From Fimbriosthenelais zetlandica (taxonomy: Eukaryota): DNA of 64,000 nucleotides. How positions within the stretch are numbered: the stretch's first letter is position 1; each line of letters opens with the position of its first letter. Position numbers and translations under genes: made by a program. The DNA lies in assembly GCA_977030845.1 (NCBI GenBank), contig OZ365111.1, positions 25,544,001 through 25,608,000 of the forward strand, given 5' to 3'. The notes beneath the pieces were generated by a model. It did no database searches and had not been told where the DNA came from. It saw nothing but the letters and a program-made list of their open reading frames with translations. Shown one piece after another: positions 1-64,000 of this stretch.

Positions 1-67
1 ACAGCTCTAAGATGGTCAGCGCCTACACCGGCGTCGTCATCATGTTTGTCATGGCCGTATACGCCAG
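1..67 (+). CDS. SERINC5: SERINC5-like serine incorporator, internal exon (left boundary uncertain; AG at 3-4 may be the acceptor)
   Basis: Reads SKMVSAYTGVVIMFVMAVYA, a hydrophobic TM segment preceding the SERINC YxSxR motif; ends AG|GTCAGT (donor 68-69), phase 2. Confidence 0.85.
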
Positions 68-82
68 GTCAGTTATATTCTC

Positions 83-246
83 TTAAAGCCTGGAACACAC
101 TAATCCGATCACTATCCGGTGCCATCCGAAACCTGTCCGAAACTATATTTCAATTCAACCCAAATGCGTGTAATTTGTAAAGTCCTTTACACCTAGGTAA
201 GGCTAACCACTGACAAAATTTCTTTATTAGATGTCATTAGGCTTAA
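83..246. mobile_element. MITE family A, copy 1 (right end internally deleted), in SERINC intron
   Basis: Shares cacactaatccgat...tgtccgaaactatattt...ttacacctaggtaagg with the copies at 34030 and 38188; bounded by TTAA at both ends. Confidence 0.7.
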
Positions 247-656
247 ATCTTCACAATCCAAATACATGTAGGCCTATACTGGAATATCAAAGGCCATCCA
301 TGTCTCCCACTGTATATGGTGAGAGGCTTTTTAATGTAGGCTACCACTGCTGACTTTCGAGAAGAGAAGAAGAGTGAAATTGAGAAAAGTTAAACTTTGT
401 GCGTTTTCTCCCTTCGAAATTTCCTACAGTTGGACTGGGAATTGTCTGAAATGTGTATTTTCTCTAGTTATTGCTCTCACTGCTTTTATATTTTGAAATT
501 TTATTAAAAATATAAATATTTTTCACTTCTTTCTGTGCCATACATGATTGGAACGCTCGTGATCTGCTCAATACAAAGCTGTAACTCAAAATCCATATGA
601 GACATTAGACTCATTTATTCACATATAATAATATTATACATGTATCTTTCTTTTAG

Positions 657-745
657 CTTGAGGACGTCCACACAAAGCAGTAGGCTGGGTATACCTCCTA
701 ACGACCCTCAGAACGACATCTGCTGTTGCTGCTGCTGTAGGCGAG
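657..745 (+). CDS. SERINC5: SERINC5-like exon
   Basis: Acceptor tctttcttttag, donor G|GTGAG; completes YA-SLRTSTQSSRLGIPPNDPQNDICCCCCCRR in phase with the previous exon. Confidence 0.9.
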
Positions 746-1281
746 GTGAGTCTTAACCACTCATATGGTAACATATTAACTCTGATCATTCTGAGGTGTT
801 GGGTTCAAATCTCCTGAGCCATTCTGGCTTACATAATAACCTGTTATCCCTTTGGGCCTCTGGTTCAGATCCTGATTTCTTGACTTCCTTATGGACTATT
901 ATTTCTGGTCTTTTGAATTGGATACTTTAATATCTATTCTAACCTTTATCTATGTATATGCTTACAAACTCACACACATAATAATTCACAAAAATATATC
1001 AAATAATATGTTCTTTTAGTAATATTTTAATCATTGGTTGTGGATATGTTCCTACTATATTAAAGCGGCATTGTCATCAATCAGTAATTAGCAATAAATT
1101 GGCTGGGTATTGGAGCGGCATATTGACTGGTGCATGAAAGTCCCAGCCCATCTTTTCAGATCATCAAAGGAATTTTAATTTAGGTTGTGGGGATACCCTT
1201 GTCAAAAGTTGTGGCGTGAATTAAGCACTAGAATGATATTATTATCCTCAGAGATAATTTTAAAATCTGCCTCTCTGTTTA

Positions 1282-1504
1282 GGGAGAGGATTGGTGATAG
1301 AGCCGCTTTAATTCAGTGACTTGTTGCTATCTGCCGGTCTTTTCTGGGAGAGGATTGGTGATAGAGCCGCTTTAATTCAGTAACTGGTTCCTATCTACCT
1401 GTCGTTTCTGGGAGAGGATTGGTGATAGAGCCGCTTTAATTCAGTAACTGGTTCCTATCTGACGGTCGTTTCTGGGAGAGGATTGGTGATAGAGCCGCTT
1501 TAAT
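1282..1504. repeat. 64-bp tandem repeat, ~3.5 copies
   Basis: gggagaggattggtgatagagccgctttaatt starts at 1282, 1346, 1410, 1474. Confidence 0.92.
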
Positions 1505-1567
1505 TGACTGGTAGCTTCTGTATGTACTTGTCTATAACTTTGTCTTAACGCTGGTGTCTGTGTGTAG

Positions 1568-1633
1568 GTATAGAGCCTACCAACGTGCCTGCTGACTGCC
1601 CTCCCGGCTCTCCGACCAGAACTTGCAACCCGG
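1568..1633 (+). CDS. SERINC5: SERINC5-like putative 66-nt symmetric (phase 1-1) exon
   Basis: gtgtgtag acceptor (weak pyrimidine tract), G|GTACTT donor, open frame GIEPTNVPADCPPGSPTRTCNP, phase-compatible with both neighbours. Confidence 0.6.
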
Positions 1634-2299
1634 GTACTTTATCTTTAACTTTAACCTCGTGTTCTGCATGCTAGTAATGCATGTACATCCCCAGGGGCGT
1701 GGATCCATGACTGTAAACTGTGGGTGGGGGCGGGGGATCCAACGGGTTATACCTGCCCCCAGAATACTGTTTTCATTTCCCAGTTTTTTTTAAATTGTTT
1801 TTTTCTTTTTAAAATAATTTTTTCATTGGTATGTTTTTGTAGCAGTGTTAACAGTTAAATTAACCTTAATTGTGTTTATGTAGGAAATATTTCAGATATA
1901 TATCCCTGAATATTATCCCTCAAAATTATCATAAAACTAAGAAGAAATTGTGCACATATTTTGCTTTCATCAATCCTTGCATGATAGACTATACCTTCTC
2001 TGAGATTTCCTCCTCCTTTATATGGAACTCTATAGTGTCTAGCTTTAAGTTTTAGGCTATGAAATCTTTCCTCCAGATAAGCATGTAGAAAAATATTTTC
2101 TGTTTGTACTATATTTGAACGTATTTTTCCTTAAAAACGCATATATATACATGTACTTCATACATCTTAGAATGGTATTGAAACGTGGCAAGGCTTGTTT
2201 CATTTATCTACTTGATTTTCCACCTAAACATTTGGTCGTTTCATGGGATAACAAAGAGAAAAATTTCTGTCATAAAATCACCAATCAGTCATTTCTACA

Positions 2300-2410
2300 G
2301 CGACGAAGTTGATGCTTGTGTCGCAACAAAATTGATAAAATTTTAAGTGTCTAAGGCCTGCATCAGCTTTGTCGTGTAGTGTCGCAAGCACTGTCGCAGC
2401 AGTGGAGTCC
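2300..2410. mobile_element. MITE family B, partial copy (right half)
   Basis: gtgtcgcaagc...gtcgcagcagtggagt matches the right terminus of the copies at 19393 and 54231. Confidence 0.6.
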
Positions 2411-2445
2411 CACCTTTATCTATTGTTAAATGCTCCTGGTTTCAG

Positions 2446-2584
2446 ACTTGTCGCTGTGGGAGCGTGGAGGTCAGAAGGTGGTTCTTGATGAACATACTGG
2501 AGTAGTCTATAGTTACTCCTTCTTCCACTTTGTTTTCCTCCTGGCCAGTCTTTATATCATGATGCAGCTTACAACCTGGTACAA
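2446..2584 (+). CDS. SERINC5: SERINC5-like exon
   Basis: ttcag acceptor, AA|GTAAGT donor; [46 protein letters not shown] matches the hallmark [25 protein letters not shown] motif. Confidence 0.95.
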
Positions 2585-2654
2585 GTAAGTCATATTTTTT
2601 TGAATTTCTTTTAATTTAAATTAGGTTACTATAACAACTGGGAAAATTAGAATT

Positions 2655-3018
2655 CCAATTGTTTTCCCCAGACCTAATTTTCCAAATTTTTTCTCCCCAG
2701 GCCTAATTTTCCCAAATATTTCTCCCCAGACCTAATTTTCCCAATTATGTCTCCCCAGGCCTAATTTTTCCAATTGCTTTTCCCCAGACCTAATTTGCCC
2801 AGTTGTGTTTCCCCAGGCCTAATTTTCCCAATTATTTTCCCCAGACCTAATTTTCCCAATTATTTCTCCCCAGACCTAATTTTCCCGATTATTTCTCCCC
2901 AGACCTAATTTTCCCAATTATGTCTCCCCAGGCCTAATTTTCCCAATTATGTCTCCCCATCCCTAATATCCCCAATTATGTCTCCCCAGATCTAATTTTC
3001 CCAATTGTTTTCCCGCAG
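2655..3018. repeat. 29-30 bp minisatellite, ~12.5 copies, ending at the SERINC acceptor
   Basis: Unit ccaattatttctccccagacctaattttc repeated; the last partial unit supplies the AG at 3017-3018. Confidence 0.93.
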
Positions 3019-3274
3019 GCCTGAGGATTCGGCGCTGCACACGTTTGGACTCAACTGGCCGTCAGTGTGGGTAAAGATGGCATCTAGTTGGATCTGTATT
3101 GTTATTTACGTCTGGACGCTCTTTGTCCCGCGATGTCTCCCTGGTCGCGACTACTCCGACATCGGCGGCGGCCGGGAATCCGGTGACGAGGAAGTCGTCA
3201 TGCAGGAAAGCCCCAGTAAGAAATCTGCCAAGAGTCCGCTACGGAAGAGTAGAGTTAAGGGGACATTAGCCTAG
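3019..3274 (+). CDS. SERINC5: SERINC5-like terminal coding exon
   Basis: ttttcccgcag acceptor; (K)PEDSALHTFGLNWPSVWVKMASSWICIVIYVWTLFVPRCLPGRDYS...TAG; WVKMASSW and the ..PRCLPGRD tail resemble vertebrate SERINC5. Family certain, paralog assignment less so. Confidence 0.93.
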
Positions 3275-3521
3275 ATGTCATATACCAAGGTGCATAATAA
3301 CTGAACAAAACTTCAGGGATATCCGCATTCAGCCAATCCATAGTATTCAGGTACTTGAAATTCCAAAAATGTCACCATCATATTTTTAGGAAAATTGACA
3401 CATTTTTACAGGAAATTTCAGATGTATAATTATGCAATCAAAAATGGGCATTGAACATTTCTGGGTTTATTTTCTGTCTCTTATGTCTTTCTTTCATCCC
3501 TGAGAATTCAGCCTCTATATA

Positions 3522-4516
3522 CAGTGCACCCTCGCTATACCGCCCCTCGATACAACGCCACCCTCGCTTACCGCCATGCTTTTACCCAGAACGGATTTCC
3601 GCCCATGTTATTTCCCTCGATAAAGCGCCACCCTCGCTTTCCGCCATCCGCCATGTTATTTGGGGGACGAAAAGTCCTCCTCACCTCGTTATACCGCCAC
3701 TGGTCGCGGTTTTCGACCTGGCTTGTTACAACAAGCTAAGAGATTAAGGGGCGGGCTATTGCTAAACAAACAAGTGGCGGCGTCTCTGTGCCAACACCCT
3801 TTCATTAATCGAGACAAGCCTCACTTGATATCATTTTTAGATGGCAGTTAAAGATCACCAGATAATTTATAGCCTATATGTGTTACTAAGACATAATCAC
3901 TAATGATTAAAATGATGACAAATGTTTTATGTTATTCTAATTCTACAAATAGTATTTTAAAACTAGCTAGGAATAATCCAATATTCATTCATTTTGGCGC
4001 TCTAATTCTCCATACAAATTTACACAAAATCAAACAAATAAGAATTCAAAGAATTTAGGAATTAAAGAAATATCATTTTTTTAAAAACATGCTTTGGTCT
4101 TTCACCATAATTATATTAAACTCAGTTCTGTTAACGATAGATATGTAGAGATTTAAAACAATATTTAAACAATATTTGAAACCATATCATTCAGGAACTT
4201 GCTTTAAATTGTTTAATTGATGAGCCCCAATTTCCTAAAACCACATCTCCAAGGTTTAATATTGGTACTATTTTCTCTATTTTTTAGATTTAGACGCATA
4301 TTCTACATTTGGAAAGATCATTCTTTTCAATTTACAAATTAAAGGCTATGCGAGTTAATATATTTTACTTTAAATTATTATACATGTAGGCCTACTAACA
4401 TGCATACATGTACAATGTATTACGTAAGAGATTTGCCATTTCGCTATACCGCCACCCTCGCTATACCGCCACTTTTGGCTAGGTACCAAAGGTGGCGGTA
4501 TAGCGAGGGTGCACTG
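3522..4516. mobile_element. Non-autonomous Tc1/mariner (pogo/Tigger-like) element, ~995 bp
   Basis: TIRs cagtgcaccctcgctataccgcc / ggcggtatagcgagggtgcactg, TA on both flanks (3520-21, 4517-18), sub-terminal copies of the TIR motif, no transposase ORF. Confidence 0.88.
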
Positions 4517-6308
4517 TATGTACATTCATGTATATTTTATATTTATTTTTTGTGCCAAGATGAACAGAGGAAACTTGGATCGTTTAAAAGTTGACATCTA
4601 GAAAACATAGTTACATGATTATTTTTGACAGATGAAAGGAATTCACTGTTAATTTACATTTTTGATGAAGAACATTTACAAAAAGAGATCATGGAAGTGG
4701 TATGTGGCTTAATATTTGACTTGTTTGTTGATTGTTCATTGGAGTTATATTTTTAAGCGTTATATGTTTCATATTAGCATTTTAAGTTTCATATTTGTTT
4801 CAGGATTTTATCTGCAATCCTTTTAATCCTACTGAACAGAATGTTATACTGTATACTGACGGTACATCAGCGTTTTTTATGTGCACTACAATTACTGAAC
4901 TCGATTTACAAAGTTTTATATTAAGTTTTCATTAATATATTTGAAAAGGTTTGTGTGTTATCTTAGAAAAGGTTTTTTTATAATATATTTAATTAATAGA
5001 AGGAAGATTATAGTTTGTGTTTCATGACAGGTTGTGTGATGTGTGTCATGTCAAGCATTGTCCATGTCCTCATGTCGTCTGAGAACAGAATAATTACAAA
5101 GAAAGTTATGTAGATGCAAATGAAAGTAGTCCTAGAGGCGCATCGGGGATGGACGTGCGTGCGAGTGGGGGGAGGGGGGGATGGTGGTTTCAAAACGGTT
5201 GCAAATGATGGGGTCGTGACTTTGGCTTTTGCCATTTATCTTCTCCACCCATTGCTGCCGTTCGAGCAGAGTAGTTCATTGTGTGCCGACAGCGTGTTTC
5301 CTGTACGTCCTGAGATAGCTGACTGATCATTAACCAAATATTCACCAATTCCCCTACTTTTAATATCAAAACGATGGGAAAACAAGATTATAACGCTTGT
5401 ACCCAGGAATTACTTATTTCAGGTGCTTAAACAAGATTGTGGGTCGCTCCCAATTGTAAATCCTGGGTCGCCCCTGTCTATACAGATAGATCTGACCGAA
5501 GCAAGGCCAGTTACATATATAAGTTAATATTATAAGGAAGTTCCCCATCAATTGGGGTCAAGTAATTTCTATTCTGATGATATGGGATCTTGTTCTTATC
5601 CTAGACCTAATTAATGTCCACCAAACTAACTTTTGAATAATTTGGTCCAAGTTTTATTCAAGAAGTGTGTGTATAGATCTAGATCTACTATACTAGACAA
5701 ATAGTGAAAATGGTTTATGAACAATTTATTTTCAAAAGGAAAAGCAATTGTATGCTTTCAAACATTATAAGTGAATCTTACACATAGTAATATTAGTGTA
5801 TTAGTTAGACCAGTAAAATGGACACAATGTCTATGTACTCATATGTAGGATAGGCCTATATACTAGTCAGCATTTATGAACAAGGTATAGAAAAATATAG
5901 CATTTACATTTAAAACCGTGTCAAACATTTGGGCATTGTATAACACACACAAAAATATGAGGGGATTTGCCCTTTGTAATATATGTTTAAATGTATATTT
6001 CCAGTAGGCAAATTAGATGTAGCTTTGTTTTAACCGTATCATATGGTATAGCTTTTATATATCTGATATTTCTAGAGTTTTTCTTGAGCTACTGTTGTGC
6101 CTTTGGGTTTAAGCAGATATTCTCAAAGACTTAGCAAACCCATTACATGTTTTATCGAACTTTTTTTGTTACATTTTAAAAATGGTATACATTTAAAGGA
6201 TCTATAACAAACTTGTACTTAAAGTTTCAGTTTTTTCTTGGTGCTTTTTTACTGACTGCCATTGACAGCCGAATTGTCTGAAAACAACATAATGCACCAA
6301 CTGACTGA

Positions 6309-6735
6309 CACTCTAGCCATTTTGATATTAAAATAATAGTTCCACTGTGCTGGAAAACTTACGTTTTTGAAAAGAAAAACTTGTGTAATATTCTGACATG
6401 TTACAAACTATGTCTCAGAGCTGATGAAAAACTAAATGTTGCTATCCATTCAAGCATTAAAACAATATGTATTTTTGAAGTGTTAATTGTACTAAATCCA
6501 GGTCTCACTCTGAAATAATGCACTTCATTTTGATATTAAAATAATTGTTCCGCGAGAGTTGGAAAACTTACGTTTTTGAAAAGAAAAACTTGTGTAATTT
6601 TCTGACATGTTACAAACTATGTCTCAGAGCTGATAAAACTAAATGTTGCTATCCATACAAGCATTGAAACAATATGTATTTTTGAAGTGTTCATTGTACA
6701 AAATCCATGTCTCACTCTGAAATAATCCACTCCGA
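6309..6735. repeat. ~207-bp tandem duplication (~2.1 copies)
   Basis: ttttgatattaaaataat...ggaaaacttacgtttttgaaaagaaaaacttgtgtaat...tctcactctgaaataat occurs twice back-to-back. Confidence 0.9.
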
Positions 6736-7518
6736 ATTAACCCACTTCATACTTTGTGCAATACAAATAAGGAATACAGAGAGAGCCATGAGATAGTCCT
6801 GTCTGGACTGTCTGAATGCTCGGTCACTGTTTGGATTAAACAGTGACATTATGACTGTATTGTCAGGTCTGAACACTACACCACCCAACACAGCTGATCC
6901 AGCTGCCACTTTACCAGCCACACTTGACACTAATGAAGTTCCTGGTGAACTAATGCTGATGATCACGGCATAGAGAACATAAACTGGACCAAAATCGCGC
7001 CTTACATACTGAAAATCTTCCCAGAGGGGCAGGAACTGTAGCGCTACAAGTAGAAACCTTGTGAAGTGTGGAAGTCCAAACCAGAAGATCGTCGCGTTAC
7101 ATAATATTACAACTCCTCCAACCGTCTCCCAGAAAGTATCCTTAGGCCTACTTGGTTTGTTGGCTAGTGTGATGACCATTGCAACTACACCCATATACAT
7201 AGGCCTATACTCCCACAGTGACTTTGAAATTTCAAAAGTTGGAAAACTGTACTTGACTTCAAAAATGATCATGTAATACATTATAATTGTGAAACCGCAG
7301 CAATCGTCGATCAATGCTTTTAGTCTTTCTGAAGAATAATATAGGAAAATACAAGAAAGGAGAAATAGGCCTATCTGCAGTGTTTCTAAGTCTCTCTAGT
7401 CGGCCATCATTCCAGTGGTTATAAAAATGAGCACCAGGCGGAGGTCTTTTCTGTAGAACATGCCGGCGCTAGTGGCGTATAGAAAACTAGAGATATGCAT
7501 CCAGAAATGAATCTCCAT
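6712..7518 (-). pseudogene. Intronless ~268-codon multi-pass membrane protein ORF with one in-frame TAG at codon 41 (null allele, pseudogene or sequence error); family not recognised
   Basis: The supplied 200-aa ORF (7314-6712) extends upstream in frame: ATG at 7518, 40 codons (MEIHFWMHISSFLYATSAGMFYRKDLRLVLIFITTGMMAD), TAG at 7398-7396, then RDLETLQIGLFLLSCIFLYYSSERLKALIDD...; about 8-10 hydrophobic segments by eye. Confidence 0.6.
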
Positions 7519-8187
7519 CTTGATGGGGCTTTTTCGTTTGTCTCCTTTCCTTTTATTATGAACTGAAAAACGTAAAAAGGAAGATAGTTATTGTCTGACT
7601 ACTTACTTTACCCATTTTCGAGCCAGAAATGCTAATTCTCATTCTTAACACAGCTTCTTTGAAGTTTGTCGGCACCCGTTGGCACACGCCGTCTTGCGTA
7701 ACATTACGTAACTGGTAATCCCTCTACCCCGACTACCAGGAGTGGCGTGTGCCGCCTGGTAATGCCTCTCTACACACCAGCATCCTCTAATAGGGATTCT
7801 TAAAGGGGCGGCTATCTGAGTCTGATAGTATATGTATGTTTCCACAGTTTGACAGACTGAAAAAAGTAACTGATCTGTCCTCTTTGGAAACCCATAATTC
7901 GGTAACAAAACATTGGAAGTCCATGAGAAAAATTATGTTGACTGACAGTTATACAGTCTATTGTCTGCCATTAAGTGGAACCTGTATGTTTGGTATTTAA
8001 AAATTTATTACCGGTCAAATATGCTGTTTTGGCTAATTTGGAGTGGTAACTTCAGTTGGTATAAGCTAGCCCCAGTGGAGGCGGATCATTGGTGTAGCGT
8101 TGAGTTGGTGTCTCTAAAAGTTAAAAAGTTGGTTTACTAGCTTGCTAACTTAATACACTGCGTCCCACTTATTTTCCCAGTTAACCA

Positions 8188-10463
8188 GTTCGACTATACA
8201 TTTATGCATATGTAAATAATGTATTTATTTTTCACTATTTAGGCGTATACATTAAGTTCTATCCAACATATTCATAAATTCAATTGGATGACCGTGAAAT
8301 CGGTTGCAGTAACCTGTAGTCTGGCACGTCCCGAGTATGAATTTGGTTCCGTATGTGGACATGCGGGTTTTGGTTGGCTATTTCTCTTAAAGGCCTCGCC
8401 AAGTCCATCAGTGTGGGATTCTGCTGAGGTAGGTAACACTGTGTCTGGCCAGAGGAAGCAGGACTGGAAAGAGTTTTATAGGACCGGTAGGGTATGAGAC
8501 AAATTAGCTGGAATCATAAAAGGCATATATCTGGAACAAGTGTCACACTACTTTTGTACAATGGGATGTTTTGTTTTACTGTTTGGCGTGGCGGGGTTGA
8601 TACTGACCCATGGTCAATCCACATGTTCTATAGCAGGAGATTGGAGAAGGGTTGAACTGGCATCAGAACTGTGAAGCGCATGGCGAGAGCATAGTGTGTT
8701 GCGAACGTGTTGTTACGTTGCTGTTGGGGAGTTGCTGTTGAGATGGTAAAGGCGGCACCGTCAGGGTCGTCAATGATGGAATTCAACCAAACAAATCATT
8801 ACAGTTCCAACATTTATTGAGGGTTACAAGTACAATGATAATGGGTGATATTGAGGTTTATGCACGTACCTTGGGATGTTAGGGATTTGGAAGGATGTTC
8901 TTCTCCCTTCACTCTCTCTCTATTCGATATGGGATGTAAATGCCTAAATGTGTATTCCGAGGCTCCAAGGGTAAAGATGGTGTATTGATGTTGGAAGGTT
9001 TTGCCAGAGAGAGAGTTGACTCGGTGAGAGGGGTGAGTGAGTGAAGGAGAGAAGAGGATCCTTTTATACTGATCTCTGGACGACCCAGGGCAATGAGAAT
9101 TCATGTATACGTCACGAAGGACTTCTTGTCTACGTCACATAGAGCTCCTTGTCTACGTCACGTAGAACTCCTTGTCTACGTCACATAGGATCGATAGGAC
9201 TATGCGGGGGATAATTGATGTTTATGTTTGTTCTTTGCTGAGTTGGAGAAGATCCAACTCTTACTCCAACACATTCGCCGGCGCCCCGACTGAAAATTTT
9301 GTAAATCTTTTTGTAAAATTTTCCTAAACCTTTGCCGGTCTTGAAATTTTGATACAGTTTCATATACATAATTTTTGTTTCTAATGATTTGTGAAGTTTT
9401 TAATTTGGAATATATTGCCCGGGTTCTCCACCAGGTGTGTTGCGAACGTGTTGTTACGTTGCTGTTGGGGAGTTGCTGTTGAGATGGTAAAGGCGGCACC
9501 GTCAGGGTCGTCAATGATGGAATTCAACCAAACAAATCATTACAGTTCCAACATTTATTGAGGGTTACAAGTACAATGATAATGGGTGATATTGAGGTTT
9601 ATGCACGTACCTTGGGATGTTAGGGATTTGGAAGGATGTTCTTCTCCCTTCACTCTCTCTCTCTATTCGATATGGGATGTAAATGCCTAAATGTGTATTC
9701 CGAGGCTCCAAGGGTAAAGATGGTGTATTGATGTTGGAAGGTTTTGCCAGAGAGAGAGTTGACTCGGTGAGAGGGGTGAGTGAGTGAAGGAGAGAAGAGG
9801 ATCCTTTTATACTGATCTCTGGACGACCCAGGGCAATGAGAATTCATGTATACGTCACGAAGGACTTCTTGTCTACGTCACATAGAGCTCCTTGTCTACG
9901 TCACGTAGAACTCCTTGTCTACGTCACATAGGATAGGACTATGCGGGGGATAATTGATGTTTATGTTTGTTCTTTGCTGAGTTGGAGAAGATCCAACTCT
10001 TACTCCAACACAATAGGATTAGGTTGAAGTGTGTGGGAATGGGGATTATGAAAACAGAAACTATATTTTTGTGTCTGATCTTAGGTTGCAATGACATGTG
10101 TCTTAGGCTGCCCAATTCCTTTGAATCACCATGAATGGCCATTGGAAAAATTGGAAAAAAAAAACGAAAATGGTTGGGGGGTCTCTGGGGGCCCATGGAC
10201 TTTAGGCCCCACCAGGTAAGGGTCCAGTGGCAGCGCCCCGGAAGCCCATGGGTTTCCAATTTTTTCAGGGGGATTTCTAAACAGTTTTATCTGTCATTTT
10301 CTAATTTTTAATTTCAACCAGAAAATTTCTTTGACTTTGAACCTGAATAGACGCGATTTCCGGGGTTCGACTATACATATATTTATGCATATATAAATAA
10401 TGTATTTATTTTTCACTATTTAGGCGTATACATTAAGTTCTATCCAACATATTCATAAATTCA
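8188..10463. repeat. Pair of ~95-bp direct repeats (8188-8282 and 10365-10463)
   Basis: gttcgactataca...taaataatgtatttatttttcactatttaggcgtatacattaagttctatccaacatattcataaattca present at both positions. Confidence 0.85.
8695..10012 (-). mobile_element. TRIM-like non-autonomous LTR retroelement (LTRs 9436-10012 and 8695-9273; 162-bp internal region)
   Basis: Both LTRs start TGTGTTG and end CAACACA; ATAG TSD at 8691-8694 and 10013-10016; PBS TGGTGGAGAACCCGGGCA (9433-9416) 2 nt after the 5' LTR; TATAAAA and AATAAA in U3-R-U5 order on the - strand. Confidence 0.92.
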
Positions 10464-11000
10464 TGTGTATTGGATGTATGCGCATTGGAATGTTTATTTA
10501 CTTAAGCTGAATTTCGGATAAGCTGAACGAATTTTCATTTCCCTTTAAGTTCAGCTTAAGTGGGATGCAGTGTAGGTGTGTGTTGAAGAGGGGTATGGAA
10601 CGGTGTTTACTTAGCGCTAATCTGCTTGGTATCGTGTCTATTTATTAGCCTATTGTGAGATCAAGGAAATCAGATGGAACTGTCTTGTGTATAGGCCTAA
10701 CGTTACATGAATTAGAATACACGTATTTAGAACTTGTGTTAAAACCCTGCTAGGCAGCTGTGGAAATGCAACAAAATCATGGGATAACTGGTTAACTACA
10801 TAACTCATGATGCATCAATTAAACTTGCTCCCACTCATATTTTATAGTATCAGCTCAGACCGAAAATAAACTAGCTTAATGAAATAATAAAATGTTTGAT
10901 CTAAAGCCCTATGTGGCGGTGTGGGGCATAATCCCAAAAGTTCAATGTACACAAGATTTGATAGCCAGGCAGTGTTGGATACTTCAGTGGTTACCCCCAT

Positions 11001-11129
11001 ATCTCTCTCCGGCCCTCTCTCTCTCCCTCTCCCTCCCTCCCTCCCTCCCTCCCTCTATCTCTCTCTTCCCCCCCCTCTCTCTCTGTCCCTGTCTCTCTAT
11101 CTCTCTCTCCCTCGCTGTCTGACTGTCTC

Positions 11130-11194
<65 letters not shown>
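11001..11194. repeat. (CT)n microsatellite / CT-rich tract
   Basis: Direct inspection. Confidence 0.95.
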
Positions 11195-11197
<3 letters not shown>

Positions 11198-11627
11198 ACT
11201 CTACTCTACATATCTACAAAATTAATTTATTCCAGATTATATAAAATACTTAACATAATACTAAATAATGTGGATATAAACGAGACGCGCTGGCAGACCG
11301 TGCCACCCACATTGTGAGGTGGCACGCCATAAACTGTTGACAAAAACTGTCTGCTCTGCTAACTTGTTTATATATGTACCGGGTATAGCATTTAAGTTCC
11401 ATCTAAGCCTAAGTTTGTGTAATATGTAGCTTAAATGAATTACTAGAAGATGATCATGCGCCTCCAAACTCATTGACTACTACTTCCAGGGCACCCAACC
11501 CCCAGGGACTGGGTCTCAGTGAAATAATAATCTTCGAAAATCTATAAATTAATTCTCTACATTTCAATAGGCCTATCAACCAGTGACACATTTCATGTTG
11601 ACTTAATTAACATGTTTAATTAAATTA

Positions 11628-13166
11628 AATGTGTAGGTCACCCGAGATTTGCAGTGGTGACAAGTTGAACTACTTGTGCACTCTAAATATCCGGCTGGGT
11701 GGTAGAATCCCTATGGTAGAAGCGTCTGCATATATAGGCCTAGTCCCTACGGTAGACGCGTCTGATACCCAATAGATTCCCCATGGTAGACGCGTCTGAT
11801 ACCCTATAGGCCTATATAGATTTTATATTCCCTGTGGCCTTATGGGGCAAGAGGCCTAGTGCCTCAACAGCCTAACGAAGGAGGTAAGCCCCTTCAGTGC
11901 CTCTCTCACTCTCCAATGCCTTTCTGATTCTGCAAACCTCCCACCCGTGGGCCCTTGAAGCTCGCTGACCACTGAAGCGTTAAAAAAGTTGAGGCTATTT
12001 TTGGCATATTTTCTCTCCAACTTTACCTCCTCCCATGATCCTTTGCGGCTCGATTTTTAAGAAGTTAAATACCTCAGCAATTAAGGTGTCTAAAATTACA
12101 ATTGAAACGGATTATTCTTAGTTGAGAGCCCCTCCAGGGGGCTATCTGGTTTTTATTCCAATAAAATTAATCTAAAATTTCAGATTTTGAAAATGAGCCA
12201 ATTTTCGTCTGTTAGCATTGATCTCTATGGAAGAAGAAGCAAGCGCGACAGTGGCGACCCGAGATTTACAGCGGTGACAAGGTGAACTACCAGTGCTTTC
12301 TCTATCGTATCCCCTTAGCTTAGACCACCATGCTAGACATAGTGGAACTGAATGGGACTTAGTGGCCGTAATTATGCACGCCTCGAGCGTTTGTAAGTAG
12401 TAAATAAAAATTAATGAATAAACTTGATTTAAAAGTTGAGATTTTCAAAATAAACCTATTTTTTGAGTTGTCTAACGTCTTCAGGTTAGACTCATTGTTT
12501 GGCCCCGCTATGGTGTAGTGAAGGAGGAGGGTAAGGTAGTTCACTGATCAGCCACGAGGTGTCGCCCCGGGTTCACACCAAGATTGACCACCGTCCGACT
12601 GAACAGAAGGTTTACCGTCTCCCACCACCTCACTTTGTCTAGATCATAGTAAGCTAGTTCACCTTTTTGCCGCTGCATATCTCGGGTCGCCACTGTTGCG
12701 CTGGCTGCTCCTTCCATAGGGATCCACTAAGAGACGAAAATTGGCTCATTTTCAAATTCTCAAATTTTAAATTAAGTTTATTGAAATAAAAACCACATAG
12801 CCGCCTGGAGGGGCTCCCAACTAAGAATAATCCGTTTCAATTGTAATTTTAGACCCCTTAATTGCTGAGATATTCAACTTCTTAAAAATCGAGCCGCAAA
12901 GGATCATGGGAGGAGGTAAAGTTGGAGAGAAAATCTGCCAAAAATAGCCTCGAGTTTTTCAACGCTTCAGTGGTCAGAGTGGTTCAGAGAGGCACTGAAG
13001 GGGGCGCCTGGTTCCAACACCAGAGTGGTTCAGAGAGGCACTGAAGGGGTGTCTGGTTCCAACACCAGCCAATGCTAATCGTCATAAATGTGTAGGTCAC
13101 CCGAGATTTGCAGCGGTGACAAGTTGAACTACTTGTGCACTCTAAATATCCGGCTGGGTGGTAGAC
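11628..13166. repeat. Pair of ~78-bp near-identical direct repeats (11628-11705, 13087-13166)
   Basis: aatgtgtaggtcacccgagatttgcag(t/c)ggtgacaagttgaactacttgtgcactctaaatatccggctgggtggtaga at both sites. Confidence 0.88.
11965..12977. mobile_element. Fold-back structure: ~325-bp inverted arms (11965-12290 / 12653-12977) with ~360-bp spacer
   Basis: ctgaccactgaagcgtt...atcctttgcggctcgatttttaagaag...gaaaatgagccaattttcgtct is reverse-complemented at 12732-12977; the match continues inward (gcgacagtggcgacccgaga / tctcgggtcgccactgttgc). Confidence 0.85.
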
Positions 13167-13836
13167 TTATATATATGTCGATTTAGCATTGGCGGCGTCC
13201 CCTCGTTCCACCCCGTAAAGTCAGCACATTTTCAAAATCTCAAGTTTTAATCAAGTTTTATTCATTCACAAGGTATGCCCTAACATAGTCCAGCTCTCAA
13301 TTTTTCAGTTCAGATCGTTAATGTAATACCTACCAGTATTTTTCGAGAAATACATCATTTGTATATATGGCCCAGGCCTACTACTCCCAATAGTTCACAG
13401 CGCGCATAATTACGGTCACTAGAGGAACTAAGTCCCATAGAGTTAACATTGACCTCTTTATTCCACTATAATATTAGCTACAAGCTTAGACATAGAGATT
13501 TTGCGTTGCAGTGGCTCTTATACAGCCGTGGAAGAAGTGGAACCATTACCATGTCTTGAATAACATACCAATCGTAGGCCTATCACCTGAAATTAAAGAG
13601 AATGGGAGAAATTATAATAATGGCAAGCACGTCTTTTGCGAGACTTCATTGTATAACTTATACATGTATATTTAATTCATTTTTTTAAGTTAGAATTGGG
13701 GGCTCTTTATCTACGTGCACATCTACATTGCCTTCTGCACAATGGATATTTCTAGGTACATAATATATACAACACACCAACACTAGAACATATATATACA
13801 ACACACCAACACCCTGAGGAGGGAGGCATTGGAAAT

Positions 13837-13928
13837 GGGACAGCTCGGAGGATTGAACCGCCGACCCTTCGATCATTGGTCAATCACCCTGTATGAGCTG
13901 GCGCTCTCACCAACTGAGCTAACTCCCC
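13837..13928 (-). pseudogene. tRNA-derived sequence (SINE head or degenerate intron-type tRNA pseudogene)
   Basis: Minus strand GGGGAGTTAGCTCAGTTGGTGAGAGCGCCAGCTCATA...GGTCGGCGGTTCAATCC: Pol III A and B boxes and D-arm intact; anticodon, T and acceptor stems mispaired. Confidence 0.65.
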
Positions 13929-14319
13929 TCCAGCTTCTTCATAGACCTACCGTAGCCCTACATTCTCACATACATTCATGCATTAGTTAGAAACTGAGGG
14001 TTAGTATAGGAAGGAAATATTACAATATCTTGACAAGATCCGCAAAAGCCTCACCCCGCCCCCACCCCCACCTACCCAGCATTTTCTCCTCACTTACATA
14101 TTCAGCCACCAGTTGGAGCGACCGTTCCACGTTGGTTTAACTTTCAGTTTTAGACATCAGGTGGCAGCAGAGTTACCTTTACGGATATTCAGTTAGTTGT
14201 CAGATCACCTACCAGGGGGAGGCTCACTTTTCACCCCTCTGTAGCTTACTTCGTCACTTGCAAGTGGGCTTTCTTCATGTTTTATTTCATTCATTCATTT
14301 ATTTATTTTTCATTATTAT

Positions 14320-15010
14320 TTTTACCCTCCACCTCACCTTTGTCCCCATCCTATCCCCCACCTACCCTGCATGCCACCCTTCGCACCCCCCCCCCCCCGC
14401 CCCCCTCCAGCTCACCCTTCTCTCCGTCCTTTCCCAGGTACCCTCCATCTCACCCTTCTTCCCTCCCCCATCTTACCTTGTCCCATCCCCCATCTCACCC
14501 TTCTCCCTCCCTCCAAATCACCCTTCTTCCTCTCCAGTCTATACCTTCCATGTTACCCTTAGCTCCCATTCATCCTCACCCTTCTCTTTCCCTCCACCCC
14601 CCCCCCCCCCCCATAACCTCCAGCTTCTTCTCCTCTCTCGAACCCTTCATCTCGCCCTTCTCCCTAACCCTTCCACCTACCCTATACCTCACCCTTCTCC
14701 CTACACTACACCTCACCCTTCTCCCTCACCCTTCAACCTACCCTACACCTCACCCTTCTCCCTCACCCTTCAACCTACCTTACACCTCACCCTTCTCCCT
14801 CACCCTTCCACCTACCCTACACCTCACCCTTCCACCTACCCTACACCTCACCCTTCCACCTACCCTACACCTCACCCTTCAACCTACCCTACACCTCAAC
14901 CTTCAACCTACCCTACACCTCACCCTTCAACCTACCCTACACCTCACCCTTCAACCTACCCTACACCTCACCCGTCGGTACCCCTCACCCACCTCCAGCC
15001 CACATCCTAT
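14320..15010. repeat. C/T-rich low-complexity tract containing a 24-bp minisatellite (~14650-14975)
   Basis: Unit cctcacccttc(c/a)acctaccctaca repeated; gives rise to the spurious Pro-rich ORFs. Confidence 0.92.
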
Positions 15011-16649
15011 GGATCCCCTTCTGTATAGACCATAAGGCTAGCGACATTACATGGAGATTTCCTACCATCGCACTATCAGACCAAACACTGATTGCTGCCG
15101 TCTGATTTTTTTCTGACATGGCGTCCACTGCTTGCCGAATGAAAGATAAATATTCTGTGAGGTTTTGAGGGGTTATAGGCCTATCCTATGATGAAAGGCG
15201 CGGAAGGGAGTATGTGACGAGGGCCCTGGTGGAGTGGGATGAAGATAGGACCCGGTGTTAAGTAGGAAGGTGTCCATTTATGTGATTGGTTTATGTACGG
15301 TTAATATGGGGGACGTGCTGAGGATGAGATGGTCAGGATAAGGGGTGGGGGCGGGGGGTTGGGATCCAGAGGGGGTGGGATGGAGGATGGGTCTGGAAAA
15401 AGGGTTGGGGGCGAAGGTAAGCATGGCCCTCTGTTAGAGGTCATCTCAAAAGTACGCAACTTTTTTTTCTAAATTTGAGTCCTTTAATTTGGAGCCAGAC
15501 CACCACTCTGTCTTAAAGTGTGAAAAACAATGGCTGAAATCAAGGCAACTGATATCCATGCAGTTTTTCACAAATTAAACTGGGCCTAAAACCATCTACC
15601 GGTACTGTTTTAAAGGACTAAATTTAGAAAAAAAAACTTGTGGTGAAGTTTTGAGATGGCCCCTTAATATGGAAAGAGTTCTGAATGAAGCAAAAAGGGA
15701 TTGGATGTGTGGGATGGGGGGAGTGGTGGCATGATCGGGAGCTGAATGTAAGCATTCCCTTATGTAAATATGACAAAGTAATGATGGCTTCTAGAGTCTC
15801 TGAAGCAATCATCTTAGGATGGTTATGTAAGGCAAACATGCGCAGATTTGACTAACCCCACATTGGGCCAGGAATTTAGGATTCTTTTGGGATCGTATCA
15901 AATAAACTCTCTTGCAAGATTTCGATATTGTGATAATAATTATCACACACAAATCACCTTTATTCCATGACGCACCTCTCTCCATATTGCACCACTCAGG
16001 GACGCAAGTTCCCAGGAGTTCTGAAAAATGAAAATCGAATTTTAAAAGTACTTAAATTTTGTAATCAAATCCTGTTGTATAAACTGAAAAGGGGGGATGT
16101 AAATGGGGGAAAAAATGTCGCTATAAGAATGGTACTTGTGAATCAATATTTTAATCAAAGTAGCAGGCTAAAAACAATGATTAAAAAAGAGAGCGACTTT
16201 TTGGGAAAAAAGTCCTAGAAATTTCTGCCACCTAAAACCACTATATGGCAACCCTGTACATTGCAATAACCACAGGACCAGGCCCTGCCAAAGCCCATAC
16301 ATATCTCCAAGGTAACTAACATATACACATATGACAGCTAGGTTGGTGGGTGAAGTCAAACCAGACCTAACATGGCCAAGAAGCCAGAAAGGCATAGATC
16401 TGTATTATACGGTCTCCGCCCTGGCCCCGGGTCGCGCAGCCCACCACTGCCTCCCCCTAGTTCCACTCAGGGTACTAAAATGTCTGTCGGAGTCAATTTG
16501 AGTAATTAGGGGAGTTTGGCGCGCCATAGCATAACCCCGGAAATGAGAGCTAATTGAGCTCGTGTGTCTCTGTCACCAATCATTCTGCCTTACTTGTCAT
16601 TTTTCTCTAGTTTCACTACGGCTTTTTCTATCTATATTCCACCCTCTAC

Positions 16650-16714
16650 GCGATGCAATGCAATGAGAGGCAATGCGATGAGAGGCAATGCAATGAAATG
16701 CAATGCAATGCATT
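16650..16714. repeat. (GCAAT)n-like microsatellite
   Basis: gcgatgcaatgcaatgagaggcaatgcgatgagaggcaatgcaatgaaatgcaatgcaatgc. Confidence 0.8.
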
Positions 16715-17898
16715 GTACCTCATTTTTCGCGATACGTATATATCAAAAGTACATTACATGTATTTCCTTTTTCAATTCATATTTATAAACTTTTATCGGA
16801 ATATAATGCACCCACCTTTCTATGTAATCATTTTTGTACAAAAGCACCAAAATTCGGATCAGAATTTCTGATGATTTTGGTGTATTTTTAAAATGTTAGT
16901 AATGTAGAAAAATTCATTGTGGGGTTAATACTATTCTACAAGTGCATGTTCATCACTTTCATACATTACTTTCATTAAGATTACCAAAAAATATAATAGG
17001 AAAATACAATTATTTAAGCATAGAAAAATAACATTTTCATACAAAAATATTGAAAAACAAATTGAAGAAAAAATCACAGATACATAATTGAAATTTCCCA
17101 CAACATTCAATGAAAGAATAAATTGGATGAGAAAACCCTTCATAGCCCATTTGGAGCTTAAAACATTTTTTCTGCTCCAACTTTTCCCCCGTGGAATACG
17201 CGTAGTAAAACGGTCCCTCCGGTCAATAACTTCATCAGGGACTAACTCCAAAGATTCAATGTGAACCCGGCACTTCCGTTTTGTTTCGGCGCGCAGGCGC
17301 ACTTTACCAATCGTGGCAGACGACATTCTGCTCTGACCCTGGGGTGCAGGGGGAGGCTAGGAGGCCAAGTGTTTAGTAATGAGGCCTAATGTAACCAACT
17401 CAAAACAATTCAATTTGATCGTGCCCGGCGAAATTGGTTCTTTTCTGATTACGTTTTCTTGTGTTAGTGCTTCTATCTGTTGGGGATGATGGATGAAGGC
17501 AGGGCTGTAAGGCTGGGTTCGTCAGCCGGTTCTTACTCCATCCTAATCTTCATCTTTTACATTTTCTAATGTTTTTTGGTATATTTTAAAGTAGAAATTT
17601 CACACAGGCCCTAATAGGCCTATATTAAACTGATCAAATTGAAAAGGTAGCGGCAATTCCCTTTATCTGCAGGTAGCAGCAATTCCCTAAATATCTGATA
17701 AATATGCGCATAAGTAAAGAATTCCATGACAATCGTTTTGAATTTGAAAAAAGATTCCATTGTTCCCTAATAACATCTTGAAATGACCTTCAATATTTAG
17801 AAATGATCTTTAATATAAGAAATCCACTGGGTTCTCTAAATTTATTGGGCATTGATAAATAACTTATAAATTATTTTAGCAAACTTATTTTCTTGCAG

Positions 17899-17993
17899 GT
17901 CCAAAAATGTTTGATCAAGTACGGTATCATCAGGTGGAGGAAACACGCTACCGGAATCATAACTTCTGGTTTTAAGACGGCACACACAACCAG
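17899..17993 (+). other. Orphan exon-like segment (95 nt), host transcript unknown
   Basis: ttattttcttgcag acceptor and CAG|GTAAGA donor; one open frame (VQKCLIKYGIIRWRKHATGIITSGFKTAHTT); no partner exons identified. Confidence 0.3.
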
Positions 17994-19392
17994 GTAAGAC
18001 CTATGTTAGGGCTAGCCTACATTCTATATCTAGACCCATAGGATATTTGACTAATTGTGGGTTTGTTCATATTTGAGGACATGTATTTTGTTCAAGAATT
18101 GTTAAATAGCCTTTTTTCCGAATACATTTGCGTGATTTTGTTTTGGAAACACCCACTTTTCCTCCCTATCTCAACATCAAAGTAAGAGTATGCGTATTCA
18201 GTCAGCATGCTTATTGGACGGGTTATTGGACCACTTGACAATTTCCCTTGTGATGAGAGGTAGTTGTGAGAGGCACGTGTCCTTGACCCTGGCACCGGAA
18301 GGTCAAACTTGCCGACCGGAAGCTAATGACACGTGACTGGCAGTGAGCGATAATAGGATTACCAGGATCCTTTTCCCATCAGGGCGCCATAGGCTGTGAG
18401 GGGATACAGTGGGGCTCCAACGACTCGAGAGTTTTGCTTAGATCCAAAAAGGCCCACTCAACATGATGTCTAAGGGTGCTTAAAGGTCATTAGCAAGGGC
18501 ATGGATGGCCCTGTAATGGTAATAGTTGGTACTTAGGAACTGCTTAATTATACAAAACATGGAGCTAGACCCGAGCAAGGGCTGGCAGCAGGACCCCGAG
18601 TCCTGACTTGTGAGGGGCAGGGAATGGTAGGGCAGGATTCAGGAGGTTATTACTAGAATTTATCACCTTATGTACAAAAAAACCTTCATATATTCATACC
18701 CAGGTTCAATTCTCCAAACATTCTTCAAATTTACCATTGTCCTTTTCCGCCCAGTGCTGCTAACTGGGATATTATAGGCCAGCTATCTCTCTCATTGCAG
18801 TGTGAGGCATTTAAAAGGAACCATTGAAGCTTTTTGAGAAGCAAGCTATATTCCCGATAGCGTGTTTCCTTCTCCTCCGGAGATATAGGCCTACATGTAT
18901 CTGGGAGACAGGACGTTAAACACCCCCTAACCCCTCATGACCCTTCCCCCTCCTCCAATTAAACAACCTTATACATCTCTGTACATATAGATACCTTATA
19001 ATTGTCTTATTACTTTAGTAACTTAGTAAAAAAAATCTTAATAAATCCAGTTTTTGCTACCCAAACTTGTTTTTGCTACCTACACTAAAGCAGTGAATTT
19101 CTGGCTGTACAATGCCTCGCACTAAGTTGAACTGATTAATTAATTGAAGCCATGGCATCCTTTCAATGCAGATGTTTTACATGCTGTTTCTTTTCATATT
19201 TAATTCTGCTGGGCCTGTAGTCTGGCCTGCCTGACATGTCAGAGGCCTGGGGTATCTTGGCCTCCTGTACATTGACCCAGATTGAATGCCCCCCACAATG
19301 AACATAGCCCGAGGAGATATAGGCTGAGAACTGTGTGGGTGGCTGAACAACATTGGTTATGCCAACCTGGAGATTCCAATTCAAGATCTGTC

Positions 19393-19578
19393 CTTGCAAT
19401 CTAAAGCCGGTACTCCACTGCTGCGATTTTGCTTGTACCAGTGGAGGACAGCCTTAAGGCCTTAGGCACTTGGACCACAATATATTAATTTTATTGCGAC
19501 ACAAGCATCACCTTTTATTTGTCGCAGTAGTGTCGCAAGCAAAATCGCAGCAGTGGAGTACCGGCTTTAGATTGCAAG
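19393..19578. mobile_element. MITE family B, complete copy
   Basis: ~42-bp perfect inverted repeat cttgcaatctaaagccggtactccactgctgcgattttgctt / aagcaaaatcgcagcagtggagtaccggctttagattgcaag. Confidence 0.88.
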
Positions 19579-20032
19579 CAAAACCGCACCAATGGAATAC
19601 AGGATTTATTGCTGTCTTATGTATTATATTAGAGGTATTTGGAATACTGGCGGTATTTCCAAAGATAATATAATATCTTAAATATGCTTATCAACTGGCA
19701 TACGGAGGTGGCTTACTATAATGCCTTATTGGGTCGGCACTTCTAATGTCCTTCTTAACTCAATCATTTTAGAGAGAGGAGGAGAGAGCTTCAGCTTCAT
19801 TTTTATGTGCCCAAAATTGAACATTAATTAATCTGGCCAATTTAAGCTGATAGTCATAAGTTAAGCCCTAGCTTAGCTCGGGCAGCACTTTAGCCTGTAC
19901 TAATTGATCTAATACAAGGTGACAGTAAAGTATCGCTGTAATCCTACCCCCACACTTAATCCACCATCATTCACAACCTTTTTAATCTGCGGAGCAAATT
20001 TGACATCAGTGATATGAACAGAGAGGGGGCGG

Positions 20033-20162
20033 NNNNNNNNNNNNNNNNNNNNNNNNNNNNNNNNNNNNNNNNNNNNNNNNNNNNNNNNNNNNNNNNNNNN
20101 NNNNNNNNNNNNNNNNNNNNNNNNNNNNNNNNNNNNNNNNNNNNNNNNNNNNNNNNNNNNNN
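20033..20162. other. Assembly gap (130 N)
   Basis: Run of N, adjacent to a (GA)n array. Confidence 1.
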
Positions 20163-20167
20163 AGAAA

Positions 20168-20170
<3 letters not shown>

Positions 20171-20227
<57 letters not shown>

Positions 20228-20530
20228 TGCGAGAGAAAGATTCGGAGAAAGAGAGGGAGAGAGAACAAGAGAGAGGGTAGAGAGGACCAGAGAGAGATTG
20301 AGTGGGAGGTTGTACAGGGAGAGAGGATGGAGGACGGCGCGAGAAAGACACGGAGAAAGAGTTAGTGACAAAAGTGAGAGTGAATGAGAGATATTCAGTT
20401 AGAGAAGGGAGAGCAGAGAGATTGAGGGCAGATTGAAGGGGACAGGAGGAAGGGGAAAGACAGGAGGTGGGGACAGGAGGAAGGGGAGAGACAGGAGGTG
20501 CATGGGAACAGCAGGGGGAGAGACAGCCAC
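20171..20530. repeat. (GA)n microsatellite and GA-rich tract
   Basis: Direct inspection. Confidence 0.95.
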
Positions 20531-21476
20531 TAGAGATGAGCACTTTATAGTTCTGTGAAGATCTGCCTCAACTCAATTGGAAGCTGTCTAAACTTTTAAA
20601 GCTTGCACACATGAGTGGGGAGTAGGAGAGTGGGGTAGTGAGTGATGGGATGGGGAGAAGCCGCCATCAATCATTTAATGTTTAATTAATCCAGGTTGCT
20701 TCCTATAGGACCGCCCGCCAACAGACACCGGCTGAATTTCACCTAATGGAATTGATGGCTCACAACACTCAAAGTTAGAGAGGATTGCAACTTTGAAGGC
20801 ACAAACAGAGAGTTGCTTGGCACATGTAGGCACATTAAGGTTGGATGGTTTATTAATGATTAATTGACACCTCTTCAGGTCTCTCACAGTAAATCTCATT
20901 GCCACTAGAATGAAGGAAATAATGGATGCTTAAAGAAAAATTAACTTGTAATATAATCTTTATGTAATTAGTGATTCACAGAGCCGTGACTTTGAAGAGG
21001 ACCTTTTTTTATATCAAAGTCGAGCTATGCCTTTAGTAGAACATACCCTTATAGAATACTGCTCTTGATGCTTGAGCAAGTTTAGCCCAAAAGGACACGT
21101 CCTTATAACAATAAAAAAAAGCAATTTTTGTCAGTCATGTGTCTTGGATAGCCTTATTGTTACATTAAACATTTTAAACACTGTACCCCCGCCCCCTAAG
21201 AAAAACAAAAACTAAACTAAAAAAAAGACGTTGTTATTTGCATCCGGATTGACTTAAATGCACCTAACCTGGCTTAAGCTTGATTAACTCCCCTAATTCT
21301 AATTACAAATTTATCTCATAGGCTAAAAAGTAGGCTCAAAAAAGTTACTTTTGGCAGAGTTACATGAAGGCTGATGATTATTTGATAAAAAGAGACCAAC
21401 TGCTCGATTAATCTGATTTATCTGGAACTTTCTAGATGCTACTCCCATCTATATAACACCCATATATATAAACTCG

Positions 21477-21830
21477 CCTTGTTTAGAGGTCATTTCTAAA
21501 GTCCCCCATGTCCCCATGTCCCCCATGTAAACTTATCCCCTTTTATAAAATAGGCGTAATTTCCCCCAAGTCCCCCATCGCATTTCTGTGCCATGTAAAA
21601 CCTTGTAAACTTCTTTCCCTTGTTTAGGAGTCATTTCTAAAGTCTACCATCGTCTTTCACTACCATGTATACATTTCCCCTTGTTTAGAGGTCAATTCTA
21701 AAGTCTACCATCGTCTTTCCCTACCATGAAAACTTATCCCTTGTTTAGAGCTCATATCTAAAGCCCCCCCATGTCCTTTCCCTACCATGAAACCATCTCC
21801 CTTGTTTAGGGGTCATCTCCAAAGTCCCTT
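21477..21830. repeat. ~60-bp degenerate minisatellite, ~5-6 copies
   Basis: ccttgtttagaggtcatttctaaagtc...accatg recurs at about 21477, 21618, 21678, 21738 and 21799. Confidence 0.85.
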
Positions 21831-21865
21831 TATTTGCCTTTATTATAGTAGAGCACACATGAGTT

Positions 21866-22227
21866 CAGGGTTCCCGCGGTTTGGAGATGATAAAATTTAA
21901 GACTTTTTAAAGACTTTTTAAGACCTATAATTTTCGTTTTTAAGACCTAAAATACAAACTTTCTGACAATGGATAGTCGACGAAATTGCCAGTTAAATCA
22001 TTGGAAAATCGTTAGTAATATCGTCGGAAGTGACGTCAACAAATTTAAGACTTTTTTAAGACCTTTTAGACCAAAAAGGCCGAAATTTAAGACTTTTAAT
22101 CAAATTTTAATTAAAAGTAACACCAGGGGAATGCACGAATCGAACGGTTTCATCGTACGTTGCATGATTAAATTTTTCACCACCAATTTAAGACTTTTTA
22201 AGACATTTTAATGCCGCACGGGAACTG
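21866..22227. mobile_element. hAT-like MITE with internal tttaagac repeats
   Basis: Imperfect termini cagggttcccgcgg / ccgcacgggaactg; multiple sub-terminal aatttaagactttttaagac motifs. Confidence 0.55.
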
Positions 22228-22715
22228 GAGTTGTTGGTCAGGTATAGTCAGATAGTGCTTTAATTATTATACACCTCCCCCCACCCTCACCCACCAATCA
22301 AGCACCTGAGACAATGAAGCAGACAGTGCACGATTACCAGCCTTGATTAATAAGGTTTGCCGGGTACCTGGGGGAGCTGGGCTCACGGCATGTGTCATGA
22401 GAGATAGTCTATACATGTATGCTACCACAGTCACTACACTCTTACTGCATTATTCACACTCTGTCCCTAAGAACAACCCATCCGCGTTTCACTATCATCA
22501 AAATTTGGGTTGTTTCAAAACAGAATTAGTGAGTGAGTGAGAGAGTGAGGGAATGAGTGAGGGAGGAGAGAAAGGAGGGAAGGAGAATGAGGATTCCTGG
22601 AAGGGAGTGAGCGCAGGACTGATGACAGGGTAGCCCCCCTCTCCACCCCCGACCCGTACAAGAAAGGGATTTTACAACTCATTGTGTGTATGATATATTT
22701 GATAAAACATTTTTT

Positions 22716-22918
22716 GGAGTGATAATTCATTATTTTAGGAGTGATAATGCATTATTTTAGGGTGATAATACATTTTTTTGGAGTGACAATAATCTTTTTA
22801 GCAGTGATAATTCATTATATTAGCAGTGATAATTAATTATTTTAGTCGTGATAATTCATTATAGCAGTGATAACGCATTATTTTAGCAGTTATAATTCAC
22901 TGTTTTAGCAGTGATAAA
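22716..22918. repeat. 20-21 bp minisatellite, ~9-10 copies
   Basis: Unit gtgataattcattattttag(c/g)a. Confidence 0.9.
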
Positions 22919-25900
22919 ACCTTAGATTAACGAGTGAATGAGTTGGCATTGGGTGGGCTGTGAGCAGGTATATGCCCGCGGGCAGGTTCTAGCTGCAGTG
23001 ATTGTACTTTAGCCTGCCAGGAGTACGATCCTCTCTCCCTGATCAGCTCTATTCCCCCATGGTATCATCCCTTCTCCCATGGGGAAGGGGGAGAGAGGTG
23101 GGGGAAACAGAGTGTGAGGGGTGATGGACCAACAGGGCATTCACCTGGCGGTTTTTTTTGTTTTTTTATCATTTATTTAAGATATTTATACAGCGAACTG
23201 AAGGTTTGTGGGCTCACGGGGCAAAATTTAATGTGGCTATTCCATGGTATTCTGCATAGTGCTTCTTTTCCTGGGTGCAGACTAAGAGGGAGGTGCTTTG
23301 AATGGGTTCTCCCAGACAAATCTTGGCAGGTTTGACTGTTAGGATGTGAATTTACGTCTCCAGGCCTCCATTTCCTTTGGTTGGGGTTGTAATAGAAACT
23401 AGAATCTCTCTCTCTCTCTTTCTAATCTCTCTCCCTATCCCTTCCCCCACCCTCTTTCTCTTTCTCTCCCTTTCTCTTTCTCTCCCCTCTCTTTATCTGT
23501 CTTTCTTCTGTCTATCTCTCTGTCTTTGACTCAATGTCAGCATCCCAAACCGTCCCCTGGCCCCACCACCATCCCACCTCACCGCAACCACTGTCAACCC
23601 CACCCCCCACAACTGACCCCCCCCCCTCATACTGACCACCCCCCACCCCCATATTGACCATTACTCAGCGCGCGTCTGTCAGCCCCAGGTGAGAATGTGG
23701 TGTGGTCATTAGTCGCTAGCGCCGCCTGTCTCTCATTACCCTCACTACCCAGGCGTGACGAGGCAGAAAGTGAGCCGAGTAGCATCATTAATACCTAGCC
23801 TTCACTGACCACTGGTCACGCTTCACTGACCACTGGCTAGTTATGAGGAACCCATGCATTCACCTCTCACCACATAATGCTACCTACCAACCTCCTATAC
23901 CTCCATGCCACCCACGTCGCTAAAACCGAGCAAAAGAGATCGAATTAACCATTTTGACTGAAAGATCTGTTTTTCAACGAAAACATATTATAATATCATA
24001 CATATTATATATGATTTAAGGAAATCTAAGGTGTTGATTTAATATAGATATGTTCATTTGAATGGTACACCGTTTGGACAGCCTGAAAACCCCCAGTAGG
24101 CTCTAACTATAGGTTGTAGATGAACTGGCTTGAAATATTTCATTATTCCCATAGAGAAAAGTTAATTTTCCAATAAGGGTATTTATTAATCCGTTATGAT
24201 ATTAGTCAGTGAAATCATTCGAGAATGAAATTCAGCTTACATGTAATTATGTTTGCATAAAGGTATGTCTATTGAGCTTGACGCTAACATAGCCTGGATA
24301 AACCCGCCAATTATATTAGTCCATCACCTGAGAGCCAAAAAGAGCCTTATTTTTCGATTTGGTTCACCCCCCCGGTTTAGCTGGGTTTCTTCATACCAAA
24401 ATGTAGCAAAATATCTCTAGTTTTCATTTTTGCTATTTTCATCGACCCCAGTCTGCCGAAAGTGGCTTGTTTCCATGGAAACATGATATTACTTTGTTTT
24501 TTTAGATGGTTTCCAAAAAATGTACATATTTTGTCGCCATGGTTTTAATAATGGTCAGATCTTGACAAGTCATGGCTCGAATGAAAGAGCATTTTGGGTG
24601 CTTTCCGAAAAGCACACAATTTGTGCATTTGGAATACTACTAGGGGCGTAAGCCGAGCGAGAGTAGTATAGTAGTATAGGGAAAGGGCGAAGGTTCTCAG
24701 GCAAATACATATTGAAGTACCACATAATATTTACTCAGTTTAGCACTGCATATATAAGAACTTATATATATATATTTCTTAAAATATAGGACAGAAAATT
24801 TCAAATGAAAATCTAGAGAATTTTAATAAGCGATACGGTACTTAAAACTAGTACTGAAACATGATTAATATGCCTGAAAAGGAGATTATGGAGGGAATTA
24901 TGGAGGGATGTTTTAGGTTTCTGTTTGTCTGAAGTAACTGATTTATCTTCACTTTTTCTAGTTAGTTTTCTGATAACTCGTTGTATTATTATATATTAAG
25001 TAAAATATGATATTAGAGTGTGATTTTTCAAGTTGTTAAATGATGTGAGAGAAGTTGGTGGAAATCCTGGTGCATTTAGTCTTACGCCTCTCACAATCAA
25101 CTTAAAGCTCACTTCTACCCTAGAGACAATATGTCTGCTTCCACCAGTGAAAATTCCACCTTTTAATCTTTCTCCTACCCTCCGTAATTAACTCTAGCTT
25201 CATCAAACTTAGGAGCTTTGTCGGGACTATCTTTATTCAACGTGTTGCTGGCCACTGCAGCGCCCCTCTGGATAGTACCTCCTCCTACTTCCGCCGCTTC
25301 ACCCCCTTTTTCAGATGGATCCCTCCGCGGGGAACGCCGCGTATCAGTCACGAATTAAAGCTCCCCGCCTTATCGCTCTCATTGCCAACTAATTTGGTCC
25401 CGCCAGCCCCCGCGGCTCAGCGTCCCTGGGCCTGATAGCCAATAGGCACGTAGCACTGGAGCAGTGATAACGACGCATCACAACAGAGGCAGTAGCGTAT
25501 CAATGCGCCGGAGGAAAAGAATCCGGGCTTGATGTGGTGTGTTGGGGCGCGGATGAGGCCGGTGGAGGGTTTAGATCAGTGATTAGAGGGCAGGCCGTAT
25601 TGAGGGACGGCTGGGAGGATATTAGGTCGGCATTAGAGGGCTGAGATAAGGGCAGGATGGCGCAGGTCAGGGCTGGAAGAGAACAAGATGTTACTGTGAC
25701 AAAGACCCAGGCTGATGTCTTCATCAGAGGGGATACACATCTATCACAAACTGCATCACGACTGAGACTAGATGCTGGTCAATGACTGGCCACTGTATAC
25801 CACAGTATATACCCATATAATACAACCTCATGACCATTATACTACCACCAAATAATTGGTAGAAAACAAGAATTTTATCTAACTAAAATTTCATCTAACT

Positions 25901-28900
25901 GAACCAAGTAGCTGAAATTTACTGAGAGGACATTCTCCAGATGTTTTTGAAACCAGACCTTTGTCATTAAATTATTAGATATTATTAATTGGGATCACTT
26001 TTCTAAATCAGTGGAATAATTTGTAGTGATACTTTGATGAGCTACACTTTAATTTAGTCCCAACCAATCATTGTCTTCAGGCGCAGATTGAAATTAAACT
26101 CCATCCAGCTTAATTGATAGTAACTTGAAGCCTAGTGAGTTCTTTAAAAACGTTTGAATCAAGGAATCTTGAATCTTGATGAGCATTCTAGAACCCATTT
26201 AAAGAAGTTGTGCAACTCTATCGCGCATTGACTAAAGTAGAAGTTCTTGGTTATGCGGTGCAGGTCTTCAGGAGCAAAGAATTTCACCCTCCAATCAAGA
26301 TAGATATATCACAATAAATGTGCAGTGAAACTTTTTCTGAAACAAGCCACAATAGAGCACAATCTGTTAAATGATAATACATGTATTGCGAAATCAATTT
26401 TTATTCTATATGCATGTCCAAAAAGACGTGACAAACATCCATGAAATTAATCGAAAGACGAAATAATCATTTGGCCTCATGTATTAACATCATGAGAATC
26501 ATCTGTATCTATGAATGTCTGGAGTTTAAATCAAGCCTTACAAATGACCCACCACCCACCGTATTCACCCCCATTGACCAGATATCTGGATGACAGATCC
26601 TTTGAGGGGGTAATATGTCAAATGTAATGTCCACTAGCGGTCATCGGGGGTCAGAAGTATGAGTGACAGGGGGTGTCCCTCTTGTGTCATTTGTATTGGA
26701 GTGGACATCCCATATGGACACGGGTCAGTGCTATAAATCCTAGTGACAGGGGTTAAACACTGGGCCAGCCCACCCACATCTCAAAACACAGTTCCTCCCA
26801 TTGCCCAACATTAATACAGCCATTGTACAACAATCCTTTAGGTGCTCTTATGGTTCAAATATGACATGTATAATGTTCTTACCCCTCTGAGAAAAATTGT
26901 CTCTGAAATTTTCAGAGTTGTCTCAGACCTTGGTCACAGTTTTGTCTGAAAAAAAAATAGAAAAATATGCATCAAAAATTCTAATAGTTCATTTCTGCCT
27001 TAAATGTTATTCCTACTGAAAAAAATTCCCCATAAATTCCTTCGAGCCATTTCATATCCATAATATATAGACAAGATCTATAGGTAAAATCTTTGGTACG
27101 CAGAGGTTCGATAGACAGCCTTGACCTCCAGAATGGCCATGTACAGGAGCGACATCTGTTAGTGGTCATTGCTCCATCAGTCCATCCCATAATACTAACC
27201 GAGAGAGCCCACGTGACCCTGTGGCCCCCGTGGGACCATCAGTGTGAACCCCAAAGTCAATGTTGACGCTAGCATGGCGCTTATTCTTAAAGATTATAGC
27301 CGTGACTGGGGGAGCCCTCTAGCGGGAAGGCCCTCAGTTAATCTAGGCTTCATTACGCCTATAATAAAATATCACTCTCTTACTGCATCTAATGAACAGT
27401 CACATTTATTTGACTCTCTGATGCAGGCCTGTTTCCCCCGGGCACAATCTGCATGGACAGCTCCAGCACGATGGGGCGAGAGACACTTGACTATTATTCT
27501 GCTGAGAGTCAGATTTCATTTGTTCATGAAGGACTTGCGAGGAAAACATGACATTGGGTGTGTCTGCTCGCCAGATTTGTCGATCCCGAAACACATCGCG
27601 AAAATGTTTTTGAGATTTGATTTGCCATCACCAAATAGGATCTTGCAATTAGCCACCGCAAAATCTCCAAATTATTCTATATTGGCGATCTGATTCGCCA
27701 ACGCTAAATATGATTTGGCCTTATTTTGGCGAGCAAAAAGCTTGAGGTACATCGTTTATAAGTTATACAGATTTTTAACTGATTGGAGTATTTTATAAAT
27801 CCTAAGCCACATGTCTTGGAATATCCCTGAAAAATGTCTACAGTTTACCTAAAAATATTTTCCCAACAAATAATTGCCTACATTTCACACATGAGTGTTA
27901 ACCTATGGATGCTAAAGCCCCTTCTAGGCCTGAGATATGACCGTGAAGAACCAAAATGTAGAAATTAAGAGATGTGATGGATGAGGTGATGAAAAGGATG
28001 GGATAGGTGGGGGAGGTGTACTCGTGGTTTTATCCCACGGTTAGGTGGGTAGAAATATGGGGTGTTGGAAATGATACCTAGCAGGGCAGAGATGTATGAA
28101 CAAAGGTGTAGACACTATACTTTAACTGGACTTCAGACATCTATAATTAGTGAAAAATTAGTTTTCTCTTATTTTTATTAGACACGGAGACTTTAGAAGA
28201 TCATTTTAAATTGGTAAATTTTCTGGAAATTAATGTCTATGGAATATTTTATCATTTCCAATGAAAGTTGCTGGAATCCTGTAACTAATGACAATTCTTA
28301 ATGCTTTTAAATTCTTCTTGTATAGTTATGAGAAAAACTTATTTATTTTAGTCATTAGTACCTTATGTATACAAATTATAGGCCTACAGAAGATATACTT
28401 TGAAGTCGATTCAACCATGGAATGAGCTTGTGACTTGTGGGGAAAATACTAAAAGATGCATGAATGAAGGTGTTGGGATTTATATAATCCGTTCTTTCAT
28501 TATTGAGAAGCACTTTTCATTTAAATGCAATAAATGTCCCATAAAACTGACAAGATTTATATTGCTGGGGATTCAATAGTCACCCTTGATCAAATATTAA
28601 CACCATTCAATCTTTGAAAACTATGCTGTACGTATTCAGTAGGCCTAGCAAACTTAATTTTCAAACTGATCGCCCCTTCCGAAAAATTCAAAATTTCTAA
28701 ATTCGAAATTGTATATGGACTACGAGCGACCCAATTCATGAAATATAGATCCCTATGCATTTTTTGTCTTTATTTCTTTTAGCATATTATATCATAATTC
28801 TAGTTTCTTTATTATAGGCCTAGTTGGCAAGACAATTAAAATTAGCATATTGTTGCTGTTCGAAAATTTTTTATGCTAATCAAATAGACTGACTGATCAT

Positions 28901-30829
28901 TGCATATAATCACAGTATCTGATCCCATTCCCACTCCGAATCTATAGACTTTTAATTCTTTTCAGCTTATATAAAAGAACACGTGTTGAAAGCCCACCTT
29001 CCACCATTTACCCCCATTCTCCTGGAGTGACTGACCGACCCGCCCCCTCTTTTTTCCGCCCAGATTGCCCATGGTTTAGCCTGAGCACTTCTTCACAGAT
29101 TGAATATTGATAATTGATGACCTACCTGTGCGGGATAGTACATGTTAGCCATGTGTAGGCCTCGGGCTGGTCAATAGGGAACTAAATACATGACTAGTTT
29201 GCATGTGAGTGGGCCTAATCAGGTCCATACCCCCCGTGGACCAGCTACCTTGATGTAGCATTAATTATTGATACCTCAATATACACTCCTCTCCTCCTCT
29301 CCTCCCCCATCATGCTCATTTAAAGCTCGTGTACCACCACAAAAAAATGGATAAAAAGTAAACAGAAGAAGGAGTAATGCACTTACCCTAATTACTCAAC
29401 CAAGGTGGTCTTTCAAAGTTTGAAAAGTAGACTTTAGGGGATTGAGAATCTTAATAAAATAAATCTAGGCTAGCTGTCAACAAAGTAGGAATGAATATTT
29501 AGGCTAGTATTTTATAACTTTTTGTAAACAGAAGAGTCTGGATAGTGGTCAGCTTGCAGTAACTCTTATCAGACAAACCCTTTGAAAATTAATAAAATAA
29601 CTAATGCATGGAAGTGTATGGGAATCAACTGTACCAAAAAAAATCCCATGCTTTTATGTCTCTTTTTTTACTGAACAAATGGGTATAGGCCTAAATGATG
29701 ACGCAAAATGAAAGCATCCTATCACAGGAAATCTTTAACATAATAAAAAGTTTTAAAAGTTATGAAGTAGCCTGTAGATAAAGTTTACCCGTACTTTAGA
29801 GTGCGGGGTAAGTTTTAAGTTCATTAAAGCATGTAGAGATGGGTTAGGTTTAATGGTGCAGTAGCGAGAGGTTCCCTTCATAACGACCCGCCCAATCCCC
29901 AACACCATATCCCAGGATGCACCTTAAACCCAGTCTCGCGGCCCACGTGAAGACACGAGAGTATCGTGGTCACATGATAGCGGGAGCGAGATCACGCGAG
30001 AAGCGCGCTAGTCGACGTCCATAAAACAGTGGTTGGCATAGAGGGGAAGAAAATAAGGGGGCAAGGTGGGATAATTAACGTCCAAATAAGGCACGCCTGC
30101 ACGAGGCTAGAACAAAAGCAAAAGATGCGGCTATTGTTTATTTAAGAGGCGGCTTGAATGAGACGCGGCGGTGGTTTTGGTAGAAGCACACCTGTCTCTG
30201 ATTTCGGGAGGTACCGAATTGAGCAATGTTTAACACATTGGGCAGCAGGGATGTGCATGCTTTTCAGGTCATAGCCGCCCTTGTTTCGGGGCTTTAAAAA
30301 CATACCCGACCTAATTCAAATCTTTGGTTTTTGGTTAATTGAATTATGAAAGACACCGGCAAAAAATCCATTCCCAAAAATTATTTCAGCTCCTCAACTA
30401 TATTCCTTTGGAACTTTAAAATGTTTTGGAGGATAGTTTGGCAAATAATATAGAAAAATTCTTTATGAACAATTGCCCATCTGAAAATTAATCTTGCTAA
30501 AAATAATTTTGTCTCCCTCCACACAATCGTTTTCCTTAATTTCGATCACCCAGAGACTCTATCTCCTCTCCACTATCTCTCGACAGATCTCTACCCCCCC
30601 CCCCCCCTCCTCCATCCCCTCCCCAGCCAGACTGGGGTATTATGAGGGGTTGACTAGGGGAGGAGACCTGACAATAGAGGTAATCCACGACATCAGACAC
30701 GTGCCATGAAATCACATTGATTCTCTATGATCAAATTAACACCATCTGTTCCTGCCTCACCCTCACCCCCAACCCAACAGTAGACCTCAGACCCAGCCTC
30801 ACCCAACCCAGCCTCCCTCAGATCCAGCG

Positions 30830-31140
30830 CTTAATCTCTCTCTATCTCTCTCTGTCTCTCGCTCTCTTCCTCTGTGTCTCTCCCTCTGTCTTTCTCACTC
30901 CCTCTCCCTGTCTCCTCTATCTCTCTCTCCTCCCCCCCCCCTCTCTCTCGCTCTCTCTCCTCTTACACTCTATCTCCCTGAGTCCCTACTTCAATCCCTA
31001 TAACTCTCTCTCCCTTTCTCTCTCATCCCTCGTTCTTCTCTGTCCCTCTCTGCCCATCTTTCTTTCTCTTTCGACTCTACTCTCTCTGCACCTCTATCCT
31101 CTTACGTCTCCCTGAGTAACTTCCTCCCTCCTTCACTCCC
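30830..31140. repeat. CT-rich low-complexity tract
   Basis: Direct inspection. Confidence 0.85.
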
Positions 31141-34029
31141 TCTGACTTACCCCAATCATCGTCCTATCTATTCAAAATGTGTAACTCGTCAGGTCATTCA
31201 GTTCATTGTTCAATGGCGTTGATAATGCTATTGCAACAATGACTTCCATTTTTTAAAATGGCTATGCATTTAACTCCCCCATTCCCATTATATTTTATCC
31301 ATAACTTTCGTTTTGACCTATAACCAGTGAAAAAGAGGGAGCTCTGAGCATACCAGCGAGAGTTGAGAAGATATGACTATGACCTGTGCCATCCTATAAA
31401 GAATGCCCTCCCACCATATCTGTCATCCAAACATTCCATATAGAAACCTTCTTTAAAGCCAATACACTCGGCCTTCCATCTCCATCTACCTCCCGTCCCC
31501 TCCCCAGCTTTACAGACACAGTATGCCTTTATAGCCTGCCTTCCTTCATTCCCGGACCCAAGCACGTCCTAAAACAAATATTAAACACTGCAAGCCCAAT
31601 CCTTATGGACGCTCTGGGCGACCAGACGACATTCTCTCCGTCTGCCTCCTTCCCGCCCCAACGCCTCCGCAATCCCAGGAGCCTCTACTGCTCAGTCGTT
31701 AGACGCCATTGGTTGAGGGCCTGCATCCGGTTGCGTCCCGAAGGCTCAAGCAGCACCTCCCCAAGAGGAAAGAGTCCAAATCCTTATTTTGTCGCGAGGC
31801 CTTCGACCGCGGCGTAATATTCCTTTTGGGTAATGGCTGCCTTTTCAAAAGTCTCAGTTCGCGGTCGGTCCGGCTTCCCCTCAAGTCAAAGGCGGGATAA
31901 AGAGGGCTCAGCTTTAGGAACGTAAGGATTGGATTCAAGATGGAGGGAGGTGGTCATGCGCATGCTTTTAGGTCGCTGAGCCAGACACAGCGGAGCAGAG
32001 GGATTGCCGAGTGGTCTTTCATCTGTAGAGGCCAAGTTCTAGATGGATCAGGCCCAAGCCTCTTTAGGGACGTTCCCAAAGTAAGAAGGCAGAAGGAAGG
32101 GTGGGAGATTCGGTCATGCTTTGGGCACCTCCTTCCCTACAGGCGCATTCTCCAAGCCTAGATGTGGGCTTTAAGGGGCATATAAGCTATTCATAAGGTG
32201 CCATTTTCACAGCATTTCAGGCATTGCCATTTTCAGACTATTTCCATCAGACATTGCTATTCTCACAGTGTTTCCGCGCGATTATAAAATTACATTAAGA
32301 TTTCCAAATGATGTCCATTTGTTCCGAAGATTTAAGTAAAAGATGCATTTTCTCAGTAAGCTAAATATCAGGGCCTGTCTCATAATTTGGCTAATAATGT
32401 GGGTAGCGTTTCTTTGAAATAACCTCAGTTTCCATCGTGTTTAAATACAGTTCCTCCCAATGAATGTATCACAGTAAGTACATTGCCCCTATCCTCTCTC
32501 CAACAGTTCACACAAATATATTCAATAAATTTCATTTCCCCTTTTCACCGAATCTAATTTCCTCGTTAACGTTTACTCGTGAAGTGAGTAAACTCGGGGA
32601 GTATTGAGAGTGACTCCTTGTCCTGCTCTTTCCTTTAACTCACTGTTTACTCTCCACAAAGTCCTCCGCTACTAATAATCGTCATCAACCTATCTGGGGT
32701 AGGTTTCATAAAAAAAAATGCGCAGTAAATATTTGTCCCCCAAGTATGTATCAAGAGTGGGTTGGGGGTGCGGGCGGCTTACATTTTTGGAATATTTTCT
32801 TCCGCTCACAATATAGTATTTTGGGGGACCATAAGTCTGGAGGCCCCCCCCCCCCCCCCCCCATACACACACTCACCTCCCCTCACCCTAATTCACATAT
32901 CTTGACCCCACCCCTACCCCAGTCCAAAATCCCCGATCCAATACTAACTCTTACCCTTTTGGACATGTTTTCTCCCGCTTAAAATATATACAGATTTTGG
33001 GTGACCATATATCTGGAGCCACCCCCCACCCCCAAACAAAAAATCCAAAAAAAATCCGGGATTAATTCCGGGATCCAATACTAAATCCATGGCATGAAGC
33101 AATTTTTATGAAATGACCCCCGAGCCTGTAAACAATGCCAATAGGGGCCGCACCCCCTGCCCGAGACCCATTGTAGATTTCAGCAATGAGCGAAGTGAAC
33201 AAGAATAATTAAATTATTGACCCCCGTGTTCATATCAATAACCGCGGGGAATAGCTAAAATGGTCATGGACACTGTTGGGTGATTCATGGTGCAAGGCCA
33301 ACTGACAGGCAAATTGCCAGGCCTGCTCAGACAGATGGACGGCGTTACCGTGGTTGCGGTAGACTGGGGACTGGTTACCTGCTAATTTGGACTGAAGGAT
33401 GTCTATCTTAGTGTATTGGATTTAATTTAGTATTTTAGACGAGGTTATAAGAGCTAATTTTTCTCCAGGGTTAAGTGCTAATTGTGACCCTACACGAAGT
33501 GCAGTAAATCATTTGTGACTGGCATTTTTATCGTTCTCTTAACCTCTCCTACTCTTGTTGAGTCAAAGACTTTCACCGGACGGTTCTCATTGATTGAAGC
33601 TACAGGCTCAAAAAGTAAAATTCTTTGGCCACAAGGCCCTTTTAACATGACTAGCCAACACCACCGCCGAGCACCCTCTGAAATCCGGGATCCATGTCTA
33701 AAGATAATAATATTTCCAACAAAATTAAGATTAAGAATTTTTTAATGGGAAACAGACCTGTTTCTCCATTGCATCAAAGCACTGATATCATGTGATATTT
33801 TCATGTTTGGACCTGTTTTGATAGGGTGGAAAATCAAAGGATAGGAAGGGGAGATGTGCATGTTACTGTAATTGCATCAAAACACAGATACAAAGGTGTA
33901 GATATTCTCTTGTTGGGGTCCATTTTGATTGGGGTATAAGGCGACAATATTGTAATGGGAGATGTGTTCCCCCCTTGCATTAAACGGTCCAGGCCTGCAC
34001 GTGCCCAGCCCCACCCCCACACACAACCT

Positions 34030-34245
34030 CAATCCTGGAGCACACTAATCCGATTCTCTATCCAGCTCCATCCAATAGTTGTCCGAAACTATATTTCTGC
34101 TCACACCCAATGCTTGTAATTCTAGCAGTCCTTTACACCTAGCTAAGGATAACGACTGACAAAATTTCAATCATTAGCTATCATTAGAAATGATTGTTCG
34201 GATGGCGATGGATTAGAGAATCGGATTAGTGTGCTCGAGGCTTAA
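34030..34245. mobile_element. MITE family A, complete copy
   Basis: TIRs cctggagcacactaatccgattctctatcc / ggattagagaatcggattagtgtgctcgagg; ends ggcttaa. Confidence 0.85.
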
Positions 34246-34436
34246 AGCGGGACACCTTACACCCTCAGACACCGATTAACACTTTTGTGGGGGGAATTAT
34301 TTCCCATGGCACGTGATGTGAATGGAGACAGGAAGTGATGTCAGCGGGGGGCTGATGGGTAGCAATCTGTCGGCGGCCATTTTGTGGGACGTTTTGTCAT
34401 GGTGCGTAACATGCCTGTACACAGTGTGAAGGCTCG

Positions 34437-34500
34437 GATTACGCTTAAGTTACGCGTAGATTACGCTTAGGTTACGCGTAGATTACGCTTAGGTTACGCT
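34437..34500. repeat. 22-bp tandem repeat x3
   Basis: gattacgcttaggttacgcgta. Confidence 0.88.
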
Positions 34501-36079
34501 CAAGTTGCAGCCACGTTTTAATCAGTAGACAGTGTTCCTCCCCTAAAGCGACCACTTTTGGGACAGACCAAACATGGTCTATAAGGAGGTGGTCGCTATT
34601 AGGAAGTTGCCGATACATTTTAATCTTATATAAGAAAACAGCAAAATGGCCTCAATTTTTGGCCAAAATTTGACAAGATCTCATTCGCATAAGAGGACAA
34701 AATAATCAATGGCTCCGGGTACATTTTAAGATTTACGGGAAAAGATGGGGGTTCATACCAGGGCGGACCCTCTTAACAACAACAACCCCCCTTCACTCTT
34801 TCTACATTCCAGGAACAGCCCGGCAACTATACACTGTCCATCTGTGAATGTAGGAGGTTAAGATTCAGACCTCAGTCTCTCCGCTATCTCCATCATCATT
34901 CTGCCCCACTCCCTCCCAATTTCCTCCCACCATAGCCAGACCAGGCCTTCCACCTAGCCCTCCAATGATGTTAAGTCTCACTTAGTAACGGGCGGCGGAA
35001 GGGCGGGTGCATTAAGACAATGTTAAGGGGCAGGCAGGGCGAGTTAGGAGAAGGCGGTGGAGACAAACAAGTATAATCTCGTTAAGCGGCCTCGGATGAC
35101 GAAAGGCAGATGGTGGTGCACCAGCTTTACGTCCCTCCTACTAACACAGGCTCAGCTCGGCTGGAATCTCTGCTCCAAGGTGTATGAGTGGTTGCGTGAA
35201 TATAGGGTGTGTGCTTCTAGAAAGTTCTGGACCGTTAAAACAGTTTTCCATTTCTGAAAACAAGTCAGACTCATGGGAAAATGTCCTTGTATACCTGGGA
35301 AAATTGGCACCCTAACATAAGAAAGATGAGAAAAGTTTGCCTGTAAATATGCCCCAATTTGATATACTACTAACAGGTATATTAGGGAACCATTATACAG
35401 TTACCCGATTGCCTATACTACTACCTGTAGTTAAATCTGTGACTCCATTGCTGCGATCTTGCTGACCATTGCCTTCTGGTCTTGTAGACAAGCTTCACTT
35501 GCAAGAATCACTGCAAGAATCACAAGGCAATGATCCTTGGAAGGTACCCAATAAATGTACCAAGTTATTTGAGATATCGACTAGATTAAAATGGCTTGCA
35601 ATTCTTGAATCCTCCAATGTCTTCCCACACCTGAGGGGGCTGGGTTTACAGCTGAATGTCTCCACCATCTGACACTAGTGACTGTCTCCATGTAATCAGT
35701 ACTGAATGGTATTCATGGTTGTGAACCAAGTCATGAAATCAGCCAGTTATCCCTGCTGTCCACAGTTGATGAGGCTGAATTAGATTTATATACATCTTGC
35801 CCTAGCCTTACCACCCCTAGCTTCAACGGCTGGGGCCATGGTCCAAGTAGTATACAGAACGGAATACAGAGGTCCCGGCCCCAAGAATTTTTCAAATTTT
35901 GAACGGTTCCTCTCCCCCAAAAGCGTTGCTAACTTTTAAACCCAGCCATATGTCCAGCCATGTCCCATGTCTTCCCCATGTCTCTCTGCATGTGGTGTCA
36001 GCCATGTCTCCCACTGTCGATTGCCTGATCCAGGATATATTTTCAAATTTGCCTAACATGCCGCAACCTGAACAATAAT

Positions 36080-36245
36080 ACTACATGTAGTATCTTTTGT
36101 CAAAAAAATTGACAAAAAAATACTACATGTAGGCCTAGTATTTTTGGTCAAGTACTACTACACATGTATTCAAGTACATGTATTACTATATATGTAGTAT
36201 TTCGGGTCACAAAGGGTACTACTACATAATAGTACTTTTTTTACC
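36080..36245. repeat. Degenerate tandem array of tactacatgtagta palindromic units
   Basis: tactacatgtagtat, tactacatgtaggcctagtat, tactatatatgtagtat, tactacataatagtac. Confidence 0.6.
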
Positions 36246-38187
36246 AGACTATGTATAGGATCCTCAATGTTATTCTTCCCCACTCTTGTAATGAGGAGCT
36301 ATAGGTCTGGAGGGGATGAGCACCTGGAGGAGAGAACTTGGCTCTCACGTGTCAGCTCTAATCAACAAGATCAAACCGGTTTGTACCGGATCTCTCCCGC
36401 CCGGAAGCACAAATACCGCACAAATCAACTCAATTCCATGCTCATTGGTGGAAAATTGAAAGCTGATAGGATAGTTTATTGGTGGGAGGCGCGAGTGACA
36501 AGAGGGAATAAGTAACGACCTCCAGAGCACTCTATACTCTCATGTCTTCTTATACTGAATAGATGGTCTTTATAGGGAATGGTTCGGTCTGAATGATAGA
36601 GATGATGTACCCGGAGTCTGTATTAGAATCAAAATATTGGATGTTAACGACTGCTGCCTTCTGGTTCAAACTTCCCATCATCTCAGACGTCATTGGCTGT
36701 GATAAATAATTTTCTTATCACTCATTGTAACTCCTTCTATAACAGTACACTACTTGACATACCAGAGCGTTTTCATGGTCGTGCTCATGCCAGAGGCGAC
36801 TTATCTACTCTAAGTATCTGTCTTGGTCTGTCTCTTTGTACAACCAGAAGATGAGAGAGACTGACAGAGACAGAGACAGAGACAGAGAGTGAGATAGAGT
36901 GCCTAAATCATGGAAACGCATATAGCTTCTGCGACTCGATTACAAAATTAAAATCGTTACACTCTATATATCACTTTTTTGAATCGACAAAATTTGATTC
37001 AAAATTGGGTGGAAACAAGTTTTGTTTTACAAGTATACTTCAGGTGAAAACAAACTATATTTACAACCCTAGGCTATTGAAATTCTGATCTGATAGTAAT
37101 TTCTAATAGACCTTCAATCAATGTTAAATTACCATTATTCCACATTAGTGAAGTACTCTTTAAATGAAAACTAATTTCGAGTGAAATCTAAATGTTTGCT
37201 CTGCTTCTGGCTTCTGTCTCCAAACAGTCTTTAACCAAATTTGCCCTGGGCGAGCATCCCGGTGACGGATGGTTCCGGCAATGGTCGCCAGGTGTCAAGC
37301 CTAAGGTGACTAAGGACGCTCTGGGGGTCAAGTAGCTCCGAGCAACTAACGAAGCTAAAAATATCCCGGCCGTAATAAACATCGCGCAAAAACAGCTTTA
37401 ATTCATGACATATTCATGACGGGAATTAAGGCGTATAAGATGCTGTCACTTATCATTGATCCGTCCATGCACCTCTAATAAACAAGTGTAAAAACACCCG
37501 GGAGGAGGCGTTAAAAGTTGGAATACGGCACTGGTAAAAAGCACCACCGAGTTACGTCTGTGAATTTGAGCGGCACGCGTCAGCTAAAGCTGCGGAGATT
37601 TGTGAAGTTCCAAGTGTCTCCGCCAGCCGCGCTTCAGTCATTTCCCGGGCTTTCACGATGACAGTGTAAATTGGCCTTTAGTGATTGAGCGCAGCTAGTG
37701 GACAATAACAAGGATTGCCTCCCATCTCGCCCGCTCTCCCCCGGTAATGCTGGGTCATTGGCAATCATCAGCTTGCAGCCTGAGCAGTCGTTTTTGCCGG
37801 CGAATCGCTGTGGTTATGATCGTGCGCTTTGTTTCAGGCTAATGTGGTTAATTATTATGAGTGTGAGCGGAGGGATTTGGCTCCCGATCGCTACAATAAA
37901 TAACCTTGTCAGGAAGCTGCGGGCTCCCCGGTGATTGCTCGGGGTGGATTAGTAGGAGGCCAAGTAAATGTTTGCCTGTGTTTTAACTTGGATCCAGGGA
38001 TGAATTAGTGTTCTGGCCATTGGAAGTAATCTATGTGCTTTGTCAGCCTCCTTAACTATCCACGGGCGATAAGATGCAATCTTTCTAAACAAGACTCGCC
38101 TGGCCGGAGAATAATGAATTAGTGCAACCTTAAAGGGAGGCCACACTGGAGGCAACTCACTGCAAAACCGAAACGCATGCACACTAT

Positions 38188-38383
38188 AAGCACACTAATC
38201 CGATTCTCTATCCAGCTCCATCTGATAGCTGTCCGAAACTATATTTCTTTTCACACCAAATGCTTGTAATTTTAATAGTCCCTTACACCTAGGTAAGGCC
38301 AACTACTGACATTGGATGCCATTAGAAATGGGGGTTCGGATGGCGACGGATTGGAGAATCGGATTAGTGTGTCCCAGGTTTTA
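38188..38383. mobile_element. MITE family A, copy 3
   Basis: cacactaatccgattctctatcc ... ggattggagaatcggattagtgtg TIRs; internal sequence shared with the 34030 copy. Confidence 0.85.
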
Positions 38384-41300
38384 TACTAATTTAATCGATT
38401 TTGAGATTTGAATGCGCCGGTGAAAACGTTTCAGTTTGGCATGAATTTATATTACACTCTCACACAGCAGATTCTTAAACAACAGGTATTACTGCGAAGT
38501 TCCTGCTCATTGCACCAACTTCATAATGATCGAATGGCTAAATGCTTGCATATAACCATGTATAGCTCTATAATACATCATGCAGGAGAAACGCACGCCT
38601 CCAGTGTGTGGCCAACTTAATGAATTAGCACAACCTTAACTCACGGCAGACTCCCACCCGATTTATTACCAACTTAACTCTATAGGTCAATACATCTCCC
38701 CAACCTTCATCAGATATTTCAAACTAAAAGTAGTGAAAGAATCACCCTTCGCTTTACAAAATCTCACACCCTACCGAAGTCCATCCCCGGAATTAATGAA
38801 GCAAAATTATTCCTATCGCCGAAAAAAAAGTGAAATTGAGTTATTGAGGAAGTACTTTACATTCACCTCAACTGTCTTCATTAAAATACCCATCATTTTC
38901 CTCCCTGACTCCTCTCTCGCCCATTTATTTGAGGACCTAATTCACAAATCTCAAACCAATTATAGCCGGCGACATGACTAACTTAAACCCCTGACTGGAA
39001 GTGCCGCTGTGGAAGGCAAAGTTGGATATTTAACAGTAGCAGAAAGGGCATCACAGTATTTGTCTCATTATCTTATTATAGCAGTACACGGATTAGCACT
39101 TACCGTTTCCCTCGCCGGCCATTTTCCCATCTGGTCCAGTTAGACACTGATTGCCAAGGTCAGGAGGCTGATGTCACAAGGTCAGCAGGGTCGGCAGTAG
39201 GTGACCTCGGTCCTGTACGTGTGGTGTGTTGACATTCTCACTCCACTTCTACTCATTATTATCTCCATTCAAACTGGCCACTGGCTAACAGTGGGCAGTA
39301 GTGTCAATAGATTCCTTACAAATCCCAGATTGGCAATGCTGCCAGGGAGGGATCGAAGAAAGTGGAATTCCCATGAATTTCCTTCACAATTTGCCTAGAA
39401 TAATCGGGATATGAGTTCATATTATATTTATGGCACTCTCTGATCACTGTTGCCTGAACCCAAAATAAACAATTAGCCTCGACCCAAGCTAGAGTCTATT
39501 TGTAACAGTAGCCTATTGGAATGGAACAACCATCAATTGAACAAATGGCTTGCAGAGATTATGTTTTGGATATGCTTCAGATAATTATGTGTACACACTG
39601 TTTTGGGTCTTGGCTCTTTCTGGCTCTTTCTGATCCTTCCACATTGTTCATCATAGCATCTGTACCTTACCCACCTCCTTATCTGGCCAGCCATCTCTGA
39701 GTACAAGGATAAGAGCCTGCACTCTGCCCTGTCAGTGTCAATTAACTCAGATGAGCTTAGATGGGCTGCAGGTGCATGATACGGTGGTCCAAAACGTCCT
39801 AGACAATAGATGAATAGGCGCCCTTTATACTGGGACGTCTAACCTCTCACGGTATATGTGTATTACTACGCGCTACTGTGCGGATGACACTAAATGACTC
39901 CGTGATTTGGTCATTTGAGAATTAGAATGACATTTGATGATAATATGAAATTGAAACTGAAAAAGGCGAAAAGATCTGAAACTATTGAGGGTTGAAGGAG
40001 AAAATAAGTGAACAATTTTACAATTTGAAATGTTTATTCGAAGATAATTTTGTAAAGAAGGAAAGATGAATTAAATGTTCTTATAATCTTCAGAACAACA
40101 AAAGAGAGTGGCGCTGCACTGGAGTAGGCCTACAGGCTTTAGGGTGGGGAGGTAAGGTATATAAGGTAGTCAGGTAAGAGGCACGTAGCATCATCCATCT
40201 CCTAATCCCGGCTCTCTACGTCCTCCCTCCACCACTCATTACTCACAATTACTCTCAACTTCCTTAATTAGGGACGATGGAGGCTAATTCACAGTGGCTA
40301 ACTCAATCCCTAGATATCCCCGTATTACATAGACCTTACCTACCCGAGTCTATTGGTTTACACAAAAGAACTCTAGCTTTCTATATATTTCCTGTCAAAT
40401 TGTAGAAAATGTCAGAAAATGCATGACATCTCGATGACTGCTGACAAACATAGTAAAAAGTTTCATTTTGGTAATATACATTACAACTGAAGTCTACAGG
40501 CATGCATTGCTGCATCGTGGGACTTAATCCACTGGTATATGCCCTAAACCTATTCTCCCAATCAAGTGGAGTTAGTTATGGCAAAAAATGCGAATTTTGG
40601 TACAAAATCTGGGGTATGAACATAGCTGGGAGTAATACTTTTCATTTTAGAAGGGTGCACATCTTGAAATATGAAAACTTGCCATGGCAACCGTTTTAAT
40701 TCTGATTTTGGGGTATTTTAGCTCAAAATAATTTTGCTCATTGAACCATCAATATCAAGATCAATTGCCTTTTTGCTTTTATGGAAAAGGAAAATTAGCA
40801 ATAATAAGTCTATGGCTAATATTTGTGTTGAAACAGGTCCAGGTCGCATGATGGGTCGCAGGCAATACTGGGATAGACAGCCTTGCTTTAGGAAGGTGGG
40901 ATCTTTTCGTAGAAACATTCCCCCGTGTAATGGTGGGCCGTATAGCCCTGATCATGAGCCTACTTTCCCCCAGATCCCAATCAATCCCTGCCCCGCACCC
41001 AACATCTATACGATCTTAAGTCGCGACAGATTGCCATGTCGATCACAGATCCCTTCTCTTGACCGGTCACAACTTTAAAACTTTGATCGCATCTAAGACC
41101 AACTTTTTCCACCCGGCCACTGTTATTGGATACACAATTACATCCATACCTCGTTCGACCGGCCTATTATGTCCCTAAAATCGGTAAAAGACCACCGTCG
41201 ATATCGTTGTTTGACATCTTACGCGATCGTCGCTCGGACACGGGGAATCTTTGTTCCACAATCAAGAAGCATTGAACACCCGTGTTTTAAGACTGGATGT

Positions 41301-44116
41301 CAATATTTACCCGAGCGACCCAGACCCATCACGTAATAGAAACAAGGGCCACAGATCATGCCTGAGAAAAAGAAACATGGCTGGCAGGACGCATGCCCGG
41401 GCGCCGTGTTTCCGGTTCCTGTTCTCTCATCACAGAGGTGGGGCTGTGTTTGCTGATGGTCTTTGTTGGAGAAGTGGACAAAGGAAGGAGGGTGGGAAAG
41501 GAGTGGGGTGTTTTAAAGGTACAGGCGTTTATGAAGGGATTAAAGCATGATCTAACCTAGCACAGGAGGTGCAATATTATGGTTCTATAAATTGATATGA
41601 AATATATAGCCATTCCGCCCCAGAGGGATCCCTACGTCCTTCCGCGAATACAAAAATGTCCCTGAAAGAACAGAAATACTTAGTGTTTGTTTTTCATTTG
41701 TCTTCCTTTTTCTTTTTCCTCTCGCTTATTTTAATACAGCGAGGAAAAAGTACCCTGTGTTTCTTCACATGAATCTATTAAAGGACTCCCATGGGGATTT
41801 TCCTGGAAAATCTTATCCTTTTGGGGAAATTGAAATTTGGAAGATATATATATCAATGTCTTCGAATTATAGTATGTGTATATATGGCGCAGAGTTCAAT
41901 TGTATCCACGAGTGGGACTGCTGGGGGCCAATGAAAGTGTTAGAGTGCATGGATTGAACAGGCAGGTGTTAAGGAAATATTGGATATCAAGTTACAAATA
42001 TGTGTTAATATGAAGACTGTCGGGGGGTAACCTGAGCCTGTTCAAGCATCTGTAAGCTCTCAGGTCGGCTGTGATCTTGTCAACTGCTTTCACACGTTTC
42101 GGCTTCTCTCATCTGATGGTGCGGGGGCGGGGATCATGTCGAGGGCTGGAGCTGGGACCGGAGTGCAATTTGCCTTGCAGAGGCAGTTCGACTCACATAT
42201 TTCAGTCCACATTTATACGTTTTCTATTACATTTTAGCTTCATATGCATATTGAACCTTATAGTACATGGCAAATTCTGCAAGGCCTCTATAAATAGGTG
42301 CGTTTCTTTTACATAAAATGAACGAAGGAAGAAAATAATTGTGTAAAATATGACTTATCATAGGTTATTATGATACAGAACATCGATTGCAATGGTATAA
42401 ACGAGGGATGCTTATACATACTTTTAGTGAAGAGAATAATTTTGTAAAACCATGACATGAAATATGATACAGAACATCGATAGCAATTTGAATAACAGAA
42501 GTCGAGGAAGTTAATAACGGTACCAAAGTTTATTCTTGTCACAGGACAATGACACAAGGAGTGAATGATACGTGTAGGGGTAAGACCGTATGCTTCCACA
42601 ATAAATAACATTGAATAACAGCAGGGAGAAGGTTATGAGAACACTGAAATACACCAATCATGGCTGCCGTAATCACCCCCATACCCTCCTAGTGTAGTAA
42701 TTCGTTACAAATCATACTCTCTCTAAAGCGACCGTTCCAGAATACGGTTACCATAAACTCAGTCAAATGTGACCGTATTGGAGAGTGCCAATAGGACTAA
42801 ACCTTCCATCTGTTTTTGGAAAAAAATTGTTTTAATTTATATCTTGATTGTATTTATTACATTGCCTATGAAGATGAATTCATTAAAGCGACCATCCCGT
42901 TGTACGACCAGAATAAGGAAAGTCCCTAATGTGGTCGCATTGCTGGGAGTCCACTGTATGCAGTGGCACTCTCCAAACGTCCCTTATTTTTGGAAGAATT
43001 GTTTTGATTTTTAACTTGATTTCAACTATGGATTTATTACATAGGTTATCAAGATGAAATCTGATCACACATACATACCTCAAGACAAACATCACAGAAA
43101 ATTAATTTGAAATGAATGATAACTCACGGACATGGGGGAACTGTTACGATTTCTAAAAAAATATATTGCAAAGCCAGTAATATGCCCTGACCAATAACTC
43201 CTCTTCTGCAATAAGTTTTAAATTTTACAATTTAAATATGCAAAAATAATCACTTAATATTTTAATGTTAGAATAAATGGTGGGAATTTCTAATGGCATT
43301 AATTTTCAATAAAACATACAGTTTACCTCACATGGGATTTTCACCACATATACTATACACATATATTCTTAAGCTGACATTCATTGCAATTTTTATCATA
43401 CAAATTCACCTACAGAAACAGAAATACATCACTAAGATGTGATTCTATTTGATATCACAGTCATTAATTCCCTTATAAATTAAGTGGAAATAAATCTTAA
43501 CCAATTATGACACATGAATCTTATCTACCGTCTACTATTAAATAATGTACTTATAAACAATGCTACCAATGACCAACGGCTCTCCTACCGTAAAGCCTAT
43601 TTGGTAAGTGGAAACTCAAACAAACTAACTCACAGACCCTTACGGTAATGATAATGATTTTATAATGACAACGACTTATCGTTTCAGACTGTATTATATT
43701 ACATCTAGGACCCTTTTCATAAGGATTTCAAAACTGTCCAACATTAGCTGCACTACAATAGTTCATTTCCCATACAGTTTATGTACCTTATCTAATCAGG
43801 GGTGGATCCAAGGGGCGACCGTACAATTTCCTCCCTTTTTCGCCCAATTTAAATATTTCTTGGGCCACCACCCTCGTCTCCCAGGCTGACCTCCATCCCA
43901 ACCGCCTTACACAATCCCAGATCCCCCCTCGTATCTTAAAGGGATAGAAAATCTGACCAGTACCTGCGCCATCTTTCCACATGTCCTTATGAGAAGGGCC
44001 CATGTTCTTGACTAATAACCTGAACCCACTGAGCTACGATCTCCCTACAATCTGCTTTAATACGAGCCAATTACAACAAACTATCATGGACATAGAGGTG
44101 GTAACGGAATGTAATA

Positions 44117-44331
44117 CAGGCGCGGATTTAGGGGCGGCGCCCCCCCCCCCCCTATTTTTTTTAGGGTTAACTTAACCCTAACCCTAGGTTTTAGCGCTAG
44201 GGTTAACCCAAACCCTAGGTTTTAGCGCTAGGGTTAACCCTAACCCTAGGTTTTAAGCCCAACCCTAGGGTTAGTCCCTAGCGTTAGGGTTCCCGCCCCC
44301 CCCCCCCCGAAAAATCCTGGATCCGCCCCTG
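44117..44331. mobile_element. MITE with GGATCC-type TIRs and internal telomere-like (TTAGGG/CCCTAA) palindromic repeats
   Basis: caggcgcggattta / cctggatccgcccctg termini, TAATA on both flanks, poly-C sub-termini, three ~38-bp tagggttaaccctaaccctaggtttt units. Confidence 0.8.
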
Positions 44332-44477
44332 TAATATGTAGAATGACATGTCCCTTACCTGTTCGTTACCACCCCTAACGTGATATATGTATATGAATCT
44401 TAAAATTCACCATGCAGTACGATCGTAGACTGGAGGCAATAAGATCGTAAGCTGTGGGTTCAGGACATAAAGTACTT

Positions 44478-44815
44478 TCAGACGGCCATCAGCTCCTCTG
44501 TATCCAGCCCCACCACGTCTATCGGCTCCTCACTTATCTTCTCATGTACATTCATGTTAATATCAAGCTGGCCTCGTCCTGAGAACATGGGATCACGTGA
44601 CAGGTCCATCATCATGTGACTATGAGCACTTCCGGTGGCGGCTGGTGGTGGTGGTGGCGCTGCTGTAGGTGGCGCGGCGGCGGCGGTGGTGGTGGTTGTG
44701 GCGGACTGTGGGCTGGCGCTGCAGCAGGTGTAGCTGGCCACGTGTCTGTCGCGTGATGAGGGGTTGGCGAATCTCTGACCACATCTGTCACAGGAGAAGG
44801 GTTGAGTGGTGTCAC
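44478..44815 (-). CDS. PRDM14: PRDM14 putative alternative terminal exon (extra C2HC finger, Thr/Ala/Pro tract, EEPIDVV tail)
   Basis: Acceptor ...caccgctag|GT at 44816-18; phase 1 matches the donor at 46105; 338 nt open to stop: GDTTQPFSCDRCGQRFANPSSRDRHVASYTC...EEPIDVVGLDTEELMAV*. Confidence 0.72.
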
Positions 44816-44942
44816 CTAGCGGTGGTTTGAGAGATAACAAGCAGAGATAGCTCTACTGGTACTGTCACCAACCACTATATCCCAGATAACCTACCTACAG
44901 TTACCTAGACGACTCACATAATCAATGCTCCCTGTTTCAAAA

Positions 44943-45142
44943 CGAATATTAGCCATAGACTTAGCATTGCTATCATTCCTTTTGAAACAGGTCTCTGGTG
45001 TTGTACAATGACCTGGGGCTTGTTTCATAACAATTGCTTTAGCGTATGGTACTGAAACAGGACCATGAATTTGGCAATCTCGCCGTAGAAATCTCGTCAA
45101 GAAAGAACGAATATTAGCCATAGACTTAGCATTGCTATCATT
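44943..45142. repeat. 36-bp direct repeats bracketing a tttcataa-type MITE fragment
   Basis: acgaatattagccatagacttagcattgctatcatt at about 44943 and 45107. Confidence 0.75.
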
Positions 45143-46094
45143 ATTATCATATTTTTTATCATTATTTGGCGTATCAGGTCATTGCAGAACAATGTTTAAC
45201 CTATGGATGTGACCCATTTGTCTGTCAGTGTCAGACATGTTGCCCCCATTGGTACTCACGCACACCTTCAGCGCTGAAATTCCATTGCAGAATTTAGGGT
45301 CTCATGGTATGTAAGAGCACCAAGAGTGTGTGTCGTAGGTGGCAATGTCTGTTGTCCAATTTGAGCTTCGATTTGGCCGAAAATGGTATTGCTTTTGAAC
45401 TAAATATGACAGACTGAATAGTCCAGGAAGCATTCATTATAGCTGAATCGTAAGTAACTGTAAGTTGACCTGTTAGATAATTCCCAAGATGCATGAACAC
45501 AATTGTAAGTGATCTTACTTTTTCATATATCGAAAAGCATGAAAAATATGCACAAACCAATGCATTGGCATTGGATCGTACATTGCTTATAATTATAAAA
45601 CGCCCATTGGGGCCTTTTGGAACAAAACAGTTTCGTTTCAAAATGGTCTTTTGGCGGGTATTTTCAAATGTGTTCATGATCGATATTCTGTTAGTTGCAA
45701 TAAGCTTCTCTTGTGCTTTTATGCAAAATGAGATCCTACCACCAGTCGTTAGGTTAAGTTAGTAATTAACTAAAGACCCAGAAATACTACATAAATCCCC
45801 AAGTACTGTTTTCTTGAGAAAAAAGTGCTTGGACAATAGCTTGTCATTGCATTGCCCAACCACTGTTTTTCTCAAAAATATTGCTTGTACAATACAATCG
45901 CTCGACGAGGGTACCCTCGCCAATGACGATTTACTTGTACAACACCCTATATAGCTGTAAGCGATCTGTGACTGTAGGACAGTATGGGACTGATTTATAC
46001 ATTATGCTAAAATTGATCTAAATTATGATCTATCTTCTTATAATTATGATGATCTTTTATTAGTGAAAAGATGAGTAAACTATAACCAGGAATG

Positions 46095-46259
46095 TTAGCA
46101 CCTACCATTGTGCATGTTCATGTGGAACTTGAGTTCGTAGGCCTGAGAGAATGTTTTCCCACACACGCTACAAACGCACGGTTTGTCTTTGGTGTGTGTT
46201 CGCCGGACATGGCTGTCGTGGGCTGCATGGGATGCAAACGCCTTCCCACAGTGGCGACA
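46095..46259 (-). CDS. PRDM14: PRDM14 exon encoding ZF5-ZF6 (ends at 46106 if spliced on; TAA at 46097-46095 if terminal)
   Basis: tttatttacag acceptor; CRHCGKAFASHAAHDSHVRRTHTKDKPCVCSVCGKTFSQAYELKFHMNMHN; FASHAAHDSHVRR is diagnostic of PRDM14. Confidence 0.96.
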   Translation of the reverse strand, partial: CRHCGKAFASHAAHDSHVRRTHTKDKPCVCSVCGKTFSQAYELKFHMNMHNGRC

Positions 46260-49200
46260 CTGTAAATAAAAAACATCAAAAATACACATTAAAGTTTGTC
46301 TAATTCATGAGCGATTTAGAGGAAATGACCTTCAACTAGTTCGGGTCCCCAAGAACGGGTCCCGAGACCTACCCCCAAGATTGCCCTTTTGCATTCCTTG
46401 ATGAGGATGGAAATCTTTCAGGATAGGGGGAGTTTTTATAAAGGAAGATTAAATAGGTAACTTTCGCAAGTCAGATTGAAATCCAAACACCTTGCATCAT
46501 TGCTGCTGAGGGACATTTCTGCTTGAAATTTCAAAGATGTCATTTTCCACAGGAGCGCATAAATTCGAACTTGAAGCGTCTCTGAATGCTGCAATATTGA
46601 CGAGTACTATATAGTATCTGACAAGTGTGGTATCTTTTAGTTGTCAGTCTGAATAATTGCCAACATACAAGCACATCCACAGGCTTTATTTCATAACGAG
46701 AATATGCTGCATATATATGCTTTATGTAGACTGATCTTTATTATGCAACAATCCCCTGCTTTCTCTGCCCTTGATGACCTAACCATAGAAAAATGGGATA
46801 TTGGAACTGAGTGCAACAGACTGTAAAGTCAAATTTTAACTTTTGCCGGCATCAATTTATCAGAATCTAAGTATTGATCAGTCGATGAAGCAGATTTTTG
46901 CTCTCATTTCCCCTGATCGTGAGTTCCTCCGGGCAGCGGACCCTGATAAAAATGTCGTCTGTGTGCAGGTTTTTGGCGCCATGTTTACATCGAGAGGTTG
47001 TGTACACCTTTATGATAGGAACTGCCCAAGTTTGCTTTCACGCGCCTGATGGAACAGGCGACTGCACCTACCAGCCACAGTCAATAAAACAAATATCCAT
47101 TTCACTGAGTTTGGATAGGGATGTATCCACTCTGCACCGGTTCACTTCTCGGGGCTGTCGCCCAGCCAAACTTCGCCTCCTTTCAACGCGCGTTTTGAAT
47201 AATGTCCTCCGGAATCAACAAATCCAATATGGCGGCCATACTGTGTACTCATCCGCGCGATCGTTAGGCACTGTTTGGTTGGACCCGGCGTCTTTTAGTT
47301 CCCTTAAACTCGGTTTTCATTGAAGGGAAGGATGGAAAGTAAACGAGGTTGGTCGGGCGCATTCATACATGCTAGGGAGCACCTATCACGCCGGCACTAT
47401 TTGCATGGGCCGCGCATTGATAACGCACGCACTGACATTGAGGCGTCAATGGGCTGGATCAATCCGCGATCACATAGAGTGCCGCCCTGGGGACTAGAGA
47501 TTTTATATAGTGAAGCAATATGTCGAAAAATACCGGCCAACACTTGAAAAGTCAGCAAGTGCAAAACTATTGAAAGCATGGGTAAGAACTCTATAAAAGG
47601 TTAGGAGGGGGGATCTGGTGGATTTGTGGTTGGCACGACTATCTTGTAGCTATTTGGTACGATTTTATCCTAGGTAAACAGTGTTTCGGTTATAGAAAGG
47701 CAAGAGGGGGTGATAAAAGTGGCATTCTGGGGAAATGTGGGTGCCGAAAGCTGCAAATTATGCCATCTTTTAACACTTATATCAAAACTAAATGTGTCCA
47801 AAACAGTTATCTGGGTAATCAGACTTGATTTGTAACTGACAGGGAAACATTTTGTACTTTAATTCAAGATCATTGTTCACTAATCGTTAGCTTAACAAGT
47901 TTTTCGATTTCAGTGATCGATAACATTCATATTTTCCTTTTATGGAACGCGCATCTTTTCCATATGAAGAATTTAGTACTCAATCTGCCTCAAAATACAT
48001 AACAACTCTAGTGCAGATGGAGAGTCTAAGTAGATAATGCATTAATAGATAAAGAATATGGATATTTTGTCTCCCATTTTGACAGACTGTGCCCCAGTAT
48101 AGACCTGCACGACCCCAGGGACAAAGCCCAGTGTTGCCACCTTGAATTTACACTAGTCATCCGCGCCAACACAAAACACCAATATGTTGACTGAGTGCCT
48201 GAAATATTTTTGTCATTATGTTTGCATGGCACATGCAAAAAAGGTCAGATGTGGCTCATAATATATATAAAGTATTAACCACGGTGGAAAGGTGGTTCAG
48301 GTGGGGGAGGAGGTGCATGACAAAGTATGTGCAAGGTCACTCCTGAAAAGTACAATCAAAATATTGTCCCTGTCTAAGCTGAACTGAGAACTCATTTTTG
48401 TTTTTTTTTCAGAATTCGAATACTGTCTCGATTTGATAAATTTTGAACCTCAATTCTGTAAAACAAGGAAATTTCTAGTCTCATAATGTGCACAGTGTAC
48501 ATGCAATCGAGTTTTAAATGACGATCACTAAAGCACAATGCGTCCACTAAATTATCAAAACTATTCAAATGATCCATTCCGATATACGACCACAATTCCA
48601 AGTGTTGGTCGCATTCGGGATTCCAGTGTAAACTTGAGACACATCCACCCCTTCAATCTGAGGAAACATGTTTTCCCCTGTACTTGAAGGGACCAAAAAA
48701 CAAGCTCAACAAAGCCAGATTGTGTAAGAGCACTTCGTTCTATGACATTGTTGATCATAGTCCTTGAAAACCTGCGAAATTCAAAACCACCGGTAGCGAA
48801 AATATTGATATTTCTTTGTCCCGCTCCGTGATGCAATAACACCTTCTCAGCCCACTAGAAACTGTATATCTTTGAGGTGTTTTATAGTATAACCGGGTAA
48901 AAATTATGTCATAGAAGCAGCTATTATTATGAGCACGTTATAGCACAGCTGTACTAATATGGTTCAATACAGAGAAGGTGATAGTAGTCACACTGTATAG
49001 GGTGGAGAGAGAGGTGCATTTGATACCCTTGCCCGACTGTAACCTAACTCCCATCCCTACAACACCCTCCAAATACAGAGTTCAAAGGTCATCAAAGAAA
49101 CCCGATGATCAGCACACAAATAATATCTTAACCTTCACCCTTTTTCCCAACAAAGGGCAAAACAATGTAACCCTTTCTGTGTTTGCCCATTGGGGTGTTT

Positions 49201-49629
49201 CGCGCATTGAAGTCTCACTTATTGGGGGTTTTTAGTGGGAGCTTTTTAGCTACAGCCATGGAACCTGACCCCAATTTCTTAGGGTTAGTTCTAAATTATG
49301 TTTGATGTAAAATGTACTTAGGCTGTAATTGGGAATGTAATCCGCATGTCTTGGGTAATAAAATGTGAATATTACCAAAATACACCTGGCTCATGCCATA
49401 TAATGCGGATATTCATGAACATAAATGTTCAAATTTACTCGTACTCAAACACAGCTGCTACAATTATTATAAAATCTCGTTCATTATGAGATTTCGAGGT
49501 TTTCTTAGAAGTAAAAGATCTGAAAAAAATATGGCCAAACAAAGTAGGTGTGGTAGTTAGAATCTATATAGGTTTCAGTACTGAAGGGCCCTATTATAAA
49601 TATGGGATTTCTTTATTCATTTATTCTTA

Positions 49630-49986
<357 letters not shown>

Positions 49987-50247
49987 TCAAACGATGGATG
50001 GCATGCTGTCCAGGAGTAGGCTGGACGGCGACAGGGTAGTGTCGCCGCTTAAGCCATTATTTTATTAGATCTGAACGGTGTCAGACTGTTGAAAATCTGG
50101 GATTTGTAAAAGTGTGTCGTACAGTTCACAGAAACCATTTTCTGAAGCAATACATTTATCTCATCTGTTTGCAAAAGGTAGAATAGGAGATTGTGCTAAG
50201 TTAATGGCTGGTTTCAGATTATTTTTTAGAATTTTTGGAGGACTCAC

Positions 50248-50374
50248 CCGCATGTGTTTGTTGAGAGAGGAGCTTTGGGAGAAAGACTTTCCACACACGG
50301 TACATTTGTGGGGTCTGTGTTTCTCGTGTACGTGTAGAATATGTATCCGTAATCTGTCTCTCTTCTCAAAAGAT
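50248..50374 (-). CDS. PRDM14: PRDM14 exon (ZF2 end, ZF3)
   Basis: 127 nt, AG/GTGAGT; [43 protein letters not shown]. Confidence 0.97.
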
Positions 50375-50727
50375 CTGAAAAATTGTTAAATGAAAAAAAA
50401 CCCATTTAATTGTTGCATTAGAACATTTAATTGTTACCTTATAAAAATATCCAAGCTTCGTTCGTTACAAAAGAAAGACCATAGATTAAACTTGGCCAAT
50501 ATCTTTTTAAATGTGGTCCTATCTGTTTCCCTTACTAGAAAACCAGGCGTTGTTTCATAACAGAAAATGCACTGCATGCCAATGGTAGGAGGCAGTCCAG
50601 TACGCCTATGTCTATGACTCTTTGGTTTCTCTTGAAGCAACTGTAGGCAATTGGAACAACTAGGCAATTGGAACAACTAAGCAATTGAAACAATTATAAG
50701 TAATGAATGACTATATGAAAAGCTCAC

Positions 50728-50857
50728 CTGGTACATAGATGACATGGAAATTTCCTATCACCTTGATCCACACATCGCGTGTATTTAAGATGTTTGTCTC
50801 TGTAATATCTATAAGCGAACACCTTGCCACACCTCTCACACTGGTAACCCTCGCTGT
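50728..50857 (-). CDS. PRDM14: PRDM14 exon (ZF1, ZF2 start)
   Basis: 130 nt, AG/GTGAG; SEGYQCERCGKVFAYRYYRDKHLKYTRCVDQGDRKFPCHLCT. Confidence 0.97.
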
Positions 50858-51085
50858 CTGAAAACATGGACGAAATCATAAAATAGTTAGTCATAAAACA
50901 GATCTACAGTCGAAGACCCCCAAAAAAGATAAAATTGTCATATAAAAGGTGATAATTGTACTACAAACTACTTCAGCTGCAAAACACCACTGAGAAAAGC
51001 TGGGAGATCAAATTGAGAGGAGAATGTGTTACAAATCAATATGAAACAAAATATGAAAAATGGATTTGAATATACCAACTCTTAC

Positions 51086-51191
51086 TCTCGACTTCCTCCG
51101 TCTGCATGCCGTCTGCCATCTCCTTCAGAGCGACTGGGATTCCCATAAACTGTAGGTAGCAATCCCCATACCACACCAACAACTCGGTACC
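51086..51191 (-). CDS. PRDM14: PRDM14 exon (PR domain C-terminus)
   Basis: 106 nt, AG/GTAAG; GTELLVWYGDCYLQFMGIPVALKEMADGMQTEEVE contains the PR-domain ELLVWYG motif. Confidence 0.96.
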
Positions 51192-51725
51192 CTGAAAGAA
51201 TAGAGTCCGTGAATTTCATAATTAGCTGGGAACATACAGTGCGACCACCTCCATAAACCGACCACCCCCTAAACAAACCTGTAAAACGACCATGATTGTC
51301 TGCGTCCAATTTCCCTTCCTAAATGTATATTTAATGTACCCCTAAAGCGACTATCTTCTTATAGAGACAATTAACTTTTGGTCAGTCCCAATCACGGTCG
51401 AGGAGTGCTCTATCAATACATGTATGATATTGATACAATATGATCATTGTATCGATGCCCTACCTGACTAATACGAGGGCTAAAATTGCATTGCATAAAA
51501 CCTGGTCCTCGCGTTAACTTTTTATTGTGGGAAATGTGATCGCACCATCTTGGTCCATGAACATTTTTTGTGATTTTTCAGCAGGATCGAACCATGAATG
51601 TAATCATGCAAGAGGTGGCAAGGGCTCGAGAAATAACAAATCTTCATAGCCTATACGTGTATAAGGATTGTGTAATGATCTCAATGGGGTGCGGGGTGCA
51701 TGGCGCATCAAGCTAATGGACGTAC

Positions 51726-51887
51726 CTGAGGGATATCTTTGCAGGCCTCATAGTAGATTTCTCCGTCTGTTTGTACAGCCAGGAGGTTCTGCTCCTGGGC
51801 GTACCTCGCACAGTTAACATAGGCCATCCAGTTACCAGCACTACCACGACCATCTATAAAATGTGCCAACTTCCCATCCTGGAAAAT
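51726..51887 (-). CDS. PRDM14: PRDM14 exon (PR/SET core)
   Basis: 162 nt, phase 0-0; IFQDGKLAHFIDGRGSAGNWMAYVNCARYAQEQNLLAVQTDGEIYYEACKDIPQ (NWMxYVNCAR..EQNL motif). Confidence 0.97.
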
Positions 51888-52190
51888 CTGAAAAAATGAC
51901 ATTAAAATAAAATTTAAAACATTAATTTAATGATTATTAAACCTAAATAAAAGACCTAACTGATAGAATCAAACTTATAGATGACTCATAGATTCCAGGG
52001 CTAATCTTTCAAGTGATGAAAATAATGACCAAAATCACTCAAAATCCACCCAAAGGAGCATATTTTTCTCTCACAAGATGGAACAGGATGCTTTCACTTT
52101 CTACCAAAGTCTTTTGGTAGGGATTTGCAAGTTGTAACCTTAAACAAACAGATCACCATTGTAGCCTCGCTCTGGATCCAACCGCCACTG

Positions 52191-52223
52191 ATCATGTGAC
52201 TTCCTGGGTCACGTGACCGGAAG
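52191..52223. promoter_or_regulatory. Composite E-box/ETS element in PRDM14 intron
   Basis: CATGTGACTTCC followed by GTCACGTGACCGGAAG; YY1-like gccgccattttg ~200 bp away. Confidence 0.35.
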
Positions 52224-53314
52224 CCAAGTTCAAAGTGAGGCTGGGTGTATTCTCAGACGCTAGATTAGGACGTCGATTGGCAATTACAGGCGATTGAGGG
52301 CCAGTACTAAATTCATTTCACCCCGTGCTTACCGACTTAGGTCTACGATGGGCCTTAATTACTATCATGCTCCCAAATACCTCCCCAGCCCCTTTGACAG
52401 GAGTCAGCCGTCGATTTAATGCCGCCATTTTGGTTGCTGACAGTGGCTGTGACACGCGGTTCAGAGTTGATTAAACACCGCTCGGAGCGTGAGCGGAATT
52501 GAGCGAGACTTAGCGGGTGATTTGATGAGGGGAGGATTGTGTGAGGGAGAGAATAGGAGAGAATGTAACACTGATGGGGGACTTAATACAAGACGGGACA
52601 TGGGGATTGAAAACCAGAGGACCCCAGACTCACATACAACGCCTTCCTTAGTTCACTATTGCTTCTGTTACCCGTCAATGCCGTCTTATAGGATCAGTAC
52701 TGGATTTAGTAGCTGTCAAATACTATTGTCATTCCTTTGGTTGAAGAATGAAGAAGATCTAAGTCAATTGCCTTGTCAGTGTTGGTCTTATATTAGTGGA
52801 GGTAGACTGAGTTGGAGAGGGTTGTTTGTATTAAAGTTTTGAATGGATCTGATTGAATAAAGACCAGTTATGTCGGGATTACACCTTTACCAGGGTCTGT
52901 GTCCACTGATAACTCAATCTATGCTGCTCCAACGGCCCGATTTAACCGAAATTTCGTTTTAAGCGTGTTCGTTATAGGCGGACTCCACTGTATTAATGTA
53001 CCCACTTTTGACTGAAATTTCCTTTCAGCAAATACAAATTCTTCTATAGTCACTGAGTTTGGCCCCCAATTTCACCGACCTCCCTATGACCCAAGGTTCC
53101 ATTTCTCAATAGACAGACTGACAGTTGGTTATGAAACTGACAACAGAATGATGGCGTAACTCTGTTAAGAAACAAGCCCAAAATTCAAATCCAAATTCAT
53201 AGGGCCAGTTTCAGGGATGAAGTGCTCTAACCAACTCCCCTCCCTTATGCAACACATCCTTGTTATGAATCGAATCCTCTGCCCCTATTGAATATGAAAC
53301 ACTCAGTTACTCAC

Positions 53315-53475
53315 CTCCCACATAAAGCTGTTGTCGTCATTGGTTTTGATTTCGCTCGTGTTGACTTGTTTCCCTCTAAAAGGTCCAAATAATGAACCTT
53401 TCGCTATGACTGTCTTCTTACAGAAAACGCCATAATGTACAGCGCCGGCGAAGGTGGTCTGAAACAGTTCAATAC
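53315..53475 (-). CDS. PRDM14: PRDM14 exon (PR domain N-terminus)
   Basis: 161 nt, AG/GTGAGT; GIELFQTTFAGAVHYGVFCKKTVIAKGSLFGPFRGKQVNTSEIKTNDDNSFMWE. Confidence 0.96.
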
Positions 53476-54129
53476 CTGAAACAAAGGTGGAAATGTCAGG
53501 TAAGTTTCAGCAACTAAAACCATCTTCCCTCTAAAATCTTTTGAATTTACTTCCAGAGGTCATTTTAAATTAAATTTACTGAAATAGACACAATGTCACC
53601 CATCCTCTCAGCTGGATAATTTGATATCTAAGGCGTGCCACTTGTAAAATTTACTTTAATTTAATTTTCTAACTGGTTGGGTTGAGGAGGTGGCCCTTAA
53701 GGCAAAGGCAGTATATCGAATATAAAATGTCTTAACAGGGGGTAAGGCTTAAAGACATGTTTAATCTGCGAAGAGAAAATTTCAGATTTACATATTCACA
53801 CAAATGTTGGCGAACTTTATAAGGAAATGAATGAAAATTCGGTTGAAGCGGAGTGGGACGGAAACCAAGTCATTGTATGATTGAATTATTAGCGTCACAC
53901 ACCCTAAACCCACCTCCCTGTACCTCCCCTAACTAGCTCTACTCACACCCCCCCCCCCCCCACCCCTCACTTTGTCCATCAATACTTCATACTACCTGTC
54001 GCCTTAGGCCAGTCAGGTAGCCCCCCACCACACACACACACACCCACCCTCCACCCCCACCAAAACCATTCAAATCTCTCTCACACCTAATATTCACCTC
54101 CTCTGCATAATCCCCTCCAGCGTTCCACC

Positions 54130-54177
54130 TCAAGGTCAACCCCCAGGGTCAAGGTCAAGTACCAAGGTCAAAGGTCA
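54130..54177. promoter_or_regulatory. Nuclear-receptor half-site cluster (five RGGTCA)
   Basis: tcaaggtca, gggtcaaggtca (DR0) and aaggtcaaaggtca (DR1) within 48 bp. Confidence 0.45.
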
Positions 54178-54230
54178 GCTGGGATGACCACTGATAAATT
54201 ATGGGGTAGAGGTAGTAGTGGTCAAGATTC

Positions 54231-54426
54231 TAAAGCCTGGTCTCCACTGCTGCGATTTTTCTTGCGACAAAGGAGATGCTTACAAGTGTAGGAATAAAAT
54301 TTCTAGATTGTGGTCCATCTGTCTAAGGCCTTAAGCCTTAATGGTAAATTTGTCATTGAAACACAAGCATCACCTTTGTCGCAGAGGTGTCGCAAGCAAA
54401 ATCGCAGCAGTGGAGACCTGGCTTAA
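54231..54426. mobile_element. MITE family B, complete copy
   Basis: taaagcctggtctccactgctgcgattttt / gcaaaatcgcagcagtggagacctggcttaa TIRs. Confidence 0.85.
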
Positions 54427-56047
54427 CCCGTGTGGACCTGCATGCCTGGTGGTCAATCGGTCAGGGAGCCTGAGGGCTAGTGGTGAGGGCCTGGTGAGAG
54501 TTGGTGGTCACATAAGGGCCATAAGGGCATCAAAGTGGCTCCCGTACAGGGAGAGGGTCTGCATGCGCCATATGCTCGACTGGTAAGGGGTCTTTGTATG
54601 AGTGGGAAATGGTGGATTGGTTAGTGGCTGGGGCGCGGGGGGAGGGCGGCTGGAGGGTCGACGAGAAAGGGTCGGGGGAGGCGAGGATGCATGGTTTCAT
54701 CAGGCAATTCCTGGATTTCTATAGACAGCAGTTTCTGGACATTTCCTAACTCTAAAAAGAAGTTCTACAAATTTCCTTTTTTCCTACAGGCAGAGGTTCT
54801 ATTTATCACCCAATTGCTTGATTTCGAAGAAGGATTTTTTGGAATTTTCAGCATTTTGTATTTGGGCTTTCATGCAAAGTCTGAGTAAGTAGTATAGGGA
54901 AATGTGAATTATACTATGGTTAATGCACTGGGCCCATTAACTGATTTTATAACCAGAATATTGTACAAAATACTCGGAAAAAGACTGAAACACACACTTT
55001 TATCATTCAAAGTTCAGCGAGAGTGTAAAATTGGGTGAGTTTTTTTTTACTAGAATCAGTATGTCGTTATAATTTCATGTGAGTAGTATAAGAGAAAATC
55101 GCATATACTCGGGCTCCCAACTGACCGCAAATTTATTTTTGAAACCTGAGCAGTTGTGGACATAAAACATTTACAGATGAATTTATGTAAGAATTGGAAG
55201 GTGAATAGGAATGCTTAGGATATTTAGACCTATCTGAAGGTAGATTTAAATGCTAATTATTTGTGGTGGGGGGGGGGCATCTGATCAAAAATACTGACTA
55301 AAATGTGGATACTAATTCGCTCGTGGTTGTGAGAGATTTAAGGAAGAGATTCATGAGGGCAGGAGAAGTAAGAGAAGGACAGAAGTAGAATATTTAGGAC
55401 GGAGACATTTATCACAGGACTTGGTCCCTAGGGCCGCTCTGAGACCGATACGCGCCTGACACCCTCCCGGCACTCCTCACACCTCAGGCGGCTTTACCAC
55501 CTCGACCCGCAGGCGGCCTCTTTTCTACTGTCCGACAGGTTTGTTTAGACTGATAACAGACCGATGTGAACTTCATCTTTCCGATTAGATGGGGATTTTA
55601 ATTAATGCCTCGGGTTGTTCTCTTCTAAATAGGCCTATCGGCCTGACTGAATAGCCACCTTATAATCTTTAGAAGGGGTCCACATTTAAGAGGACTTCAT
55701 ACCATAATTATTTTAAGGGACTTTGTTGTGATTGGTCTTATCAAAGATATTCACAGAGATAGATAATGTAGATTCCAAGATCAGCATTAAATTTATAAAA
55801 GAAATTCCCATTTTTTTTCTTCAATTTCTGTCTAATGCCCAGTCATACAAATCAGCGAGGATTCGAGGATGATACTTTGGTTAAGCCAAGCTGTGTACGC
55901 CTAAAAGTACTGAATGCAATTGCTTTCTAAGTATTCTTTTCTGACAGTACCCAGGACGGCAGGGGTCAAGCCATCACCTCGTTTTCTGCCCGTGTAATAA
56001 TCAGTCGGGGATTTAGTAAATAAACCCGCTAGGAGGCGTGACCAGAC

Positions 56048-56092
56048 CACGTGATATATCACGTGTCATACCCCACACCCCTGTCACGTGAC
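56048..56092. promoter_or_regulatory. Triple CACGTG E-box cluster
   Basis: CACGTG at 56048, 56060 and GTCACGTGAC at 56083. Confidence 0.35.
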
Positions 56093-56680
56093 CCTGCCTC
56101 TTCCCATTTAGAGGGCCGGGCAGGTTGGTAACGCTGACCTTCCCGTCTCCTTAACATTGACGGATGGACTAAAATAAACTTGTAATTGGAGAAAACCAAA
56201 GATGAATACGTTTTAATGTCTCAGCAGCAGGGGTACGCTACTAATGGGGCTCTCCCAACAACGAATTTAAGCCAGTATTACCCCGGGTTGTCATCCCTGA
56301 CAAGTATAGATCCATCCATACCCAAACTGAATCTGATTATAAATATTCTATCAAGACGGATCCATGATTTTCTAAAGGGGGCCAAACAAGCGTGGAAGAA
56401 GATATTAGGTTGTCTAAGCGACAAAAATTGCTCCAGTAAGGGGAGGGGTCCAGTCCCTCTGACCCCCCAACCCCCCCCCCCCCCCACGCCCCCCCCCCCC
56501 CCCCCCCTTCCTCTCCCAAACCAATCTACCCCTGTCTATAGACTTGGGGAGATTTTTACAAAATATTTTTTTTAATTATATCACATTAGCTCATAGATTC
56601 TGGCTGTTTTAATTGCTCTCCACTCGTGGTGATCAGCACTCGTGAAGTCACTCGAGCTAGCCTAAGGATACAGTACTTAC

Positions 56681-56795
56681 CCTCTGGAAGGTCGAGCGTG
56701 CTGGGGTCGATGGGGCCGGACGCTGAACCCGACTTGAGCGATGGGTGGAGGCTGGTAGATCCGTTACCAAGGATACGGTCAATACCTGAAAACAT
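56681..56795 (-). CDS. PRDM14: Most 5' PRDM14 exon found (starts at ATG 56795 or, more likely, at acceptor 56785)
   Basis: ...SASGPIDPSTLDLPEG|GTAAGT aligns with the LxLPEG start of the PRDM14 PR domain; ttttcag acceptor at 56786-88 is phase 1. Confidence 0.88.
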
Positions 56796-57309
56796 TCAAA
56801 TATTGGTGGACTTTTAACATGGGTTTACATCATACAAATATCTTCATTAGTTAGATTCACAGCACACAAATACGTTCATCATTTCGGAGACTTTGAATTC
56901 AACACTCGCAAAAGATGAATTCGCGAAAGGAATTATCGTATATTCGACAATGTCCTCGCGAAAATACTCGCAATCTAGGAACCCCGATAATATAGATATC
57001 CCCTAAACCTGAGGGACACACAAACGTTTCCTTTATGGATCAAGTTCTTACCCAGTCTTCTCCTCCCAATGCTCATCACTTACTATAGGCTATCTGTCGC
57101 TATATCTATAGGCCTATAGGGCCTGGTTCATAACGAGTGAGAGAATATAATTGCTTAACGTCCAATTGCTAAATTATCAGGAAGAGAACAATTAGCTCTA
57201 CAAACTCAACAATTAAGAAGGAAACAAGCTGCCGGCAAACAATGATCTGCTCTTTTCAATGAGGAACTTTTCCATGCCTCCTATATCCGAGACAGTCGTG
57301 GACATGGCT

Positions 57310-57392
57310 GCATGGCCTTTGGCAATGGCAATGGACACTGGCCTTTGACAATGGCAATGGGCACTGGCCTTTGACAGTGGACAATGGACAAT
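57310..57392. repeat. ~27-bp tandem repeat, ~2.5 copies
   Basis: ggcctttgacaatggcaatgg(a/g)cact units. Confidence 0.75.
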
Positions 57393-57932
57393 TTTGAGAA
57401 ATATTGGGGAATTGCCAGACCTCCTAAATTCAAGTGGAACACACTATTGCCTGAGCAACAGCCCCACCCCACTTATGTAGTGCAGTAGCCAATGTTAAGT
57501 CAATATGAGCTAATGTAGACTAACTTTATTTATGTAACCTAACCCAGGCCGAGTTATACAATACAAAGAGCCCCTCTACATCCTCCCAGATACGCTTTAT
57601 GGCCAACCTTTTTATCCTTCAAGTCAAGTATAGCTTTAGGCCACCAAAAATTAATAAATTTGTTTCTACTAACTTGATTCTACCTAAGAAAATGGCTTCA
57701 TGGCTAATAATAACTTGGTCCACCGTCAAAGTGCATAATTCAAATGAATATAATACTTTTAACAGGAAGGGATGTTGTTTTTTTGTTAAAATGCCAAATT
57801 TCCTTCAAGTGAATAATTATTGCCATCCAGTGACTCCGGGACGCGATCTGGATGCATTTGAGAGGAAACGCAATAATATATTAATCTCTCTTGGCCTCAC
57901 TCTCTCTACTTCCGGTCCTGCTCATCTTAAGA

Positions 57933-57946
57933 TGCCCCCTGGTGGC
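57933..57946. promoter_or_regulatory. Candidate CTCF site
   Basis: tgccccctggtggc = reverse complement of GCCACCAGGGGGCA, a close match to the CTCF core consensus. Confidence 0.45.
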
Positions 57947-60900
57947 TCCTCAAAGAAGTAGAGGAGCAGCTTAAGAATAGAGATGGGCTATATATCGGTC
58001 CCCACTCCACTCATCTTACCCCATACCCTTGCCATTATTCTTCACCCGAGCATTCCGGCTTTTTATGCAGCCCTACCAATGCTTTAACGACTAGAACTCT
58101 CCTGTGTTGGAGGTAGATAGATAACGCGTCCCGGAAGTGTCGTTTGCATCGGTCTCTTTGACGGGACGCGGCCCATCTCGCTGTCCAAAGAGATTCGGCG
58201 CTATGTGAGCTGGGAGTTATAGGAGGGCGGGTTGGAGATAGAGAGTTAGTTTTGGATCCGGTTTGATTGGGAGGGCGCGGGTCGGGGTAATGGATGGGGA
58301 TAGATAGTGCCATTGGTAAGCAATGCTGGCAATTCCAAGTGGAGAGATTATATCTTATACCGCTGTACCAGAGCCAAGCTCCGACCATACATCCATCTCT
58401 GGAAATAAAAACTATCCTGTACCTGGCTCCTATTGGTCCTATACGTATAGAGAGAGATATATAGCCTATGGCGTCGGGAGAACCTATAGGCCTACGTGTG
58501 CAAACTAAATATTTTCAATCTCATGTTAAAGCAAGTTTGAACAGAAAATGCACTTCACTAATCCCAGATGAACTACTGGAGAAGCCTTTTCTTTTATTTA
58601 TTTTTTTCTGCAGACACAATGTCAATCCGCACCAAAACCTAAATCCAATACGAGATTCTTGTAAATGCAGCGCGCTGCAGACTCGTAGAGACGGTAGCGG
58701 ATGTGGCAAATCCGTCTGCAGTTTATTCTCTCTCGGTGATTCGCGGTTCGTGTAAATAACATAACAAAGGTAGATGTTAGGTATTCAACTATACATGTAC
58801 TTAGGACTTTGTGGCTACATGAACAAGTACTTGAGCTTTATTACACTTTTCTCGGCGTTCATCCAAACAACACAAACGCACGTTTCTAAACACAAGTTGC
58901 CAAGGGAACGCGCTCTTTGGCTTAACTCCGGAGAAAAGTGTTTCTGTCCTTATAGGTCATTGATATTGACAAGTAACATACCAGGTTTTGTCAATCTCAG
59001 GGAGCGGTACACCAAATGAATAAATTTCAATTATTACATCATAAAAGAACAAAAATGTGGCGTGTTTTTTGGAGTATTTTTTGAGGTGTCTATATCAATG
59101 TTGACAGTTTCCTTCCATGGAGACTCTAATCTGTAGTGGAGTCATGATAGGTTATTTTGTGATCGCTCAAATATCAGGAAAAAAGATTTCACAGTCTTCT
59201 TTTCATTGCTTCTTTTTCAATTTCAAGGACTGTTTTCTAAGAGTGAAAAATGGAAATTAAAATACGCCCACTGCGTTTACATATGGATTATATATACTGG
59301 CCTACCCCATACACCAAGCTTCAAGGGAATCAACATTAGGCTCTAGGCGGATATTTTGTGTATTGTCTCTTCATTGTTCTGCAAAAAATAGTTCATATTC
59401 ATTTAGTGAGAAAATAGTTCATCTTTTCATAGAGAGACTTGCTATGCGTAGGCATAGACTTCTTTCCCTATGAATAGGAGCTTAGCCTTACAAATCTAGG
59501 CCCTACATTTAATTAAATTCCATCATAATTTTATACGAGAATTTCATCTCTAAAATCTAACTGACTCCTGATAGAACGTTTGCAATTTCTAAGAGGACTT
59601 TCTTTCTTTTCATGTCTTTATCATGGTGGCCTATATAAATGTACCTAAATCCCTGATAGGCACTCCTTCTCTCAAGCTAAGTCCTTCTTCAAAAGTTTCA
59701 AGCAGTCTAACTCAACTTCTGTCAACACCCTACCTCTGCAACAGGAAATGCAGGAAATTCTTGAGAAAATAAAGCTACCGGTTACATATATGGGGGGCCA
59801 TTCATACCTCTCCCGCTATAATCTTTGACCAACAAGGCCCTAACTGTAAGGCTTACCTAGGTGTATTGTCCACCATGTAAAATAACACCAGCCTCTGTAG
59901 CCACCTAACGATGTTGGACAGAAAAACCATTTTGGATGAGTTTACCTTCATTCTGCGCTACTCCTTTTGATGTTTGTCTCGAGTAGGGCCTTTCTAAAAG
60001 GCTAGATGGGAGACCAAGAGTGGAGGTTCAAGGTTTGATGTTTGATCCTTTGAACGCTAGATCTCAAGAGGCCATTGTATAAAAAGATACTCGCCATTAG
60101 CTAATGATGGCTTGGAACCTGTTTCATAATGAAAGTCGCGCTATTCACCAAAGCTACGTCGATGAGTTAAAGGCATCTCTCTTATGAAACGATGAGAATG
60201 ATCTTTGCAGTGATTCGGTGTTTCAAAAGGCATCCCTACACCATTATTTTGAAAAATCATATTAGGTTTAGAAAGGAATGGACCCAAATGACATATTTTG
60301 TTCTGTTTTAGGCTCAGTTCATGGTTGATTAAAAGATATTATTCTCCAAATGATTGTTACAAATATACAGATTGAAAGCCTGTTTAAAAGCCTTTATGCA
60401 GTCCACTCCATAACCCCAAGATTTTTCTTAATATTTGTGTTATTCATCTTTCATATTTTCATATTTTTCACCGGATAAGAATGGAGAAGGGCCCACTTTC
60501 TTTTGTAAAGGCTCATGTTGAGTAAGCCAATGTGAGCGGGTGCGGGGAGAGGCAGGATCTACACAAGCCTGTAAGATGGGCTAGATCAAACATTGTCTGT
60601 GACATATCTCTGACACAAAGTTAGACTATATGGTAACATACTATTGTTACCGACATGCCTGTGGCCACAATGGCAAGGCAGCAGAGATACCATTCTTCAC
60701 AATACAGAAGGGGAAAGGTAGGGCGGAAGTGTATGGAAGGCTGTCTGAAATCATATAAAAGACCAATGTACAAGACCCCCATTCTTGTGTAACTCAAATA
60801 ATTTTTTGGGCTTCAAGGCTTGATCCCCAACCCCTTCACAGGAGTAATTCCCCACCATTAATTTACAAACTCCTGGATCCGTCCTTGAAGTTTTTTTTGT

Positions 60901-63900
60901 ATTTGGAGCTCTTGGGAATTGGAATTTGCCTTCCAGAACTTGAAATTCATTTTCTAGCTTGGGATATATGGAAATCTACAACAATCTGGAAAGGGGTCTA
61001 TTTCAGGAGAAAGCTCATATCTTTACCAGCAACTGAGGCTATAATGGAGGCATGAATATCACCAATTGTATCACTCATTTTTGGAAAGGCACATAACCTG
61101 CATGCCTGCATGCTTCAGTTGCAGATTGTATCTGGCTCTTCAACGGCCTGCATAAAGAACAAAATACTTGTTCCTTCCCTGAACAAGGCCTATAAGTCAC
61201 ATTTCCTCGGAGGCTTTATTACTTTTCATCGGCGGAACATGAGAAAGTCAGGATTTGACTTTCCATAGAAAAGAAGCCTGGCCCGAGCCTTGCTCCTGCC
61301 GCATGGCTTTGACATCTCTCCACCCAAAGCAGATGTTAGCAGTCGACCCCTACTCACCTCCCTTATTGTCCGCTCCACAAGCTTGTTTAGCCTCCCCTCC
61401 CAGCAACGTGTCCCTCCCAAAAGGCCAGGCAGACTGACAAAGTTTGCACATGGAGTTGAAACATTTTTCAAAGGCCATAGGCCCCATGCTTGGAAGGCTT
61501 GACAATGGAAAGGCTGTGTTACAGAACAGTGGCAGGGCAAGGAGGAGGAGGGAGTGAGGGAGGGGGATGAGGAGCCAGATGCTTTTGTTGGGGGTGGGGG
61601 GAGGTGTCTTACCTAGAAATGGTGTGGATGCTGAATGAATTGACTATGAAGTTCTCAAGAATTTTACTCAATGTTCACTCTTATTTTTCACTCAATTTTT
61701 TCTTTAAACTTCCGTACAATATTTCCAGTATAAAGATTATGCCCCAAACATGTCAGCAAAACCTAGTGCATGATAGGAGGAGCGCCCCCGCCCCTCCCAT
61801 GCATCCTCTCCCCTGCCAGAGAAGGAAGGGTCGAAGCGGGGGTAGGGGGGGGGATAACTGCAGCACTTTTGCATGGTGAAGTTTGCACTCCTCGGCTCTA
61901 GGGAGATTACATGCTAAGCCATGACTAATCTGCCCATGATACTTTGTCCATTACTCCACGGAGATAGATGTATAAAAATGAGTGCATTCGCTAGCGTGTT
62001 AAAAATGGGTGGATTTTTTTGGGTAAAGTTAAGATTGTTTTCTCCAACCAAAATTCAGTCCAAAATCAGCTTTTTGTGAGATTTTTTAATTGAATTTCCG
62101 ACCAAAATGTTGTGGTGAAAATGATTAAATCCTTTGCAGCTGTTGAACATAAGGCAGTTAAATCCCGGAATATTGATTAACTGGAATAAAAATCACTAAA
62201 AATAATTGGTAAACAACCAGAAAGCACAACAACTGGGTCATATGCTATATGTTAGGGCCTATACATAGCAGAAAAAAGCCTGCATATATACAGAGTTCAT
62301 TGCCCTGGGCTTCCCCGTGCCAAGCCTCCCCACCTACTCAAAGTATATTATTCCCAGTGTTATAACTTCACAGTGACAAAAGCTTGCCTCGATGATTCAC
62401 ATGTAACCAAAGGCTTGGCTGAGAGGCCTTTTAACATAGCTAAATGAGATGGTTGAGGTATTTGGTGTGTTGACTGAGGGGTATTGGGCTCTCTAGCTAC
62501 CTCACCTATGCTATGTCGAGTGGTTTACCTATGTGAGTATTTGTTTATCGTATGACCACATGTTCAATGCAATTGAATGCACTCAAACAGGTTGTTAATA
62601 TGCACTACTAGTGTTGTACCATATGGGTCCATTCCGTGGAATCTGGGACCACATTCAAACGCAACTTTAGAAGGGCTAAGTCTATATATGTCTCATGTTG
62701 GCTTTCAAACGGTCGAAAATGATCATTTCTAACCTAAACGCTATCCATATATCCATTTTAGGATATTCCCCATAGACATTGCCAAGAAACAATGAATATG
62801 AAATTCATATTTTCTTTATTTGGAAAATATTGATCTGACCGGAAAGTTTTAATGCCTATTGGTGGTTGAATGCCCGAGAATGATAACCCAAGGGCAAAGC
62901 GCAGTGTAGCCTGAGGTTTTCTCTAATTCACACACTAAAATTGCCATTCACTTCTAAAATGACTGTAAATGATATGTAAGTTATGAAAGAGACATATTAT
63001 ATGTAATTTGGGGAATGGATCTGAAACTTTCCCCCAAAAAACTTGAGAGAACAGAACTTTTGAGAAGGATTATGAATTGAAAGATATAAGAATAACACGA
63101 TTAGAATTATCACAATAAAATGATGCTCATATCCCGCATTGAAAAATAACCCATGGAAATGCGGCGAGATCTAGATGAAAGCCTGGGTCGGACCCATCAA
63201 TGTGAGGCAGAGAAAGGGGCTGTATCCGCCAAATACAAGCCGCGCGCTGACAAATTTTACTTATTCATTACGCAAACACATATGGTAGATGAAGTTAGGA
63301 GGGCCGTAGCATTATCTCCATTGTCCAGGACCGATAAAAAAGGCCCCAAACCAATTTCAGTGGTAAACATAGGAGGAGGGAAGGTAGGCAGCTGAGCCGC
63401 CATGATATCGAACTATCACTGATGATGCTATGCATTCGTTTGGGAAGGGATTAAGGCTTGCCTTCCCCACTATGGAAAACCATGCGCCACAGATGCGACT
63501 GATGCATCAATGCTGGGTGGATGGGATGAGGGGAGAGGGTATGAGGTGTTGGCTGGGTGACATTGATATTGTATACCCGCCTTTGTGGAAACTCCGGGTT
63601 TGTTTTATCTGAATTATTCAGGTGTTTTGGGCTGCAAGGAAGAGGAATCGGGGCTGAGAATGGAGGGTGTTGGAAAACACGGTAAATGGTTCAGCTTTTC
63701 CCTTTCCTTTCATATGGTAATTGTTCTCAGAGACAGGGGCAAATGAAAGGGTTGAATTTAGTAAAACTTTCCCAATCAGGAACTATCAGAATTATTTTCT
63801 GATTGTAATAATGCATTTAACATATTTCCCAGACAGTTTTTATTTTCATCATCAACAATAGTATTTACTATTTATAAAGTCATTTTCTGCCGCCCAAGTG

Positions 63901-64000
63901 ATTGTTTCAGAGCTATTCTTAAGTTTGGTGCATCCAACAAGAAGAATGCACTGAGTATTATGAACATAATTAATCATATTACTCAACCATAATTACTCAA

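Follow-up and report, generated by a model that had tools for sequence, protein, structure and literature searches.

The window analysed here (64,000 nucleotides of contig OZ365111.1 from Fimbriosthenelais zetlandica) carries on its minus strand a PRDM14 gene, whose nine mapped exons run from 56785 to 44478 and join by splicing into a single open reading frame. Seven coding exons were mapped within 49780–56785, with the start codon lying further upstream, and these are the most 5' exon (56785–56681), three exons for the PR domain (53475–53315, 51887–51726, and 51191–51086), and those for finger 1 with the first part of finger 2 (50857–50728), the rest of finger 2 with finger 3 (50374–50248), and finger 4 (49890–49780). 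Fingers 5 and 6 are encoded at 46259–46106, and a terminal coding exon with a seventh finger follows at 44815–44478. Fingers 1 and 7 share the C2HC spacing, while fingers 2 to 6 are of the C2H2 type. A search of the PDB with the PR exons gave as the best hit the PRDM14 chain 5ecj (2e-22 and 2e-14), with PRDM1 in second place (8e-10) and with PRDM9, PRDM12, and PRDM4 weaker, and the domain matches the Pfam family PRDM2_PR (2.5e-22). Moreover, tblastn searches with PRDM14 from Platynereis, Paralvinella, Owenia, and Lineus showed that fingers 1 to 6 are colinear with those of these named proteins, at 69–100% identity per exon (86–100% for the exons of fingers 1 to 4, and 69–78% for the finger 5–6 exon). 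Overall similarity is greatest to annelid and nemertean PRDM14, with 75–84% identity in the PR exon, which by itself would place the animal among the spiralians and probably the annelids. PRDM4 as an identity for the finger array was ruled out by the PR-domain comparison (1.5e-05 for PRDM4 versus 2e-22 for PRDM14). The PR exons and the colinear fingers thus bear out the original prediction that the gene is PRDM14, and we regard it as a true orthologue. PRDM14 has already been recorded in lophotrochozoans (PMC4760075).

The terminal exon measures 338 nt, including the TGA at 44480–44478, occurs as a single copy in the assembly (447 Mb, 79 contigs), and contributes a glycine plus 111 residues, which are arranged as a finger, a low-complexity run, and a conserved acidic tail. 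The seventh finger (44724–44798, minus strand; FSCDRCGQRFANPSSRDRHVASYTC) follows the pattern C-x2-C-x12-H-x5-C, with four ligands that do not vary among the 15 sequences compared, which cover six phyla. The ensuing run of Thr, Ala, and Pro (44637–44723) is species-specific. At the C-terminal end, the acidic motif EEPIDVVGLD (44502–44531) has the general form [DE][DE]xIDV[VE]. One may speculate that the acidic tail serves as a SUMO-interaction motif and that the sequence MDLS serves as a CtBP-binding motif. When the last exon was compared by phmmer with 1.8 billion representatives, mostly poly-zinc-finger proteins matching finger 7 were returned, and the sole specific match was a tail fragment from a related species (P0012), which led to two genomic contigs of that one species (L001 and L002). 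Two PR-containing matches (P0006 and P0113) were considered as PRDM14 and rejected as PRDM9-like. A word-indexed search with the 111 residues, in which a length limit applied, gave P0012 alone. With the same exon, the protein atlas yielded generic zinc-finger clusters only, and the metagenome scan gave no matches.

Between the window and the contigs of the relative, only the last two exons, a stretch of about 40 nt leading up to the acceptor, and blocks at the 3' side can be aligned; synonymous sites are saturated (pS 0.56–0.78; dS at least 1), and the intron is unalignable. Across this distance the terminal exon keeps its frame and lacks only the Thr/Ala/Pro run in L001, and its dN/dS of 0.15 overall (0.16 in the finger and 0.06 in the tail) indicates that it is under purifying selection. 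Since the exon is selected in this manner and encodes two old modules, it would not be an optional extra.

The exon for fingers 5 and 6 (CRHCGK...HMNMHN and the first base of a glycine codon) ends in phase 1 as CAATG|GTAGGT; the GT of the donor occupies 46105–46104 on the minus strand. This donor is strong and conserved, as the 5' splice site GTAGGT (46100–46105) can pair with U1 at 6–7 of 9 positions, and both contigs of the relative have the identical site. The exon itself is 84% identical to L001 in nucleotides and 98% in amino acids, with one residue in 51 differing (pN 0.012, pS 0.78). An intron at the same position after finger 6 is found in Capitella, Paralvinella, Lineus, Saccoglossus, Ptychodera, Branchiostoma floridae, and a metagenome locus (L012). 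In the window, this last intron spans 44816–46105 (1290 nt) and closes with a pyrimidine-rich tract ending in CTAG, and the branch-point, polypyrimidine, and acceptor region (44816–44857) still aligns with L001 1423–1461 despite the saturated synonymous sites. The intron also harbors a 61-nt hairpin at 44931–44991 (26-nt arms, 85% complementary; RNA fold of -27.6 kcal/mol, z -3.5), overlapped by a 37-nt exact direct repeat with copies at 44941–44977 and 45106–45142. Neither is conserved in the relative, and so they probably represent a small repeat element. A scan of 40800–46500 with Rfam returned sub-threshold hits only, these being mir-305 (24.8 bits against 66) and engA.

Beyond the stop codon, a conserved 3' block (42507–42609, minus strand) is 70% identical to L001 2624–2715 and retains an AATAAA at 42534–42529. 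By this conservation, the hexamer is probably the true poly(A) signal of the gene, and the 3' UTR would then be about 1.95 kb long. A second short conserved block is present in this presumed 3' UTR at 43428–43490. Further out, 2.9–3.4 kb beyond the PRDM14 stop, a 517-nt block at 41068–41566 on the minus strand is 68% identical to L001 3049–3556, even though neutral sequence is scrambled at this distance. Stops in every frame in both species mark it as a conserved non-coding element, which may be a promoter or enhancer or may give rise to a non-coding RNA.

If the donor after finger 6 were left unused, read-through would add G-R-C and meet an in-frame TAA at 46097–46095, and an AATAAA hexamer, a candidate intronic poly(A) signal but an unsupported one, lies 44 nt past the donor at 46061–46056. 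The original prediction was accurate on the donor, on the ending HNGRC with its TAA, on the hexamer, and on the in-phase joining of the donor to the 338-nt exon at 44815. It also held that such a read-through product would end where vertebrate PRDM14 ends, and this agrees with tetrapod proteins, which end 2–7, mostly 3, residues past finger 6. Here, the layout of stop and hexamer is no rarer than chance. In the window, the frequency of AATAAA is about 0.9 per kb on each strand; a random minus-strand position has it within 60 nt in 5.6% of cases (11% for A[AT]TAAA within 60 nt), and random frames meet a stop within 3 codons in 20%. Read-through at the eight donors of this PRDM14 gene would add 31, 3, 5, 16, 1, 28, 50, and 3 residues, which places a stop within 3 codons at three donors (the finger-6 donor among them) and within 5 codons at four, and A[AT]TAAA is found within 200 nt of the donor in five of the eight introns. 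Moreover, the comparison of sequences indicates that neither the stop nor the hexamer is kept in the relative, in which read-through reads GRFRIKI before its stop and no A[AT]TAAA is met until 410 nt past the donor. The last intron showed no similarity to L001 past donor position +6, and from +7 to +150 the comparison gave -13, as against -12.2 +/- 5.6 for shuffled sequence. Vertebrate work on the U1 snRNP has established that poly(A) signals are suppressed when a strong 5' splice site lies shortly before them.

To follow the seventh finger across animals, we collected orthologues using one cnidarian-type open frame (L004) and a Capitella protein (P0207) as the queries. A metagenome scan with the finger 5–6 exon retrieved cnidarian-type loci (L004–L011), in which one open frame covers all seven fingers; these loci are intronless, and their upstream PR domain is again closest to PRDM14. 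The brittle-star-like locus L012 shows a phase-1 intron at the same place and then a finger-7 exon. In 15 aligned orthologues, the C, C, H, and C ligands of finger 7 are unchanged, and the finger bears the signature RD-H. It was found in the cnidarians Nematostella, Actinia, and Desmophyllum, in the hemichordates Saccoglossus, Ptychodera, and Glandiceps, in two Branchiostoma species, in the echinoderms Asterias, Patiria, Acanthaster, Amphiura, and two sea urchins, in the nemertean Tubulanus, and in one paralogue of the brachiopod Lingula, and was not found in vertebrates, molluscs, or the other annelids sampled. Mollusc PRDM14 mostly ends 3 residues past finger 6. In all species tested, finger 7 gives a partial match to Pfam zf-C2H2 below the cut-off (positions 1–20 of 23, 16–18 bits versus 25.2), and its last ligand is a Cys at +6 instead of a His. 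Such a partial match fits a C2HC variant of the predicted finger. The [DE][DE]xIDV[VE] motif, for its part, recurs near the C-terminus in the annelids Platynereis, Capitella, Paralvinella, Ridgeia, and Owenia, and in Lineus, Tubulanus, both Lingula paralogues, and three hemichordates. Judged from these distributions, ancestral PRDM14 had a seventh C2HC finger, and that of the bilaterian ancestor had an acidic IDV-type C-terminal motif, with the six-finger PRDM14 of vertebrates and molluscs then representing a derived state. Vertebrate PRDM14 is described as a six-finger protein (PMC4463580), and in the PRDM14 literature searched we found no description of finger 7 or of the tail motif.

Several further PRDM14 proteins came to light in these searches. 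In fishes (P0297, P0313, P0329, and P0196, from a coelacanth, a zebrafish relative, a catshark, and a notothenioid), a tail of 47–71 residues extends past finger 6 and ends in YRPWN; it is absent from tetrapods and unrelated to the tail in the window. Peptides such as WRPW and WRPY at the C-terminus recruit Groucho/TLE, and the fish YRPWN resembles them. A 645-residue entry for Acipenser sinensis flagged UNVERIFIED_CONTAM (P0269) was the second-best match to Capitella PRDM14, and its tail is fish-like. Metagenome contigs Ga0209780 and Ga0209363 (L013 and L014) hold a divergent PRDM14-like gene in which an insertion rich in Thr, Ala, and Val separates finger 5 from a degenerate finger 6, and no finger 7 was found in the 7.7 kb downstream.

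Short PRDM14 isoforms that correspond to read-through of the intron after finger 6 are annotated in two other species. In NCBI, isoforms X4 and X5 of Ptychodera flava (XP_070533249/50) end in HTG and isoform X2 of Lineus longissimus (XP_064637436) ends in HTGE, 2–3 residues past finger 6, and long forms are annotated as well. All of these are automatic models, and such models often reflect unspliced pre-mRNA. At the genomic loci, the short forms prove to be read-through of the phase-1 intron: in Ptychodera as GGT TAG TAG, where the 693-nt intron carries an AATAAA 138 nt from its start, and in Lineus as GGT GAG TAA, in a 413-nt intron without a hexamer, which implies intron retention rather than intronic polyadenylation. 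In fact, A[AT]TAAA is missing from the intron after finger 6 in five of six other species (Lineus, Saccoglossus, B. floridae, Capitella, and Paralvinella), and polyadenylation inside this intron thus cannot be a conserved mechanism. Read-through stops no more than 4 residues past the last His of finger 6 in seven of nine species, which are not independent of one another, and early stops in 6–7 of the nine are only borderline because the baseline within the gene is about 3/8. The donor after finger 6 in Ptychodera (L029, ~38684) and Saccoglossus (L032, ~19165) has the unusual form G|GTTAGT. Both hemichordates retain GTTAGTAGGTA at the donor, with two in-frame TAG codons right after the exon; the donor region GGTTAGTAGGTA is kept together with these two stops, and nothing is kept beyond 15 nt. 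Given the read-through models of Ptychodera and Lineus, a minor short transcript is plausible in the species of the window. Moreover, a retained last intron has no exon junction downstream and should therefore escape nonsense-mediated decay and be translated, so that even noise-level retention could give some six-finger protein.

Taken together, the long form stands as the canonical PRDM14 product, which is conserved, and we consider it probable that it is made essentially constitutively. The coordinates, the frame, the purifying selection, and the deep conservation of this form are all established by the comparisons above, and it is from the conservation that we infer a constitutive use of 44815–44478 as the terminal coding exon. 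The strong donor past finger 6 would splice to 44815 across an ancient phase-1 intron, yielding a seven-finger protein that ends with the conserved acidic IDVV motif, and the message would most likely end at the conserved AATAAA in the 3' block. The intronic TAA and AATAAA would be by-products of AT-rich intron sequence, and with presumably low use of the intronic site there would be at most a minor six-finger product from unspliced or prematurely ended transcripts. The original prediction had cast the 338-nt exon as an extra, alternative end; instead, it is a conserved, selected, and ancestral terminal exon, with modules recurring in other invertebrate PRDM14 and with a dN/dS of 0.15. Its proposal of intronic polyadenylation has found nothing specific in its favor, as the stop and hexamer are unconserved and the start of the intron behaves like shuffled sequence.

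A regulated choice of ends could still be envisaged, in which a functional six-finger isoform, missing both finger 7 and the acidic tail, is made alongside the seven-finger one, either because the last intron is retained or through cleavage at the AATAAA of 46061, and in which the ratio of the two is controlled. The close spacing of stop (3 codons) and hexamer (44 nt) after the donor, the short isoforms that this intron yields in the Ptychodera and Lineus annotations, the early stops in most of the nine species, and the paired in-frame stops of the hemichordates all speak for it, and a six-finger PRDM14 is evidently functional in tetrapods and molluscs, where it is the only form. However, the hexamer and stop are lost in the closest relative, A[AT]TAAA is wanting in the intron of five other species, stops are as frequent within 3 codons at the other donors of the gene (3/8), the automatic models may be unspliced pre-mRNA, and the donor is strong, and on this balance we hold a functional, regulated short isoform to be rather unlikely. 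As for the broader proposal, that read-through of the post-finger-6 intron, whether as retention or as early 3'-end formation, is an old conserved route to six-finger PRDM14 lacking the seventh finger and acidic tail, that tetrapods and molluscs fixed the short form, and that the window preserves the ancestral two-isoform state, we look upon it as doubtful indeed. It seems highly improbable that the gene mainly yields the six-finger read-through form and that the downstream exon is a decaying, rarely spliced remnant, as the loss of the exon in tetrapods and molluscs and of finger 7 in other annelids is outweighed by an intact frame, by the low dN/dS (lowest in the tail) at a distance where neutral sequence is unalignable, and by the conserved acceptor region and 3' poly(A) block.

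With regard to known systems, truncation of transcription factors by intronic polyadenylation is a general mechanism that has been reviewed (PMC8904962, PMC10551640). The window shares with such genes the succession of donor, in-frame stop, and then intronic hexamer. Typical cases have weak donors, long introns, and conserved signals, whereas the PRDM14 gene of the window combines a strong donor with a 1.3-kb intron and an unconserved signal.

The PRDM14 of cnidarians and of invertebrate deuterostomes (for instance Ptychodera flava XP_070533245/6, Saccoglossus, Branchiostoma, and Nematostella) is likewise built of a PR domain and then seven fingers, of which finger 7 is C2HC with RD-H. In the intron-bearing bilaterian genes, as in the window, finger 7 lies on the last exon behind a phase-1 intron in a Gly codon, two residues past finger 6, and hemichordate PRDM14 also has an acidic EIDVE motif like that of the tail in the window. 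The window differs from deuterostome and cnidarian PRDM14 in its linker, which is NGDTTQPF instead of TGEKPY, in the inserted Thr/Ala/Pro run, and in a tail of the spiralian IDVVG type. Among annelids and nemerteans, the C-terminal motif is the same, reading EEPIDVVGLDTEELMAV in the window, GEPIDVVGSDELLMV in Lineus, and ETVDVVGLE in Platynereis (A0A0D6E1Q3). Finger 7 is missing from the PRDM14 of Platynereis, Capitella, Paralvinella, and Owenia and from Lineus X1, but is kept in the species of the window and in its relative. The gene is an ordinary PRDM14 orthologue, and a gene model at this locus should contain the terminal exon.

Compared with vertebrate PRDM14, the PR domain and fingers 1 to 6 are colinear, and the hypothetical read-through product of the window would end 4 residues past finger 6. 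Vertebrate PRDM14 lacks finger 7, and past finger 6 there is no tail in tetrapods and an unrelated one in fishes. With finger 7 and the acidic motif absent from vertebrates, cofactor or DNA-binding properties of the mouse and human proteins may not hold for invertebrates. Were the short read-through form real and regulated across phyla, PRDM14 would illustrate how, in evolution, one isoform can turn into the only product of a gene.
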